Below, one piece after another: positions 1 to 64,000 of a stretch of DNA of 64,000 nucleotides. A program made the translations under genes and the position numbers. The stretch lies in the IMG/VR virus record IMGVR_UViG_3300020474_000001, positions 62,001 to 126,000 of that record; one strand, written 5' to 3'. The notes under the pieces were generated by a model, which saw only the letters and a list, made by a program, of their open reading frames with translations, made no database searches and had not been told where the DNA came from. Each line of letters starts with the position of its first letter. Position 1 is the first letter of the stretch.

Positions 1-1803
1 AGATACTCCAATTTCTTCATACAGATTGTTTGATCCGCTGAAAGTCACGTCTTCAGAACTAGTTGAAGAATCTTCAGTTTCCTCACTACTACTTTTAGTA
101 CTACGTCTGTTTTGTCTACGCTTATTCCAATTTGTAGAATTTGTAGAATTATCGCCACCTCCAGAATCGTCACTAAGAAGATCATCATCACGACGATCGA
201 AATAAACCCTAAGAAATTGTTCCCTAAAAATATTCTTTATAATATCACTAGTATATAACTCGGATATCTTTTCTTCACTAAGGAGATTATAATCCCTAAA
301 CATCAATAATAAACCGCTACTTATATTTTCATAATCTCTACCAACAATATTCTCATTATCTTTTTCATCAATAAAAGATTTTGCAGCTACTGTTAATATT
401 GGTCCAAAATATTTCATTGAAGAAACATCATTATATTTTTTAAGATCTTCAGAGTCAATATTAGATTCTTTTGAGAAGGAATATGGTTGAGGATCAATTA
501 TATTTGCACGAACATAATCACTTTTAATATCAGGAGTATCATCAGAAACCTCACCACCTTTGCTTCTAGCTTCAGTTCTAGAATCAAGTTTGACTTTTTT
601 ACCACCAAATATAGAATCGTATATAAATCCACCAAGAGACGCTCCGCCTTGACCGCCAAGATACATTCCTATCGCAGTTCCTACGCCTGGAATAGGAATC
701 AATGACCCCAGCAAACCACCTACCCAAATACCTATACCAGAACCAATTCCACGAAATGCTGCTTTACCTACTGGATCTCCAGCCGCCCAGGATAATACAA
801 ACTCCATAAGACCACCAATAAATGGTAGGTTTCTAACAATAGGTTTGAGTATTCCTGCAGCTGCTTTAATTGATTTTGCTGCGCCTCTTTTACCAAGAAC
901 CTTTACCGCAGCATTTCTACCAAAGTTGGAGATAGAAGATCTAGCATACTTGCCACCCAAACTCTTAACTGTATCAGAACCAAACCTTTGTATGGCAGCA
1001 TTTTTACCAAACCTAGAAGCATATCTTCGTGTGGCATCAACCGACACAGATCCTCGTTTAGCTCTACCAGGTCCTGATACTGACGGTCTATTTGAATTCT
1101 GTTTAGGTGGTCTAGTAGAAGCTGCAAGTAACCCAACTACAATAGCACCATTTAGAAATGTATTTAAAAGAGAAGATACCTTATCAAAATTTTCTACCCC
1201 ATCCTCTCCAAATAAATTTCCAACAATCCCACGAGTAAAATCATATGCTCTGTATCCAAAGTCAACAAGATTTACCAGTCCACTTAATATTCCCTTGCCT
1301 ATAGCATAACCACCAGAGACAAGAAAATTTACTGCAGGAGTAGCAATATTAACAATATTCGTGAGGTATGGTAAGAATTCAAGAAGTTTATAAATTAAAA
1401 ATCCAGAAGTAACATTAGCCAAAAACCCAAATAAAGAATCCCCTATGCCAAGATTTGGAACTTTAATTGGATTCTTTTTAATTATATTTTTAACAGAATT
1501 TTCAAAAGATTTTTCTCTTTTCGATCTAGTTATTCTTTCCTGATTTTGATTATTCTTTTTTTGAGATTCTTTTTCTATCTTTTTTTTCTTAGTATAGTAA
1601 TCTTTTCTTAAAACCAATACAGAAGAAATTTCTTGAGTAGTATTCAGAATTGGTGGAAGTATATTTTCTACAGATGTAAGTGTCCCTCTGATAGTATTTC
1701 CACTTAAAGGACTACTATTGATAATATTATTGCTAAGATTTCTATCTGTAGGTCTTGGTGTATACACACCCGTGCTACTAATGTTGCCTGTAATTCTAGC
1801 CAT
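1..1803 (-). CDS. Tape-measure/baseplate-hub-like structural protein (partial, runs off the left edge)
   Basis: Not in ORF track. ATG at 1803 (MARITGNISST...), no stop in the stretches read by hand down to position 1. Gly/Ala-rich hydrophobic stretches (IPIPGVGTAIGMYLGGQGGASLGG); lies downstream of gp26/gp51. Confidence 0.6.
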   Translation of the reverse strand, partial: MARITGNISSTGVYTPRPTDRNLSNNIINSSPLSGNTIRGTLTSVENILPPILNTTQEISSVLVLRKDYYTKKKKIEKESQKKNNQNQERITRSKREKSFENSVKNIIKKNPIKVPNLGIGDSLFGFLANVTSGFLIYKLLEFLPYLTNIVNIATPAVNFLVSGGYAIGKGILSGLVNLVDFGYRAYDFTRGIVGNLFGEDGVENFDKVSSLLNTFLNGAIVVGLLAASTRPPKQNSNRPSVSGPGRAKRGSVSVDATRRYASRFGKNAAIQRFGSDTVKSLGGKYARSSISNFGRNAAVKVLGKRGAAKSIKAAAGILKPIVRNLPFIGGLMEFVLSWAAGDPVGKAAFRGIGSGIGIWVGGLLGSLIPIPGVGTAIGMYLGGQGGASLGGFIYDSIFGGKKVKLDSRTEARSKGGEVSDDTPDIKSDYVRANIIDPQPYSFSKESNIDSEDLKKYNDVSSMKYFGPILTVAAKSFIDEKDNENIVGRDYENISSGLLLMFRDYNLLSEEKISELYTSDIIKNIFREQFLRVYFDRRDDDLLSDDSGGGDNSTNSTNWNKRRQNRRSTKSSSEETEDSSTSSEDVTFSGSNNLYEEIGVS

Positions 1804-1804
1804 T

Positions 1805-3712
1805 CTACATCACCCCAAGAGTCTTGAGTTTTCTTGAAGAAATAAAAGATGCATCCAGCATTTCAATATCGTTAGCAACTTCATCAGATGAAGGGATTAC
1901 AACTTGACCAGTATCACCTTCAGAAATAAATGTAACGACTGGTTCGCTCTTCACGGGTGGGTTTGGTATTAATGCACTTGAATTTTTACTTGCAAAAGAA
2001 GTGCCATCATCATACATGTTAATAATATTTTCAATATGATGGACAGCACCACGTTGGACAGCTTCGTTTGGAACAATTACATGCGCTTCACCTGGCTGAA
2101 CATTAAATGTATATTGTTGTCTATCTATAGTTGCACCTGGGATATCTATACCAGTATCCTCCTTTATCATATTGATTCTATCATTCCCAGTATCAGAAAC
2201 ACTGTTGAAGTATTTGTCTGTTTTGAAAGTATCTCCACTATAAGTATTGTTAAAGTAATTATTATTTTCAAGTAAATCTCTAAAATAATTATCAGTTTTA
2301 AAAGTATTCTTATCAGTGGTACGATTTATTATAGTATTCAAAACATTATGAACCACATTTGAACTATAATCATTTTCAGTTGATGTTGATGCGTCCATCA
2401 CAGTATCACGCATCGGAATATCAATTATAGGATCTACCTTGGGCATATTAAAAGAAGGAGAGATATTCAATCCCATCATAGAAGGATAGTTGAATTGATA
2501 CTTATCCTTACCTATAACACCGCCAGAAGCAGCATAATATACATTACCCTTAATCTTTGGTTTATTTGCATTTGGAGACCCATCCTCATTGAACTCTAGG
2601 GGATCTCTACCAGTCTCTAGTATGGCTTTATCACGAGCCTTCTCTGTTAATACAATCTCACCATCTGTTAACCAACCTAAATTCTTATCTTTACCTTTCT
2701 TACCCCTTACAACTCCACCTTCTTCAGCATCAAACATTTTCATATTGAGCATATCAGAATTGTTCATTCCTCCATTAAAAAATGCTGCCCCAATAGGATC
2801 TGCAGCAAACCCACCAAAATCAAGAGCATCATCAAATTGATTAGTTCCTGGGGAAGATTCTGGATCACTAGATGGAGAATTGATCATTTCACTGGACAAT
2901 GCAGAAGAAACTGCAGCGCCAGCAATCAAACCACCTCCCAATACAACAGCAGGAGACTTTAGTAAATTCCCAGCACCTAGTAAAAGTTTTTTCTTATTTA
3001 AATTAGCTATGCCACGTATTAAGGCAGCAACTGCTCTCACTGTTAGAGAAGTTATTGAGCGAATAAATTTACCAAAAGATGTGCCAAATAAAATATAGCT
3101 ACCAATTATTGCTGGCCACCAATCTTTTAGAAATCTTAATATATTACCGAGTTTACGTTGATTTTTTGGATCACCCATCCAGTTCAGTATATCAACAAAT
3201 ACCTTTCCAAGGAAAACATTCATAACATAATCAATGATTGTATCTAGAATGCTTTTAACAGGAGCTAACATACGCTTGCCTATTGACGTGAATAGGTTTA
3301 CCTTTTTCTCTGCATTATTCTCCCTAACTTCTCTTTCAGAATTTTCTTTATTTCGACGTTGCCTTGCTGCATTATTTTTTTTATCTTTGTTATCATCCCC
3401 CTTTTCACTTTCAAAATCTTTCTTCAGAATTTCCAATATAGCAATAGTGGACTGGTTGATATTTTCAAGCGTACTCACAATTGAATTAAAATCAACTTTC
3501 TTAACTGAAGTAGAAGTAGAACTGCCCGTTGAAGTATTGCTAGGAGTATTAGTAGGCGCAGGATTTTGATTAGTTCCCATAAACTTACCAGGGTTTATGG
3601 GATCCTTATTCTGACCAGTATACACATCAACTTTACCAGCAATTATATCATTCAAATATTGCTGAGCTTGTTGTCTTCTTGATGGGTCCATCCTACCACG
3701 TCTTCTAGCCAT
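1805..3712 (-). CDS. Baseplate hub / tail-length determinant-like structural protein
   Basis: 635 aa; coiled coil followed by amphipathic helices; directly after gp51 as in cyanomyophages. Confidence 0.55.
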   Translation of the reverse strand: MARRRGRMDPSRRQQAQQYLNDIIAGKVDVYTGQNKDPINPGKFMGTNQNPAPTNTPSNTSTGSSTSTSVKKVDFNSIVSTLENINQSTIAILEILKKDFESEKGDDNKDKKNNAARQRRNKENSEREVRENNAEKKVNLFTSIGKRMLAPVKSILDTIIDYVMNVFLGKVFVDILNWMGDPKNQRKLGNILRFLKDWWPAIIGSYILFGTSFGKFIRSITSLTVRAVAALIRGIANLNKKKLLLGAGNLLKSPAVVLGGGLIAGAAVSSALSSEMINSPSSDPESSPGTNQFDDALDFGGFAADPIGAAFFNGGMNNSDMLNMKMFDAEEGGVVRGKKGKDKNLGWLTDGEIVLTEKARDKAILETGRDPLEFNEDGSPNANKPKIKGNVYYAASGGVIGKDKYQFNYPSMMGLNISPSFNMPKVDPIIDIPMRDTVMDASTSTENDYSSNVVHNVLNTIINRTTDKNTFKTDNYFRDLLENNNYFNNTYSGDTFKTDKYFNSVSDTGNDRINMIKEDTGIDIPGATIDRQQYTFNVQPGEAHVIVPNEAVQRGAVHHIENIINMYDDGTSFASKNSSALIPNPPVKSEPVVTFISEGDTGQVVIPSSDEVANDIEMLDASFISSRKLKTLGVM

Positions 3713-3881
3713 TAGATTGCTGTCGTTTTTGTTCTTCTTCTTCCAGATGTTGTTGCAATAACATCACATAAACGTCACGCTCCCATGGCATCATATTTTC
3801 AATTTCAGTCAATGAATATTTATGATACTGCATTAAAGAAAAATTAAGTTTAAAATAACTAATTAAATTCATGTGTACCAT
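3705..3881 (-). CDS. gp51: Baseplate hub assembly catalyst gp51 (58 aa)
   Basis: Hand-translated: MVHMNLISYFKLNFSLMQYHKYSLTEIENMMPWERDVYVMLLQQHLEEEEQKRQQSNG; characteristic YSLTEIENMMPWER motif; follows gp26. Confidence 0.85.
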   Translation of the reverse strand: MVHMNLISYFKLNFSLMQYHKYSLTEIENMMPWERDVYVMLLQQHLEEEEQKRQQSNG

Positions 3882-3883
3882 TC

Positions 3884-4603
3884 CTAGGCGAAAAAAGATG
3901 CAAGTCCCTCCAATAAAACTTCACTCTCAACTTTTGTTTTTGGATTCCTAATTGTAATCGTATGAGATAATTTTGGCATCGTCTCAAAGAATTTCTCAAT
4001 AGATTTAAACTGAGATGAATTCATGGACTCAAGAAATTCAAGCATTTCTTTCTTAGTACAATCTGAAGTAGACCAAGCTTCCTCTTCTGTAAAGATAGTC
4101 CCTATACATGATGCAATCAATTCAAAAGACTTTTCCATAGTATTTTTCTTAGTAAAGTCAAAGTTATTTTTTACAAACTGATCTAGAGATGGATATTTCA
4201 TCTGCAGCATTATATTTTCATCGACTTTTATCTGATCGGTATGCTCATCATTTTTCTTAACCTTGATATCATCTAAGTTAAGTTTGACATTTACTTCAGT
4301 CTCCTCATCATCTGGACAAATCAGGTTGACTTCGATTTGTTCTCCCACAGATTTACCACGAATATTTAAAAACAAATATTCAATATCAAATGTCGGAAGG
4401 TCCTGAACCTTTATGCCTGATGTTAGAATACAATTCTTTATCACATTTTTAATACCGGTGGTAATCTGCTTCATATCCTCGCTCTCAAGAGCAATGATTA
4501 AAAGCTTTTCTTCCTTGACAAGGAAAGGTCTATATTCAATAGTTTCTCCAGTTGAAGGCAATTCAAGTTCATATGTCGGAGCAACAATTTTTGGTAATGG
4601 CAT
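3884..4603 (-). CDS. gp26: Baseplate hub subunit gp26
   Basis: MPLPKI..PTYELELPS..YRPFLVKEEK..FDIEYLFLNIRGKSVGE. Confidence 0.9.
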   Translation of the reverse strand: MPLPKIVAPTYELELPSTGETIEYRPFLVKEEKLLIIALESEDMKQITTGIKNVIKNCILTSGIKVQDLPTFDIEYLFLNIRGKSVGEQIEVNLICPDDEETEVNVKLNLDDIKVKKNDEHTDQIKVDENIMLQMKYPSLDQFVKNNFDFTKKNTMEKSFELIASCIGTIFTEEEAWSTSDCTKKEMLEFLESMNSSQFKSIEKFFETMPKLSHTITIRNPKTKVESEVLLEGLASFFA

Positions 4604-4643
4604 AATAACCTATAGATATGTTCAGTATGATTATTTAGTTGTG

Positions 4644-5441
4644 TCAGATACGATTTCCTTCGCGATCAGAGACTACTCTTCCTGTAGCATCTCTAAGTGG
4701 TTCTGACAATGGTCCCCTATAACCAGTAGCATTATCAGTTGAAATAAATCTTTCATCTTCTCCATTTGTGTTACCAACAATTGAATCGTTAATTTTAGAT
4801 GATCTCTTTTGTTCTTCAGGTAATGATTCTTGTTTTGAAGTTAGTTGTTGAAGATTTTTATTTGAAATGGCATATCTTGAATATGACATTGTTACAACAC
4901 ATTTCAATAAAGAAGAAGTATTGTAACTAATAGGCATTGAATTTATACTTAGTGGAAATGCATCAAAAAAGCTATATTCTAATCGTGCAGTATGTGTACC
5001 ACTTTTATTAATATCCCTTTCAAATTTATAAACTTTAAATTCATTCCTATAATACCTCGGATACTGCATTCTATATGCCGTAGCAGTATATTGAGAAATA
5101 TAATCCATCCAGTATTCGAAGTAAATTATTGGACCATATAGATCAGAATCCACGTAAAATTCTAATTCTATTTTATTATCAAACTGTCTCCTGTGTGCAT
5201 GAAATTCAGATACTCCAGTATGATCATTCATAATCTCATGTGTCATGAGACTTGATCCAGGTAGAGATGCAGATGAGCACAAAATACTAATAGATTCCTG
5301 ATCTACTTTAACTTTAACTTTACCATCGATAAATTTTCTCACTTTATCTGGAAGAGGTATATCAACCTTGTAAAGTGATGTTAGAGATGGACTGAGAATT
5401 GTATTCTTTAAGTCAGCAATACTTTTCTTTTTAATTGACAC
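4644..5441 (-). CDS. Tail-tube/baseplate tube initiator-like protein (gp54/gp19 fold)
   Basis: LCSSASLPG, FEYWMDYI and DAFPLSINSMPISY motifs typical of the T4 tube-fold family; synteny. Confidence 0.65.
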   Translation of the reverse strand: MSIKKKSIADLKNTILSPSLTSLYKVDIPLPDKVRKFIDGKVKVKVDQESISILCSSASLPGSSLMTHEIMNDHTGVSEFHAHRRQFDNKIELEFYVDSDLYGPIIYFEYWMDYISQYTATAYRMQYPRYYRNEFKVYKFERDINKSGTHTARLEYSFFDAFPLSINSMPISYNTSSLLKCVVTMSYSRYAISNKNLQQLTSKQESLPEEQKRSSKINDSIVGNTNGEDERFISTDNATGYRGPLSEPLRDATGRVVSDREGNRI

Positions 5442-5477
5442 TGCTAAATATTTTTTTAGAATGTTTATATACTATGT

Positions 5478-5918
5478 ATGGGAGAAAGTAAGAAAAGTAT
5501 TTACCGACCTTCATTTCCTCAAAAATATAATGGAAATGTGAGCAATATTATCTGTAGAAGTAATTGGGAAAGAAAGTTTTGTAAATGGTGTGACACAAAT
5601 CCAAATATATTAGAGTGGAGTTCAGAAGAATTATGGATTCGTTATATATCACCAGTTGATAATAAATCTCATAGATACTTTCCAGATTTTATAATTAAAG
5701 TTAAAGAATCTGATGGGAAAGTTAAAAGGTATTTGATTGAAGTAAAACCAAAGAAACAAACAAAGCCACCAGTGCAAAAGAAGAAATCTAAAAAATCATA
5801 TATCTATGAGTGTACAACCTATGCAGTGAATCAAGCGAAGTGGAAAGCAGCAAAAGAATGGTGTGATGATCGCAAAATAGAATTTAAACTTATCACAGAA
5901 GAAGAATTAGGTCTATGA
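5478..5918 (+). CDS. gp4: Head completion nuclease gp4
   Basis: RSNWERKFCKWCD, HRYFPDF, EVKPKKQT, NQAKWKAA. Confidence 0.92.
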   Translation: MGESKKSIYRPSFPQKYNGNVSNIICRSNWERKFCKWCDTNPNILEWSSEELWIRYISPVDNKSHRYFPDFIIKVKESDGKVKRYLIEVKPKKQTKPPVQKKKSKKSYIYECTTYAVNQAKWKAAKEWCDDRKIEFKLITEEELGL

Positions 5919-6433
5919 ATTTCTTTAAAGAAATAAACAGAGCCACTATAAGAGGATCATATGATAGGGCTGTTCAAATCACAAAAGCAGTTAGAAGAAG
6001 TGTAAGGGGATTTGTATCTAATAGAAAGTTAGGAGAAATTTCAAATACATCGGTTCCAACAGAACATGATATTCTAACAAAAAATAAAATCCTCCCAGTT
6101 ATCGATGATCTATTAAATGATAATATGTCGATAGATCAAAGAATGAATTTACTATTGAAAACACTTGGGACAGAAAGACAAACCTATTTTCCACAGATTG
6201 GTAGATATTATACTTATAAGTATGTGATAACAACAAAGCAAGAGAAGTGGGACTATCATCCTTTGATCATTTGCAATGGATACACAAAATCTGGATGGAA
6301 AGGTATCAGTATGCACTGGGATGAATTTAGAGATTACTCATTCAAAGGACTACAAACTCCTCTATATGAAATTTATGATGAAGAACTTAAATATATTATT
6401 GACGTAGACTACATGAAAATTGTATTTTCATAA
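5915..6433 (+). CDS. DNA end protector gp2-like protein
   Basis: PQIGRYYTYKY...WDYHPLI..GISMHW resembles the gp2 core; lies between gp4 and gp48. Confidence 0.55.
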   Translation: MNFFKEINRATIRGSYDRAVQITKAVRRSVRGFVSNRKLGEISNTSVPTEHDILTKNKILPVIDDLLNDNMSIDQRMNLLLKTLGTERQTYFPQIGRYYTYKYVITTKQEKWDYHPLIICNGYTKSGWKGISMHWDEFRDYSFKGLQTPLYEIYDEELKYIIDVDYMKIVFS

Positions 6434-6462
6434 GATAAATAAATAAAAAAACTCATATCCAA

Positions 6463-8040
6463 ATGGCAAAGAGAAGCGTTGGAGAAAAAATAGATGTCCA
6501 AAGATTTGGATATGAAAGAGCGAGTGGATTGGACTTTGTAAAAAACGATGATCGCACATCAACAATATCATATGGAGATGGTGACAACAAGGAAACGAAA
6601 AAACTAAGTCTTGTTGTAACTCCTGAGATGGAGGTAGAAGAGGTGGATGCAGATGGAAATCCAACAAAGTTAAAACCAACAGGAAAACAAACTACAGTAA
6701 TTTATGACTGTGAAACTTATACTCAAGAAGGAAATAGAACTACAGGTGACCAGATTAAACAGAGGGCAGTAAGTCAAGAAAACATTGATAATGGTAAGTG
6801 TACAAAAATAGCATCTAAAACAACAAATCCAGAAAAAATTGGTGATACTGTAAATCCAGATTATAATGAAGAGACAAACAATAGATGGATTGTAGAAGAG
6901 GGTGTAGATATTCCTGAGCGTTTAAAGGATGAATTAGAAGCAGGAGGAACTACTACTGCATCTAGAAGTGTATCAGACTCCGAAAGGAAAATTAAAGAAG
7001 GAGACCGTAGAGTACGAGCAGAAGAACTAAAGAGTGATGATCCACTGATAAAAGCTACTGCTGAGGCACTGGAGGCACTGAAAGAAAAGGGAGAGTTGGA
7101 TCAAACTAGTGGTGGTCTAACAACAGCAAATACTAATGGTGTAGACGCTCTACTTAACGTAGGAAAAAAGAGAAGAGACAGTTATACAAATAGTGCGGGA
7201 ATATCATATCCAAAAGACTTAAAAAACCAAGACTATATCGAATTTAAAATTTATGAGTATAGTCCTAGAAAATTATCTACAACTAATACAAAGCAGGCTG
7301 GCATTGAAGACAGAACCCCAGCAACAAAAAGAGACGACAAGGGAACAATAAGATTACCAATACCAGGAAATATTCAAGATAGTAATGGAGTAGAGTGGGC
7401 AAAGGGAGATATAAATCCACTTCAAGCAGAAGTAGCAGCTGCTGCCTTAGGGTTTATTAGTGGTGGAGAAAATTCGGACACAGTGACGACGAACTTTAAA
7501 GAAAAAATAATGAACAATAAAATACTAGGAGATGCTAAAACTGTCACTGCAAATTTATTTACTGCAAGAGCGACTAAAACAAAAGGTCTCCTTAGTAGAG
7601 CAACTGGAGCAGTAATCAATCCAAATTCAGAACTGCTATTCAAGGGACCAAAGCTTAGAACATTCAACTTTTCGTATGAACTTTCTGCTAGAGATGAAGA
7701 TGAAGCTAAAATAATAGTAAATATCATTAGAGCATTTAAACAAGCATCCTCAGTACAAAAATCAAAGACGAGAATATTTCTAGGAGCTCCATGCACCTTC
7801 ACAATTAAATATAGGAATCCTGAAAATAAAGAACATAAATTTATTGGAAAAATAAAAGAATGTGCTCTAGTTAATATTGCAGTTAACTATGCACCAGCAC
7901 AATATTCAACATACAATGATGGATGTATGACAAAATACAATCTAACTTTACAATTCCAAGAACTTGAACCAGTACATAATAGTGATTATATGGAATGGGA
8001 TGAGGAAAATAAAGATAACATAAATTCAATAGGATACTAA
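6463..8040 (+). CDS. gp48: Baseplate tail tube cap gp48
   Basis: C-terminal LPIPGNIQD, INPNSELLFKGPKLRTFNF, LQFQELEP. Confidence 0.85.
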   Translation: MAKRSVGEKIDVQRFGYERASGLDFVKNDDRTSTISYGDGDNKETKKLSLVVTPEMEVEEVDADGNPTKLKPTGKQTTVIYDCETYTQEGNRTTGDQIKQRAVSQENIDNGKCTKIASKTTNPEKIGDTVNPDYNEETNNRWIVEEGVDIPERLKDELEAGGTTTASRSVSDSERKIKEGDRRVRAEELKSDDPLIKATAEALEALKEKGELDQTSGGLTTANTNGVDALLNVGKKRRDSYTNSAGISYPKDLKNQDYIEFKIYEYSPRKLSTTNTKQAGIEDRTPATKRDDKGTIRLPIPGNIQDSNGVEWAKGDINPLQAEVAAAALGFISGGENSDTVTTNFKEKIMNNKILGDAKTVTANLFTARATKTKGLLSRATGAVINPNSELLFKGPKLRTFNFSYELSARDEDEAKIIVNIIRAFKQASSVQKSKTRIFLGAPCTFTIKYRNPENKEHKFIGKIKECALVNIAVNYAPAQYSTYNDGCMTKYNLTLQFQELEPVHNSDYMEWDEENKDNINSIGY

Positions 8041-8041
8041 A

Positions 8042-8692
8042 ATGTCAAACTACTTTTCAAAACTACCAAACTTTGAATATGTAAGTCGTCTTCCTGACGC
8101 GAAGATATCTGACTATATTGCTGTAAAGAACTTATTTAAACGTGGAGCAATTCCAGAAGATATCTTAGATACTGTTGCACTATTCACCAAGTATCAGATT
8201 GTGGGAGATGATAGACCAGATAATGTAGCATTCTTCGAATATGGTGATCAGGATTTAGATTGGATCGTGCTGGCATGTAATAATATTATAAACATACAAT
8301 CAGAATGGCCTATGACACAGGAGGTATTTAATGATTATCTTCTAAGCAAATATGGGTCATATGAAAATATGAATCAAATTCATCATTATGAAACTGTAGA
8401 GTTAAGGACATTCGATGATTTGCTAATTCTTGAAGGTGGATTGATTGTAGACGAAGACTTCACATTCACACATAGTTACGGAGATATTCAAACACACTCT
8501 CCAGTGACTACTGTGACAAATTATGAATACGAAGAAATGCTAGAAGATAAGAAGAGATCTATATTTTTACTCAAACCAGAATATGTTGCAATCGTTAAAG
8601 ATGATTTCGAAAGTATCATGGGATATATGAAAGGTTCTGAGGGATATCTCAATAAAAATATGAAGAGAGGAGATAACATCAGACTCTACTAG
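8042..8692 (+). CDS. gp53: Baseplate wedge subunit gp53
   Basis: YFSKLPNFEY, RPDNVAF..YG...WIVL..NNI, IHHYET. Confidence 0.9.
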   Translation: MSNYFSKLPNFEYVSRLPDAKISDYIAVKNLFKRGAIPEDILDTVALFTKYQIVGDDRPDNVAFFEYGDQDLDWIVLACNNIINIQSEWPMTQEVFNDYLLSKYGSYENMNQIHHYETVELRTFDDLLILEGGLIVDEDFTFTHSYGDIQTHSPVTTVTNYEYEEMLEDKKRSIFLLKPEYVAIVKDDFESIMGYMKGSEGYLNKNMKRGDNIRLY

Positions 8693-8696
8693 ACAA

Positions 8697-8724
8697 TAAA
8701 AAACCACCCTTTCGGGTGGTTCAA
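8697..8724. terminator. Intrinsic terminator between convergent gp53 and gp32
   Basis: AACCACCC-TTTC-GGGTGGTT hairpin with an A-run on its left (U-tract on the minus strand). Confidence 0.8.
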
Positions 8725-8744
8725 CCTATTATTTATACACTTAA

Positions 8745-9683
8745 TTATGCATCAGCGAGTTTTTGGAAGTAACTCAGTGCATCATCTTCATCCTCGTCAC
8801 TAGTAGAAGTAGATTGAGGTGTGATATCAGTTGCATTGAAGTCATTCTCAACTGGTGCGGGTCGATCAAATTTTGGTTTGAAGGAACCACGACCTTCGCT
8901 TTCATCACTCAACTCCTCATCATAAACAGCAGGGCGGTTAACTGCTTTTTTAGCAAGAACTACATTCAAACGAGTCTGCAACTGTTCATATGTCTTGAAC
9001 TTATCAGGAGCAGTGATCTCTTCCAGGGAATACTCCTGGTTCCAGATTGCTTCCATTGCATCATCGTCATCAAGCAGAGGTTCAGATGCACTAAACTCTG
9101 ACTTATCGTAGTTCCAGTAACCATCCTTACGGACAATCTTCAGTTTGAAGTTTGCACCTTCCCAGAAATCAAAAGGATTGATGGGGGTTTCATCTTCAAA
9201 CTCTGGTTGCATGGCTTCCATGATCTTATCAAAGATCTTCTTTCCATACTTGAAGAGGAATACTCGTCCCTCATTTCCAGGATTTGATTTGTCCTGCACG
9301 ACATAGATATTGCTGTAATAGCTCAGCTTACGCTTCTGCTTACGAACAGTATCTTTATCGGATTCACTGCCGCTATTCCAAAGTTCACGATTGTATTCAC
9401 CAAGGGGATCTTTCTGACCAATGGTAGTCAGAGAGTTTTCAATATACCAACCACCAGGACCTTGGAATGCATGTGCATACATCTTTGCCCAAGGCAGTTC
9501 TTCCCCATCCGGCGGAGGAAGGAAACGGATAACGGCATAACCATTACCTGCTTTATCAACTTCTGGTTTCCAAAGACGCTCATCAGCGCCATTGCCAGAG
9601 TTATTCATTTTCTCTACTTCCTTTACCAATTTAGAAGTAAGGGAACCGAGACCGGACTGTTTCTTGAGATTTGCGAAAGACAT
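8745..9683 (-). CDS. gp32: Single-stranded DNA-binding protein gp32
   Basis: GNGYAVIRFLP, WYIENSLTT, YGKKIFDKI, NYDKSEF; acidic C-terminal tail. Confidence 0.95.
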   Translation of the reverse strand: MSFANLKKQSGLGSLTSKLVKEVEKMNNSGNGADERLWKPEVDKAGNGYAVIRFLPPPDGEELPWAKMYAHAFQGPGGWYIENSLTTIGQKDPLGEYNRELWNSGSESDKDTVRKQKRKLSYYSNIYVVQDKSNPGNEGRVFLFKYGKKIFDKIMEAMQPEFEDETPINPFDFWEGANFKLKIVRKDGYWNYDKSEFSASEPLLDDDDAMEAIWNQEYSLEEITAPDKFKTYEQLQTRLNVVLAKKAVNRPAVYDEELSDESEGRGSFKPKFDRPAPVENDFNATDITPQSTSTSDEDEDDALSYFQKLADA

Positions 9684-9725
9684 AGGATTTGGATTAGTTT
9701 GGATTTGGCTTGTGTTGACAAAGTT

Positions 9726-9754
9726 ATTCTACAGGTCTGAACCTGTTTCGTCAA
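9726..9754 (-). promoter_or_regulatory. Sigma70-like promoter for gp32
   Basis: TTGACG-17nt-TAGAAT on the minus strand. Confidence 0.65.
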
Positions 9755-10073
9755 TTTTACTTTTTAGTTTCTTTAGCATTTCCGTCATGTTGGAAAAGAC
9801 AACATTCATATCCATATCAGATGGCATACCTAGCATGGTTGCCGATTCAATAATCTTTTCCTTCATGACGATTGCATCTTTATCATCAGATAAACTTAAA
9901 CGAGTAAAGAGTATTTTTTGTTTCTCTAACAGATGTTCAAGTTTTTCTACATGCTGCATTTTGTCTTCTCTAGACATAGAAGAAAATCCAAATATATCAT
10001 TGTATATTTCTTCTTGAAGTTGACTTATGCGATGCATTTCTTCTCGAACAACTTCTGAATCAAAAAAACTCAT
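9729..10073 (-). CDS. DUF1825-like conserved cyanobacterial/cyanophage protein
   Basis: MSFFDSEVV...LLEKQKILFTRLSLSDD. Confidence 0.7.
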   Translation of the reverse strand: MSFFDSEVVREEMHRISQLQEEIYNDIFGFSSMSREDKMQHVEKLEHLLEKQKILFTRLSLSDDKDAIVMKEKIIESATMLGMPSDMDMNVVFSNMTEMLKKLKSKIDETGSDL

Positions 10074-10093
10074 TGTTCTACCCCCTTAAGGTG

Positions 10094-10363
10094 TCAAACT
10101 GCAGCAACTTCTTCGGTTACTGCTTCTGGTGCGTCAGTTGCATCTTCTGCAGATACTTCTTCGCCTTCTGGTGTTTCGACCTTGCTGTCCTCGATTTGAC
10201 CAAGAACTTCAAGTGCTCCGCTGATCTTGCCGTGCATGATGCGAAGACGCTCACATTCTTGCTCAAGCAGTTGCTTTTGGCTAGCAAATTGCTCGAATTT
10301 AGTTTCAATATCCTCTTTCTGCTTAGTGAGGTTTTCAATAACTTCAGTGTTTTCAAGTGCCAT
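10094..10363 (-). CDS. Hypothetical coiled-coil protein
   Basis: 89 aa heptad-rich with acidic tail; coupled to gp59. Confidence 0.6.
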   Translation of the reverse strand: MALENTEVIENLTKQKEDIETKFEQFASQKQLLEQECERLRIMHGKISGALEVLGQIEDSKVETPEGEEVSAEDATDAPEAVTEEVAAV

Positions 10364-10955
10364 GGATTACAATCTCCTTTAAAATAGTTTTATAATGAGT
10401 TGTGTTGATATTTAGGAAGGAAGAATACTTCCTTATTTTAAGACTTACGGATTCCCACACCGGGTCTTGGAGTTTAGTATCAAAGTCAGTTCGATACTCT
10501 AGTATTTTATCACATATCACAAGAGTTTCAAGTGATATGTCCCCACTCAAGTACATTTTAAGTATTAGTGGATGAGAGTTTGTTCTTGCAAATAATGAAT
10601 CTATATCAGAATTTGCAAGAATAGTTGACATTTCTTCTTTAAAAACATATGAAAGAGATTGTGTTCGCTTTTTCCATGATGTATAACGTTCTTCTCCTTC
10701 ACGGATCATTTCACCGATCCATAGTTTCCCAGGATCAGTGCAAGAAACAAAATTTGAAATAAAGAATTCTACGACTTCCTGATCACTTTTATTTCTTGCT
10801 AGTTTTTCAAACCAGAAACGGTCCTTTCGTTTATAAAATGTCTTTACTGTCGCACGAGTTTTACCACAATACTTGTGATAATCATATTTATCTTTGGTAA
10901 AGTGATTCTTCAGTGACAAATAGCATTTATATGCATCAAAGGGCATCATCATCAA
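10353..10955 (-). CDS. gp59: Helicase loader gp59
   Basis: YKCYLSLKNHFT..YDYHKY.GK, FYKRKDRFWFEKL. Confidence 0.88.
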   Translation of the reverse strand: MMMMPFDAYKCYLSLKNHFTKDKYDYHKYCGKTRATVKTFYKRKDRFWFEKLARNKSDQEVVEFFISNFVSCTDPGKLWIGEMIREGEERYTSWKKRTQSLSYVFKEEMSTILANSDIDSLFARTNSHPLILKMYLSGDISLETLVICDKILEYRTDFDTKLQDPVWESVSLKIRKYSSFLNINTTHYKTILKEIVIHGT

Positions 10956-11209
10956 AGGGGTAGTTTCGCTCTGGATGTCTTCTTTAAGAAGTTAAGTTCC
11001 ATTGCTTCATACTTAATTTTTTCTTTCAATGGTTTTGAAATTAGCTTAGGAACTGATTCAATATCAATATTATTTTGTTCACAAAAATGAACAATTGCAT
11101 CAATGTACTTCATATCAGAATTGCACTGCACAATCTGCTCTATTTCTTGAACAAACCTAGCTGAACTAAAAAATTTTTTTTCCAGTTCCTTTTCTAATTC
11201 ATTTGTCAT
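10952..11209 (-). CDS. gp33: Late transcription coactivator gp33
   Basis: YIDAIVHFCE..IDIESVPKLISKPLKEKIKYEA. Confidence 0.88.
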   Translation of the reverse strand: MTNELEKELEKKFFSSARFVQEIEQIVQCNSDMKYIDAIVHFCEQNNIDIESVPKLISKPLKEKIKYEAMELNFLKKTSRAKLPL

Positions 11210-11885
11210 TGGTTGATAGTTGAGTATTGTGTTGTACAAATTCTTTAATATACCTCACTAATAGTTTAATATACTCGTCTTTATTCCTTTTGTCAAATAC
11301 CTTAACATCACCACCTGGTGTAACCATGAGGGTAATCAGTTTTTTGACAGGAATACCAGTCATTTCATAATATGCGGAAGCATAAAACATCTCTTGAACA
11401 AAGTAATTCTCTAACCACTTTTCTGGTTTAATTTTATCAGATGTTTTGAAGTCAATGACTGCAAGTTCACCTTCATATTCTCCAATGCAATCAACTCTAC
11501 CTGCCAATCCAAGATATTCTGAGTAAAGAGTACGTTCGATTGCATGGATATTATCAATACGATCAAGATAAGGTTTTGCATGCGCAAACATAATTTTAGT
11601 GAGTGGCATAAACTCACTCCAATCCATTTCAAGATTCATCATATATGCCTGGGCAGCTTCATGAAAATCAGTTCCTCTTGTCGTTGCCCTCTTTGTGATC
11701 CGGTCTGCTTCTGCATCCCCAACTTTCTTACGCCAATTAATAAAGATCTGTCGATTATAAAAAGAAGTTACAGAAGTAATTGAAGGAACCCAATCGCCAT
11801 TTGGCAAATTATATAATCTCATCCCTGAGGTCTCTCTTTTTGTGAGTTCAATGTCACCTAGGTGATTATGATGAATGAAGTTCAT
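11199..11885 (-). CDS. PD-(D/E)XK exonuclease (Cas4/lambda-exonuclease-like)
   Basis: PSITSV, RGTDFHE, AGRVDCI..IDFKTS. Confidence 0.85.
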   Translation of the reverse strand: MNFIHHNHLGDIELTKRETSGMRLYNLPNGDWVPSITSVTSFYNRQIFINWRKKVGDAEADRITKRATTRGTDFHEAAQAYMMNLEMDWSEFMPLTKIMFAHAKPYLDRIDNIHAIERTLYSEYLGLAGRVDCIGEYEGELAVIDFKTSDKIKPEKWLENYFVQEMFYASAYYEMTGIPVKKLITLMVTPGGDVKVFDKRNKDEYIKLLVRYIKEFVQHNTQLSTNDK

Positions 11886-11940
11886 ATTGTAGGAAAGGTT
11901 CTTAATTATTATACACCTTGATGAGGAATAATACAAGTCA

Positions 11941-12996
11941 TTAATCTAATAAAGAGAACAAACACTGCTCTTCAATCCATGCATAAGTCTTTTTAATTCC
12001 TTCTTCAAGTGTCATTTGATAGTCCCAATCAAGTTCTTCACGAATTACATCATTATTTGAGTTTCGACCACGAACACCAGTTGGACCATCAATATGCTTT
12101 GTGGCTACATATTTCTCTGCGACCTTCGCAGTAGTCTCTACCAATTGATTAATTGTAACCATTTCTTCTGACCCAATATTTATAGGACCAATGAACTCAG
12201 AATTCATTAACCTTCGAGTTGCTTCAATGCATTCGTCAATGAACAGGAAGGAACGAGTTTGTAAACCGTCTCCCCACACCTCGATAACTCCACCCTGGTC
12301 CGGGAGGAAAGCGATCTTACGGCAGATTGCAGCCGGTGCCTTCTCTCTTCCACCGTCCCAAGTTCCTTCGGGACCAAAGATGTTATGGTAACGAGCGATG
12401 CGAACAGGAATATCGTAATTCCTGTTGTATGCAAGATAGAGACGTTCGCTAAAAAGTTTCTCCCATCCATATTCTGAGTCTGGTGCTGCTGGGTATGCTG
12501 ATTCTTCACGGCAATCTGGGTTATCGGGATCAGTTTGATTATACTCTGGATACATGCAAGCAGAACTAGAGTAGAATATCTTTGTTTTATTTAACACAAG
12601 ATAATCATTAAATAATCTTTGAGATTCAAGAACATTTAGATTGATCTGTGCAGAGTTGTTCATGATAGCAGCATCATGCTCACCAGTAAAAACAAAACCG
12701 GCACCACCCATATCAGCGGCAAACTGATAGATCTCATCAAAACTATCATGATATTGCTGGGGAACCTCAGTATAAAAGTTACCAAGATATCCTTTAAATC
12801 TAATTACCTTATCTACAAAACTAGCAGAACGAAGATCACCTAAGACGAATTCATTCGCTTCAGATTCACAAAACTCTGGTTTCTTTACATCAACTCCTCT
12901 TACCCAGTAACCTTCGGATCGAAGTCGCTTTACCATATGACTTCCAATAAATCCACCAGCACCTAAGACAAGTGCTGTCTTTACATATTCACTCAT
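11941..12996 (-). CDS. NAD-dependent nucleotide-sugar epimerase (GDP-mannose 3,5-epimerase-like)
   Basis: GAGGFIG Rossmann motif, AADMGGAG, SSACMYP, YGWEK (YxxxK), GREKAPAA. Confidence 0.88.
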   Translation of the reverse strand: MSEYVKTALVLGAGGFIGSHMVKRLRSEGYWVRGVDVKKPEFCESEANEFVLGDLRSASFVDKVIRFKGYLGNFYTEVPQQYHDSFDEIYQFAADMGGAGFVFTGEHDAAIMNNSAQINLNVLESQRLFNDYLVLNKTKIFYSSSACMYPEYNQTDPDNPDCREESAYPAAPDSEYGWEKLFSERLYLAYNRNYDIPVRIARYHNIFGPEGTWDGGREKAPAAICRKIAFLPDQGGVIEVWGDGLQTRSFLFIDECIEATRRLMNSEFIGPINIGSEEMVTINQLVETTAKVAEKYVATKHIDGPTGVRGRNSNNDVIREELDWDYQMTLEEGIKKTYAWIEEQCLFSLLD

Positions 12997-13017
12997 GATA
13001 ATTAGATTCCTCCAGAA

Positions 13018-13767
13018 TTACAATCCAAGTTCATGTTTTGCAACCAAATATTCCTTACAAAGTCCAGATCTTACGATGTCATCTAAACCAAATTCAATGA
13101 TATCCATAGATGGCATATTCCGAAGAATATTCATAAAGTCAATGATGCCATTCTTTTCATTGGTCTTAATCAAATCAGTTTGAGTTGCATCACCACAGAA
13201 CATGATCTTTGCATCCTCACCTACACGAGTGATTATACTATCTAACTCATGAAAGTTCAAGTTCTGGAATTCGTCGATAATCAAAATAGAACGATCAAGT
13301 GTAGTACCACGAATGAATGATGTGCTCCAGAAACTAATAGTCTCTTGTGCTTTCAAATTTCCATAAAGCATTTCAAAGTCAGCTTGAGTGGGAAGTTCAA
13401 ACATAAACTTTACCATATTCTTATAAGGAATTTGATAAAGAGAACTCTTGTCCTCATGATCACCAGGTAAGAAACCAATCTCACGAGTTGCTACAAGAGA
13501 CCTTACGATGTAAATCTTATCATATGGTGTATTTGGATTTAAAACGTCTCTGAGGGCATTGTAGAGGGTAATGAAGGTCTTTCCTGTACCCGCTGCACCA
13601 TATGCAATGATGTTTTGCCCCTTCTTATATTGTTCAAATAATTTTTCTTGATTTTCTGTCAAAGGTTCGACAGTTTTCATCAAGTCTGCATTAAGCGGTT
13701 TCTTCCTTTTCATCTGTCGATTACTCATTCCAAAAGGTGATACTGACTTTGAATTCCTCTTTGGCAT
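13018..13767 (-). CDS. phoH: PhoH-family ATPase
   Basis: GAAGTGKT Walker A, IGFLPG, RGTTL, IIDEFQN, GDATQTD. Confidence 0.95.
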   Translation of the reverse strand: MPKRNSKSVSPFGMSNRQMKRKKPLNADLMKTVEPLTENQEKLFEQYKKGQNIIAYGAAGTGKTFITLYNALRDVLNPNTPYDKIYIVRSLVATREIGFLPGDHEDKSSLYQIPYKNMVKFMFELPTQADFEMLYGNLKAQETISFWSTSFIRGTTLDRSILIIDEFQNLNFHELDSIITRVGEDAKIMFCGDATQTDLIKTNEKNGIIDFMNILRNMPSMDIIEFGLDDIVRSGLCKEYLVAKHELGL

Positions 13768-13816
13768 ACTCTTCTATCTGTTTGTTTAAAGTTGGGGGTG
13801 ATTGGAATGTTAGATC

Positions 13817-14059
13817 TTAATGTGGTCTAACATTTGAACCAGGCATTTTCCCAACCCTCCGCAACACATCATTGAATCCTGGATGAGACTTCTTCATCTT
13901 ATCCTGAAACTCTCCAACTTCTCCAACACCAGCAACACCAGCAGACCAATCCTTATCCCATTCTGGATTATCTTTTCTCCATTGATCATACTCACTCATT
14001 GTCATACGGAGCTCTTTTTTCTCTTTGCTCTCCTTATGAATTACAGGATACGTTGGCAT
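13817..14059 (-). CDS. Conserved cyanophage hypothetical protein
   Basis: MPTYPVIHK...WDKDWS; occupies the usual slot between thyX and phoH. Confidence 0.7.
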   Translation of the reverse strand: MPTYPVIHKESKEKKELRMTMSEYDQWRKDNPEWDKDWSAGVAGVGEVGEFQDKMKKSHPGFNDVLRRVGKMPGSNVRPH

Positions 14060-14083
14060 ACTCATTCTCCTTTGTCTAGTTAT

Positions 14084-14818
14084 TTATTCAAGTGTGATGG
14101 CAGATTGATCAAAGCATTCTGGACAATCTGGTTTAGCTTCCCAACCTAGTGCTTCAGCAACTTCAGGAAACTGACAGATAAAGATACACTTACATCCTTC
14201 TGCAATGTCCATGTGCTCCTTCTGTGTACCGTTTGCAGACCTTAAATTGATGTAATGTATCCAAGACCTTACTGAACCTGTCATATAGATCCTTGTAGGT
14301 GTTGCTAAGGGCAATGCAAACCTAGCACACTCTTTTGCAATTCCCTCATCTATCATCTCACGATACAAGTCCATCCCTTCACGAAAATGTTTCTGAATTA
14401 AAATCTCATATCGTTGTCTTGTAAATGGATCAATATCATCAATACTGTTCTGACGATTCTTTGTATCCTGCCTTCTCAGATCTGGAAGAGGAATATCCTG
14501 TGCTAACAATGAACTATCAGCATAGCGTTGTGAAAATTCTTGATATGTAAATGATCTATGACGTAGAATTTGAGCTGCTAATCCCCTAGTAGTGTTGATC
14601 TCTAGAGTCATACTTGCTTGCTCAAAGATCGACCAGTGTTCATGTTTGATACAGTATCTAAGAAGACCTGCAGAAGTATCAAAGTTTAATTGATTATTTG
14701 GGTTGCTTACACGAGCAACATATGAAATAACTTCTTGTGCTGTTTTTCCAAGAAGTTCACCTGCACCTTTAGTTAGTGCAATAAGCTTTACTTGATCAGT
14801 CTGGATACCCATCATCAT
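14084..14818 (-). CDS. thyX: Flavin-dependent thymidylate synthase
   Basis: RHRSFTYQEFSQRY ThyX motif, ARVS, HWSIFEQ; likely start at the MMM overlapping the upstream gene. Confidence 0.95.
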   Translation of the reverse strand: MMMGIQTDQVKLIALTKGAGELLGKTAQEVISYVARVSNPNNQLNFDTSAGLLRYCIKHEHWSIFEQASMTLEINTTRGLAAQILRHRSFTYQEFSQRYADSSLLAQDIPLPDLRRQDTKNRQNSIDDIDPFTRQRYEILIQKHFREGMDLYREMIDEGIAKECARFALPLATPTRIYMTGSVRSWIHYINLRSANGTQKEHMDIAEGCKCIFICQFPEVAEALGWEAKPDCPECFDQSAITLE

Positions 14819-14981
14819 CTCCTGTATACACTTCATCATAGTCACTAATGTAGTTTGCAATCTCTGCATACTGATCACTTTGTGGTTTATATGCATCAAC
14901 ATCAGAATAAACTTCTGACTTTAATACTTCCACAAGAGACTCTAAGTTTTTTATGATAAGCTTAAGCTTTTCTCTGTTCAT
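14796..14981 (-). CDS. Conserved cyanophage hypothetical protein
   Basis: 61 aa, LKSEVYSD...DDDGYPD. Confidence 0.7.
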   Translation of the reverse strand: MNREKLKLIIKNLESLVEVLKSEVYSDVDAYKPQSDQYAEIANYISDYDEVYTGDDDGYPD

Positions 14982-15004
14982 TTCTTATCAACTCTGGCAT
15001 AGTT

Positions 15005-15041
15005 ATTATAGACAAAAAAAGAGGGTCTGTCAAGACCCTCT
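15005..15041 (-). terminator. Terminator fused with a sigma70 promoter
   Basis: AGAGGGTCT/AGACCCTCT hairpin plus U-tract; TTGACA (15033-15028)-17nt-TATAAT (15010-15005). Confidence 0.85.
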
Positions 15042-15049
15042 GTATGAAT

Positions 15050-15277
15050 TTACCAATCTAGGTGCCACATATCTTTCGGACTTTTGCCCGTAGCTTTTTG
15101 GTAGAACCATTCAAGCGAGTTAACCATTACCCATTTCTGGTAGTTAACTCCGCGATAACAAAGATTCGCGTAAACATATTCTGGTTCTATTGGTCTATTG
15201 ACTTTTGTTGTTGCAAAATCCTTTGGTAATTGGTAATACATTAAGTTAGCTTCTTTGGGTGCATATAGCGATGCCAT
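15050..15277 (-). CDS. Small protein with a DUF4278-like YRGV motif
   Basis: NLCYRGVNY; the start may be the internal Met at 15241. Confidence 0.55.
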   Translation of the reverse strand: MASLYAPKEANLMYYQLPKDFATTKVNRPIEPEYVYANLCYRGVNYQKWVMVNSLEWFYQKATGKSPKDMWHLDW

Positions 15278-15329
15278 AAAAAAGACTCATCACTACAACC
15301 ATTGCAAGACTAATTTCTAATACAAGCAT
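15246..15329 (-). CDS. 27-aa single-TM microprotein
   Basis: MLVLEISLAMVVVMSLFYGIAICTQRS, preceded by a GGAGGA Shine-Dalgarno. Confidence 0.5.
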   Translation of the reverse strand: MLVLEISLAMVVVMSLFYGIAICTQRS

Positions 15330-15441
15330 TACTTCCTCCCTGGCAGTGTCCTGCCATGCAGATTTGTGCTCTCAAAAGTTTTTCCTCTTTAATTTTTTTC
15401 TGCTTAATGATCTCTAAAATATTGATAGAGACTTTTTTCAT
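15310..15441 (-). CDS. 43-aa basic microprotein
   Basis: MKKVSINILEIIKQKKIKEEKLLRAQICMAGHCQGGSNACIRN; ATGA overlap with the upstream gene. Confidence 0.6.
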   Translation of the reverse strand: MKKVSINILEIIKQKKIKEEKLLRAQICMAGHCQGGSNACIRN

Positions 15442-15611
15442 TTTGCTACCTCCACACCACGATACTTAAGAATTCTCTTAGGTTGTGATGCCTCACCAAG
15501 TACTTTATTAGTGTACTCTGTGCTGTCATATCCTACACCACGATATGTGGTGCTGTAACCGGAATTGCGGTTCTGAACATGAACATTGATGAGTTCTTGT
15601 AGTGTATTCAT
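15438..15611 (-). CDS. DUF4278-like small protein (57 aa)
   Basis: MNTLQELINV...TTYRGVGYD...LKYRGVEVAK with two YRGV motifs; CAGGAG SD; directly downstream of the aptamers. Confidence 0.75.
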   Translation of the reverse strand: MNTLQELINVHVQNRNSGYSTTYRGVGYDSTEYTNKVLGEASQPKRILKYRGVEVAK

Positions 15612-15645
15612 TGGTTTACTCCTGAAGTAGTTGGATTTTTAGGTC

Positions 15646-15824
15646 CGTTCCTTCAGTCGTTTGCGTCCCATTTACACTCAGGTGTTGCTTCCTTTACAGT
15701 CTCAATCACCTCAGACTTAATAATTTTACTTACACTACTACTTGCTTCAATACGTTGGATCACATCCTCAGCATCGGTGCAATGTATAGCAGAGTAGAGA
15801 AAAAATTCAAACATGGGATGAACG
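15646..15824 (-). ncRNA. Glutamine riboswitch-like aptamer 2 (glnA/Downstream-peptide class) with an ORF-sized P2 loop
   Basis: 5' CGUUCAUCCCA ... UGGGACGCAAACGACUGAAGGAACG 3'; P1 CGUUC/GAACG, P2 UCCCAU/AUGGGA. Confidence 0.7.
15653..15814 (-). CDS. 53-aa microprotein nested in aptamer 2
   Basis: MFEFFLYSAIHCTDAEDVIQRIEASSSVSKIIKSEVIETVKEATPECKWDAND; intact 162-nt frame. Confidence 0.7.
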   Translation of the reverse strand: MFEFFLYSAIHCTDAEDVIQRIEASSSVSKIIKSEVIETVKEATPECKWDAND

Positions 15825-15827
15825 CCC

Positions 15828-16064
15828 CGTTCCGCGACTTACTTGCGTCTCAAAGCAAATTACACTCACCTTCGACTTTGCTTCTAAGATATCTAATTAG
15901 AAATCTTTTGGAGCCATAGTCCAAATTATCATCTTCGATAATCTCTGCTGCTCTTTCTTGCCACCTTTCACATGGCATATGCCAGTTATAAGGTTTAGTC
16001 AAATGATCAGCGTGAGAAGCGAAAATTGTTAATCCGAGTAAGATAGTTTGCATTGGGATGAACG
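15828..16064 (-). ncRNA. Glutamine riboswitch-like aptamer 1 with an ORF-sized P2 loop
   Basis: 5' CGUUCAUCCC ... GAGACGCAAGUAAGUCGCGGAACG 3'; P1 CGUUC/GAACG; extended P2 UCCCAAUGCAAA/UUUGCUUUGAGA. Confidence 0.65.
15850..16053 (-). CDS. 67-aa microprotein nested in aptamer 1
   Basis: MQTILLGLTIFASHADHLTKPYNWHMPCERW...VEGECNLL; the ORF-track start at 16107 lies upstream of the promoter. Confidence 0.7.
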   Translation of the reverse strand: MQTILLGLTIFASHADHLTKPYNWHMPCERWQERAAEIIEDDNLDYGSKRFLIRYLRSKVEGECNLL

Positions 16065-16071
16065 TATGGTT

Positions 16072-16100
16072 ATTATAACCGTTACTAACTATATAGTCAA
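16072..16100 (-). promoter_or_regulatory. Sigma70 promoter of the riboswitch transcript
   Basis: TTGACT-17nt-TATAAT; predicted start about 1-2 nt before aptamer 1. Confidence 0.8.
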
Positions 16101-16107
16101 ATAGCAA

Positions 16108-16123
16108 TGTAACATACGATACA
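16108..16123. promoter_or_regulatory. NtcA binding site
   Basis: TGTA-ACATACGA-TACA, a perfect GTA-N8-TAC palindrome just upstream of the -35. Confidence 0.7.
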
Positions 16124-16125
16124 AT

Positions 16126-16807
16126 TTAATAATTTCTCCCATATCCACCAGATCTTCCTTTACTAGTGTTTCTTTGAGTCCTATTTGTGTGATTATAGTT
16201 ACCAGAAACTCTCATTCCGGAATTTTCTCCAGCAGGAGAAGGTATGTTTCTAAGACTTCCAGAACTCCCTCTAGTATCTCTAGGTTTAGATCCATATCCA
16301 GTATTCTTCTGAACCTCTACTTCCTTTCTCTGAGGTCTATCATCACTATTACTTGCCTTAGATTTTTTCTGCGCGTCCTTCAATTTTTTAATTTGCACCA
16401 TCGTGCTTACCTGGTCCTGAGGACTGCCACCTCTTTTTCTTCCAAGTGAAGCAATCCTCGACGAGATCTTGTCATTGCCACCACCCTTTCCCCAGAAAGG
16501 TTTTTTCTCCTCTACAATCTTTGGAGATGACCTACGCTTAGACACTGGAAGTATAGGCTTAGTCGGCAATCTAAGTTCAGGTGGTTTAAATCCAGAATAT
16601 TCTTTATCAGATGCTATGATTTTATTTTTAATCGCTTCAAAATCTTTTATCTGCTCTTTACGAGCAATATGATCCATTGGATCTAACTTTCTGTTCTTTA
16701 TCTCATTCATCTTTGCACATGCAACCTTACGGCCAGCAGTCCAATACTGCTGACCTGGGCACGTATATTTACTAGATTCCGAAATAAATTCCTTGAAGGT
16801 TCTCATT
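16126..16807 (-). CDS. Basic putative internal head protein
   Basis: MRTFKEFISE N-terminus, K/R/S/G-rich; ATAAATA late promoter at about 16828-16834. Confidence 0.55.
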
Positions 16808-16833
16808 CGCAAGAACATTACTTCAAGTATTTA

Positions 16834-17148
16834 TCAGTCTCTTTGTCTCCAATCATCAGGTTTATCTCGCTTAAACCAATCTTTAATGTCTTCTGCACCA
16901 TCAAATCCACTCTTGTAGTTAGATGGATCTGGATCGCCCAACCCCATTTTATTCATAAAATCATCCATAGATCCCTCTTGGATGTCTTGTGCTGCTTGAC
17001 GACGTGCTTTATTTAACCAGTCTCTAGCAGTGGTATGAGATTTGGCAAGCTTCTCTGCCCAGATCATATCCTCTAGAGGAACTTGTTGCTTGTTTGCAAT
17101 ACATTGGCATATTGATTCCAGTCTAAGGCGATACTGAGTTGAAAGCAT
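16834..17148 (-). CDS. Conserved cyanophage hypothetical protein
   Basis: MLSTQYRLRLE..IC..KPDDWRQRD. Confidence 0.75.
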   Translation of the reverse strand: MLSTQYRLRLESICQCIANKQQVPLEDMIWAEKLAKSHTTARDWLNKARRQAAQDIQEGSMDDFMNKMGLGDPDPSNYKSGFDGAEDIKDWFKRDKPDDWRQRD

Positions 17149-17149
17149 A

Positions 17150-17341
17150 TTAGTCTCGTAGTTTAAGTTCTAGGTCTTCTAATTTGTGATACTCTGCATG
17201 AGCTCGTTCTTGACGAGCGCATATAATATCTAGGATATCATTGACGATAATGTCATTATCGACATAATCATCAAGGTACTTGTCGATTGCTTCCTTTAAG
17301 TAGCGGTGTCTATGCCACTCAGGACTGTATGGTTTGTACAT
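17150..17341 (-). CDS. Conserved hypothetical protein
   Basis: MYKPYSPEWHR; 63 aa; upstream TTGACA promoter at about 17387-17392. Confidence 0.65.
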   Translation of the reverse strand: MYKPYSPEWHRHRYLKEAIDKYLDDYVDNDIIVNDILDIICARQERAHAEYHKLEDLELKLRD

Positions 17342-17388
17342 AATGAAGTCAATGTATGTTCATATCATAGGATGGATTTGCCTGTTTG

Positions 17389-17715
17389 TCAACGTTCTAT
17401 TTGTCCAATGGAATGATCTCCTGCTTTTAACATATCTATAATCTTATAGCAACCCAATTCTGGTCTAGATAGTCCACAAGTGCAAATATCTGCCATAGCG
17501 CTACCAGTTTCTGGCCAAGTATGAATAGATATATGACTCTCAGACAGTAGACCCAAAACAGTAACTCCTTGAGGATGAAACTTCTTGCTTACTGCAGAAA
17601 TCAAAGTTGCACGACTTGCTATAGAAGCTTCTGTAATTACTCGTTTGAGAAATATTTCATTATCTAAAAGTTCATATGGGCAATCATATAAGTTTAGCAT
17701 ATAATGCTTGCCCAT
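17389..17715 (-). CDS. speD: S-adenosylmethionine decarboxylase proenzyme
   Basis: F.PQGVT..LLSESHISIHTWPE pyruvoyl cleavage motif (E|S), DICTCG. Confidence 0.9.
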   Translation of the reverse strand: MGKHYMLNLYDCPYELLDNEIFLKRVITEASIASRATLISAVSKKFHPQGVTVLGLLSESHISIHTWPETGSAMADICTCGLSRPELGCYKIIDMLKAGDHSIGQIER

Positions 17716-17738
17716 TATAGGATGTCCTTTGTTCACTT

Positions 17739-18101
17739 TTATTTCTTTTTATCCTCCTTATTTTTAGACTTGTATCCCCACAACTTGGGACTTACAGATC
17801 CATATCCAAAATCAATTTTTTGAACCGCACCTACACCATATTTGTCGTAGTACATATCAAATAGTTCGGATGTCTTTCTGCATCGGACCAAATCAACATA
17901 CTCAATGCCGTCAACTTTATACCAAATTAACCTTGCATCTGTTGGATAATTTTTGTCATTAGCTTGATGAAGTGTAGTCTTCTCTAGAAGAACTTGGCAA
18001 CAATATACCTTTTCATCAATAAAAACTGATTCTACTGGTTGGAGATCTCCTTGCATATCATTTTCCTGTTGTAAGCTTGCTGTCATGAACGGCCACCCCA
18101 C
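17739..18101 (-). CDS. Conserved cyanophage hypothetical protein
   Basis: FDMYYDKYG..IDFGYG.VSPKLWG. Confidence 0.7.
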   Translation of the reverse strand: MGWPFMTASLQQENDMQGDLQPVESVFIDEKVYCCQVLLEKTTLHQANDKNYPTDARLIWYKVDGIEYVDLVRCRKTSELFDMYYDKYGVGAVQKIDFGYGSVSPKLWGYKSKNKEDKKK

Positions 18102-18652
18102 TGAATATCTGGATACGCATCCTGTACTAAAGCAGAAGTAATTTTGTATTTACTAGATAATTTTTTGTCCTTTACCAAGATTAGAATTTCAGCTTCCTTC
18201 GGATGGAGGCTTCTCAATATATTGATAAACATCATTTCACGACGTATTGTGGTCAGACTATCATTACCACCCTTTACAAAATTATAGAGATTTGCATATT
18301 CTCTACGCAGGGATGTTTTCGCTCTTCCATCTAAATCCTGACCAGTTGCTGATTCGCCACCTTTCGCTTCTCTAGCAATGTTCTCAGATAATGTTCCTGA
18401 GTATACTGTCTGATCTTCAATATCAGAATATGGGACATCTCCCTCAGGGAGAAGCGATACCACAGACTCATCAAAATTCCAAACAAAGATAATCTTTAAA
18501 GAATCGTGTTCATACTTTTGCAACAATTCTATTTTTTTCGCTTTTGTTCTTTGCTTAGAAACTAACTCTAGAATTTCATACAGAAATGGGTTAATAGGTA
18601 ATTCCTCAACCTTCTCTGTCTTCGTCTTCGTTGTCTTCATAACTGTTTTCAA
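18083..18652 (-). CDS. Conserved T4-like hypothetical protein
   Basis: WNFDESV.SLLPEG.VPY, RREMMFINIL..LHPKEAE. Confidence 0.75.
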   Translation of the reverse strand: MKTVMKTTKTKTEKVEELPINPFLYEILELVSKQRTKAKKIELLQKYEHDSLKIIFVWNFDESVVSLLPEGDVPYSDIEDQTVYSGTLSENIAREAKGGESATGQDLDGRAKTSLRREYANLYNFVKGGNDSLTTIRREMMFINILRSLHPKEAEILILVKDKKLSSKYKITSALVQDAYPDIQWGGRS

Positions 18653-18830
18653 ACCTCACTGCTAAAATTTCATCGGGAAGAATATTCCCATTTTCATCAA
18701 ACATCTCTGGATGGGTGTAAACTGGTTGTGACATATAAAAGTGTTCTTTAGCCAACCAACCTACTACTCCTCCAACAAAAAAGAACATAATAGAAACTAA
18801 AGTTCCGATTGTAAGAGATACTGCTAACAT
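18606..18830 (-). CDS. Small membrane protein
   Basis: N-terminal TM helix plus HPEMFDENG. Confidence 0.7.
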   Translation of the reverse strand: MLAVSLTIGTLVSIMFFFVGGVVGWLAKEHFYMSQPVYTHPEMFDENGNILPDEILAVRFENSYEDNEDEDREG

Positions 18831-18849
18831 TTTCCTTCCCTCCAGAGAG

Positions 18850-19089
18850 TTACTTTTTCCTAATGTCTAAGTAAAAGTTTAGATGAATGACACATTCTCT
18901 ACGGAAGAGAGAAATCATTTTACCAAACTTCATTTGAAGCGTCTTCGGTGTTTCTGATTTCTTCCCCCTTTGTCTTAAGAGCAATTCGACACCCCGATTT
19001 GTATGGGATTCGTAATTATTTAGTTTGTTTCTTTCGTCTTCCTGGCTTTCGCTCATGACTATACCTCCATGCATCTTCAAGTATACCAT
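18850..19089 (-). CDS. Hypothetical protein
   Basis: NRGVELLLR...FGKMISLFRRE; start uncertain. Confidence 0.55.
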   Translation of the reverse strand: MVYLKMHGGIVMSESQEDERNKLNNYESHTNRGVELLLRQRGKKSETPKTLQMKFGKMISLFRRECVIHLNFYLDIRKK

Positions 19090-19351
19090 AAAGATACTCT
19101 TTTATCTGTCTTGCTTTTGACTTTGACAGATACCCGTATGCTTCAACTAATTCTTTTTCGCCACCCTTCAAATAACCTTCTAATTGTAAAACGGTATCGC
19201 TCAAATTTGCTGCAGTAGAGCTTTCAATAAACTGCTCGACTTCATATCTCTTTACTTTATTTGATTTTAGATATTGATAAAAATCTAAAACATATCTGCC
19301 ATCGAAAGCATAGTCAATGGCAGTTTCGACTATTTGATAGGTGTCTTCCAT
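19016..19351 (-). CDS. Conserved cyanophage hypothetical protein
   Basis: 111 aa, VETAIDYAF...EAYGYLSK. Confidence 0.7.
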   Translation of the reverse strand: MEDTYQIVETAIDYAFDGRYVLDFYQYLKSNKVKRYEVEQFIESSTAANLSDTVLQLEGYLKGGEKELVEAYGYLSKSKARQIKEYLYGILEDAWRYSHERKPGRRKKQTK

Positions 19352-19590
19352 TAAATTAAATTTTGTTCTTGCAAATACTTAACAGTTTCTGTACACCCTC
19401 CAAGTTTTTCTTGATCATTCAATATAACTTGAGGGAATGTAGATCCCGATCCAAACTCTTCATAGAATTCTTCCCGAGTGAAATCTCTGTTAAGTTTATA
19501 TATGACATGTTTAAGTTCTACAAGTTGCATTACTTGTTGAATCTTAGTGCAGAATGGACATCCATCCTTAGAATAAATTAAAAAATTCAC
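19351..19590 (-). CDS. nrdC: Glutaredoxin
   Basis: CPFC active site, TFPQV, LGGC. Confidence 0.92.
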   Translation of the reverse strand: MNFLIYSKDGCPFCTKIQQVMQLVELKHVIYKLNRDFTREEFYEEFGSGSTFPQVILNDQEKLGGCTETVKYLQEQNLI

Positions 19591-20231
19591 TTTTTAACAC
19601 TCTCCCAATCCTTTTCAAAGATTTCCATACCCTTATCGGTAAGAATATGATCATACATCTGCTCAAGAATTTTAGGTGGCATAGTGCAAATATCTGCACC
19701 ATTATACCAAGACCGAATAGCACGTTGAACGCTACGAATAGAAGCAGAAAGAACTTTAGTTTCCATCCTATGAATCTGATATAGTTCAGAGATAGAACGT
19801 ACAACCTCCAGACCTGCCACTGACTGGTCGTCTAAGCGTCCTACAAAGGGCGAGACATATGTTGCCCCTGCCTTCGCTGCAAGGACTGCCTGAGAGGCAC
19901 AGAATATCAATGTGACGTTAGTGCGAATCTTTTCCTTAGAAAGCTCATTACATACTCGCAATCCTTCACGAGTGCATGGAACTTTGATTGTAGAAACAGA
20001 TCCAAACTTATCAACCAATCGAATTGATTCATCAAGCATTTCCTGAGCATTGCCCATGACTTCCATGCTGATGTCGGTAATACCAATATCTGCAATTTCT
20101 TGATATACATCATCTGGATTACGACCAGACTTCATGATCAAAGTTGGGTTTGTGGTAACTCCATCGACAAATCCAGTCTCGTAATACTTACGAATGACTT
20201 CAGTGTCTGCTGTGTCAAGAAAAATTTTCAT
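19587..20231 (-). CDS. talC: Transaldolase (TalC/FSA family)
   Basis: MKIFLDTAD, GVTTNPTL, IKVP Schiff-base Lys, YVSPFVGRLDD. Confidence 0.96.
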   Translation of the reverse strand: MKIFLDTADTEVIRKYYETGFVDGVTTNPTLIMKSGRNPDDVYQEIADIGITDISMEVMGNAQEMLDESIRLVDKFGSVSTIKVPCTREGLRVCNELSKEKIRTNVTLIFCASQAVLAAKAGATYVSPFVGRLDDQSVAGLEVVRSISELYQIHRMETKVLSASIRSVQRAIRSWYNGADICTMPPKILEQMYDHILTDKGMEIFEKDWESVKK

Positions 20232-20425
20232 AATTTTTTCAAATACTCCTTTTCTGATTTATACAAAAGTTTGTGGTCCTTATCAAGATATATCTGAATA
20301 CCTTGATAGAGGTCTGGAATTAACCACTGATCAACCCGATAGCAGTATTGCCAATTCGCTGGTTGAATACAGTTCATTATAACAACAGACCAGAAAGCAG
20401 TCAAGTGGTTAATGATCGTAAGCAT
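20228..20425 (-). CDS. Hypothetical protein
   Basis: 65 aa, coupled to talC. Confidence 0.6.
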   Translation of the reverse strand: MLTIINHLTAFWSVVIMNCIQPANWQYCYRVDQWLIPDLYQGIQIYLDKDHKLLYKSEKEYLKKL

Positions 20426-20600
20426 TTAATTTTTTTTTAGAATTGTTCCTGATTACCACTTTGGAATCGATGACCTCAACTTCGACATCATCATAGCAGT
20501 CCCAGCTAAGATCTTCCATCGACTTCATAATTTTTTCCAAAACTCCCTGGTTATACAGGATCTGTCTTGATTTTCTTTTTGAAATAGAATTACTGATCAT
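20409..20600 (-). CDS. Hypothetical protein
   Basis: 63 aa, overlapping both neighbours. Confidence 0.55.
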   Translation of the reverse strand: MISNSISKRKSRQILYNQGVLEKIMKSMEDLSWDCYDDVEVEVIDSKVVIRNNSKKKLNAYDH

Positions 20601-21135
20601 TCAAAAGTCCTCTTAATAAACAAGTTGCTTCGCTAAATCTATCTACATAATGGATTAATTCCATCTCGTCGTTATTTAAAAAACCATTATCCAACATTTC
20701 ATCCTCTAACCAATTCTTGAGTGTCCTCCACATTCTACCAACACAAATGATTGGCTTCTTTTCAATGTGATTTACCTGAACTAGTTGGTAAATCATTGCC
20801 ATTTCAAGAAGTGTTCCAATACCACCAGGACTGACAATGAAAGCATCACATCTGGAAAAGGTATCCAACCTTGTAAAGAAATCATCATGCTTTGTATACT
20901 CATGAACATACTCATTTACTTTCTCCTCGAACGGCAAATAAATCGCTTCTGCTTCTGATAGGTTGATGTCAATAGAAGATGCTCCTTTATTTGCTGCTTC
21001 CATTGTACCAGGTCCACCGCCAGTGACAACTACCCAACCATGAGATGCAAAATCTTTACCCATCTTTTCTACTGCTCCATACAATCCAGATTCTGGGTCT
21101 GTTCTGGATGAACCAAAAATTGCTACTTTTTTCAT
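20590..21135 (-). CDS. LOG-family (SLOG) nucleotide phosphoribohydrolase
   Basis: VAIFGSS, TGGGPGTMEAANKGA, F..R, PGGIGTLLE (PGGxGTxxE). Confidence 0.88.
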   Translation of the reverse strand: MKKVAIFGSSRTDPESGLYGAVEKMGKDFASHGWVVVTGGGPGTMEAANKGASSIDINLSEAEAIYLPFEEKVNEYVHEYTKHDDFFTRLDTFSRCDAFIVSPGGIGTLLEMAMIYQLVQVNHIEKKPIICVGRMWRTLKNWLEDEMLDNGFLNNDEMELIHYVDRFSEATCLLRGLLNDQ

Positions 21136-21205
21136 GCTTCTTTCAATTAAAAGGGGGGCATATAAAGACCCCTATTTCCAACTTATTTATTGATATTAAG
21201 ACAAT

Positions 21206-21229
21206 AAAAAAGAGACCCGAAGGTCTCTA
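21206..21229 (-). terminator. psbA terminator
   Basis: AGAGACC-TTCG-GGTCTCT followed by a U-tract. Confidence 0.85.
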
Positions 21230-21255
21230 TTTTGTTTATTCGGTTTTTAGGAAAC

Positions 21256-22335
21256 TCAACCGATGCTAGGAGCAGTAAGTGCCACAGGAGTGGACTCAGC
21301 AGTAGCAAGATCAAGAGGGAAGTTGTGTGCATTACGCTCATGCATAACTTCCATACCGAGGTTGGCACGATTCAAGACATCTGCCCAGGTGTTTACCACA
21401 CGACCTTGACCTTCAATAACGGATTGATTGAAGTTGAATCCGTTGAGGTTGAATGCCATGGTGCTGACGCCGAGGGCGGTAAACCAGATTCCCACGACTG
21501 GCCATGCTGCGAGAAAGAAGTGCAGTGAACGGGAGTTGTTGAACGAAGCATACTGAAAGATGAGACGACCAAAGTAACCATGAGCGGCAACGATGTTATA
21601 GGTCTCTTCTTCTTGACCGAACTTGTAACCATAGTTCTGAGATTCAGACTCAGTGGTTTCACGAACCAGTGAAGATGTAACCAAAGAACCATGCATTGCA
21701 CTGAACAGAGAACCGCCAAAGATACCAGCCACACCAAGCATGTGGAAGGGGTGCATCAGGATATTGTGTTCAGCTTGAAAAACCAGCATGAAATTAAAGG
21801 TGCCAGAAATGCCCAGAGGCATGCCGTCACTAAAACTTCCTTGACCAAAAGGATAGACGAGGAAGACTGCGGCAGCTGCTGCAACAGGTGCAGAGTAAGC
21901 AACACAGATCCAAGGGCGCATACCGAGACGGTAAGACAGTTCCCACTCACGGCCCATATAACAGAAGATACCGATGAGGAAGTGAAAGACAACCAACTGG
22001 TAAGGACCGCCATTATAAAGCCACTCATCGAGAGAGACTGCTTCCCAGATAGGGTAGAAATGAAGTCCGATTGCATTTGAAGAAGGAACAACTGCGCCAG
22101 AAATAATATTGTTGCCATAGATAAGTGAACCAGCAACAGGTTCACGAATGCCATCAATATCAACCGGAGGTGCTGCCACGAAGGCAGTGATAAAACAGAT
22201 GGTTGCTGCGAGGAGCGTTGGAATCATAAGAATTCCAAACCATCCAACATAAAGACGGTTATTTGTAGAAGTTACCCAGGAGCAGAAATCCTCCCAAGTG
22301 GTTGTCTGATTGCTTTTTAAAGTTGAAATAGTCAT
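21256..22335 (-). CDS. psbA: Photosystem II D1 protein (359 aa, intron-free)
   Basis: Complete D1 (NRLYVGWFG...[13 protein letters not shown]); true start MTISTL at 22335; Glu at D1-130. Confidence 0.99.
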
Positions 22336-22445
22336 TTGAAAAAGGGTAGGTAATAGTGCAGGGAACACTAATGGTGATATTTCCACGACACCCTCCATCG
22401 TGGATATTAGAGACGTGTTTATACACCCCATAGGTCTCGGTTGAT
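22336..22445 (-). ncRNA. PhotoRC-II-like structured psbA leader
   Basis: GAGAC...GTCTC stem and TCCACGAT/GTCGTGGA stem with a GAGGG loop, in the position of the cyanophage PhotoRC-II motif. Confidence 0.65.
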
Positions 22446-22497
22446 GGTGTATCATCGGATCAAGCAACTTCACATTTCTTAACCCGTTGATGTAACT

Positions 22498-22526
22498 ATA
22501 ATATCAAAGAACCCAGGTCTTGTCAA
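22498..22526 (-). promoter_or_regulatory. Sigma70-like psbA promoter inside a hairpin
   Basis: TTGACA-17nt-TATTAT, with the -35 flanked by AACCCAG/CTGGGTT. Confidence 0.7.
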
Positions 22527-22614
22527 CTGGGTTGTGCCAGTTAAAAAACTGAACATGTATCATTACGAACAGTCGTTATTATGCTAAATAGATATGTTCA
22601 CTTTGCGTAGGTAG

Positions 22615-23103
22615 ATGAAAAAAGCATTAGTTGCTTTCGCGATGTTAATGATGGCGGCACCAGCACATGCCGATATAGTTCATAAACTCACATCAAGCAT
22701 TCAATTAACAGTAAATGCTCCAGCAACACAGGTAGAAAGGATCGGAAGTAGCTTCTCGATTTCGGGCAATGGAGTTAGCACAACCGATGGTAGCACTGCT
22801 GGAACAATTTCCGCAGGAACAATCACTTCTGGAGTATATGCTCCTGGGACAATTGCTGCTACTCAACATACTAATGGAAACTCATTTAGTTTCTCGCAGT
22901 CATATACACAGGCTGATGCAGTCAGCACCTCTGCCCCAACAGTAGGCGCAGTCGGAAACTTCTCGACTCAGACCAGTACTGCCGCCGGAACTGCTGGAGA
23001 TCTAGCAGGTACAATTGGCACCACTGGTGCAATTACTGTGACTGCTGGTGGAGCCGGAACACTTGGAACCGGACAATTTGTCACTGAGCTCACCGTGAAA
23101 TAA
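22615..23103 (+). CDS. Secreted-type Gly/Thr/Ser-rich beta protein
   Basis: Signal peptide ending AHA; CTAAATA late promoter at about 22584. Confidence 0.7.
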   Translation: MKKALVAFAMLMMAAPAHADIVHKLTSSIQLTVNAPATQVERIGSSFSISGNGVSTTDGSTAGTISAGTITSGVYAPGTIAATQHTNGNSFSFSQSYTQADAVSTSAPTVGAVGNFSTQTSTAAGTAGDLAGTIGTTGAITVTAGGAGTLGTGQFVTELTVK

Positions 23104-23129
23104 GGAATCGTTTATGGAGAATACTAACC

Positions 23130-23600
23130 ATGATTTCTGGGCGGATAAAATTGAAGTATGTGATGATTGTGGTGGGTGCAAGTGCCATACTTGCGCCTGC
23201 CCAGGCGGTCCCCGTGGTCCCAAACTTCACCCAGGGCTCGATGACCAGCCACACGGAGACGACATCTAAAGTAACTGAAACTATAAATTCAATTGATTAT
23301 AATACAGGATGGCAATATACAGTAACTGGAACGAACGTGGACAATGGTGGAGAGGCATTAAATCCATCAAACATAAACAACAGTGTGATGGTAAATCCTC
23401 TTGGTGGAATCGAGGGGCAAGTATCGAGCACAAACTCTTCTGCCAATCTCGGACTTGTAAAGTACAAGATAACAACCCCAGGGGAAGCATTTCAGTTCAC
23501 TCAAACCTATCAAGGTCCGGGGATTTCCAATCAAACAATTATTCAAAGAGTAACCGAGGTCACAAGCGTAACAGATACAACAAGTGTCTTTACCCAATAA
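23130..23600 (+). CDS. Secreted-type conserved cyanophage protein
   Basis: Signal peptide ending AQA, then VPVVPNFTQGSM; Thr-rich. Confidence 0.7.
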   Translation: MISGRIKLKYVMIVVGASAILAPAQAVPVVPNFTQGSMTSHTETTSKVTETINSIDYNTGWQYTVTGTNVDNGGEALNPSNINNSVMVNPLGGIEGQVSSTNSSANLGLVKYKITTPGEAFQFTQTYQGPGISNQTIIQRVTEVTSVTDTTSVFTQ

Positions 23601-24598
23601 TTGCATTGCTAATAGCATCACCAGTGAGAGCGAACGTAGGTGGTGTATCAGCAACAGCAAACCCAATCGCGAACAGCTCTGGCTCAGTGACCAATCAAGC
23701 TATTCAGGTTTTACAAGGTCCATATGTAACAAATAGTTACGGAAATGGAATTAGTTGCCAAGGACCAACTGCAAATATAACACCATTTGTTACTCATAGT
23801 AGAAGTTATCAGCATCCGTTTGAGGGAATTTACTATGAACCACAATATGATGGCAGAGATGTGAAGGGACGGAAAGTAGAAATACAGCAGCAAGTTAAAA
23901 ACTACCCTTGGGAAGAATGGTATGACAATCGTACCTATATCTCAGATGGTAGTGATGGCAATGAAGTTGGAAGTGAGCAGAGATGGTTTCCGGATGGTGC
24001 TGATATGACAATTGTCGTAGAGGACATTCAACCGGATGGTATTCCAGATAGACCTGGCCGAGTGGTGTGGGATAAACCAGTAAGAACTGGTCAGCAAGAT
24101 AATCTCAGCACAAACATTGGATTATCTGCAACATTGTCCTTCCCTCTTGATGGTGGATTGCAGGAGCGTTGTAAAGCAGCAGCAGATACTCAAACCGCAT
24201 TAATGAGACAAACGGTTGCTAATAAAAGATTAGATTTTGAGATTGCTCGTCTTAAGAATTGTGGCGAATTATTAAAAGCTGGAATCAGTTTTCATCCAAA
24301 GAGTCCATATTATGTTATATGTGCTGATGTCGTAGTTCAAAATGTAAATACCATTCCACCACATAAACATAAAATTCCTAACGTTTCTTCTTCTTCGGGT
24401 CCTTCAAAGATGGCAGCCCCCGCTTCTCTCGATATCGGTTCGCAATCACCTCTTGGTGAGTCAATCTCCGGGGTTTCTTTCCCAATAAGGACTGGACCTT
24501 TGTCAGTGCCTTCTTCACAACAGGTTTCACCACTCTTAACAAAAGATCAGCAAGAGGTTTTGCAAATATTGCCGAAGACGTTGCCACAACAGCAATAG
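23309..24598 (+). CDS. Secreted-type conserved cyanophage protein (start uncertain)
   Basis: Signal-like KCLYPIIALLIASPVRA at about 23582-23632; SATANPIANSSGSVTNQAIQ; RLDFEIARLKNCG. Confidence 0.65.
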   Translation: MAIYSNWNERGQWWRGIKSIKHKQQCDGKSSWWNRGASIEHKLFCQSRTCKVQDNNPRGSISVHSNLSRSGDFQSNNYSKSNRGHKRNRYNKCLYPIIALLIASPVRANVGGVSATANPIANSSGSVTNQAIQVLQGPYVTNSYGNGISCQGPTANITPFVTHSRSYQHPFEGIYYEPQYDGRDVKGRKVEIQQQVKNYPWEEWYDNRTYISDGSDGNEVGSEQRWFPDGADMTIVVEDIQPDGIPDRPGRVVWDKPVRTGQQDNLSTNIGLSATLSFPLDGGLQERCKAAADTQTALMRQTVANKRLDFEIARLKNCGELLKAGISFHPKSPYYVICADVVVQNVNTIPPHKHKIPNVSSSSGPSKMAAPASLDIGSQSPLGESISGVSFPIRTGPLSVPSSQQVSPLLTKDQQEVLQILPKTLPQQQ

Positions 24599-25169
24599 AA
24601 GCAGTAGCAGTTACCGCACCTGCTGATGGAATATTACCTACGATTTGTTCGGTTATCCCAATATCTTCTGTAACCTGAATACACTCTCTGCCAACTAAAC
24701 GATAATCAATAACTTTTTGATCCCCTTTTACAAATCCTACAGGTTCCTTGAGATCTTGTGCTTCTGTAGGGCAGGGGATATCTTTATTTGGTGTGTTAGG
24801 AACAGCAGGTGTTTGTGGTGTTGGTGGGTCGGGTTGCTCAGGAGGTTCTGGTGATCTGACTGGAGGAACTTCCTGTGATTTTTTTTCAGTTTCATATTGC
24901 AATCTTCTAGCATCATAGTTAATTGGAGCAAAGCTTGGCATTTCTCCATCACAAAATACCCTTACCTGATCCGGGTCATTATTTGCCAAGTTAACATTTT
25001 TATCACTATCCTTATGAGATTCTACACATCCTGGCATATTAACAATAGGAATACCCACCTGTGATGTCACGGGTGGGTATATAGGAACAGCGATAGGGGG
25101 ATCTATCGCCCAAGTTGGAATTGAGTTAACACTTAAATCTCTTATGTTAATCTCAGGTATGTTTGGCAT
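24378..25169 (-). CDS. Pro-rich conserved cyanophage protein with a C-terminal membrane anchor
   Basis: PIVNMPGCVE, Pro-rich linker, hydrophobic TATASIAVVATSSA helix. Confidence 0.7.
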   Translation of the reverse strand: MPNIPEINIRDLSVNSIPTWAIDPPIAVPIYPPVTSQVGIPIVNMPGCVESHKDSDKNVNLANNDPDQVRVFCDGEMPSFAPINYDARRLQYETEKKSQEVPPVRSPEPPEQPDPPTPQTPAVPNTPNKDIPCPTEAQDLKEPVGFVKGDQKVIDYRLVGRECIQVTEDIGITEQIVGNIPSAGAVTATASIAVVATSSAIFAKPLADLLLRVVKPVVKKALTKVQSLLGKKPRRLTHQEVIANRYREKRGLPSLKDPKKKKR

Positions 25170-25414
25170 TACTTTTTCCAGCCACCTTTCAATACCCACT
25201 CATCATGATATTGATTCTTCCAGTTCTTACCAATTCCGTAAGATGGTTGAACTACTTGCTCAATATATCTTCTGTTCTCTTCCGCAACCTTAAGACTTTT
25301 AGTTTCTAAAGTTTTTAATCTGCCATCAACCTGGGATGCCCACCATATGGCACCACTAAGTTGAACCGCAAGGAATGAGATAACAGCAAATGGAATTTTA
25401 AGGTCTTTCATCAA
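25169..25414 (-). CDS. Small membrane/coiled-coil protein
   Basis: N-terminal TM plus coiled coil. Confidence 0.6.
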   Translation of the reverse strand: MMKDLKIPFAVISFLAVQLSGAIWWASQVDGRLKTLETKSLKVAEENRRYIEQVVQPSYGIGKNWKNQYHDEWVLKGGWKK

Positions 25415-25614
25415 TCTCCAAAGTATTTTTCAATTACAGAAATCCTTTCCTCTTCGTGAGCAATAATATCAATCTGCTCTTGAATAGCAGCAAGAACATC
25501 AGGATGCTCACCAATTCCAACAGGATTCTTGAGATAAATTTCAATATTCATTTTTGCTTTCTTAATTGCACCAAGAGAATTTAAAGTTAGTGCTTCTATA
25601 ATATCTCGTCTCAT
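25411..25614 (-). CDS. Conserved hypothetical protein
   Basis: NIEIYLKNPVGIGEHPDV. Confidence 0.7.
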   Translation of the reverse strand: MRRDIIEALTLNSLGAIKKAKMNIEIYLKNPVGIGEHPDVLAAIQEQIDIIAHEEERISVIEKYFGD

Positions 25615-25751
25615 AAGAAAAGTGCTCCAATCAGAAAACCTTTAGCGAATGTAACCCATGACATCTGATATCCACTCAACCCAAACTTTCTCTTAATAGG
25701 TCGGAATATTTTTTTACGATGCCACTTGAATAATCTTATGCCATACTTCAT
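25611..25751 (-). CDS. 46-aa basic microprotein with C-terminal hydrophobic helix
   Basis: MKYGIRLFKWHRKK...TFAKGFLIGALFL; ATGA-coupled at both ends. Confidence 0.55.
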   Translation of the reverse strand: MKYGIRLFKWHRKKIFRPIKRKFGLSGYQMSWVTFAKGFLIGALFL

Positions 25752-26203
25752 ACTAATGTCCCCTTTGCTTTACGAATTTCTCTTAACTCTTGGAAGTCTT
25801 TTTTCTTGGTTCCACCATCATATCCCCAAGCATATCCTTCCTCAATCATCAACTCATTCAACGATACTTCTGCATCTCCCATATATAACCAACCAAGAAG
25901 GCGACCGTACTTACCCATACCACCAACAAGTTCAGTTCTAATAATGAGTTCATCATCCCCATTGATAGCTCCCTCTAGTTTTTCTTTCATCCAATTTGTC
26001 GCATCAATACCAAGCTCCTTTTCTTCAGGATCTCTAGTGCGCTTCTCTGGCGTATCTACACCAGCAATTCTAACCCTCTCCTTCTTGTATAAATCAAATC
26101 CAAGATCAATAGTGACATCAATAGTATCACCATCAACAACTCTGTTTATTTCTACTACACGGAAATTGTAGCAAGACTTTCTACTTGGCGGTTTTAAACT
26201 CAT
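25748..26203 (-). CDS. Thermonuclease (staphylococcal nuclease-like)
   Basis: VVDGDTIDV, RIAGVDTPE, GKYGRLLG. Confidence 0.88.
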   Translation of the reverse strand: MSLKPPSRKSCYNFRVVEINRVVDGDTIDVTIDLGFDLYKKERVRIAGVDTPEKRTRDPEEKELGIDATNWMKEKLEGAINGDDELIIRTELVGGMGKYGRLLGWLYMGDAEVSLNELMIEEGYAWGYDGGTKKKDFQELREIRKAKGTLV

Positions 26204-26337
26204 TCTTCACCTCCTTCATCATTCATCTCTTGGAATGCCATCCTTAATATATAGGCGACACAATAAGATACGCCAAATAGAAAAACAAGTAGACCAATAA
26301 TAATACTCCAAGTTGGAGAACCAAGACTTTCGTACAT
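26200..26337 (-). CDS. 45-aa single-TM microprotein
   Basis: MYESLGSPTWSIIIGLLVFLFGVSYCVAYILRMAFQEMNDEGGEE. Confidence 0.55.
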   Translation of the reverse strand: MYESLGSPTWSIIIGLLVFLFGVSYCVAYILRMAFQEMNDEGGEE

Positions 26338-26353
26338 ATTAAAAATGCAGCTC

Positions 26354-26590
26354 TTAACTATCTAGGGCATAATCCAATGCTTGCTTAGCACTATGTGTGA
26401 TTCTGATGACTTGCCTCTGTCTGACTACATGAAAACCAAGTAAATCTGCTTTGGGGTCTTCTGGCAATCCAAATGGTTGCACGAAATATAATCCAGCATG
26501 TGCTACACATCTCCAACCAATATCAACAAACCCCAATTCTCTCAACGCACATTCCAACTTGAGTGAGTAACATCCGTCCTCTAAGGTCAT
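26354..26590 (-). CDS. Conserved hypothetical protein
   Basis: 78 aa; ATAAATA late promoter at about 26613-26619. Confidence 0.65.
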   Translation of the reverse strand: MTLEDGCYSLKLECALRELGFVDIGWRCVAHAGLYFVQPFGLPEDPKADLLGFHVVRQRQVIRITHSAKQALDYALDS

Positions 26591-26611
26591 GTGGTGATAA
26601 CCGAACTAGAA

Positions 26612-26782
26612 TTATTTATCGTTAGGATAACTGGAACATAATTGTTCAGCCATTTTATCTCTTAGGGCATTAATCCTTTCATCATCATATTGTTGAAAGT
26701 TTCCTCTCTTTTCAACTTTCTTATAGTAGTGGAGAGCATTAAGGATTATAGTATAATCTTCTATTGTTAATTCAAAATTCAT
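26612..26782 (-). CDS. 56-aa hypothetical protein
   Basis: MNFELTIEDYTIILNALHYYKK... Confidence 0.55.
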   Translation of the reverse strand: MNFELTIEDYTIILNALHYYKKVEKRGNFQQYDDERINALRDKMAEQLCSSYPNDK

Positions 26783-26946
26783 TCTTCGGTCAAATCAATA
26801 GTAAAGTCAACATCAATCTCAAAATCAGAATCCATGTCCTTAAGTTTTACCTTGGGATCGTCTTCTACTTCAATATCTTCAATTTCAATTCTTTTAATCA
26901 TCTTATCATACTGATGATTTGCAAGATTATCTAAAAAATCATTCAT
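26779..26946 (-). CDS. 55-aa acidic hypothetical protein
   Basis: MNDFLDNLANHQY...; ATGA-coupled. Confidence 0.5.
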   Translation of the reverse strand: MNDFLDNLANHQYDKMIKRIEIEDIEVEDDPKVKLKDMDSDFEIDVDFTIDLTEE

Positions 26947-27063
26947 GGGTTTTTGGGGTCTATTCCTAAACTAATTAAATACTCAGTCCACCAATCTGGG
27001 TCTTTCTTGACCCTCCAATTAGGCACATCTTTTCCCTGATCAGAATAATGTCTGAACAGGACT

Positions 27064-27270
27064 TCATCGATAGTCTGTGCGATCTCCATATTCTTCATCC
27101 TCTTCGTCAAGGTCAGCATATGCGTTTTCCACATAGGGTCCTCGTTTCCTGAAAGGTTCTTTTCGAACATAAGATTGTTCTGAATTAACGGCTGAGATCC
27201 ATACAATGAATTTCATCAAGACAAAAATAACCACTAGTGGAGACAAACATAGTAATAAAGTATAGTTCAT
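27064..27270 (-). CDS. Small membrane protein
   Basis: N-terminal TM, acidic tail. Confidence 0.6.
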   Translation of the reverse strand: MNYTLLLCLSPLVVIFVLMKFIVWISAVNSEQSYVRKEPFRKRGPYVENAYADLDEEDEEYGDRTDYR

Positions 27271-27560
27271 ATAAAATCTCCAAAATAGTTTGGTTCTTCA
27301 TCATCATCCAAGTCGTCATACAATGAACATGGTTCTTCAAACAACTTATCCATTCTCAGTTGTTTTATCCTCTCCCTCAACTGTTTGTGTAGTTCTCTTT
27401 GATCGTCTTCGTTTAACATCTTTGTGTTTTGTGAATGGTTCCCAATGCTCCCAACCATGTTCATGGACAGCTGACATACCTAAAATAGGCACAACGACTA
27501 ACAAAAAGCAGAGAGCACCTAAAGTATATGAATTATTTAGCACCCAAGCAGAAAAATGTA

Positions 27561-28898
27561 TCATGATGGATAGTCCCAATTTGTAATGCCATCTACTTTG
27601 TGACTTGGTCCCCAAAGTCCTTCTTTATAAATGTAAGGCGTTGTTCTAATCTGGCAGTAGTCCCCAGTACACAACAAGTCATCAACAATCCTCCATGATT
27701 CTATCACTTCTTCGGAATGAACAAAGTGAGATTGATCTCCCTCAATCGCGTCATAAAGAAGTTTTTCATAACCATCAACACCCAACCAATCAGGATAGCG
27801 ATGAGTCAAAGTAGCTGATTCAACACCATCACCAAGTCCAGGAGACTTAACGTCTATACGAATATCAAGATGAGCATCTGGTTGAAGTCTCATTACAATA
27901 CGATCTTTTGTTTCTCCATCAAATAAACTAAGCGGAGGTGATTTTAGTTTAATCACAACTTCAACGCACTGATAAGGCATCTTCTTTCCTGTCATGAAGT
28001 AGAATGGAACACCTTTCCATCTCCAGTTATCAATATAAAGATCACCAGCAACAAAGGTTTGTGTCATTGACTCTGGAACAACACCTTGTTCATCACGATA
28101 TCCTTCATATTGACCCGTGATAAACTTCTTACCCAGTCTAGTTGCAGATAGGACCTTAACCTTTTCTCTACGAATCTCTTTTGCATCCATACGGCAAGGA
28201 GCTTCCATTGCAATCAACGAAAGAACCTGAAGCATATGATTCTGCAACATGTCTCTTACAACACCTGCAGTTTCATAGTATTGGGAACGTCCTTCACAAC
28301 CAATAGTTTCAGTAGCAAAGATTTGAACTTCTTCTATATAATCCCTGCTCCAAAGTGGTTCAAGAAGAATATTACCAAACCGAGTGGCAAGGATATTGTT
28401 AACAGTATCTTTACCGAGATAATGGTCAATACGATATACCTGTTTCTCGCGTAGATGTCTGCTAACCACTGACTGTAGATGATTAGCAGATTGAAGATCG
28501 TGCCCAAAGGGTTTTTCAATAACCACACGGGATGTTTCTGGATCGTCGAGGAGTTCTGTTCTTTTGAGACTTGTGATGGCATTTTCGTACCTCTCTGGGG
28601 GAACAGATAAGAAATAAGTTGTGTCATCTGTTTCTGGAAGATGATACAGACTTTCCGGGTCATCTAAATCACATGAAACATAGTCAAGATGATTAGTAAA
28701 TTCTTCAGGGTATTCTCCCAAACTTTTCAACCAATCATCTCTACTAGGATCTCTTCTGGAAGCACCTGTAATTAAAAACCTATGTGGAAGGAGATTTTTC
28801 TCCCACAGTTTATAAAGCGCAGGTATTAGTTTTCTTTTACACAAATCTCCAGTAGCACCGAAGATTACTATACCTTTAGTGAGCGGTTCCGTTTCCAT
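27561..28898 (-). CDS. zwf: Glucose-6-phosphate dehydrogenase
   Basis: IFGATGDL, EKPFG, RIDHYLGK, RDMLQNH; start METEPL. Confidence 0.97.
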   Translation of the reverse strand: METEPLTKGIVIFGATGDLCKRKLIPALYKLWEKNLLPHRFLITGASRRDPSRDDWLKSLGEYPEEFTNHLDYVSCDLDDPESLYHLPETDDTTYFLSVPPERYENAITSLKRTELLDDPETSRVVIEKPFGHDLQSANHLQSVVSRHLREKQVYRIDHYLGKDTVNNILATRFGNILLEPLWSRDYIEEVQIFATETIGCEGRSQYYETAGVVRDMLQNHMLQVLSLIAMEAPCRMDAKEIRREKVKVLSATRLGKKFITGQYEGYRDEQGVVPESMTQTFVAGDLYIDNWRWKGVPFYFMTGKKMPYQCVEVVIKLKSPPLSLFDGETKDRIVMRLQPDAHLDIRIDVKSPGLGDGVESATLTHRYPDWLGVDGYEKLLYDAIEGDQSHFVHSEEVIESWRIVDDLLCTGDYCQIRTTPYIYKEGLWGPSHKVDGITNWDYPS

Positions 28899-29004
28899 TA
28901 TATTTGTCTGTTTCGTAGTAGTTATTTTCACCTTTTCGTACCCCGAAATATATTGTGGATAGTACGAATGGTATTGCGACGATAAGAAGGACATTAGCGA
29001 ACAT
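28876..29004 (-). CDS. ndhP: NdhP-like small NDH-1 subunit (42 aa)
   Basis: MFANVLLIVAIPFVLSTIYFGVRKGENNYYETDKYNGNGTAH: single TM plus FG..YxTDxYxGNGxAH C-terminus characteristic of NdhP. Confidence 0.78.
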   Translation of the reverse strand: MFANVLLIVAIPFVLSTIYFGVRKGENNYYETDKYNGNGTAH

Positions 29005-30016
29005 GATGACCTCCGAACATAAATCTCATACCGTTTAGGATTTTGTTTGCGAATTCTCCGAGTCTCCTTGAATTAAATCGTTCAAATAGTGCTGCAGATA
29101 TAACAGGTGAGGGTACACCAAGATCCACAGCAGCGTGGACAGTCCAACGACCCTCACCACTATCGCTAACTCCCCCACCGAACTTGCTAAGCTCTCGATC
29201 GCTGCGTAGTACATCAGCGGTAAGATCAAGCAACCAAGACCCAACCACGCTACCACGACGCCATAACTCAGCCACTTCAGCACAGTCAATATCATAGCAA
29301 TAATCTGCCGGATTTTCCATCGGAGCCACCTCAGCATCACCCTCCTTGACATACTTACTCCCAGCATTTGCTTCATGCAGGATATTAAATCCCTCTGCGT
29401 ATGCTTGCATGATCCCATATTCAACTCCGTTGTGAACCATCTTTACGAAGTGACCCGCCCCAGGTCCACCACAGTGGAGCCAACCGTACTCAGCGGAAGT
29501 TGCACCTGAGAGAGGGTCAGTTCTGTCAACGGCCCCGATACCTGGTGCGAGTGCCCTAAAGATTGGAGAGCAAGTGGATACTGCGCAATTTGTACCGCCA
29601 ACCATAAGACAGTATCCACGGTCCAAACCATAAACACCACCAGAAGTGCCGCAGTCAATATATTCGATGCCCAAGTCTGCCAAGTATTCTGCCCGTCTCC
29701 GTGAGTCCTTAAAATTGCTATTGCCATGATCGATAACAATATCTCCAGGACCAAGTAGTGGTAATAAGTCATTAATAGTGTCCTCAACTAATTCTGCTGG
29801 AATGACGAGTTGAAATATTCCTGGGACCCCGTCAGATTTTACTACTTGAACAAGGCTTTCCAAAGAATCTGCAGCTGCAGTAATATACCCACTGTCCGCT
29901 GCTTCGCATGCTTTGGCATAGTTTCTTCTGTATCCATAGGTTTCAATTCCCTCCTTTAACATTCGACGAGACATTCCCTCGCCCATTCGTCCCAATCCAA
30001 TAATTCCTACTTTCAT
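28994..30016 (-). CDS. gnd: 6-phosphogluconate dehydrogenase (short type)
   Basis: GLGRMG, DCGTSGG, GHFVKMVHNGVEY, DSGEGRW. Confidence 0.97.
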   Translation of the reverse strand: MKVGIIGLGRMGEGMSRRMLKEGIETYGYRRNYAKACEAADSGYITAAADSLESLVQVVKSDGVPGIFQLVIPAELVEDTINDLLPLLGPGDIVIDHGNSNFKDSRRRAEYLADLGIEYIDCGTSGGVYGLDRGYCLMVGGTNCAVSTCSPIFRALAPGIGAVDRTDPLSGATSAEYGWLHCGGPGAGHFVKMVHNGVEYGIMQAYAEGFNILHEANAGSKYVKEGDAEVAPMENPADYCYDIDCAEVAELWRRGSVVGSWLLDLTADVLRSDRELSKFGGGVSDSGEGRWTVHAAVDLGVPSPVISAALFERFNSRRLGEFANKILNGMRFMFGGHHVR

Positions 30017-30267
30017 CCTTTTACCTCATTTTGAAAATATTCGGGGAGCGGACACCCCTTAAAATCGTTTACAGTATCAACTGCTAAAACAAACATACAT
30101 ACGAACCCCAGACAGAAAGCAAATAGCATCTGTGGAAAATTATAATTCCCCATATTTGCAGTTGGATCCGGTTCATCGTCATGCGGATGAATCATTTTAC
30201 TGATCTCTTCCGCCCTCTTTTTCCTTTCCTTTTCCTTCTCTTCTGGGGTCTTTGCCATTATTCCCAA
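30013..30267 (-). CDS. Small membrane protein
   Basis: HPHDDEPD plus TM helix. Confidence 0.6.
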   Translation of the reverse strand: MGIMAKTPEEKEKERKKRAEEISKMIHPHDDEPDPTANMGNYNFPQMLFAFCLGFVCMFVLAVDTVNDFKGCPLPEYFQNEVKG

Positions 30268-30413
30268 TCCATGGCAGTCATTGTTTTTGTACGAAGCTCA
30301 GTTAAAATTTCTTCGTATTCATTATACATTTTATCACCAACATAGTAATGCGATTGAACCTTTTCAATAGCTTCAATCATAATTTTATATTGATGTTTGT
30401 TAAACTTAGTCAT
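30258..30413 (-). CDS. 51-aa hypothetical protein
   Basis: MTKFNKHQYKIMIEAIEK...; fills the gap in the operon. Confidence 0.5.
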   Translation of the reverse strand: MTKFNKHQYKIMIEAIEKVQSHYYVGDKMYNEYEEILTELRTKTMTAMDWE

Positions 30414-30591
30414 GTGAATCATTCCTCATTAACTCTTCAATTCTTTTACGCATTCTTGCAATATCACGCTTGTGATCATTTTGTTTGTATCCATCCTTTT
30501 CATGAAGAATCATGTATCCATGATAATACATAGTAATTGCAAAAATAATTGCTAAAAAAATACCAACAATTTCTACAAAATCTACTGTCAT
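30406..30591 (-). CDS. Small membrane protein
   Basis: N-terminal TM. Confidence 0.6.
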   Translation of the reverse strand: MTVDFVEIVGIFLAIIFAITMYYHGYMILHEKDGYKQNDHKRDIARMRKRIEELMRNDSHD

Positions 30592-30845
30592 GATAGAGAA
30601 TTTATAAGTTCTTGTTTTATACCATCAATGACATTATGTATTACATTCACATCAAGTCCCATAAATGGAGGAATCAACCCAATAGCACGAAAGAAACCTT
30701 CAGCAAACAGGGCAAAAAATATGATTCCCAGAATCATACTAATCATAGAAGCATTGCGATTGTGCTTGTTTATGGCAAAGTCAATCATTGCTTGAACTTC
30801 TTCTTTAGTCGCATAATGATCCGACTGATTAAGATTACTGTCCAC
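30588..30845 (-). CDS. Small membrane protein
   Basis: AINKHNRNASMISM plus TM. Confidence 0.65.
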   Translation of the reverse strand: MDSNLNQSDHYATKEEVQAMIDFAINKHNRNASMISMILGIIFFALFAEGFFRAIGLIPPFMGLDVNVIHNVIDGIKQELINSLS

Positions 30846-30918
30846 AGGTTGTCTCCGATATCTAAGGATTAACTACTCATATTTATTTTATCATACCTAA
30901 CAATTTTTGCAATTTATG

Positions 30919-31431
30919 TTAGGATTTTGAATTAATCAATTCTATTGCATCATGCAATTCTTTTGAGTGATGCAATTCATCATTCAAAATCTCAAGGATC
31001 TTGTCGTCATGCCCATTGATAGCAAGAAACTTACCATAAGTTTCTGCTGCGTGAATCTCTACTTCGTAAGAGAGATGGTAAGCATTGCGAGGAGATACCC
31101 AATAATAAACCACGTTAACCCAATAGTAGATAAAGACGAGATGCTTGGCAACAAAACGATCGATATAATAAGTGTTGCCGCCCCGACTTTCCATGTACTC
31201 CAGATGCTCTGTTTCATTGACTGACTGTTCGAAGTGCTGTTTCATCAAATATAGATGTTCGGGACCACGAAGTCCCATAGATTCTCGAAAGTGCAAGACA
31301 CTTAAGAAAGCGAAATAAGGTGCCCGAGCAATTTCCTCAAGCACCCAGAAACGCTGAAAGTCGCGTCCCTCATAAAGAAAATCCAAAATTGCAACAGTGA
31401 TATTTAAAACAATACTGTTAAGTGTTTTCAT
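30919..31431 (-). CDS. ptox: Plastoquinol terminal oxidase (PTOX/alternative oxidase)
   Basis: RFWVLEEIARAPYF; diiron ligands NETEHL, EIHA, DELHH. Confidence 0.93.
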   Translation of the reverse strand: MKTLNSIVLNITVAILDFLYEGRDFQRFWVLEEIARAPYFAFLSVLHFRESMGLRGPEHLYLMKQHFEQSVNETEHLEYMESRGGNTYYIDRFVAKHLVFIYYWVNVVYYWVSPRNAYHLSYEVEIHAAETYGKFLAINGHDDKILEILNDELHHSKELHDAIELINSKS

Positions 31432-31438
31432 TTTACCT

Positions 31439-31516
31439 CTAATATGCGCTATTTAAACCCCATACCATCAAGAGTATTATGGGTCCATAAATTAAAACTG
31501 TCTTTAGGAATAACAT
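31439..31516 (-). CDS. 25-aa single-TM microprotein
   Basis: MLFLKTVLIYGPIILLMVWGLNSAY, between petE and PTOX. Confidence 0.45.
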   Translation of the reverse strand: MLFLKTVLIYGPIILLMVWGLNSAY

Positions 31517-31523
31517 TTTCAGA

Positions 31524-31856
31524 TCACTCAACATGAATTGTTCCAGTCATGCCTGCACCTTTATGTGGGGCACACCAAAAATTATAATCGCCAGCTTCAG
31601 AAAATGCAATCTCAAAGTCTTCACCTGGTAACATTACCAGGGCATCATGACTTAACTCTGGATGATCTTCCACAACTACATTGTGTGGTGGAAGCATATT
31701 ATTGATAAAATGAACTGTATCACCGGCAGAAATAGTAACCTCTGAAGGTTCAAATATAAGATTTCCGCTGGCACCCATCACCACATCTGCGGCAAACACA
31801 GGAGTAGCAAAAAATAGTGTAGCAATTAGTGCAAATAAAAACTTCATAATAGTCAT
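31524..31856 (-). CDS. petE: Plastocyanin
   Basis: Signal peptide; PHNVV; Cu ligands CAPH..AGM. Confidence 0.95.
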   Translation of the reverse strand: MTIMKFLFALIATLFFATPVFAADVVMGASGNLIFEPSEVTISAGDTVHFINNMLPPHNVVVEDHPELSHDALVMLPGEDFEIAFSEAGDYNFWCAPHKGAGMTGTIHVE

Positions 31857-31917
31857 ACAACTACAGTATCTAGTCGTAATATTTGATATAAATTATGAAT
31901 AGTTTTCAGTTCCTGAC

Positions 31918-32349
31918 TTACTTAAATGATGGATTTACAGGAGGTTCTCCATCCTTAGTTTCAAATTTTATTGGTGCCTGTTCTATGCGTATTGTCTGCG
32001 ATGGTGCAGTCTGAGAAGCAGCTTCAATAAGTCTCTCCATGTCTGCTTTAGTTACTCCACTACCGCTTCCACCATTGCCATTATTCTTCTTCGCTGTCTG
32101 GACCCCGAAAGTAGCTAAAACCCCAGTAAAAACCGAGGCTATGAAAGTCGGATCCAGCTTCTGTTCTGGAATTCCTAATGCAGGTGGCAATTTAATATAT
32201 GCCAGTGTAAGTATTCCTCCACTCCAAATCAGAATACCTAGACGAACAAATGTAGAGAGAATAGCGAGTTGCTCTTCTTTGTCATCCATTCCCTCTTTAA
32301 GTCTTTCGAGGAGACCCTTCTTCTCCTCTTCCCCTACTTTCTTTTCCAT
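31918..32349 (-). CDS. Conserved two-TM cyanophage membrane protein
   Basis: FVRLGILIWSG..DPTFIASVFTGVLATFG. Confidence 0.7.
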   Translation of the reverse strand: MEKKVGEEEKKGLLERLKEGMDDKEEQLAILSTFVRLGILIWSGGILTLAYIKLPPALGIPEQKLDPTFIASVFTGVLATFGVQTAKKNNGNGGSGSGVTKADMERLIEAASQTAPSQTIRIEQAPIKFETKDGEPPVNPSFK

Positions 32350-32359
32350 TTTATTTTTG

Positions 32360-32554
32360 CTATGGGACCAAACAATCCACAGTTATATTAGTAGAATGTA
32401 TTTTGTTGTAACGATCACAGAGTTCTTCACTTGAGACGTGTTCCCATTTATGATATGTGCTCTTTAAAACTTTGATATACTCTTGCCCATTGATACCACT
32501 GAGTTCAGTGGCAACGATGTTTTTGACAAGAACATCCCTTGTTAAATTAGACAT
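32360..32554 (-). CDS. Hypothetical protein
   Basis: 64-aa ORF. Confidence 0.55.
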   Translation of the reverse strand: MSNLTRDVLVKNIVATELSGINGQEYIKVLKSTYHKWEHVSSEELCDRYNKIHSTNITVDCLVP

Positions 32555-32659
32555 ACGATTGAATTGATTCCCAACAAAAAATTTAGTAATGAAATTTAAA
32601 AAAAAATTAATAAAATCGAAAATTTTTCTTGGCTGATCTCACATGGACATAATGTTCAA

Positions 32660-33337
32660 TTATTTAGGAATATATCCACTCTCAACCAACCATTTTTGGG
32701 TCAATGGAGTAGGTGAATATACTTCCCACATAGGTCCATTTGCGCATGCAGAGAGTGCTTTTTCAGTCATACCTTCAGTTTTACCTGCCCAAGTTGCTTC
32801 TGCTTCCCAAGGAACTGCGTGCGCAGGATATGTCTGTTCTACTATTTCTTGCCAAATTCTTGGCACAGATTCTGTAGGAAGTATGACTGCTATAATATTA
32901 TTTTTAATTGTTCCTGCCATACAATCTTGAGCTGCATGCCATCCTTCATGTCTGACTACTGACATCAATGTTGCTGGTCTACCCATATGAACAGTATTCA
33001 GAAAAAAGTTATTTCCTACTGTATGATACACACCTCTGTGACCCATTGGGAAATATCTAGGGTGCCCTAGAAACACTTTAACTCCGATTTTGGTAAGAGA
33101 GGACAGCATCCTGTCAAACTCATCAGCAATAAGAGAGTAATCAGAATTGGGATGAAACTTCTGCACATCAGAAATATTTTTAATTTGATGAACATCCCTT
33201 GTACACTCCCTTACTATCATACACCCTAAAGAATCGTATGTATGATATCCTTTTTTTAAATTTTCTTCTGCCTTTACTGGAACAGTCATACCATGAGCTG
33301 CACCAAAAAGCAATCCTGCAAGTATATATTTAATCAT
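32660..33337 (-). CDS. Secreted putative zinc metallopeptidase
   Basis: Signal peptide; RHEGWHAAQ (HExxH) with downstream EAEA. Confidence 0.6.
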   Translation of the reverse strand: MIKYILAGLLFGAAHGMTVPVKAEENLKKGYHTYDSLGCMIVRECTRDVHQIKNISDVQKFHPNSDYSLIADEFDRMLSSLTKIGVKVFLGHPRYFPMGHRGVYHTVGNNFFLNTVHMGRPATLMSVVRHEGWHAAQDCMAGTIKNNIIAVILPTESVPRIWQEIVEQTYPAHAVPWEAEATWAGKTEGMTEKALSACANGPMWEVYSPTPLTQKWLVESGYIPK

Positions 33338-33561
33338 AATAATGGCAATGCAGGTCCAGTTACGCTAGGCAGTTCTGGAATTGCACCCTCAACAGCTCCT
33401 GAAACAGAATCTGTTATCATCTCTGTGATCATATCTGTTGCCTTTTCTTTTGCCATATCCATAAGAGCAGTTCTATTGAGATAGACGTAAAGTCCTCCAC
33501 CAAGAATAGAAGCTGACATTATGAAAGATGCAAGAGACAGCACATTGAATAAAATTTTCAT
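33334..33561 (-). CDS. Small membrane protein
   Basis: N-terminal TM; 75 aa. Confidence 0.6.
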   Translation of the reverse strand: MKILFNVLSLASFIMSASILGGGLYVYLNRTALMDMAKEKATDMITEMITDSVSGAVEGAIPELPSVTGPALPLL

Positions 33562-33779
33562 TGTTCTGAGTAATAATTGTTCTTGAAATAATCTAAAATC
33601 CCATCACAATCATTATTACCTTGAGAGACCCAATCATGGGCACACTCATAAATTGCTTGACTCTTGTATTTAGACAAGCGACTAGAATTTAAGTCGCAAC
33701 CGTAACACTTTAACAAAATTGATAACGCCTCTCCACGAATTGCAAGGCGTTCATCGGTATACCTCCAATCTTCAGTCAT
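33558..33779 (-). CDS. Conserved hypothetical protein
   Basis: MTEDWRY...IYECAHDWVSQG. Confidence 0.65.
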   Translation of the reverse strand: MTEDWRYTDERLAIRGEALSILLKCYGCDLNSSRLSKYKSQAIYECAHDWVSQGNNDCDGILDYFKNNYYSEQ

Positions 33780-34083
33780 TTGCATCCTCACGAAATTGTC
33801 CAATACCAGTCCCAGATTGCCACAGTGGTGGTGAATTCCTTTCAATTGATGCCCAAGGAAGTTGTTGGGCAGTCATTCCATCTGAATATGCTCTGTACAT
33901 CAAATCATGAATATTATCAGGTTCCTTACTGTTTCCATTTTTGTCATAAACCTTTTTCATATCATTTTCAAATTTTTGAATAAGATAGTCCTTTGCTTCA
34001 TCAGAAATGACTGCTGGACCAAACCAAGGATCATCAGAAAGAACTCTGGGAGCAGGGACAGTTTTGTGTTGTTTGTTGTCCAT
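33772..34083 (-). CDS. Hypothetical protein
   Basis: LSDDPWFG; start MDNKQ. Confidence 0.6.
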   Translation of the reverse strand: MDNKQHKTVPAPRVLSDDPWFGPAVISDEAKDYLIQKFENDMKKVYDKNGNSKEPDNIHDLMYRAYSDGMTAQQLPWASIERNSPPLWQSGTGIGQFREDAND

Positions 34084-34084
34084 T

Positions 34085-34669
34085 TCAATACCTCTCAAGT
34101 TTGTTGTAGTATCCGTAAGCATATTTAGATCTATTTCCCTTAATTCCCCACCCCAACCAATTATATGCCGCTCCCATAAAATAATCGTTGTTGCCAATAG
34201 ACCGTTCAAACTTCTTTAGATTTCTTAAAAAAACTGGTTCGACAATCATATAACCAACCTGACATTCTAGTGAACTTGGATCACAGTTATTTTTTTGAGC
34301 ATATTCGCCCAACCCAAAGTATCTACTCGGAGTTGTCCACTGAATAATTCCATAACCACCTTTCCTGCAATTTTCGTAAGTAACTCTTGTTCCACCCTCA
34401 CAAATGTTTGCATTAAACCCACTCTCTTGCTTAATATTGCCCAAGATTACAGCAAGTGAATTTCTACTCTTTATATTAGTTTCTTCTTGCAGCTTTCTCA
34501 GCACAAACTTCTCTGAACTAGAGCAACTATCACATCTCCATCTAGGAGAGTATGTCTCTGCAGACAAACTTTTTGGCATCTCCTGAGAAGCAGTGATCTT
34601 GTCAGCACATGATGTCAGTACTATTGATCCCATTAGGATCATTAAACGAAAAAGCATTGCTTGATCCAT
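34085..34669 (-). CDS. Phage lysozyme-like (tail lysozyme 2 family) lipoprotein
   Basis: LGNIKQESGF catalytic Glu, GYGIIQWT; lipobox-like VLTSC. Confidence 0.7.
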   Translation of the reverse strand: MDQAMLFRLMILMGSIVLTSCADKITASQEMPKSLSAETYSPRWRCDSCSSSEKFVLRKLQEETNIKSRNSLAVILGNIKQESGFNANICEGGTRVTYENCRKGGYGIIQWTTPSRYFGLGEYAQKNNCDPSSLECQVGYMIVEPVFLRNLKKFERSIGNNDYFMGAAYNWLGWGIKGNRSKYAYGYYNKLERY

Positions 34670-34679
34670 ATCTCACCAA

Positions 34680-34714
34680 AGTATATGACAAAAAAAGAGG
34701 GGTGTCAACCCCTC
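34680..34714 (-). terminator. Terminator fused with a sigma70 promoter
   Basis: GAGGGGT/ACCCCTC hairpin plus U-tract; TTGACA-17-TATACT. Confidence 0.8.
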
Positions 34715-34727
34715 AACACACTTCTTA

Positions 34728-35111
34728 TCAGAAGTCAAATTTCACTCCAACTTTACCGCCCCAATCAATGATCTCATCGCCATCACTATCTTCGCCGTTG
34801 GTGATACCCGCAAGTTCACCATAGAGACCCAGGGAATCCGTAGCAGCGTAAGTTACGCCAACCTTGCCAGACAGTTCGGTCTCGGTGTCATCAGCTGCTT
34901 CACTATGAATAAATGAAGGGCCGCCTTGAACATAGAAACCAACAGCATCTCCAGCAGTGCCTTCGAATCCCAGGTGAAAATCTGTAACTGCACCGATGTA
35001 CTCGCCATCGGGATACGCAGCATTCGCTTCCACATTGATGTAGGGTCCAGCAACAGCAGATCCAGCTGACAGAGAAAGAGCAGCAGATGCTGCGATTAAA
35101 GATTTGAACAT
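34728..35111 (-). CDS. Small outer-membrane beta-barrel (porin-like) protein
   Basis: Signal peptide, alternating beta-strands, C-terminal GVKFDF BAM signal. Confidence 0.8.
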   Translation of the reverse strand: MFKSLIAASAALSLSAGSAVAGPYINVEANAAYPDGEYIGAVTDFHLGFEGTAGDAVGFYVQGGPSFIHSEAADDTETELSGKVGVTYAATDSLGLYGELAGITNGEDSDGDEIIDWGGKVGVKFDF

Positions 35112-35205
35112 TTAAATACCTCACTAGATAAAAAGAAATTAGACTTACTCAAATAATTGCGGAGGTTGTCTACAGTGGTTAGTATAATTGCTTACCTATG
35201 TTTTG

Positions 35206-36000
35206 TCAAGCTGGTTGGTTTGAACTTTCTGATACTCTAAACAAATAAGGATTATAGTCCATATACTCCTTGATATTGATATGTGGTCCATGCTTCTTCC
35301 AGAATCCCAGCAGAGCGTCATGAGATCCCCTGTGAAAGGTATTAATATGATCTTGGTGTATATTAGACCTAAAGTCTATATTATACAAGAAAATAGGAAA
35401 TGTAAAAGTTCTTCCAGATTCAAAAACTAAATCTTCAGATACTGCTCTAGGTTTTACTCCGTTATCAAGTTTAAATTTGTCTCCTTGAATATGGGTTTTA
35501 ATAATTTTCTCTGCATGATGTCGAGTAATTAGATACACTGCAGCAGAAAAATCATTAATAAATTTCAAGTGAAGTCTTGTGTGGATATCTCCTGTGCATA
35601 TTGTAGTTAATTGTATGCAGTCCCAGTACAATGGAAGATTGTCAATAATATCATTCCAACTGAAAGACCAAAACCCTGCGACTCCAAAGTTCACATCATC
35701 CTCAACAATCATGCAATACTCATCGTCAGTATTATCATAAAAGTCTTTAATAGCTTTTAGATGACTCATACAGCATCCAATCTCACTAGTTGTAACATTA
35801 TCTGGATATTTGCCACACAAAAATTGTTGGACATTTCCAACTCTCCCATCATATGCAGATACTCGAACATGATCATCGATTCCCCAATATGAAAACTGAT
35901 CTTCCATATATCTACGACGACGAACATCAGAATCGAGATTTATCCAATAAACCTTTGGGAGTCCATCTAATTTATAAGCGGATTTATTTTTATCCATCAC
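35206..36000 (-). CDS. Glycosyltransferase family 25
   Basis: YWINLD...RR..M, RVSAYDG, EIGCCMSH, IVEDDV. Confidence 0.85.
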   Translation of the reverse strand: MMDKNKSAYKLDGLPKVYWINLDSDVRRRRYMEDQFSYWGIDDHVRVSAYDGRVGNVQQFLCGKYPDNVTTSEIGCCMSHLKAIKDFYDNTDDEYCMIVEDDVNFGVAGFWSFSWNDIIDNLPLYWDCIQLTTICTGDIHTRLHLKFINDFSAAVYLITRHHAEKIIKTHIQGDKFKLDNGVKPRAVSEDLVFESGRTFTFPIFLYNIDFRSNIHQDHINTFHRGSHDALLGFWKKHGPHINIKEYMDYNPYLFRVSESSNQPA

Positions 36001-36728
36001 TTAAAATAATTAACAAGTTTTTCTCTATCATTTTTAATATGAGATAAAACAACTCTTAAGTCCTCTGGAAGATTTTCCCACAATTTTCTCATCTCTTGAG
36101 CTGCAGATGACTTATTATATGCAGTTCCTTTGTCATGTTCTACAACATGATTGTAATCTCGTATTACAGGACGTTTTTTTAAGAAGCATATCCCATTCAT
36201 AACTAGATCCCAACCCCAACCCATCTTCATTTGCTCGTGAGTCATAAATGAATCTAAATTACGAGAATAATACTCATCGATAATATCTCTATGAATAAAC
36301 CACACTGTTTCATCAGTGCATGCCACCATTTTTATATTAGGGTCATTAGCAACAATACCATTAATATCAGTATTTTCTGGAGTATACCAAATGTTAGTAA
36401 TATCTGGAGCATAGACACCCCAATCATAACTATCAAAGTAATGTATAGCATCTTTCACAAGAGTCTTGTAATTATCAAATACAGTATCTCCCTGACAATG
36501 CATCAAAACTTTCTTATCATCTCGGAATAGTTCTAGTGCTTTACGAAACTGAGATGTAAAATATGCCTCATCACCAAGATCAATCCATCCTTCACGAGTA
36601 TTATTATCATCGCTATTGATAACAAGAACATCATCAAAGATTTCTTTTAACTGATCTTCTATGACACATGTCTTCTCAAATTTATTCTTCCAGTTGAAAA
36701 TGAAAGGTTGTATATCTTTTATTTCCAT
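35997..36728 (-). CDS. Putative glycosyltransferase (GT-A-like)
   Basis: VINSDD, CQGD, GWGWD, VEH; inside the glycan operon. Confidence 0.5.
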   Translation of the reverse strand: MEIKDIQPFIFNWKNKFEKTCVIEDQLKEIFDDVLVINSDDNNTREGWIDLGDEAYFTSQFRKALELFRDDKKVLMHCQGDTVFDNYKTLVKDAIHYFDSYDWGVYAPDITNIWYTPENTDINGIVANDPNIKMVACTDETVWFIHRDIIDEYYSRNLDSFMTHEQMKMGWGWDLVMNGICFLKKRPVIRDYNHVVEHDKGTAYNKSSAAQEMRKLWENLPEDLRVVLSHIKNDREKLVNYFK

Positions 36729-37610
36729 TTAAATGTCAAATGCTTCTTCAATTATATCACAATAACCCATTTCCGTCATTGGTCGATGGTACATATCAAC
36801 AAAGTCCCTACATGCTTTTTTAGAAAAGTAGTTCTTCCAGTATCCAGTTTTCATCTTCGAGTAAAAATTATCACCGCTCTTCTTTTTATCTTTAGCAAAC
36901 TCTGATTGCTTTTTAAATCCTGCTAGAACATGACCACGATCTACTTGTAAGAAGTCGGAAATTATGTTTGAAGTTGACTCTTGATTGTTAACCAAATCTT
37001 CATACTTAATACTCAGAACAGGGACATCTGCAGAATCATAACTCTGAGCAAAACTACACCAAGGACCAGAAGTTACATAGAAATTATAAAATACTGTGCC
37101 GCTAGACGCAAACCGATATAAAACATCATCAAGACAAATTTTTTCCCTCAATGTATCAATTTTCATATCCTCCAAAAAATTGCCCCTAGTATAATCATAC
37201 TCTGGCATCAATCTATTAAGTGCTATAGCGGATACTTGAGGCAATCCACCATACTCTGCCCACTGAACCCTAAAGTAGTTCAATCCACTAAGAAGAGTAT
37301 CAAAAGGATTTCTAACAATTGTTATGACCTCACTAACTCCACCAAAATATGAGGTGCTAAGATTCTCCGAGTACAAATTATATTGATGAGATTTAACGCA
37401 AACTCTACTCCCCTCAAACAATGGATTTGAAGGAGGTACACTTTTCATTTGATAAACATCATAAAATTTTGAAGGAGAATTGGAATCACACTTATGAGAC
37501 CTATCACAATAATCCCAAGTAGGATCTACCTCTTTCCCAGCATAAAGAAAAGAATGTCCGATTAAAGTATTACCTGATTTTGGATATCCAGCAAATAGTA
37601 CTGTTTTCAT
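36729..37610 (-). CDS. PAPS-dependent sulfotransferase
   Basis: 5'-PSB AGYPKSGNT, VKSH, 3'-PB VRNPFDTLLS, KYEDL, GYWKNYFS. Confidence 0.85.
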   Translation of the reverse strand: MKTVLFAGYPKSGNTLIGHSFLYAGKEVDPTWDYCDRSHKCDSNSPSKFYDVYQMKSVPPSNPLFEGSRVCVKSHQYNLYSENLSTSYFGGVSEVITIVRNPFDTLLSGLNYFRVQWAEYGGLPQVSAIALNRLMPEYDYTRGNFLEDMKIDTLREKICLDDVLYRFASSGTVFYNFYVTSGPWCSFAQSYDSADVPVLSIKYEDLVNNQESTSNIISDFLQVDRGHVLAGFKKQSEFAKDKKKSGDNFYSKMKTGYWKNYFSKKACRDFVDMYHRPMTEMGYCDIIEEAFDI

Positions 37611-37630
37611 TGCACAATAAAAGATAAAAT

Positions 37631-37652
37631 AAAAGGAGAGATTTCTCTCTCC
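37631..37652 (-). terminator. Intrinsic terminator
   Basis: GGAGAGA-GAAA-TCTCTCC-TTTT. Confidence 0.7.
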
Positions 37653-37658
37653 ATGTGT

Positions 37659-37922
37659 TCAAAGATTTTTAGAACCTGATAGATTCTTTTGAAGGAGTTC
37701 TACAATTCTATCAACTCTCGCCTCCAGATCTGAGGTTCCACCAGAGGAAGTAGACTTTGCAGATTCAAGTGATTTTACTTTTGTTTCAAGAGTTTTTACT
37801 TTGCGAGAAAGTCTTTGAATTTCTCCGTTCAGAGTATCAATCTCACTTGTGGTATCAACCTTGACTTCGGGTTTTGGTTGAAGTTTGATTTCAGTTTTTT
37901 TGCTGTCCATTTTGAGTTTCAT
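37659..37922 (-). CDS. Coiled-coil hypothetical protein (late)
   Basis: Heptad repeats; perfect TATAAATA late promoter at 37933-37940. Confidence 0.65.
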   Translation of the reverse strand: MKLKMDSKKTEIKLQPKPEVKVDTTSEIDTLNGEIQRLSRKVKTLETKVKSLESAKSTSSGGTSDLEARVDRIVELLQKNLSGSKNL

Positions 37923-37970
37923 AATTCTTTGTTATTTATAAAAGGGTACTTGACTCCACCAGGGCAGGTT

Positions 37971-38246
37971 TCAGGTCACTCCGCGACCGCGAGCAGTAAC
38001 TACATCATCAGTTACATAGCATGGAACACCATCAGGATCTAACCAACAGGTGTAATCGTGATCTTCCATAGCAGTCATCAACTGCATTTCATTATCACAA
38101 AGATACATGTCTTTGTAACGTCCAGTGTAAGAGTCTACTTTCTGGATACGACAATCTGGTTTTCCATTAATTTCCAAGGTGCCAACTTGAATATAACGAT
38201 AAGGGAAACGCTCAAGGAGAATGGTGGGTTTTTTGATAAGTTCCAT
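37971..38246 (-). CDS. Conserved cyanophage hypothetical protein
   Basis: LERFPYRY..G.LEINGKPDCRIQK. Confidence 0.75.
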   Translation of the reverse strand: MELIKKPTILLERFPYRYIQVGTLEINGKPDCRIQKVDSYTGRYKDMYLCDNEMQLMTAMEDHDYTCWLDPDGVPCYVTDDVVTARGRGVT

Positions 38247-38462
38247 TCAATATGCTCCAACTGCTTGAAGATCTTCGTAAATATAATCAATCAGCATTTC
38301 ATAATCATCTTCTGGATCCCCAGAGAAAACTACTCCTTCTGATTGATAGTATTTCATAACTTTCTTGTAAAGTTTTGGATTCTTTACACCAAGGTGAACT
38401 TCTCCATTTGCTACCTCTCGGAGGAGGTTTACATCTTTCTTGAACTTTTCTACCAGTGTCAT
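38247..38462 (-). CDS. Conserved cyanophage hypothetical protein
   Basis: KNPKLYKKV..YY..EGV.F.GDPEDDY. Confidence 0.75.
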   Translation of the reverse strand: MTLVEKFKKDVNLLREVANGEVHLGVKNPKLYKKVMKYYQSEGVVFSGDPEDDYEMLIDYIYEDLQAVGAY

Positions 38463-38514
38463 TTTAAATGAATGTTGACTTTACTATTATAAAGGATGAC
38501 AGATTTACTGTCAA

Positions 38515-38587
38515 TGGGGGTCGCGAGGATCGAACTCGCCTTAGCCGAATTATGAGTTCGGTGCATTCACCAGATTGCTAGACCCCC
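38515..38587 (-). tRNA. tRNA with CAT anticodon (Met or Ile2)
   Basis: Acceptor GGGGGTC/GACCCCC, anticodon arm CCGAA-CTCATAA-TTCGG, GTTCGA T-loop. Confidence 0.85.
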
Positions 38588-38593
38588 AGAAAA

Positions 38594-38779
38594 TCATGAT
38601 GCTTCGTTGTGATCAGTATACATCTTGATCATATCAAAGTGATCTGCAGGGACCATAACTGCTTTGTTGTTATCTTCACCTATTATACCAAGAACTTCTC
38701 CATTTTCAACTCTTTGCATAAGTTCATCCCAGTTTTGTTGCCAATATTCTACTGTGTGAAACTCAATGTTTTCTTCCAT
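38594..38779 (-). CDS. Small Phd/YefM-fold-like hypothetical protein
   Basis: TVEYWQQNWDELMQRVENGE..I....AVMVP pattern. Confidence 0.55.
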   Translation of the reverse strand: MEENIEFHTVEYWQQNWDELMQRVENGEVLGIIGEDNNKAVMVPADHFDMIKMYTDHNEAS

Positions 38780-38799
38780 TTAAAAAGTCAATAAAAAAA

Positions 38800-38873
38800 T
38801 CGGGATGATAGGATTCGAACCTACGGCCACTCGCTCCCAAAGCGAGTGCTCTACCAAACTGAGCTACATCCCG
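38800..38873 (-). tRNA. tRNA-Pro(TGG)
   Basis: CGGGATG acceptor, TTTGGGA anticodon loop, GGTTCGAATCC. Confidence 0.93.
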
Positions 38874-38896
38874 ATAAAATGAGTATAAATCAAAAA

Positions 38897-39058
38897 TCAA
38901 GATTCGTCAAGACTATCATTCTCTTCTATTTCTTTTAGATCCTCTTCATTTAAAAGATCAATCCACTCCTCATCAGGAGTGAAGAGGATTGGACCCTCCT
39001 CAATCCTCTCCTGAAGTTCTTCTAATAAAGGATCTCTTTTTTCTTTATTGTTTTCCAT
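38897..39058 (-). CDS. 53-aa acidic hypothetical protein
   Basis: MENNKEKRDPLLEELQERIEEGP... Confidence 0.5.
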   Translation of the reverse strand: MENNKEKRDPLLEELQERIEEGPILFTPDEEWIDLLNEEDLKEIEENDSLDES

Positions 39059-39348
39059 CACAAATCAATATCCTTTTTTAATTGAGCAAAAGCATCTTGC
39101 CTACCTTTTATCATTCCCTCAATAAAACCTGCCCTTTTCTCCCAGGTATCTCCAGTATCTGATCCCCTCTTAGGATTAATACACCTATGATCACCCAACT
39201 TATTGCAAACTAATCCTGCAAGATCTTCTTCAGAATTTTCACTTGAAGCACCAGTTGCCCATACATGTTTTCCATTTAACCACACCGCTTCACACTTCTC
39301 ACATTGCTTTCTTTCCAATTTAAAATCAGAAAATTCTTTATCAGACAT
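39058..39348 (-). CDS. Conserved Cys-rich hypothetical protein
   Basis: CEKC..WLNG.H.W, DLAGLVCN..CINP. Confidence 0.7.
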   Translation of the reverse strand: MSDKEFSDFKLERKQCEKCEAVWLNGKHVWATGASSENSEEDLAGLVCNKLGDHRCINPKRGSDTGDTWEKRAGFIEGMIKGRQDAFAQLKKDIDL

Positions 39349-39553
39349 GATTTTTCTCCTGTTGAGATTTAAATTCCTTTCTATCCTTTTCCAGTTCCCT
39401 TTCAATCTTTTTCTTGAACATCCACAGTCTAAAGTTTAAAAAGGCATACCGAGTATTAAGGTCAATAAAAGCAATTAATCTCATAGTAGCATTATATCCT
39501 CCATCAAGCAATAATACAATAACGATTAAGACAAGCAGATAGAATAGTGTCAT
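39341..39553 (-). CDS. Small membrane protein
   Basis: N-terminal TM; CTAAATA late promoter upstream. Confidence 0.6.
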   Translation of the reverse strand: MTLFYLLVLIVIVLLLDGGYNATMRLIAFIDLNTRYAFLNFRLWMFKKKIERELEKDRKEFKSQQEKNHV

Positions 39554-39586
39554 ATAATTTAATTACTTGTAGATATTTAGTTGTAA

Positions 39587-39673
39587 CGGAAGAGAGAGGA
39601 TTCGAACCTCCGGAGGACTTGCACCCTCGCCAGTTTTCAAGACTGGAGCCATAAACCACTCGACCACTCTTCC
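39587..39673 (-). tRNA. tRNA-Ser(TGA)
   Basis: GGAAGAG acceptor, CTTGAAA loop, long variable arm. Confidence 0.93.
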
Positions 39674-39919
39674 TTATCGCTCTTCGAAATCAATACGACG
39701 AACTTTACGTTGTCGTCTTGCCTCCTGATAAGCAAGATCAGAAGCAGAAAGTTGATCACCAACCTTTTGCTTTGTATAGTTTAACATAACAACCTCATTT
39801 AAGTCAACTGCTGATACTTTATCTTCTTTGACTGTCATCATATTTTGACATCCACAAACCTGAGTTTTTGTATTACTTACTATTTCTGTATTACATACTT
39901 TGCATCTTACGATAATCAT
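39674..39919 (-). CDS. Conserved Zn-ribbon hypothetical protein
   Basis: CKVC...CGC, RKVRRIDFEER. Confidence 0.7.
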   Translation of the reverse strand: MIIVRCKVCNTEIVSNTKTQVCGCQNMMTVKEDKVSAVDLNEVVMLNYTKQKVGDQLSASDLAYQEARRQRKVRRIDFEER

Positions 39920-39943
39920 TTTTCATGGTCCTCCTATTAGGAA

Positions 39944-40015
39944 TGCAAGATGAGGGATTCGAACCCCCGACAACCTCGGTGTAAACGAGACACTCTACCA
40001 CTGAGTTAATCTTGC
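39944..40015 (-). tRNA. tRNA-Val(TAC)
   Basis: GCAAGAT acceptor, TTTACAC loop. Confidence 0.92.
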
Positions 40016-40018
40016 AAG

Positions 40019-40090
40019 CTGGCCCGGCTGGGATCGAACCAGCGACAACTTGATTAACAGTCAAGCGTTCTACCGCTGAACTACAGGCCA
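40019..40090 (-). tRNA. tRNA-Asn(GTT)
   Basis: TGGCCTG acceptor, CTGTTAA loop. Confidence 0.92.
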
Positions 40091-40109
40091 TTGTACTCCC
40101 CGAAGGGAA

Positions 40110-40181
40110 AGCGGAATACCGGATTCGAACCGGTGACGTTCAGCTTGGAAGGCTGACATTCTACCGCTGAATTAATTCCGC
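40110..40181 (-). tRNA. tRNA-Gly(TCC)
   Basis: GCGGAAT acceptor, CTTCCAA loop. Confidence 0.92.
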
Positions 40182-40222
40182 AGCGATATGGTAATTATAA
40201 AGTATTACCAAACCTTTGTCAA

Positions 40223-40693
40223 CTATTCAAAAATAAACTCTCTCCATTCTGATACTTTTGTTCTTTCCAATTCCAACATGACTTTGCTGAGTGGTGCTTT
40301 TGGTTTTGAGCGAAGTTTCATGTTTGTCTCGTGCAAATATTTATTACCCTTTGCAACATTACATTTATCACAACAGGCAACCAAATTATCCCAGGTGTCC
40401 CCACCACCTTTACTTCGTGGAATTACATGATCGATTGTTAAATTTCTTGTTGATCCACAATACTGACAAGAGTATCCATCTCTTTTATAAATCATATTCC
40501 TTGTCGGTGTAGTTTCAGAAAATCGTAAAAACGGTATTCTGACAAAATTGACAAGTCTAATCACCCTCTTCGATATGAGTTTTGCTTTTTCCTTAAACAA
40601 AAGAACTACAGCTCTTTTCCAATTTGTGAATTGAAGCGGTTCATAAGAACTATTCAGAACTAAAATCGTAGAGTGCGGTTCTACCATTTCCAT
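40223..40693 (-). CDS. HNH endonuclease (McrA/HNH_5-like)
   Basis: RDGYSCQYCG..LTIDHVIPRSKGG..WDNLVACCDKCNVAK. Confidence 0.92.
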   Translation of the reverse strand: MEMVEPHSTILVLNSSYEPLQFTNWKRAVVLLFKEKAKLISKRVIRLVNFVRIPFLRFSETTPTRNMIYKRDGYSCQYCGSTRNLTIDHVIPRSKGGGDTWDNLVACCDKCNVAKGNKYLHETNMKLRSKPKAPLSKVMLELERTKVSEWREFIFE

Positions 40694-40730
40694 AAGAATT
40701 CTTTCATCCTCAAATGTATTTATTGGGGAA

Positions 40731-40804
40731 CGACTCAGGTAGGATTCGAACCTACGACCGACTGCTTAGAAGGCAGTTGCTCTATCCAGCTGAGCTACTG
40801 AGTC
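40731..40804 (-). tRNA. tRNA-Arg(TCT)
   Basis: GACTCAG acceptor, CTTCTAA loop. Confidence 0.93.
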
Positions 40805-40812
40805 AAAAAAGG

Positions 40813-40886
40813 CGGGATAGATGGGGCTCGAACCCACGACCCCCAGCGTGACAGGCTGGTGCTCTAACCAACTGAGCTACTACCCC
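40813..40886 (-). tRNA. tRNA-Asp(GTC)
   Basis: GGGGTAG acceptor, CTGTCAC loop. Confidence 0.92.
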
Positions 40887-41111
40887 TTAACTGATTCCAT
40901 CATTCATGTAATCAACATAATCATTATACTGCTCCTCGCTGATCCTGTCAATAATAATGATCTCTTGCCCCTCTAAATCCATGTTCAACCACTCATGAAA
41001 CTCATCGACAATAGAAAGCTTGTCATAGATCTGATCAACGCAATCCATTTCATCGATACGATTCTTTGCCCATTTTACTGTATTGTCAACTAGATCTTCA
41101 GTCTTTTTCAT
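40887..41111 (-). CDS. Hypothetical acidic protein
   Basis: MKKTEDLVDN...EFHEW; the ORF-track N-terminal extension overlaps the upstream gene. Confidence 0.6.
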   Translation of the reverse strand: MKKTEDLVDNTVKWAKNRIDEMDCVDQIYDKLSIVDEFHEWLNMDLEGQEIIIIDRISEEQYNDYVDYMNDGIS

Positions 41112-41538
41112 AGTAGTCCTTTCGGAAGTACCTTGAGAGGATGTTGCTATTGTAGAACGCTGGTTCCCCTGTGTCAAGTGATTCTGTGAGGACCCCATTG
41201 ATGAATAACTGTCTCGTTTCCTCAAAATTAGTTCTTCCTGCCGTCTTATGTAATGAGAGAATGGTTCTACTAAAATTTTCCTTTCCAAATTTTTCAACAT
41301 CCTCTTTAAGTTCTGGGCAAGACCCATAGTATTTCCTCCAATCAGATTCTTTTTTTACTCTTCGTTTTTTTCCTGGCGGTTTTCTGAATGACCAAAAATA
41401 CTTTCTACCAATATATTTCCGTCCGTTTTGTATGTTTGTGATGAGATAAACAAAACCAAAATAATCCCCAATATCCTCCCCAGTAAAAGCCACACCATTA
41501 TATTGCCAAGGATTTTCATAATCAATATCTATACTCAT
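41098..41538 (-). CDS. GIY-YIG nuclease-like protein (T4 NrdA.1-like)
   Basis: GFVYLITN..NGRKYIGRK, DWRKYYGS, FYNSNI. Confidence 0.8.
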   Translation of the reverse strand: MSIDIDYENPWQYNGVAFTGEDIGDYFGFVYLITNIQNGRKYIGRKYFWSFRKPPGKKRRVKKESDWRKYYGSCPELKEDVEKFGKENFSRTILSLHKTAGRTNFEETRQLFINGVLTESLDTGEPAFYNSNILSRYFRKDYYEKD

Positions 41539-41683
41539 TTAGTAAATCTAACACCTTATTCATATATTTATGAGCAAATTTCTTTTCTCCTGGCCATACC
41601 GTTGATGGTTCTTCATCAATATCTTTCTTCAATTTTAGCATTTTTACAATGAACTCATCTCTAGTAAGCGGATTACGAGGCAT
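41522..41683 (-). CDS. 53-aa hypothetical protein
   Basis: MPRNPLTRDEFIVKMLKLK...AHKYMNKVLD. Confidence 0.6.
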   Translation of the reverse strand: MPRNPLTRDEFIVKMLKLKKDIDEEPSTVWPGEKKFAHKYMNKVLDLLNEYRY

Positions 41684-41802
41684 TTGTAATTCAAGCGTCT
41701 TATACTATTTAAGCAGCAAATTGATCATCTTTCAAGTTAGGTCTTGATTCTCCGATAATAGGAGTCAATGGTTCAATAGAATCCATCTCCTCCCATATCT
41801 CC

Positions 41803-42990
41803 TCAAAGCTTAAATCCTGAGAATGTGTCTTCTTTGACATCTTGGTTAAGTCCTCCGACAACATAACTTTCTACCTCCGTTTCTTGTGGTGCTACTTGAA
41901 GTCCTTTAGAAGAAATCCAATGCTGTGTCCATGGAAGTGGATTATTCTTTGCAGCAATATCATACTGCGGTCTCAAACCAATCGCTTTTAATCGACGGTT
42001 AGCAATCCACTCAACATACTTCTTAAGCAATTTATCATTAAGTCCAATCATACTACCGTCCTTAAATAGATATTCTGCCCATCTCTTCTCTTCATTAACG
42101 GCACGATCAAACATTTTATATGTCCAATCAGTTTCTTCTTCCATGATCTTCTTCATCTCAGGATCATCTCCTTGTCTCCACTTGTTGAGGATATTTTGAG
42201 TGATCGCAAGATGCTGGTTCTCATCTCTGGCGATAAGTGAGATAATTTTTGCGGACCCTTCCATAAGTTTAAGTTCGCCAAATGCAAAGCTGCAAGCGAA
42301 ACTAACATAGAAACGAATACCCTCTAAAATATTTACATTCGCCATTGCTCGGTAAAGCTTTCGTTTGATCTCATACCGTTCAACTTGACCAGTATAGTGA
42401 CCCTCAGCAGCAAGCTCCCACATGATGCCATTATCATATTGATGAGCACTCTGAATGAAGTCATCATATGCTTCTGTAACACTCTTGGCTCGCTCTAGAA
42501 TATGTTTATCAGTGACAATATGATCAAACACCTCAGATGGGTCAGAATAAATGTTTTTAATGACATAAGTATAGGAACGACTATGAATCATTTCCATGAA
42601 ACCCCAAGCTTCCATACAAGCCTCTAACTCTGGAAGAGAGCAGTATGGAATAAATGCCATTCCAGGACCACGTCCTTGAATAGAATCAAGCATAATCTGA
42701 TACTTCAAATTAGAAGTATAGATGTGCTTTTGCTCTGGACGAAGAGTTTGATAATCTCCACGATCTTTTTGTAGAGACACTTCCTCTGGTCTCCAGAAAT
42801 AACTCAATTGTTGAGTAGTGAGTTTATCAAATACTGGGTATTTGTATGAATCGTATCTTTGTACTCCTAAAGGTTTGCCTAGAAACATTGGTTGTTTCTT
42901 AATATTCACTTGTTCTGTGTTAAAAACTGTCATGCCTTTAACACCTGTTACATCTTCTACGGAAGAAACTTTAAACTGAACAGGATTCAC
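41803..42990 (-). CDS. nrdB: Ribonucleotide reductase class Ia beta subunit
   Basis: FWRPEEV, EMIHSRSY, LEGIRFY, RDENQH, VAPQETE. Confidence 0.97.
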   Translation of the reverse strand: MNPVQFKVSSVEDVTGVKGMTVFNTEQVNIKKQPMFLGKPLGVQRYDSYKYPVFDKLTTQQLSYFWRPEEVSLQKDRGDYQTLRPEQKHIYTSNLKYQIMLDSIQGRGPGMAFIPYCSLPELEACMEAWGFMEMIHSRSYTYVIKNIYSDPSEVFDHIVTDKHILERAKSVTEAYDDFIQSAHQYDNGIMWELAAEGHYTGQVERYEIKRKLYRAMANVNILEGIRFYVSFACSFAFGELKLMEGSAKIISLIARDENQHLAITQNILNKWRQGDDPEMKKIMEEETDWTYKMFDRAVNEEKRWAEYLFKDGSMIGLNDKLLKKYVEWIANRRLKAIGLRPQYDIAAKNNPLPWTQHWISSKGLQVAPQETEVESYVVGGLNQDVKEDTFSGFKL

Positions 42991-45268
42991 ACTCCCCCTC
43001 CTCTGATTGTAGTATATCGTTTACTAAATCTTTCAACTGTGGTTTTTCTACATCAATTTCATCTGATTTAAGATCATATGTATTTTGATAGTAAGAAGTT
43101 TTCCACCCATACTTATATGTAGTTAAAAGATCGGTTGCCATTTGAGAAACTGGAACTTCATTATCTGTATAATTTTCAGGATTGTAGCTCCAGTTACCAG
43201 ATATGGCTTGGTCAAAAAACTTTTGCATAACAGAAACTACATTAATATATCCTCTGTTATCTTTCATATCCCAAAGAAGTGTATAGTTATTCTTCAGGGT
43301 AGAATATTGTGGAACAATTTGTTTAAGAGGCCCCTTCTTTGATTTTTTAACGGACAAGTATCCTCTAGGTGGTTCGATTCCGTTTGTTGCATTTGACACA
43401 ACGGAACTGCTCTCTGATGGCATTTGTGCGGACAGTGTTGAGTGCCGTAAACCGTGTTCCAATATAGACTTTCTAAGACCCTCCCAATCATGCTCATACT
43501 TAATACTCGTAATTTCATCAACATCTTTTTTATATGTATCGATTGGTAAGATACCATCAGAATATTTTGTACGTCCAAAATTTTCACAATGACCCTTTTC
43601 TTTAGCAAGTTTATTTGATGCTTTAAGAAGAAAGAATTGAAAAGACTCTGACAATAAATGCACAGAATTCCAAGCTTCCTGAGAATCATAATTGAAACCC
43701 AACTTGGCAAGATAGTGCGCTAAACCAATAAAACCTATTCCAAGGGATCTACGTGCCTTTGTAGCGTCTCCTGCAGCCCTTACAGGATACTCTTGATAGT
43801 CAATCAGTTCGTCCAATGACCTTACAGAAAGTTCACACAACTCCTCCAACTCATCATCAGATTTTACTTTACCAACATTAATAGCAGAAAGAATACAAAG
43901 TGCAATTTCTCCAGACGGATCATCAATATGCTGGATTGGATATGTGGGAAGAGTGATCTCTTGGCAGAGATTACTCATCTCAATCTTATCCTTAAAAGAA
44001 GAATGAGAATTACAATGATCAATATTCATAATGTAAATACGACCAGTCTCTGCTCTCTCCTTTAAGATGTCTAGAATGAGTTTTTGAGCTCCGATAGTTT
44101 TTCTCGGAATAGACTGATCTCGCTCATAACCCACATATAAGCTATCAAATCTATCAGTGCCAAAAGAATCATGGAGACCAGGAACATCGTGCGGACTGAA
44201 GAGAGTAATTTCTTCATTTGAAATGAAACGCTCATAAAACAGTTTACTAATTTGAATACTATAATCTAACTTACGAACACGATTATCTTCTGTTCCCTTA
44301 TTGTTCTTAAGAACGATAATATCTTCTATTTCTTGGTGCCAGATTGGGAAGTGGACAGTCGCTGAGCCACCTCGAATTCCATTTTGTGTACAGCAGCGGA
44401 CAGTTGATTCAAACTTTTTAAGGAATGGTATAACACCTGTGTGTTGAACTTCGCCGCCTCGGATTTTACTGTTGATGCCACGGATTCTGCCTGCGTTGAT
44501 GCCGATGCCCGCCCTTTGTGCAACATATTTGCCAATAGCCATATCAGAGCTAAAGATGCTATCGAGGGTGTCATCAACATCAACAAGAACACAGCTAGCA
44601 AATTGTCGAAGTGGAGTTCGCACTCCTGCCATGATAGGTGTGGGAATGTTGATTTTGTGCTTGCTGATTGCGTTGTAGTATCGTCGGACATAGTCGAGCC
44701 TCGTTTCTTTTGGATAATCTGCAAAGATAGTCAAAGCGATCATCATATACATGAACTGAGGTGTCTCATAAACACCACCAGTACTGCGATCTTGTACTAG
44801 ATATTTATCAACAACTTGACGTAAACCAGCATAAGTAAACAAGAAGTCTCTATCGTGATCAATAAAAGTATCGACCTTTTGTATTTCTTCTTGAGAATAC
44901 TTGATGAAAATTTCCTTATCATAAACGTCGATTGACGTACAGTTGATAATATGATCTTCTATGGAAGGAAACTCTCTCATTTTCCCATACAACTGCTTTC
45001 TAAGAGAGAACAGAAGTAATCTAGCAGCAACGTATTGATAGTTTGGATGATCCAAATCAATCAAATCTGAAGCAGCACGAATGAGAATCTTTTGAATTTC
45101 TTCTGTTGTGATGCCATCATAAAATTCTATACCAGATTTCATCTCAACCTGACTCGCAGATACACCAGCAAGATTCTTGCAGGCTTCATCCACCATCAGA
45201 TGCATCTTGTCCAAATCAAGAATTTCAATTTGACCATTTCTCTTTTTAACTTTCAAGTTACTAGTCAT
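42971..45268 (-). CDS. nrdA: Ribonucleotide reductase class Ia alpha subunit
   Basis: ATP cone, QFASCVL, SNLCQEI, KTSYY, C-terminal CESC; no intein or intron. Confidence 0.97.
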   Translation of the reverse strand: MTSNLKVKKRNGQIEILDLDKMHLMVDEACKNLAGVSASQVEMKSGIEFYDGITTEEIQKILIRAASDLIDLDHPNYQYVAARLLLFSLRKQLYGKMREFPSIEDHIINCTSIDVYDKEIFIKYSQEEIQKVDTFIDHDRDFLFTYAGLRQVVDKYLVQDRSTGGVYETPQFMYMMIALTIFADYPKETRLDYVRRYYNAISKHKINIPTPIMAGVRTPLRQFASCVLVDVDDTLDSIFSSDMAIGKYVAQRAGIGINAGRIRGINSKIRGGEVQHTGVIPFLKKFESTVRCCTQNGIRGGSATVHFPIWHQEIEDIIVLKNNKGTEDNRVRKLDYSIQISKLFYERFISNEEITLFSPHDVPGLHDSFGTDRFDSLYVGYERDQSIPRKTIGAQKLILDILKERAETGRIYIMNIDHCNSHSSFKDKIEMSNLCQEITLPTYPIQHIDDPSGEIALCILSAINVGKVKSDDELEELCELSVRSLDELIDYQEYPVRAAGDATKARRSLGIGFIGLAHYLAKLGFNYDSQEAWNSVHLLSESFQFFLLKASNKLAKEKGHCENFGRTKYSDGILPIDTYKKDVDEITSIKYEHDWEGLRKSILEHGLRHSTLSAQMPSESSSVVSNATNGIEPPRGYLSVKKSKKGPLKQIVPQYSTLKNNYTLLWDMKDNRGYINVVSVMQKFFDQAISGNWSYNPENYTDNEVPVSQMATDLLTTYKYGWKTSYYQNTYDLKSDEIDVEKPQLKDLVNDILQSEEGECESCSV

Positions 45269-46230
45269 ATTTTTTTCCAAGTGTTAAATTTAACGAGAGC
45301 TTCGAGTCCTGAGTATATATTCGATTCTATCAGAGATTGAATATCGTGTCCAGATACCACCATATCATTTATGTCCTTCTCAACAATATTTGAAGGCCAT
45401 ATCACTATGGAGTCTCCGGATTCGATTGTTTTTCTAATTCTGGTGACAATCTCTCTATTCCGTGGTTCATTATCATAGATCCAGACAGGATTGCAAATAC
45501 CCCAACGGCGCACATCAGCATCAGCTCCGCACATAGCAATCGCGTTGCGAACGAACGTCGAGTCAAACGGACCTTCGGTAACGAATACATTTTTATCCTT
45601 TTGTACTTGATCAATCCCGTAGATTTTTGGTGAATCATCGTTTAGCATTATGGTGATGTACTTGATTGAGTCAGATCTTAAGGATCTACCTTGAAACCCA
45701 ATAAGATTTTTCTCAAAATATAGTGGAATTATTATTCTACTCTCTTTGTACAAGTTGTCATGATCTATATTGAAGGATCTTACAAACTCTGAAAAATCTT
45801 CTGCGTAGTAAAATTCCTTGGGATTTATCTTTCTTTTCTTTAAGTAATCTGATGCCACATCTACTTCAGAACAACGTGGTAGATTTACCTTCTTTTTAAA
45901 GACCGGTCTCTTGCATTCAAATTTAGGTTCTTCAACAATTGTGCCTTTCCCGGTAAACCCACCCTTAAATCTTTCCATAAGATATTGGCTATGGACTGCT
46001 GGATCAACTTTTTTTAAAAAATTATTAAAAGTTGTTGACGCACCACAATTATGACACTTATAAAATGCATCAGACTTTGCCCCGTAGATATACCCTCTGG
46101 CCTTTGATTTATTCTTCTTAGAATCTCCGCAAATAGGACAGCGGAAATTATAAAGATTTGGTTTAACCTTCTTAAACTTGTCTAGCCTTGAAGAGATGAT
46201 ACTGATGAATTTGGAATCAATATGATTCAT
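45265..46230 (-). CDS. gp61: DNA primase gp61
   Basis: RCPICGDS..CHNC Zn finger, TEGPFDS TOPRIM, KDINDM. Confidence 0.95.
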   Translation of the reverse strand: MNHIDSKFISIISSRLDKFKKVKPNLYNFRCPICGDSKKNKSKARGYIYGAKSDAFYKCHNCGASTTFNNFLKKVDPAVHSQYLMERFKGGFTGKGTIVEEPKFECKRPVFKKKVNLPRCSEVDVASDYLKKRKINPKEFYYAEDFSEFVRSFNIDHDNLYKESRIIIPLYFEKNLIGFQGRSLRSDSIKYITIMLNDDSPKIYGIDQVQKDKNVFVTEGPFDSTFVRNAIAMCGADADVRRWGICNPVWIYDNEPRNREIVTRIRKTIESGDSIVIWPSNIVEKDINDMVVSGHDIQSLIESNIYSGLEALVKFNTWKKI

Positions 46231-46252
46231 TAATTAAGTTTTCTCTTCTGAG

Positions 46253-46281
46253 ATTATAGCAAAGAACCTACGCTTGGTCAA
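46253..46281 (-). promoter_or_regulatory. Sigma70-like promoter for the primase-nrdAB operon
   Basis: TTGACC-17nt-TATAAT. Confidence 0.7.
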
Positions 46282-46429
46282 TATCCCAGTACTCCGCCAA
46301 TAATACGAAATTTCCATCCATTTCTGAATAATCAGATATCAAAGAAGTTATTACCGATGTCCACTTAACAACAACATTAGATGCCACTATCAAACAATAA
46401 TCCTGTTTTGTTTGATTTGACTTTTCCAT
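46268..46429 (-). CDS. 53-aa hypothetical protein
   Basis: MEKSNQTKQDYCLIVASNVVVKWTSV... Confidence 0.4.
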   Translation of the reverse strand: MEKSNQTKQDYCLIVASNVVVKWTSVITSLISDYSEMDGNFVLLAEYWDIDQA

Positions 46430-46433
46430 TTTC

Positions 46434-46814
46434 CTATCTCACTTGTTGTATTGTTGTTTGTGGTGGTGATGTTCGTATAATCCTTGGACCTATGATCTGT
46501 AAGACATTTAGTATAACCATTCCAGAAGCTACTACTCCCAAGGTTACCCATCTAAACTTAGATAAGGACTCTACCTTTGACTCTAAGGAATTAAAGTCTG
46601 CTTGCATCTTATCTACTAGTTTTAAGGTAGCATCAGACGCCTTTTCTCCTTCATCCAAGCGATTCTCATGTCTTTCCAAAATAATCGCAACCTTATTGCT
46701 ACTTTCTTGAATTGATGATACTGCTCTTTCTAACTTATCAAGCATCTCTTTCGAAAGATCCTCGTAGATTGATAATTTTGATTCTAAAACTTCTAGTTTT
46801 CCTAGACCGAACAT
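46434..46814 (-). CDS. Conserved coiled-coil protein with C-terminal TM
   Basis: LEVLESKLSIYEDLSKEMLDKLE...WVTLGVV. Confidence 0.7.
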   Translation of the reverse strand: MFGLGKLEVLESKLSIYEDLSKEMLDKLERAVSSIQESSNKVAIILERHENRLDEGEKASDATLKLVDKMQADFNSLESKVESLSKFRWVTLGVVASGMVILNVLQIIGPRIIRTSPPQTTIQQVR

Positions 46815-46815
46815 G

Positions 46816-47043
46816 TTACTTTCCTAAAGATTTGACCCATTTTTTATAATTAGATGGAACTTTTCTAAAGTCAGTTTTTCCTTTTTTTCCTCTAAATTTA
46901 ACTAATGGGTCATATCCTGCGACAGGACCTTTAGGATCAGAGTTTGACGAAAAACCAGCAGCACCAGGAGTACTTTGAGTAGTCATGCCACTCATCATCT
47001 CCTTCAAATTATTTATTATTTTATTATGGTTACGATCTGTCAT
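46816..47043 (-). CDS. Conserved hypothetical protein
   Basis: GPVAGYDP. Confidence 0.65.
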   Translation of the reverse strand: MTDRNHNKIINNLKEMMSGMTTQSTPGAAGFSSNSDPKGPVAGYDPLVKFRGKKGKTDFRKVPSNYKKWVKSLGK

Positions 47044-47416
47044 TATAAGACATCTCTAGTATTTGTAAGCAGTTTTTATCGACCGGAATATCATGTATAT
47101 AACACTTCGGATATTCCGGTAGACGATCCAAGAATATGATAAAAGTTTTCATGGTAGACCACATGTCCTCATCTATTTTAAAAAATAGCATAGGTGTAGC
47201 GGCCTCACCAAATATATTATATAAAACAATAAAGTGATTTATGATCAAGTGAGTTTTGAGCTCTCCCGTTTTGTTATATCTTTTCAACAACCTCTTGATG
47301 TATTTAAAGTGATTTAGATCTTTGTCAAAATCATCCTTAGTTACAGCCTGAGGGTTCTCATAATTTTTTATCGCAAACAGAAGAAAATTTTCTTCATTCA
47401 ACTCACTGAAAATCAT
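47030..47416 (-). CDS. Conserved T4-like hypothetical protein
   Basis: ELNEENFLLFAIKNYENP..DLNHFKYIKRLL..NIFG. Confidence 0.75.
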   Translation of the reverse strand: MIFSELNEENFLLFAIKNYENPQAVTKDDFDKDLNHFKYIKRLLKRYNKTGELKTHLIINHFIVLYNIFGEAATPMLFFKIDEDMWSTMKTFIIFLDRLPEYPKCYIHDIPVDKNCLQILEMSYNDRS

Positions 47417-47427
47417 ATATCATACTG

Positions 47428-47937
47428 TCAACTAGGTGGATATGCTGGATCATTACCAGTTGTTATTCCTGACATTGATACCAGGATTTCTTTCTTAACT
47501 CTCAATTCTCCCTGAGCATCTGTGTATGTTGTAACACCAACCCAGCCTACACCAGTTTCGTACTGAGTTCCAGTAGAAACACCATCCTTGTTTACACCGT
47601 AAACAAATGAATCGTAGTCGCTGTGAGTTTCATTAAAGTGTGAGTCAAGCACAGTAAACTTAGGACACTGGCTTACAGTGAATGGTTCATCAGCGATTGC
47701 TGCACCACTAAGTCCTGCAGTAGAATCAATCTTCAATTCGGTTGCACTTTCAATGCTGATAATTACAGCATCTCCAAAGTAAGTTGCACTACGATCACCA
47801 AAACGAATGACATCTCCAACTGCAGCTGAACCTGCATCCCCAAACGCTGTTCCACTTCCGGTTACAACGCCGGTATCATAATTTAAAGATACTGTTCCTG
47901 CAGAGGTAACAGCATCACTATTTCCCCAAAGTGCCAT
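47428..47937 (-). CDS. Virion structural protein
   Basis: MALWG..., GWVGVTTY..G.LRVKKEILVSM; late promoter upstream. Confidence 0.65.
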   Translation of the reverse strand: MALWGNSDAVTSAGTVSLNYDTGVVTGSGTAFGDAGSAAVGDVIRFGDRSATYFGDAVIISIESATELKIDSTAGLSGAAIADEPFTVSQCPKFTVLDSHFNETHSDYDSFVYGVNKDGVSTGTQYETGVGWVGVTTYTDAQGELRVKKEILVSMSGITTGNDPAYPPS

Positions 47938-47980
47938 ATGCTTGTCCTGAAAATAATTTTCTATTAGTATTTATCTTTTA

Positions 47981-48181
47981 TCATTCTTCTCTAGTTTTGA
48001 TTGCTTCTGCAACCGCTTCCAGAAGTTTATCATCCATATCAGTCTTAGTAAGCTTTACTGCCTTACCAAGAATAACCAGACAAATATCAATCAGCTTCTC
48101 CCCAAGTTCTTCATTTTCGGGAATTTGGGCAACTGCATCAGTAATAATTTTAGATGCAATTGGCAGCAAGAATGCAAACAT
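47981..48181 (-). CDS. Conserved small protein
   Basis: LLPIASKII...TKTDMDDKL. Confidence 0.65.
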   Translation of the reverse strand: MFAFLLPIASKIITDAVAQIPENEELGEKLIDICLVILGKAVKLTKTDMDDKLLEAVAEAIKTREE

Positions 48182-48242
48182 TGTTTTTACCTCAAGTACT
48201 ATATTCTATATAGTCGATTAATCTATTCTTGGAATATTTGCA

Positions 48243-50786
48243 TCAGTCCGTTCTGGTAGCACCACCTGGACCTTTACGAGGAGATGCATATGCATCTGCC
48301 ATCTTCTGGGTGTCTGTTCTAGTGTCCGGCTTAGGGGGAACTTTTGGTGTGTTACCCATTACTCTCTTGTTTGCTGCTTTCTTCTCCTCAGGTGTCAGTC
48401 TATTATAATCCTGAGAGATTTTCATCTGCTGATCAATCGACAGTTCCTCGGTGGCGGTAGAAACCTTTGGTTTTTTATTCGCAAATGAAGGCAAGGTCGC
48501 AATCCCCCTCTTCGTTGCTATCCTTTCACCATTTTCAACTCCTGTATCACCAGCTTTAGCAATTCTAAAATTTCTTTCGTTTTTCCTTGTATTCTGTTTT
48601 TGATCTATTTTTCCTTTATCAAAAGGAGAATCAACTTCCTCCATTGCATCTACCTTTTTCATCCCCCTCAATCTAGCAGCAGCAACCTTTCCAGATGGAG
48701 TTCCTGCACGATTCATTCCATCAATTTTTCTATTATAACTTGTCTTTTCTCTCTGCTTCTCCTTCTTATTAATATCTGCTTTTACTTTATCTGCAGATGG
48801 TGCATTTGATGATCTCTTCTTTGCTTCTCTTGTTTTTTGAACTTGAAAAGCACCCTGATTACCGTACTCTCTCCCCCTTCTTTCTTTAGATTGATTAGCA
48901 CCTTTTCTAGTTAAATTGTCACCACTCACAACCTTCTTTTCTCTTTTAATTGTAACATCATCTTCTGGTTTACCATCACCATGCGTATATGATTTGGATA
49001 CTACACGATACCCTTCATCTACTACGTAAGGAGAAGTAACCTCATATGCAGCCTTCATCCTTTCTTTAAGACGAATCCTCATATCATCCTCTCCCGTTTC
49101 CACCTGATTAGTCAGATGGTCAGCAGCCTTATATCGCTTATCACCTGATTTCAATCTCTGATAGGCAGGAGTGTTTCCTTTCTTATCGGCATTGGTAACA
49201 GTCATGGGAGTGTCTGTTTTCTTTTTAGGAGTGCCACCGTAAACTGCTTCATGAACATTCTCTTCCGTCGCTACTTTATTAGCAATCTTAGCAGCTTTCC
49301 CTGCCATCTTCACGCCTTCTCCAGCGCCTTTGGCAACTGCACCTGCAACCTTTCCTGCTTTCTTAAGAGTTTTACCCGTTTCGTTGGATAATTTCTTAGC
49401 AGTAGCCATTGCTTTATTGTGGCGTTCAATTCCTTTTACAACAGCATTTCCAACTCTATCGAGCAAACCTTTCCTTTTAGGTTGCTGCTTCTTAGCAGTT
49501 TTAACTGCATGTGCTCTAGCAGATTGACTCTTCAGGGCTGCTGCCATTCCTGATGGTTTGGAACTACCAGATTCTGAATCTCTTCTTGCCTGCTTCTCTT
49601 TACGAAGTCTCTTGATTGCTGATGTTCTAGCACCCCCTCTGAGGGAACCAACAGATTTACCAGTCTTGGTTACTGGTTCCACTCTAACACCACCTGCTCT
49701 TGCTTCTGTAAGAACTTCCTCACCAAGTTCATAAACATAATCTACAAATGATTCGAGACCAAGTTCCTCAATCAGAATTTCGATACCATCTTCATTAAGA
49801 CCTTCCTCAACGAAATATTCTGCTGCTGTATTTGCTACCCACTGAACCTCTTCATCATGCTGCAAAAAGTTTACATATTTCTCATGCTCTTTCTGCTTGA
49901 GTTTCTTTGAAGCAATCTTTCCAGCATCACGATTCAATCTTTGTTGTGGCGTAGGTTTTTCTCTATCTTCCCCTTCAGAAACCTCAGTGAATTCCAAAAT
50001 GGTCCCACCCAGATATTCAATACCTTCTTTAAAATCTGGATTTATTTTAATGATTGATGAATTATTTACTTGACCATCAGTGATCTTTTCTGAATTATTC
50101 TTCAGAGATTTTTTTTTTTCAACCTCTATAAGAATACCTTCACCTAAAGTTTCAGTTAATTCTGATCTCCAATCAGAGTATCCGTCCATCACATTACTAT
50201 CCCTCATCTTGTCAAAACGCTCTTTCTCTTTCTGGCGGGAGATTGCACTTACGATCTTGCCAGACTTATCCTGTGCTTTAGAACCTACCTCAGTAGACAG
50301 TCCTTTGCTAAGTGCATCACGACTTAGGTTACCTGCTCTACGATACATCGCAGTTTCTTTTTTCTTGTCGATAGGTTTGTAACCCTCTACCATATCACCT
50401 TCTGGTTCATGACTTGACTTTACACAATTAGGAACCGATCTACCATTCTTCATCTTAGTTCCCTTTGCCTTATAACCAGTCCAGCAAGATGGTTTATCCG
50501 GATCCATGCCAATATTTTTACGTGCTTGCTTCAGGCTAGCTTTTTTAGATTCATCAACTGGCTTTTTCTTACTCTTCTTTTTATCCTTATCCTTGTCCTT
50601 ATTAGGGAACTCACCATCTACTTCGCCTGGTTCATATCCGATGCCATCACCATCATCGTCCCACCAGCGTGGTTTTTTATTCGTATCCTTACTCTTTTTT
50701 TCATCATCTTTACACTTTTTCTCTTGAATATTATTCAAGTATACGCTAGATAGATCATTCAGATGCACAGTCATTTTGTCAATCAA
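48243..50786 (-). CDS. Large modular basic/acidic putative internal head protein
   Basis: 847 aa with alternating K-rich and E-rich blocks; CWTGY..VPNCV module; many L/I/V-x-E sites. Confidence 0.6.
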   Translation of the reverse strand: MIDKMTVHLNDLSSVYLNNIQEKKCKDDEKKSKDTNKKPRWWDDDGDGIGYEPGEVDGEFPNKDKDKDKKKSKKKPVDESKKASLKQARKNIGMDPDKPSCWTGYKAKGTKMKNGRSVPNCVKSSHEPEGDMVEGYKPIDKKKETAMYRRAGNLSRDALSKGLSTEVGSKAQDKSGKIVSAISRQKEKERFDKMRDSNVMDGYSDWRSELTETLGEGILIEVEKKKSLKNNSEKITDGQVNNSSIIKINPDFKEGIEYLGGTILEFTEVSEGEDREKPTPQQRLNRDAGKIASKKLKQKEHEKYVNFLQHDEEVQWVANTAAEYFVEEGLNEDGIEILIEELGLESFVDYVYELGEEVLTEARAGGVRVEPVTKTGKSVGSLRGGARTSAIKRLRKEKQARRDSESGSSKPSGMAAALKSQSARAHAVKTAKKQQPKRKGLLDRVGNAVVKGIERHNKAMATAKKLSNETGKTLKKAGKVAGAVAKGAGEGVKMAGKAAKIANKVATEENVHEAVYGGTPKKKTDTPMTVTNADKKGNTPAYQRLKSGDKRYKAADHLTNQVETGEDDMRIRLKERMKAAYEVTSPYVVDEGYRVVSKSYTHGDGKPEDDVTIKREKKVVSGDNLTRKGANQSKERRGREYGNQGAFQVQKTREAKKRSSNAPSADKVKADINKKEKQREKTSYNRKIDGMNRAGTPSGKVAAARLRGMKKVDAMEEVDSPFDKGKIDQKQNTRKNERNFRIAKAGDTGVENGERIATKRGIATLPSFANKKPKVSTATEELSIDQQMKISQDYNRLTPEEKKAANKRVMGNTPKVPPKPDTRTDTQKMADAYASPRKGPGGATRTD

Positions 50787-52017
50787 CTAACTTTTTCCTG
50801 TATTTATTTATAAAAATCTTAACACCTGCACTATCAATAGGTGGTTCATAATAATATTCATAATATTCACATACATCTCTTATCCAAGACTTAAACATTT
50901 TTTGCTCTTCTGTAACACAAATCAGATGATTAGTTCCTCTGCGAATAATCTCTCCAACTAAACCAGTATTCATATTCTGAACAGTGTCCCCGATATTATA
51001 AATTTCATCACCCAAGTACTTTTCCCTCAATATTTGCGGATAAAGCTTTGGAGCAACTTCCCACTCCTCAACAACTCTACCCTTAGCCTTCTGCTTTCTT
51101 CTATTCTCATCTTTCTTTTCTTTCTGCTTTTTAGTTCTCTTCGGAGATGCTGTCATACCCTGCTGAACAGCATCGAACAGTCCCATTGCATCTTCATCAT
51201 CAAGAGACTTAGGAGTTCCTCTGCGGAATGTTTTAAAATCATTATTCAAAACTGCTTTTCTCATCTTAGATGCAGACATACCTTCCACGCCTTCAGCATC
51301 AGCATCACGAACACCAGCAGATATCACACGAATCTGCTCAAAATTATATAAACTATTCTCCTCTTTACCATTGTACTTTTTCGCCAAACTCTCAAACTCT
51401 GCCTGACGATCAGAACCAACAACAATATTGATATTAACATATCCATCCTCAGCAGCGAGAACAAGGACATTGAAAATTGTATCCATCTTCTTGTCGTTAA
51501 TGATATTCTCCTCAAAATCTGGGAACATCTTCTTCATATACTGAACTTTGATGTTTGTGTCCAAAGGATTTTTCTTTGGATCCACAGTTCTAGATGGATA
51601 AATCTTTAGATCAGCATCAACAGAAAGTCTCTGTGCAGTTTTAAATAGACGCTCATGACCGATTGTTGGTGGATTGAACCGACCAAATACAATAGTAACT
51701 GTATCAGAAGTCTCTCCCTCACCAGTTGTAGTATCTTTGGTAGCACCCTTTGGTGTAGTAGGAGTAATTGCTTTTCTTTGCCTAGGTGCGGACTGCTGCA
51801 CTGCAGTAGCCCTCGACATCTGTGGCTGCTGCTCCTGCTTCTTCTCTCTGGGTGTCATGTAAAGAAGCTTTCCCTTCTCGGTTCTAGCAATGAGTTCACC
51901 GTTCACTGGGTTAATCCAACCTGCCTTCTGCCTATCATACACCAAACCCTTCTGCATTGCTTCCTTTGCAGCACCGGTTTTATTAGCTTCGACAAGAAAT
52001 TCTGTAAACCTTTTCAT
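50779..52017 (-). CDS. Cytidylyltransferase-like (HIGH) nucleotidyltransferase
   Basis: FGRFNPPTIGH, VVGSDR, MSASKMR; MKRFTEFLVE N-terminus; CTAAATA late promoter. Confidence 0.85.
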   Translation of the reverse strand: MKRFTEFLVEANKTGAAKEAMQKGLVYDRQKAGWINPVNGELIARTEKGKLLYMTPREKKQEQQPQMSRATAVQQSAPRQRKAITPTTPKGATKDTTTGEGETSDTVTIVFGRFNPPTIGHERLFKTAQRLSVDADLKIYPSRTVDPKKNPLDTNIKVQYMKKMFPDFEENIINDKKMDTIFNVLVLAAEDGYVNINIVVGSDRQAEFESLAKKYNGKEENSLYNFEQIRVISAGVRDADAEGVEGMSASKMRKAVLNNDFKTFRRGTPKSLDDEDAMGLFDAVQQGMTASPKRTKKQKEKKDENRRKQKAKGRVVEEWEVAPKLYPQILREKYLGDEIYNIGDTVQNMNTGLVGEIIRRGTNHLICVTEEQKMFKSWIRDVCEYYEYYYEPPIDSAGVKIFINKYRKKLVD

Positions 52018-52072
52018 TAATTTAACACTTCCCCCTATACTTGGTATTTAGTTAAATTAAAATTGAATAAAA

Positions 52073-52145
52073 TGGAGAATAGGAGACTCGAACTCCTGAC
52101 AGCCTGCTTGCAAAGCAGGTGCTCTACCAACTGAGCTAATTCCCC
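52073..52145 (-). tRNA. tRNA-Ala(TGC)
   Basis: GGGGAAT acceptor with G3-U70, TTTGCAA loop; own promoter TTGACA-17-TATAAT at 52156-52184. Confidence 0.93.
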
Positions 52146-52199
52146 GATATAAAATATTATAAGACCCTCAAGACTATCTGTCAAGAGGGTCTATCAATA

Positions 52200-53267
52200 T
52201 CAGTTGTATGCATTTACAATGGTATCAATATCTTCTCTATCAAGTTCGTTGACCATAAGCACTCTTGCTTCATCCAGAGATTCTGCGAAACCTTCAGTCT
52301 GAAGAAACTCAAGAACGAGATCATACTGATCATACTCTTCACTCATTCTCCTGGCAAGACCAGATGCACGATTAGCAACACTTGTTGCTGCTCTTCTAAT
52401 CATTCCCTTGAGACCACTCTTTGCCTGCTTTGCTTTTCCTGCTACAGCTTTCTCTGCTCTATCAGTTCCCCTTGCAGCTGACCTTGCAGCACTATTAGCA
52501 GCATCACCAGCTTTCTTTACAGTGCCACTTGCAGTGCTTTGAACCTTTTTACTTGCACTTGCAAAAGATTTTCCAGTTTTTTCAGCTGCTTTATTAAACT
52601 TATCACCAGCTTTGGAGATTGCACCTGAAACTCTCTTTCTGATATTATTGATCTTAATTCCTTTCTTTGGAGATAAAGATGAAGTTGGAGTATTTGGTCT
52701 ATCAGTTGCTCTTGGCTTGTATTTTCCACTAGCACTTACATTACCAGTAACTTTACTAACACTTTTCTTAACTCTAGATGATGATGCAAGTGCTCTACCC
52801 ATAGCAGCATTTTTACTCCTTCTCACCGCATCAGAATGATCACTATCAGTGGTCTTAGATGATTTGGCGGTCTTTGGAGATGGAGAAGGTTTAGATGCAC
52901 CAGCTAACCTTTGAGCTCTCATATCGGCCTGCTTTTGTGCCTTTTTGCTAAGTGGTTTCCCAGCATTTTTTTTCGCTTCCTCATCGTCCTGCTTGGCCTT
53001 CACCTGATCCTCGGATTCTGGATTCCTACTTCTCTTAGCCGCTCTTACTTTTTCTGTTATCAGGGACTCATCAAAATCTTCAAATGCTTCGTTAATATCT
53101 TCTAAAGTATATCCCTCTTCAAGAAGTTCTACTACAGCACCTTCAACGACAATATCGAGTTGCTCATCAGATAGCAACTCGATTTCTTCATGAATAAAAA
53201 TTGGTGAATTTTCCGGATATACTTCTCGATAAGCTTCCGTTAAGTGTCTAATCTGAGTAGAATTCAT
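52200..53267 (-). CDS. K/A/S-rich putative internal head protein
   Basis: HLTEAY N-terminus, acidic ends around a basic core; ATAAATA late promoter. Confidence 0.6.
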   Translation of the reverse strand: MNSTQIRHLTEAYREVYPENSPIFIHEEIELLSDEQLDIVVEGAVVELLEEGYTLEDINEAFEDFDESLITEKVRAAKRSRNPESEDQVKAKQDDEEAKKNAGKPLSKKAQKQADMRAQRLAGASKPSPSPKTAKSSKTTDSDHSDAVRRSKNAAMGRALASSSRVKKSVSKVTGNVSASGKYKPRATDRPNTPTSSLSPKKGIKINNIRKRVSGAISKAGDKFNKAAEKTGKSFASASKKVQSTASGTVKKAGDAANSAARSAARGTDRAEKAVAGKAKQAKSGLKGMIRRAATSVANRASGLARRMSEEYDQYDLVLEFLQTEGFAESLDEARVLMVNELDREDIDTIVNAYN

Positions 53268-53305
53268 TCTCTGATATGCCTTTAATTAATAAAAGTATTT
53301 ATGTA

Positions 53306-53551
53306 TCAAAGCTTTCCATCTACGACTGCATTACCAACAACTCTAGTGTATTTCTCTAGGGTTCCTTCCTGTTCACACTTTAAATGCCATCTACTCATAT
53401 CAAGAACAGCTTCAAAGGTTGCACCAGTAAGAAAATCTTTCTCCGTATCTTTTCTTACACTAGTAAACAATCCAAATCTTGTCTTGCGAATATAGAAAGC
53501 ATCATCAATCCAATCAACTTCTGTGATTTCGGGATGTTCAGTCTGCTCCAT
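53306..53551 (-). CDS. Conserved hypothetical protein
   Basis: MEQTEHP..WIDDAFYI..VVDGKL. Confidence 0.65.
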   Translation of the reverse strand: MEQTEHPEITEVDWIDDAFYIRKTRFGLFTSVRKDTEKDFLTGATFEAVLDMSRWHLKCEQEGTLEKYTRVVGNAVVDGKL

Positions 53552-53750
53552 TATCCTCCTTTTTATTAAATCCAAATGGTCCTTCTTTGTCTTCGAGGGC
53601 AACTTTGAGTGCGATCCCACCAACCGCTTCCATAACTCTGAGAATGTCTTCTGCTCTTGCTCCTTCACCAAGTTCTTTGGCAACATACCAATATTTAGGC
53701 CAGAATGTCTCTCCTGCCTTTTCATAATCTTCAAGTGTAAGTAGTTTCAT
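53538..53750 (-). CDS. Conserved hypothetical protein
   Basis: AGETFWPKYWYVAKELG. Confidence 0.7.
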   Translation of the reverse strand: MKLLTLEDYEKAGETFWPKYWYVAKELGEGARAEDILRVMEAVGGIALKVALEDKEGPFGFNKKEDNGAD

Positions 53751-53890
53751 TTTCCAACTCCATGATCAGGTGCTTCTTTTTCAAGTTTACGAATATCTTG
53801 ATGCAATCTTTCTACTGCCTTACGAGTTTCTTCAGTCTCTTCCCATTCCCAAGTATCTCCAGACTTGGTTACAAAAGTTCTTTTAGTCAT
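53747..53890 (-). CDS. 47-aa hypothetical protein
   Basis: MTKRTFVTKSGDTWEWEET...; ATGA-coupled on both sides. Confidence 0.55.
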   Translation of the reverse strand: MTKRTFVTKSGDTWEWEETEETRKAVERLHQDIRKLEKEAPDHGVGK

Positions 53891-54324
53891 AGATCCCCCT
53901 CCTTACGATTTTCAGAATAATGAACATCAAACTCTCCGCCAGGATAACGACCGACAAGTTTATCGACATTCATCTCAAGCACTTCATCGAATGTTGTATC
54001 CAGAGCAATACATGCTTGAGCAAGATACCAACATACATCTCCCAGTTCGCGCTTCATATGAAACACATTTTCTTCGGTATATGGTTTACCTTGGAATACA
54101 ATCTTCTTTACAATCTCAGTAAACTCACCAGATTCTGCACATAAACCAACAGCAGCAGTCATTAGTCGTTCTGGTTGTGCGCCATTACCAGAGAGTTCCT
54201 GAAGACGATAGATCATTGCTTCAGTGTCTTTAGATGGTTGACTGGTCACACCATCAACAAAATTTAGATACCTATTAGTATCAACTTTATGAGACATACC
54301 TTCTTTACTGATTGAAATAGTCAT
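53887..54324 (-). CDS. mazG: MazG nucleoside triphosphate pyrophosphohydrolase
   Basis: GLCAESGEFTEIVKK, ELGDVCWY, NVDKL..RYP. Confidence 0.92.
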   Translation of the reverse strand: MTISISKEGMSHKVDTNRYLNFVDGVTSQPSKDTEAMIYRLQELSGNGAQPERLMTAAVGLCAESGEFTEIVKKIVFQGKPYTEENVFHMKRELGDVCWYLAQACIALDTTFDEVLEMNVDKLVGRYPGGEFDVHYSENRKEGDL

Positions 54325-55700
54325 TAAAATTTGAACCCCTCAAATGATTTTTTGATTGTGGACTCTTCGTAACTATACTCTTCTTCTTCTCCTTTGTCAA
54401 GTATATCCTCCTGAGCACTCTGCTCACAATCATACAATCTCATCTTTGCACGATCAATACCAATCACAAATCTCTTGAAGAAATTGACATCGTTGTATCG
54501 ATTCTTCAACTGCTTTACCATAATTTGTCCGAGCCCCTCAAGCTCATCTGAAGAAATAAGGGCAAACATAAGATCAGCAGTAGCAGGGAGACCAAAGGAC
54601 TCACTAGTATCAGTAATGTCAACATCGGAGCTCCCATAGCCAGAACGAGTGGTCTGCGTGGCAGAAACGATAGGGACGTTTGCTTCAACAGCCAGTCCTC
54701 TAAGCTCTTCTGCAACCGACTTAATATAAGAATATGAATTGACATTGCCGTTTGAGCGATACCTGCTGGAAGCACATATATTAAGGTAATCAATGAAAAT
54801 AATATCAGGTCTAAATGACTTCTTAAGTGCAAGTTCGTTAAGAAGTGACTTAAAGTGTCCACTGTGAGCACTGGCTGTAGGATACTCTTTAATTATAAGT
54901 GTTCCCTGGGTTTTATTTGCTAAACTTGTTACCTTATTCTCAAACATTACTTTTGGCAATTTTGAGATTTCTTGAATGGGTACATTAAGGAGGTTCGCAT
55001 CAATTCTCTCTGCAATCTTTTCTTCAGCCATCTCAAGCGTAATGTAGAGAACGTTACTTCCTTGAAGGAGGACTGAAGAAGCAACGTGGCACATGAACAA
55101 AGACTTACCGACACCTGTACCAGCAAGAGCGACGTTGAGACTCTTGTTAACCAAACCACCCTGTGTAATTCTGTTAAAATATTCCAGATCGAATGAGATT
55201 CGGTCTTCCTTCTGTGTGTAAAACTTAAATCGCTCTTCATAATCGTTTAAATAATCGTGACCAATATTGGAATCAAATGACACTGCTAAGGCATCAGATA
55301 GGATACCAGGAATAGCATCTCTACCTTTCTGCTCATCACTTCCATCAGCGAGAGCAATTGATTCCATAAGTGCAAGATATATAGCACGATCTCGACACCA
55401 CTTTTCTGTAGTATCGATTAACCAATCATAATCTGTCGGTTCATCCTCCAAGTAGCTGATAAGTTTTGTCACCTCTTTAAACGAGGTGTCGTTGATATCA
55501 GTGCGCTTCTCTGCTTCAATACAAAGGACTTCCTTCGTACTCAAAGAATTATACTGATTGACATAATTAGAGATCTCTTCATAGACAACCTTTTGGTTTG
55601 AATCTTCGAAGTAATCTGATTTGATGAAAGGAATTACCTTTCTTAAATACTCTTCATTATATAATAGGTTTCTAAGAATTAGAACCTCAATTTTGTCCAT
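54324..55700 (-). CDS. gp41: Replicative helicase gp41
   Basis: AGTGVGKS, ITLEMAEE, IFIDYLNI, SATQTTR, KNRY. Confidence 0.96.
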   Translation of the reverse strand: MDKIEVLILRNLLYNEEYLRKVIPFIKSDYFEDSNQKVVYEEISNYVNQYNSLSTKEVLCIEAEKRTDINDTSFKEVTKLISYLEDEPTDYDWLIDTTEKWCRDRAIYLALMESIALADGSDEQKGRDAIPGILSDALAVSFDSNIGHDYLNDYEERFKFYTQKEDRISFDLEYFNRITQGGLVNKSLNVALAGTGVGKSLFMCHVASSVLLQGSNVLYITLEMAEEKIAERIDANLLNVPIQEISKLPKVMFENKVTSLANKTQGTLIIKEYPTASAHSGHFKSLLNELALKKSFRPDIIFIDYLNICASSRYRSNGNVNSYSYIKSVAEELRGLAVEANVPIVSATQTTRSGYGSSDVDITDTSESFGLPATADLMFALISSDELEGLGQIMVKQLKNRYNDVNFFKRFVIGIDRAKMRLYDCEQSAQEDILDKGEEEEYSYEESTIKKSFEGFKF

Positions 55701-56694
55701 AACTAAATTCCCTCTGTGCAATTTGTTCGAGTTGATCCATCACTTCTGGAGTGAAGTATTGTTCTGGGTCCTTATAAATTGCTTTTGCATAGACTTTTTT
55801 ACCATCTATCTCATATCGACCAGCAATGTTTTTCCAAAGTCCGCCAATCTCACCGAGTTCAAGAAGACCATAATATCGATCAAGACCACGCTCATCGTAA
55901 TACAAACGCACCGTAACATCTTTATTCTCCTTACTTAAACGCGACTTAGCAGTCTTTGCCTTGATAAGGTTTCCAACGACTTCCGTTCCATCCTTTTCTT
56001 TTTTCTTGCTGAGATAAATGATTGTAGAAGAAGCATACTTAAGTCCACTGCCTCCTCCCATTTCTTTTGTAGGAACATAAGATCCGATTACATCATAGGT
56101 ATGATTTGTGACGATTAAAGGAATTTTTGCTTGACCCAATTTAAGAGTCAGCATGCGGAATGCACCTTTAATAAGCTGAGATTTAGTCATGTCTCTAACC
56201 TGCTTATCATCAATAGCATCTTTGATTTCTTTTTCTGTAGAGAGCATTCCTAAAGAGTCTAGCACAAACATAACAGGTTTGCGTTCATCTTCAGGTTTTT
56301 TAAGATACATATCAACTGCTCTCAATGCCTGACTTCTAAACTGCTCAACTGTCACAACATTAGCAACTACGACACGATTTAGATCTAATCCCCTACCTGA
56401 GAGAAGAGACTTGTTAACAGCGGATTCAGTGTCAAAATATAAGCAATAACCATCAGGGTTAGAATCAAGGAAGTTCTTGACGACAGCAAGAGAGAAAAAA
56501 GTTTTTCCAGTACTAGACTCACCAGCAATGGCAGTAATCTTATTGCCAGATACGCCGCCAAAAATGGAACCTGAAACAAGTCCGTTAAAAATATACGAAC
56601 CAGTATCAACGAACTCTTCAGTTTCTTCAATATCGGATGCAAGTTTTGTGTACTCATTGCCGACCTCCTTAATAATTTCTTTCAGAAAATCCAT
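55687..56694 (-). CDS. uvsX: UvsX recombinase
   Basis: GESSTGKT, VLDSLG, MGGGSG. Confidence 0.94.
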   Translation of the reverse strand: MDFLKEIIKEVGNEYTKLASDIEETEEFVDTGSYIFNGLVSGSIFGGVSGNKITAIAGESSTGKTFFSLAVVKNFLDSNPDGYCLYFDTESAVNKSLLSGRGLDLNRVVVANVVTVEQFRSQALRAVDMYLKKPEDERKPVMFVLDSLGMLSTEKEIKDAIDDKQVRDMTKSQLIKGAFRMLTLKLGQAKIPLIVTNHTYDVIGSYVPTKEMGGGSGLKYASSTIIYLSKKKEKDGTEVVGNLIKAKTAKSRLSKENKDVTVRLYYDERGLDRYYGLLELGEIGGLWKNIAGRYEIDGKKVYAKAIYKDPEQYFTPEVMDQLEQIAQREFSYGQN

Positions 56695-56733
56695 TGCTTT
56701 ACCTCGAAAATATAATGTGGGTTTTGGGATTCA

Positions 56734-59229
56734 TCAACCAAAGAATGAATCTAGATTTACAGTTTTTTCAACTTTCCATCCTATAGAATCCAATATAGTT
56801 TTAAGTGGCTCAAGAAAAGACTTCTCAAATTGTAAGTCATAGTCAATATATTTGTCAATACCAAGCTCTTTTGGAAAGTCTTGAATGAAGGAAATAACAT
56901 TCTCCCTCAAAGTATTTGGTGTCTTCAAGTAACAAAACTTAATCTTCTCACCATTCTGAATTAGAGAGTATTTGTTATCCAACTTATTTTGTTTTATATA
57001 ATGATTGAATAGGAGTGCTCCACGAACATGAATAGGAGTTCCCTTTGTGTAGATATCTGATGATGATCTGTATTTTACAACATCAGATACGGATCTTGGG
57101 AATGAAATCTGCTCTGGTGGGAGTTTTTTAAAATCTTTACGACTACTCTCAATAAAGTCAATCACCTCATCTTCGGTGCCACTCATCATCAACTTGAGAG
57201 CATCCTTAATCATCTTACGACAAGGTGCTGGTGTAGAAGACTTCACGGCCTCAATACCCATCATCTTAAGTTTAGGTTCTTCGTAACGAACACCCTCACT
57301 ATCCCATACGTTTAGGATATATCGTTTCTTAGCAGTCCAGATACCGCGATCAGCGATATTCTCCCGCTTCATTTGCATCTTCTGGTCATATGCCGACACA
57401 TAGTCCGAAAGTTCCTCATAACACTTGTCGATATATGGTTCCAATTTATCACGGCAGACCATATCAAGTAAGTCCACAACTTTTGCTTTGTCGCTAGACC
57501 TATTAGCAAGAAATTTATCAACAAGAGGTCCAAGATTAAGATATATCGAATCAGTATCTGATGCGATGACATAATCCTCTTCTTTTGTTTGTAACAATTT
57601 ATTTAGGTATGCGTTCATTTTATTCTCAATCCAGCGGATACTTACCTGCCCAGATAGAGTAATTGCTTCTGCATTTGCTAGTTTGTAATACCTGAAGTAT
57701 TGATTACCAATAGCACCATAAGCAGAGTTAAGAGAAATCTTCTTCGCCATTTGAATGTTGTTGCATCTAGAGATTTCTTTCTCAAGTGCAACAGTAGGCG
57801 TCTTCTCATACTGCTGTTTGGCTGCAAGCATTTTCTTCTTAAAGATAACACGGTCTCCATACATCTTCTCCATCAATTCAGGCAAGAACCCACGAACATC
57901 TTTGCGGAACATAGCACCATTAGCACATACCGCATAGTCCTTATACATCTCAAAAGTAATGTCCTCATTCAGAATACGATCTACAGATACTGTAGGATGT
58001 TTCTCCTCAAGTAATGTCTCTGGTGAGATATTATATTGCATAATCAAGTGAGGATATAGTGAGTTCAAGTCAAAACTCACAACCCAATCATACTTACCAG
58101 GAATAGGTTCTTTGACATATGCACCAGCATACTTCTCGCTTTTCTCTGAAGAATTATTGGGAGGAATAACAATATTCCTTTTCTTCAAATAATTATAAAT
58201 GATATTGTCCCACATTCTTACCTGATAGAACACATCGATATAGTTGACTTTGGCAGTATATGCCATGGTGATTGCAAGTTCAATCAATTTCATCTTGTCT
58301 TCCAAGCGGTCAACAAGTTCTACGTCAACAATATTATATTCAATATACTTCTGCCACCCATGAGTATAAAAATCTTTAAATGTATCAAACTCTGAGTGAT
58401 CTAGTTTCTTCTGCCCAAGTTCAACTTCTGCAATATAGTCAAGACGATATGATTCTTGTGCTTTATAAGTAAACTTCTTATAAAGATCAAGATAATCCAG
58501 TTGAGTTATACCACCGATATCATAGATATAATTTTTTCTTCCCTGAATATATGTTTCTTTTTCTGATACCAAACCCCAAGGAGAGAAAGTTTTCATAGTC
58601 CTCTTTCCAAGAACTCTTTCCATCCTTCTACAAATATATGGAATATCATACAATTGAATATTCCAACCAGTCACAACGTCTGGTATGTCCAGCATCCATT
58701 CATTCAAAAATGAACCAAGAAGTTCACGCTCAGTTGGTTTATAGTGATATGTAACATTCTTTTGCTTATTATCAAATGGTTTTACTCCCCAGGTAGTAAT
58801 TTCCTTTGTGGCATAATTCTGCATTGTAATTGCAAGAATTTCCTCCGAGCAAGATTCAACGTCAGGGAATCCATATTCAGACGCAACTTCGATATCTATT
58901 GTTACTAACTTAATCTGTTTTGTATCAAACTTGATTTCTTCTTCCGGGTAATTTTCTGAAATATATTGGTAGATATATCTCTCATTACCATAGATATCAA
59001 ATCCATCTACATTCTCATACTTTTTATAAAATTCTCTACAGTCACGAACTGTCCCCGGATTTATTTCATCAACAAATTCACCAGTCAAAGTCTTATACTT
59101 AGACTTCTTGTTTGATTTTATATAAAGAGTAGGATTGAAGCTATCGCGAGAATGAAATCGTCTTCCATTTTCAACACCACGAACAAGGAATTCATTACCA
59201 ATCATCTGAACGTTTGTGTAAAATTTCAA
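56734..59229 (-). CDS. gp43: Family B DNA polymerase gp43
   Basis: DIEV exonuclease I, FDLNSLYP, KISLNSAYG, ASDTDS; uninterrupted. Confidence 0.98.
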   Translation of the reverse strand: MKFYTNVQMIGNEFLVRGVENGRRFHSRDSFNPTLYIKSNKKSKYKTLTGEFVDEINPGTVRDCREFYKKYENVDGFDIYGNERYIYQYISENYPEEEIKFDTKQIKLVTIDIEVASEYGFPDVESCSEEILAITMQNYATKEITTWGVKPFDNKQKNVTYHYKPTERELLGSFLNEWMLDIPDVVTGWNIQLYDIPYICRRMERVLGKRTMKTFSPWGLVSEKETYIQGRKNYIYDIGGITQLDYLDLYKKFTYKAQESYRLDYIAEVELGQKKLDHSEFDTFKDFYTHGWQKYIEYNIVDVELVDRLEDKMKLIELAITMAYTAKVNYIDVFYQVRMWDNIIYNYLKKRNIVIPPNNSSEKSEKYAGAYVKEPIPGKYDWVVSFDLNSLYPHLIMQYNISPETLLEEKHPTVSVDRILNEDITFEMYKDYAVCANGAMFRKDVRGFLPELMEKMYGDRVIFKKKMLAAKQQYEKTPTVALEKEISRCNNIQMAKKISLNSAYGAIGNQYFRYYKLANAEAITLSGQVSIRWIENKMNAYLNKLLQTKEEDYVIASDTDSIYLNLGPLVDKFLANRSSDKAKVVDLLDMVCRDKLEPYIDKCYEELSDYVSAYDQKMQMKRENIADRGIWTAKKRYILNVWDSEGVRYEEPKLKMMGIEAVKSSTPAPCRKMIKDALKLMMSGTEDEVIDFIESSRKDFKKLPPEQISFPRSVSDVVKYRSSSDIYTKGTPIHVRGALLFNHYIKQNKLDNKYSLIQNGEKIKFCYLKTPNTLRENVISFIQDFPKELGIDKYIDYDLQFEKSFLEPLKTILDSIGWKVEKTVNLDSFFG

Positions 59230-59266
59230 TGAAATTCCTCCAATAACATAGTTTAGTGTTTAAAAA

Positions 59267-59503
59267 TCAGTCGTCGTCATCGTCAGAAAAAAATGGACCA
59301 AAGATTCCACTGCTCCCCGGTTTTCTATTTTCAACTGTATCCAGTATACCATCCATAGATTTTACTGTTTCAATTTTTGAAATCATTTCTGCAATACAAG
59401 TGCATACCATAGGACGCTCTTGCCTAGCAGCAAACGCGAGTGCATTGCGAAGATTGAGTTCTGCTTCTTTGAGAGAATCTTCAACTGAATTAGATAATGC
59501 CAT
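59267..59503 (-). CDS. Conserved hypothetical protein
   Basis: MALSNSVEDSLKEA..LRNALAFAARQERP. Confidence 0.7.
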   Translation of the reverse strand: MALSNSVEDSLKEAELNLRNALAFAARQERPMVCTCIAEMISKIETVKSMDGILDTVENRKPGSSGIFGPFFSDDDDD

Positions 59504-59505
59504 AA

Positions 59506-59769
59506 TTACTTTGTTTCTTGTAGGTATTTTTCGAGGAGTGTTGGAGTCGGATCAGCAAGTGTAATGATCTTATCCGAACTGATCATGAATGTATTCTGCA
59601 TAGTAACTTCTACCATCCAAGGAGAGAGCATATTACCCTCACAAATTTCCATAGGATCGATCAACTTGCAGTCAGGTTCGCCAATGTCAGCACCAACTTC
59701 TTCGATCTTACTGATAAGTCTCTCACCGTTGGTGATCTGCATAATTTTTACTAGGTTTTCCATTGGCAT
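59506..59769 (-). CDS. Conserved Sm-fold-like hypothetical protein
   Basis: IGEPDCKLIDP..ISSDKIITLADP; its promoter lies at 59786-59814. Confidence 0.7.
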   Translation of the reverse strand: MPMENLVKIMQITNGERLISKIEEVGADIGEPDCKLIDPMEICEGNMLSPWMVEVTMQNTFMISSDKIITLADPTPTLLEKYLQETK

Positions 59770-59883
59770 ATTCAAGGTCAATAACAGTATAGCAAAAAAA
59801 TAGGGGGGCGTCAACTGGATTTTGCCAGTTGCCCCCCAGAGGCGACGATATTTAAAAGGTAGCCGCAATTATTTATTCGGTTA

Positions 59884-60954
59884 TCAATAATTTTCAATAT
59901 TTACAAAACGATATCCCCTAGCATAAGAATCATGCTTACCAATGACTTGAGGTATGCATCCCAAAATCTTGTAAGGAACTGACTTAACAGGGAGTTTCAG
60001 TTCTCCCATCGTCCAACCAGGAGCATAATCCTTCTCAACCATTAGGTAAGACGCATCCAGAAAAAATTTCACGTTATCTTGGAACTTTTCAATGTTCTTA
60101 CGTGCTTCTGCAGGAATGTGATTGTTTGAGAATAGAATAATCTCAATAGGAGAATCGTTTTTCACAATTGAAGGGAGAATATGCTGGCACCATGCACGAT
60201 ATGCATATGTATCACTATCAGCAGAAAGCAAAAATACAGTCTTGTTATCGACTTTCTTACCAGATTTCTCGCAATACGCTTCCCATTTCTTACGATCCTT
60301 AACATGAACTAGGGGATCACCACCAGCAACACCACGCTTAAGAATTGAATTAATAATCTTAGTGATATTGCCCGTGGAAAAACTTTTTTCAATATTCAAT
60401 TCATTGTGAAGATAATTCCGAATACCAACTTCGTTAAGAGCAAGTTCACCACACTTAATAATGTAAAGGCAACCAATGACAACCGACTCCATTGTTGCCG
60501 TAAAAGATGCTGGGTGACGCAAGTTTTGTGTTAGTCCATCACTGACGCGACTCTTTTCAGAATCGTCCTCAATGACATAATAGAAGGCAGGGATGAATTT
60601 TTCACCACGACGCTTCGCGGCGATGACTCTTCCACGACCATCTCGTGGTTTACCATCAGTTCCTATCATAGGAGGAACAAAGTCAGTATTGAATCCTTCT
60701 ACCTCATAGGTATTTTCAAAGGTTTCAATACGATCCCTGGTATTACCCTCTTCGCGGATACCAACGTTTTCCCACATGGGGTCGTTTTCATCTACAATGC
60801 TGAGGTCAAGAGATCCGATGTGAGAAAATTTTCCAGCAAGGATTCTAGGTGGCAACACCATTTTTTTTATGTAATCTTCCAGGTTAATCTCACCAACTCC
60901 ATTAAAACCAGGAATCTGATGAGGACCTTCGATGTGTGACATTTCGTAAGTCAT
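59884..60954 (-). CDS. Accessory protein with a ParB/Srx-like N-terminal domain
   Basis: PPMIG...DGRGRVIAAKRRG resembles the ParB-N motif; own promoter at 61018-61046. Confidence 0.5.
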   Translation of the reverse strand: MTYEMSHIEGPHQIPGFNGVGEINLEDYIKKMVLPPRILAGKFSHIGSLDLSIVDENDPMWENVGIREEGNTRDRIETFENTYEVEGFNTDFVPPMIGTDGKPRDGRGRVIAAKRRGEKFIPAFYYVIEDDSEKSRVSDGLTQNLRHPASFTATMESVVIGCLYIIKCGELALNEVGIRNYLHNELNIEKSFSTGNITKIINSILKRGVAGGDPLVHVKDRKKWEAYCEKSGKKVDNKTVFLLSADSDTYAYRAWCQHILPSIVKNDSPIEIILFSNNHIPAEARKNIEKFQDNVKFFLDASYLMVEKDYAPGWTMGELKLPVKSVPYKILGCIPQVIGKHDSYARGYRFVNIENY

Positions 60955-61095
60955 AAGAAACGTTTGCAATTTTGCTTTTGTTGAACTTCGCGGTGCAGTG
61001 CGGTGCGAGATATTCATATTATATAGGAAAACCCCAGGAGTGTCAATCACGTCCTGGGGTTCTGGTTTCCGACTTTTGAAAAGTTTGTTTCTATA

Positions 61096-61530
61096 TCAAA
61101 ACCAATCTTTACGAATATGATGCTCGGGAACGACTCGTCCCATCTCAATAGTCAGAAGCCCCTCCTCAAATTTAACTGATCTAACTTCCGTATCCTCTGC
61201 CATGGTCCAAGATCTTGTGAATGATCGTTGAGCCACTCCTCTATGGACATAGTTGGTTTCTGTTTCTCCGTCTTCTCGTTGTCCTTCAATGAAAAGTTTT
61301 CCATCTTGTGTGTAGACATTTACTTGTTCCTTTTTAAATCCAGCAAGTGCTAGTTCCAGTCGTGATTCCGTATCACTGACTTGGATCAGGTTATAAGGTG
61401 GGTAATTTGTCGTTGTTTCATGCAGAGTAAACAAACGATTAAAATACTCATCCATACCAATACTGTTTCTATTTATACGTTCCAACAGCTGATTCATGTT
61501 GGCAGCATTGTACCTCGTTAGGTCTCCCAT
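61096..61530 (-). CDS. hsp20: Small heat-shock protein Hsp20
   Basis: NYPPYNL, LALAGF, HRGVAQRSF, GLLTI. Confidence 0.95.
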   Translation of the reverse strand: MGDLTRYNAANMNQLLERINRNSIGMDEYFNRLFTLHETTTNYPPYNLIQVSDTESRLELALAGFKKEQVNVYTQDGKLFIEGQREDGETETNYVHRGVAQRSFTRSWTMAEDTEVRSVKFEEGLLTIEMGRVVPEHHIRKDWF

Positions 61531-61586
61531 TTGATAGCTCCTTAGTTAAGCGAGTTTGTGTTTTGTGGTCCCCGAAGGCAACCATC
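61531..61586 (-). promoter_or_regulatory. ROSE-like structured 5' UTR of hsp20
   Basis: GGTTGCC-TTCG-GGGACC hairpin, then CUCGCUU paired with the SD AAGGAG with a bulged G. Confidence 0.55.
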
Positions 61587-61644
61587 AATATTTATATTAT
61601 AGCATAAAAAAACGGGGTAGTGAACCCCGCATATTTTTGTTCGG

Positions 61645-62481
61645 TTATATCCTGTTGAAGAATGCGTCTAGCGTTCCATCACCTTTATTATATTTCTTCT
61701 CAATCACCCGCGTTAATCCCAATCGTTGTGTTGCAAAATCAATGTAATCTTTATCTATATCATATCCAATATAATCCCACCCAATATTGACTGCTGCAAC
61801 AGCAGTAGATCCTGTTCCCATAAACGGATCAAGAACTATACCAGATTGTTTTCCAGTTAATTTCAAGCAATCTTCAACTAATTTGACGGGAAATACTGCT
61901 GGATGCTTTTTATCTTCTCTCTTCATCCAAAGAGTTTCATATGGAATAAACCAACAATTACCTTTATCCCTAAGATTTGGTTTTGTATCATTCAAAGACT
62001 TACTGTGTCTCAGGTTTTCCTTGTAGTATTCATAAGGGACACCCACAGATAGACGATCTACATCTATACTACCATCTTTAGTAAAGTGGAAAAGATGTTC
62101 CCATGTTGGAGATAAAAATCTTTTACTGTTAATTGGTTTTGCATGACCACTAGTCTTACCATTTACATGAATAGACTTGACCCAATTAATATGATTTTGC
62201 AATATCCAATCCTGCCTAAGAGCAAGACCCACTTCCATGCCAATCCATGGATCAACATTAGAGTATCCCATATTGACAAATAAATGCCCATCATCTTTAA
62301 GAACTCGTTTTCCTTCTCGGAAGATTTCTACCAACCAGTCAAGATACTCCTGACGTGGTTTATTGTCATCATACTTACCGTATTTAATTTTAAGATTATA
62401 CGGAGGAGACGTAACGATAGCATCAATACTACTATCCTCCAGTTTTTTCATACCCTCTAAACAATCAAGCAAATAAAGCAT
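61645..62481 (-). CDS. Beta-class amino-DNA methyltransferase (probably N4-C)
   Basis: VTSPPY motif IV precedes DPFMGTGST motif I; HPAVFP. Confidence 0.9.
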   Translation of the reverse strand: MLYLLDCLEGMKKLEDSSIDAIVTSPPYNLKIKYGKYDDNKPRQEYLDWLVEIFREGKRVLKDDGHLFVNMGYSNVDPWIGMEVGLALRQDWILQNHINWVKSIHVNGKTSGHAKPINSKRFLSPTWEHLFHFTKDGSIDVDRLSVGVPYEYYKENLRHSKSLNDTKPNLRDKGNCWFIPYETLWMKREDKKHPAVFPVKLVEDCLKLTGKQSGIVLDPFMGTGSTAVAAVNIGWDYIGYDIDKDYIDFATQRLGLTRVIEKKYNKGDGTLDAFFNRI

Positions 62482-62902
62482 CACGATCTTTGAATGGAAT
62501 GGAACCTTTGACGTATTTGGTGAGATCAGATCCGCGTTTGAATACAACGCTAACCTTAGGAAATTCAACAACGTCACAAAAAATATAAATCATGCCAGTA
62601 GCATGTTCCCAAAGTTTTTCTTCATCCACATATCGACCAGCACCTTGCATCACACTAGGAGAGAACTTAGAACCACCCTTAGTAAAACACTTAGCATCAA
62701 ACAACTCTTTCATGTATTTGTAACGATGATCATACCCCCTACCATCTTCAAAGACAAGACCTTCAAACCACTCTTCAAGTTGCAATTCAAGAAACCTAGA
62801 TGCACAGCGACCATCAGTGAACAATCTATTCACACGTTCTTGAGATAAAGTGCCAAAAGATGCAGGGCACTCAAAATCATATACTTTATTGAGTTGTAGC
62901 AT
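62465..62902 (-). CDS. Putative PD-(D/E)XK nuclease partner of the MTase
   Basis: E..LE...GYDH...FDAKCF pattern; overlaps the MTase start. Confidence 0.45.
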   Translation of the reverse strand: MLQLNKVYDFECPASFGTLSQERVNRLFTDGRCASRFLELQLEEWFEGLVFEDGRGYDHRYKYMKELFDAKCFTKGGSKFSPSVMQGAGRYVDEEKLWEHATGMIYIFCDVVEFPKVSVVFKRGSDLTKYVKGSIPFKDRDALFA

Positions 62903-62925
62903 AAATTAAATCTCTTTACAAATTT

Positions 62926-62964
62926 ATTGTAGCAAAAAAAGACCTCCCAGTCAAGGGAGGTCTT
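62926..62964 (-). terminator. regA terminator fused with a sigma70 promoter
   Basis: AAGACCTCCC/GGGAGGTCTT hairpin plus U-tract; TTGACT-17-TACAAT. Confidence 0.8.
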
Positions 62965-63010
62965 CGGGTTTCCGACATTCGTAGAGTCTGCACGAAAGAC
63001 TCAAAAATAT

Positions 63011-63442
63011 TTATACACTTTCTTCCTGAGGTTTGGTTTTTTTCCCAATATTATATTTCTGCTCAAGCACCCAATCTGGTTTGTCTTTATAAGCTAAAAC
63101 TTTAATCTGATTCAAAGGTGCAATGTCAGCGATTGCATCTTCACTTGATACTTGAACAAGACCCCAATCAGAAATAAGTTTAATGATTCTATTACGTCTT
63201 TGCACATCGTTAATAGTAAGGTTTGTATTCTTACCGTCAAGAGCAAACAACTCTTTAAAGTGAACGATAAAATACCTTCCCTGCTTATGAAGGATATGAC
63301 AAGATTGATATAACTTCTTTTCTTTTCTCGAAGCAACACCTATTCTCGTCAAGGTCTCTCTAACTTTCAAAAAGTCATCAGGTTCACTGAGAAAGATTTC
63401 AACCATCTTATCTTGTGACCAATCATATATTGGTTCAGTCAT
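63011..63442 (-). CDS. regA: Translational repressor RegA
   Basis: DDFLKVRETLTRIG..LYQSCHILHKQG.YFIVHFKE. Confidence 0.96.
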   Translation of the reverse strand: MTEPIYDWSQDKMVEIFLSEPDDFLKVRETLTRIGVASRKEKKLYQSCHILHKQGRYFIVHFKELFALDGKNTNLTINDVQRRNRIIKLISDWGLVQVSSEDAIADIAPLNQIKVLAYKDKPDWVLEQKYNIGKKTKPQEESV

Positions 63443-63822
63443 TTCATTCCTCCAATTTCAAGTTTTTTCTTTATATAACTAAGTTGTTCTTTGGTGAGGA
63501 TCTTCAACGCTTGAAATGCTTTCTCATTACTATAACCATAGTATTCTTTTACACATTCTAAGTCTTGAATGGAATCCTTTCGGATCCAAGGAGAGAATCT
63601 CTTCCTTTTCCTCAAACTATTTAGATAAAAAGAATATTGCATATCTTTCTGTAAAAATGAATACTTATTCATTTCATTGGCAAACATGACACAATCAATG
63701 TGGCCAGACAAACAACGATTAACGATATATGGAGGGTAAGAGCTAATGTTTTCACTTAAGTCAGTTTTCGTAAAATTGATCGATTGTAACCAGTCTTTCA
63801 GTTCTGGATTTATTTGGTTCAT
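63439..63822 (-). CDS. gp62: Clamp loader small subunit gp62
   Basis: YPPYIVNRCLS, LRKRKRFSPW, YYGYSNEKA. Confidence 0.92.
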   Translation of the reverse strand: MNQINPELKDWLQSINFTKTDLSENISSYPPYIVNRCLSGHIDCVMFANEMNKYSFLQKDMQYSFYLNSLRKRKRFSPWIRKDSIQDLECVKEYYGYSNEKAFQALKILTKEQLSYIKKKLEIGGMK

Positions 63823-64000
63823 AGTTAAAAAGTAGAAGTTCTTTACGTTCTTTTTGATCTCGCATATATTCTCCAACAGACCTCATTGTATATGTGAGGT
63901 CGAACTCTCCTGTTTTGTATCCTTTAAATCGTTCTTTAATAAGTTGAGACGAATTGTAAGAAATAAGTTGAGGACCAGCAGAGCTAGAGCAAGAGGAAGC
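63761..64000 (-). CDS. dam: DNA adenine methylase (Dam), C-terminal part
   Basis: Hand-translated ...QLISYNSSQLIKERF...YTMRSVGEYMRDQKERKELLLFNYE; usual position before gp62. Confidence 0.7.
   Translation of the reverse strand, partial: ASSCSSSAGPQLISYNSSQLIKERFKGYKTGEFDLTYTMRSVGEYMRDQKERKELLLFNYEPNKSRTERLVTIDQFYEN

What the first reader, a model, noticed from the sequence alone, without database searches (positions are those of the whole stretch)
28876..29004. Unannotated ndhP-like micro-gene wedged between gnd and zwf
A 42-aa ORF missed by the ORF track overlaps the gnd stop and the zwf start. It has one TM helix and the C-terminus YYETDKYNGNGTAH, closely matching cyanobacterial NdhP, which stabilises NDH-1L (respiration and cyclic electron flow). 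Its translational coupling between the two NADPH-producing oxidative pentose phosphate genes, close to PTOX and petE, suggests coordinated rewiring of electron flow. It also shows that the ORF-track zwf start (28994) is too far upstream.
Basis: partly seen in the sequence, partly recalled or inferred. Interest (0 to 1): 0.6.

Follow-up and report, generated by a model that had tools for sequence, protein, structure and literature searches.

The report
Cyanophage copy of NDH-1 subunit NdhP
A 42-residue gene squeezed between the phage's gnd and zwf genes is a real, conserved phage version of NdhP, a tiny membrane subunit that holds the cyanobacterial NDH-1L electron-transport complex together; phage ndhP has been reported before, but it is far more common and more often unannotated than recent papers say.

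Summary
Window 28876..29004 (- strand) encodes a 42-aa peptide (P0001). It has one hydrophobic helix and a polar tail ending in the motif NGNGTAH. It overlaps the gnd stop by 11 nt and the likely zwf start (ATG 28898) by 23 nt.

It is a real gene. The frame is intact in all 71 unique related phage sequences. dN/dS is 0.26 in this frame and about 1.0 in the zwf frame. It matches phrog_2173 at E=5e-26.

It is an NdhP homologue. phmmer against the PDB finds only NdhP of the solved Thermosynechococcus NDH-1L (E=3.6e-6; profile 1.4e-8), aligned to the exact C-terminus. The phage profile finds one copy in 80 of 81 host-family genomes. A modelled complex with Synechococcus WH7803 NdhD scores 0.80, against 0.00 for the controls.

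Most likely it inserts into host NDH-1L and keeps it assembled during infection. That is inferred, not shown.

Phage ndhP is already in the literature, so the kind is known. Two points seem under-appreciated: it occurs in about 395 of about 471 T4-like cyanophage records (zwf in only about 78), and it is usually unannotated or covered by a wrong-frame ORF. The 28994 zwf start is probably an annotation artefact.

The parts
28876..29004 (-). ndhP-like gene, 42 codons plus TAA stop (P0001). Residues 2-20 form the TM helix. Residues 23-42 form a polar, presumably cytoplasmic tail ending in NGNGTAH.
29010..29014 (-). GGAGG Shine-Dalgarno-like motif 5 nt upstream of the ndhP ATG. It is encoded by the Gly-Gly codons in the gnd tail.
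   Evidence: An SD-like motif is present in 39 of 72 unique related junctions.
28994..30016 (-). gnd (6-phosphogluconate dehydrogenase, 340 aa). Its last 11 nt, including the stop, overlap the start of ndhP.
   Evidence: The overlap is 11 or 14 nt in 60 of 81 related loci.
27561..28898 (-). zwf (glucose-6-phosphate dehydrogenase, 445 aa) from the proximal ATG at 28898. That ATG is embedded in the Asn-Gly codons of the ndhP tail, giving a 23-nt dual-coding overlap.
28899..28994 (-). The 32-codon upstream extension of the longest zwf ORF, in a different frame over ndhP. Probably not translated as Zwf.
   Evidence: dN/dS of about 1.0 in this frame. Its second codon position is the most variable. 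Stops in 5 of 71 relatives. The upstream ATG is absent in 10 of 72 junctions.
30919..31431 (-). Context: plastoquinol terminal oxidase (PTOX/AOX family).
31524..31856 (-). Context: petE plastocyanin.

Best explanation
The ORF is a phage-borne ndhP, an auxiliary metabolic gene derived from the picocyanobacterial host lineage. The peptide would insert into the thylakoid membrane through its single N-terminal helix, with the polar C-terminal tail on the cytoplasmic side. It would take the NdhP position against NdhD1, at the NdhD1/NdhF1 end of the host NDH-1L complex. Cellular NdhP acts there as 'molecular glue', and NDH-1L falls apart to NDH-1M without it. Supplying this subunit while host gene expression is shut down would keep NDH-1L assembled. 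Ferredoxin-to-plastoquinone electron flow (cyclic flow around PSI and respiratory flow) and the ATP it yields would then continue during infection. The gene sits in one same-strand block with gnd and zwf. Its start overlaps the gnd stop and its last 23 nt carry the zwf start codon, so the three are probably expressed together. Shown here: the gene is real and under purifying selection, it is homologous to experimentally verified NdhP, it belongs to one phage clade, and its anatomy is as described. Inferred: membrane insertion, incorporation into NDH-1L, the stabilising effect, and the translational coupling.
For: Gene reality: the frame is intact in 71 of 71 unique related sequences, and its mean pairwise amino-acid identity (0.82) is the highest of the six frames. 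Codon-position variability is 0.144/0.056/0.206. dN/dS is 0.26 against 1.01 in the zwf frame. It matches phrog_2173 at E=4.8e-26 over its full length. tblastn finds it in 395 phage records, all cyanophage or marine virus. Homology: the only significant PDB hits are NdhP of the solved NDH-1L (E=3.6e-6 with the single sequence; 1.4e-8 with the profile). The phage profile finds one copy in 80 of 81 genomes of the host family. A Prochlorococcus copy hits PDB NdhP at E=1.2e-7. TM helix: KD mean 2.19. Binding model: P0001 with Synechococcus WH7803 NdhD (NU4C_SYNPW) scored 0.80, against 0.00 for the best of 3 controls. That mark was reached by 51 of 78 solved complexes and 2 of 108 mismatched pairs. 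The runs agree in at least 77% of contacts and the partner's pLDDT is at least 69. The interface uses the invariant PFVLSTIYFG helix. Role of NdhP in cells: PMC4131877, PMC6992706, PMC11794437. Context: PTOX and petE are nearby. No promoter or terminator enrichment separates the genes.
Against: There is no direct evidence of translation, membrane insertion or association with NDH-1. The complex model may score high from memory of solved NDH-1L, and it cannot tell a stabiliser from a competitor. The phage type differs from both host types: about 54% identity, and a conserved 3-residue insertion (ENN) after the helix. It may therefore not be a simple spare part. The metatranscriptome data gave only short contigs of relatives, and these may include DNA. 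It is not known that host NdhP turns over fast enough for a phage copy to matter.
Confidence: 0.7

Rival explanations
1. The phage NdhP is a modified subunit that displaces host NdhP and changes or weakens NDH-1L. It might reduce the drain of reduced ferredoxin/NADPH so that reductant from the phage's pentose-phosphate enzymes goes to nucleotide synthesis. Or it might retune the complex rather than just preserve it.
For: Phage copies form their own clade (support 87 in the quick tree). They carry a conserved ENN insertion and a helix/tail combination seen in neither host type. The complex model supports binding but says nothing about its effect.
Against: All residues invariant between host types and T. 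elongatus NdhP (FG, YY, Y.G.G.AH) are kept, as expected for a working subunit. The neighbouring phage genes PTOX and petE point to keeping electron flow going.
Confidence: 0.15
2. The ORF matters mainly as a translational coupling device. Ribosomes that translate it deliver or unmask the embedded zwf start, and the peptide itself is secondary.
For: The zwf ATG lies inside the last 26 nt of the ORF in 72 of 72 unique junctions. In phages without zwf, another small ORF starts at the same embedded ATG. No obvious SD precedes the zwf ATG.
Against: A coupling role does not explain amino-acid conservation along the whole peptide (dN/dS 0.26), or its homology to a structural subunit. The embedded ATG follows automatically from the Asn/Asp-Gly or Tyr-Asp codons of the conserved tail. 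The two roles are not exclusive.
Confidence: 0.08
3. The micro-ORF is not expressed. The long zwf ORF from 28994 is the real gene, and the NdhP likeness is a relic.
For: The zwf frame is open in 66 of 71 relatives and has an ATG 32 codons upstream in 62 of 72. Many GenBank records annotate the long form.
Against: dN/dS is about 1.0 in that frame and its second codon position is the most variable. Ten of 72 junctions lack the upstream ATG and 5 of 71 sequences carry stops in that frame. The ndhP frame persists intact in hundreds of phages that have no zwf at all.
Confidence: 0.03

Closest known systems
Cyanobacterial NdhP (T. elongatus NdhP in PDB 6HUM/6KHI/6L7O/6NBY; Synechocystis sml0013)
   Same: Length of 40-45 aa. 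One N-terminal TM helix. The same motif FG.R.G..YY[DE][ST]D.Y.GNG.AH running to the very last residue. Significant sequence match. Modelled against NdhD as in the solved complex.
   Different: About 54% identity to host types. A 3-residue insertion (ENN) between the helix and the YY motif. The helix resembles the Prochlorococcus type (IPFVL) while the tail resembles the Synechococcus type (GNGTAH, no DVKR extension). It is encoded by a virus and overlaps gnd and zwf.
Previously reported cyanophage ndhP (GOS viral scaffolds; P-TIM68; S-SCSM2R ORF226)
   Same: The same kind of gene: a phage-borne NdhP homologue counted among the photosynthetic-electron-transport AMGs (PMC10452541, PMC3877843, PMC6596454, PMC12801897).
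   Different: PMC12801897 calls it uncommon, known before only from P-TIM68. Here tblastn finds it in 395 phage records. I could not read the original reports (Nowaczyk 2011, Sharon 2011, Schwarz 2013), so I do not know how much of the gnd/zwf overlap they described.
PHROG phrog_2173 (unknown function)
   Same: Full-length match, E=4.8e-26, to a 43-position profile. This is the phage family the ORF belongs to.
   Different: PHROGs gives the family no function. The NdhP assignment comes from the PDB comparison.
Plant NDF6 / PnsB4 (chloroplast NDH subunit)
   Same: The literature reports weak similarity to NdhP (PMC4131877). The phage profile gives weak hits to 7wff_d and 9grx_4 over the FG...YY...G segment.
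   Different: E-values of 0.6-0.7 are not significant. NDF6 is 93-161 aa long and nuclear-encoded.

Membership tests
NdhP (NDH-1L subunit P) | Significant sequence similarity to an experimentally verified NdhP | tested here: met
   6khi_P E=3.6e-6 and 6hum_P E=3.3e-5 with the single sequence. Profile E=1.4e-8, with the next unrelated hit at 0.08.
NdhP (NDH-1L subunit P) | Peptide of about 40-45 aa with a single N-terminal transmembrane helix | tested here: met
   42 aa. KD mean 2.19 over residues 2-20, with a polar tail.
NdhP (NDH-1L subunit P) | Conserved C-terminal motif (FG..G..YY.[ST]D.Y.G.G.AH) at or near the C-terminus | tested here: met
   Alignments. Columns invariant among 22 phage copies include Y29, Y30, Y35, G37, N38, G39, A41 and H42.
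NdhP (NDH-1L subunit P) | Orthology with the single-copy ndhP of host cyanobacteria | tested here: met
   The phage profile finds a match in 80 of 81 genomes of the host family, one per genome in 79. A Prochlorococcus copy hits PDB NdhP at E=1.2e-7.
NdhP (NDH-1L subunit P) | Physical association with the NdhD1/NdhF1 module of NDH-1L | tested here: inconclusive
   In silico only. Score 0.80 against 0.00 for the best of 3 controls with WH7803 NdhD. The mark was reached by 51 of 78 solved complexes and 2 of 108 mismatched pairs. Contact agreement is at least 77% and partner pLDDT at least 69. The score may reflect memory of the solved complex.
NdhP (NDH-1L subunit P) | Required for, or able to restore, stable NDH-1L assembly and NDH-dependent cyclic flow | not testable with these tools
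   Needs complementation and BN-PAGE.
NdhP (NDH-1L subunit P) | Match to a curated Pfam or NCBIfam NdhP model | tested here: inconclusive
   No hit for P0001. Bona fide cellular NdhP copies also hit nothing, so these libraries hold no NdhP model.
Plant NDF6/PnsB4 | Significant sequence similarity | tested here: not met
   E=0.62-0.73 with the profile. This is a lead only.
phrog_2173 | Full-length profile match | tested here: met
   E=4.8e-26, residues 1-42 on profile positions 2-43 of 43.

The most novel reading that the evidence does not exclude
Phage NdhP is not a rare spare part. It is a near-core, phage-specific variant, present in about 84% of T4-like cyanophage records, forming a single clade and carrying a conserved ENN insertion. 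It would actively retune host NDH-1L, for example by locking it assembled or altering its activity or partner choice. This would link pentose-phosphate-derived reductant to plastoquinone reduction during infection. That would make NDH-1 a main target of viral control of electron flow, alongside PSII.
Probability: 0.2. Interest if true: 0.6.

Novelty: already known. Interest (0 to 1): 0.3.

Why it matters
NDH-1L drives cyclic electron flow and respiration in the ocean's most abundant phototrophs. A viral copy of the subunit that holds it together suggests phages keep this ATP-producing route alive during infection. The kind of gene is already published. The practical value here is corrective. 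The gene is present in most T4-like cyanophage records but is usually unannotated, called 'hypothetical', or covered by a wrong-frame ORF or an over-long zwf. AMG surveys therefore undercount it, and a 2025 paper calls it uncommon. Pfam and NCBIfam lack an NdhP model, which explains the gap. The 23-nt dual-coding overlap with the zwf start is a neat example of genome compaction.

Tried and rejected
- Pfam and NCBIfam scans of P0001 found nothing relevant. This is uninformative, because genuine cellular NdhP copies also hit nothing.
An alignment (A1) was used instead.
- The primary reports of phage ndhP and of NdhP itself are not held in the library: Nowaczyk 2011, Sharon 2011 and Schwarz 2013. 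I rely on papers that cite them.
- The Swiss-Prot reference NU4C_SYNPX is not held. NU4C_SYNPW was used. I did not verify that this NdhD paralogue is the D1 type.
- RNA evidence gave only short Logan contigs of relatives (88-99% identity) from marine metatranscriptomes over gnd, ndhP and zwf. No contig spans the junctions convincingly, and DNA carry-over cannot be excluded. I make no claim of transcription.
- The Rfam scan of 28500-29400 gave only a chance-level let-7 hit, E=0.99. Promoter- and terminator-like sites are not enriched.
- The careful ML tree did not finish in 288 s, so the quick tree was used. With about 45 columns it cannot name a donor lineage.
- I compared dS between blocks to look for a second coding constraint on ndhP synonymous sites. 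ndhP gave 0.63, gnd 0.71 and zwf 1.5. This is too noisy to add much.
- The large protein-representative search was not run, because the family was already settled.

Full report
**What is in the sequence**

The window is part of a 207,655-bp IMG/VR virus record. It carries a T4-type major capsid gene, and its nearest cultured relatives are Synechococcus myoviruses such as S-SCSM1 and S-SM2.

On the minus strand, the ORF listing gives gnd at 28994..30016, a 42-codon ORF at 28876..29004, and a longest zwf ORF at 27561..28994. The 42-aa product is P0001.

- Reading the minus strand, a GGAGG lies 5 nt upstream of the ATG at 29004.
- The gnd stop codon lies inside codons 3-4 of the small ORF, giving an 11-nt overlap.
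- A second zwf-frame ATG at 28898 sits inside the Asn-Gly codons of the small ORF's tail, giving a 23-nt overlap.
- From that ATG, Zwf is 445 aa and the Pfam G6PD_N match starts at residue 11.
- Residues 2-20 of P0001 are strongly hydrophobic (KD mean 2.19) and the last 20 residues are polar.
- PTOX and plastocyanin lie just upstream on the same strand.

**Is it a gene?**

An ORF of this size is common by chance: 62 ORFs of at least 30 aa overlap these 6 kb. The test therefore has to be conservation.

- phrog_2173 matches over the full length at E=4.8e-26.
- tblastn finds the peptide in 395 phage records, all cyanophages or marine viruses.
- In 80 IMG/VR loci plus the window, the frame is intact in all 71 unique sequences.
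- Every other frame on either strand has stops in at least some of them (the zwf frame in 5, the other four in 23 to all 71). Mean pairwise amino-acid identity is highest in this frame (0.82).
- Codon positions vary in the order 3 > 1 > 2 (0.206, 0.144, 0.056).
- Over the 31 codons that do not overlap the proximal zwf start, NG86 dN/dS is 0.26 in this frame and 1.01 in the zwf frame.
- Its dS (0.63) is similar to that of a gnd block (0.71), so there is no sign of a second reading-frame constraint (noisy).

**Is it NdhP?**

- phmmer of P0001 against all PDB chains returns exactly two sequences. Both are the NdhP chain of solved Thermosynechococcus NDH-1L structures (E=3.6e-6 and 3.3e-5). The alignment runs to the last residue of both proteins.
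- A profile of 22 phage copies (A1) improves this to 1.4e-8. The next hit, an antibody chain, is at 0.08. Plant NDF6/PnsB4 appears only at E of about 0.6-0.7.
- The same profile finds one match in 80 of 81 genomes sampled from the host family. It finds one copy in each of three genomes checked individually.
- A Prochlorococcus copy hits PDB NdhP at 1.2e-7.
- Pfam and NCBIfam give nothing for P0001, but they also give nothing for cellular NdhP. They simply lack a model, which explains why annotation pipelines miss this gene.

**Three sequence types**

The alignment shows three types.

- The Prochlorococcus type has an IPFVL-like helix and a tail ending GDGCAH plus DV[KQ]R.
- The Synechococcus/Cyanobium type has a GLFVL-like helix and a tail ending GNGTAH.
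- The phage type has the IPFVLSTIYFG helix, a three-residue ENN insertion, and a tail ending GNGTAH.

The phage type is about 54% identical to either host type. In a quick ML tree, all 72 phage or phage-like rows sit on one side of a branch with support 87. With about 45 columns, no donor lineage can be named.

**Anatomy across phages**

- In the 81 loci, zwf always follows, with its start inside the ndhP tail.
- An ATG at the window's position or one codon upstream is present in 72 of 72 unique junctions.
- gnd overlaps the ndhP start by 11 or 14 nt in 60 loci. It lies 57-618 nt upstream in 15 loci. It was not found in the upstream DNA held in 6 loci: 5 with at least about 1.3 kb of it, and 1 whose locus holds only 47 nt.
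- The upstream zwf-frame ATG that gives the long ORF is present in 62 of 72 junctions. It follows from gnd's stop plus the Asn/Asp-Val/Ala codons of ndhP, and that frame shows no protein-level constraint. The long zwf is therefore most likely an artefact, although a minor long isoform cannot be excluded.

**Prevalence in the phage collection**

| Query | Records matched |
|---|---|
| gp23-type capsid, named Synechococcus/Prochlorococcus/Cyanophage/Marine | about 471 |
| ndhP | 395 |
| gnd | about 233 |
| zwf | about 78 |

These counts include duplicates and many isolates of the same species. Even so, ndhP is clearly far more widespread than zwf, so its linkage with zwf is not obligatory.

In zwf-less phages the position after gnd is kept, and a 67-71-aa ORF of unknown function starts at the same embedded ATG. 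In S-RIM2 and S-SKS1, GenBank annotates a 98-102-aa wrong-frame ORF over ndhP instead. ACG-2014f annotates ndhP as a 42-aa hypothetical protein.

**How it probably works**

In cells, NdhP is specific to NDH-1L. Its N-terminus faces the lumen and its C-terminus the cytoplasm. It sits at the distal NdhD1/NdhF1 module, contacts NdhD and NdhF as well as lipids and a carotenoid, and its loss breaks NDH-1L down to NDH-1M and impairs cyclic electron flow (PMC4131877, PMC6992706, PMC11794437).

The phage peptide keeps all residues shared by the cellular types.

A modelled complex of P0001 with Synechococcus WH7803 NdhD scored 0.80, against 0.00 for the best of three controls. That mark was reached by 51 of 78 solved complexes and 2 of 108 mismatched pairs. 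The runs agree in at least 77% of contacts, and the partner's pLDDT is at least 69. The interface is carried by the invariant helix. This supports likeness to the solved complex. It may be memory of that complex, and it does not show binding in a cell.

My best reading (0.7) is a spare NdhP that keeps host NDH-1L assembled during infection, expressed together with gnd and zwf.

The rivals are:

- a modified subunit that retunes or weakens NDH-1L (0.15), suggested by the separate clade and the ENN insertion;
- a mainly translational-coupling role (0.08);
- a non-expressed relic under a long zwf (0.03).

**Expression**

Marine metatranscriptome runs contain short contigs of relatives over this region. 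They are fragmentary and may include DNA, so I make no claim of transcription. No Rfam family and no enrichment of promoter- or terminator-like sites separates the three genes.

**Novelty**

Phage ndhP is already in the literature.

- Reviews cite Nowaczyk 2011 and Sharon 2011 for it (PMC10452541, PMC3877843).
- A 2025 genome paper annotates it next to gnd and zwf in S-SCSM2R, but calls it uncommon (PMC12801897).

The finding is therefore a correct identification of a known kind of gene. What seems under-appreciated is its high prevalence, its systematic mis-annotation, and the dual-coding zwf start. I could not read the primary papers, so some of this may already be described there.

Noticed in passing
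L082 (587-718) and L083 (2284-2415): Two contigs filed under non-cyanobacterial MAGs carry phage-type ndhP: 'Methanobacteriota archaeon' (WTHQ01000014.1) and 'Polynucleobacter sp.' (CAYVBV010000048.1). L082 has gnd-ndhP-zwf at 84% and 73% protein identity to the window's genes. L083 has ndhP followed by the small ORF seen in zwf-less phages. They look like cyanophage contigs binned into the wrong genomes.
   Followed up: partly
L162 3005-3301 (S-RIM2), L163 3008-3313 (S-SKS1), L164 3107-3322 (ACG-2014f): In cyanophages without zwf, a 67-71-aa ORF of unknown function starts at the same ATG embedded in the ndhP tail. It has a conserved R-Y-x-F-A-x-S-S-F segment, a Y-F-R-D-L-W-like end, and no Pfam hit. 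In S-RIM2 and S-SKS1, GenBank annotates it with a 31-codon wrong-frame extension that covers ndhP. No homologue was found in the window.
   Followed up: partly
L165, L168-L193 (host loci): Prochlorococcus-type NdhP ends in GDGCAH plus a four-residue extension DV[KQ]R. Synechococcus/Cyanobium NdhP ends at GNGTAH. The Cys and the extension are specific to the small-genome lineage.
   Followed up: no
window 27346..27615 (-) and L162 3500..3679: The ORF just downstream of zwf (89 aa) shares a hydrophobic stretch and a motif (VPILGM.AVH..GWEHWEPF) with an ORF at the syntenic place in S-RIM2. It is a conserved small membrane protein of unknown function with no Pfam hit. Seen by eye only.
   Followed up: no
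L163 2528-2998 (S-SKS1): The gene annotated as 6-phosphogluconate dehydrogenase upstream of ndhP in S-SKS1 is only 471 nt, less than half the usual length. It may be a remnant, while ndhP is kept intact.
   Followed up: no
window 30013..30267 (-): An 84-aa ORF directly upstream of gnd overlaps gnd's start by 4 nt. It has a hydrophobic segment and no Pfam match.
   Followed up: no
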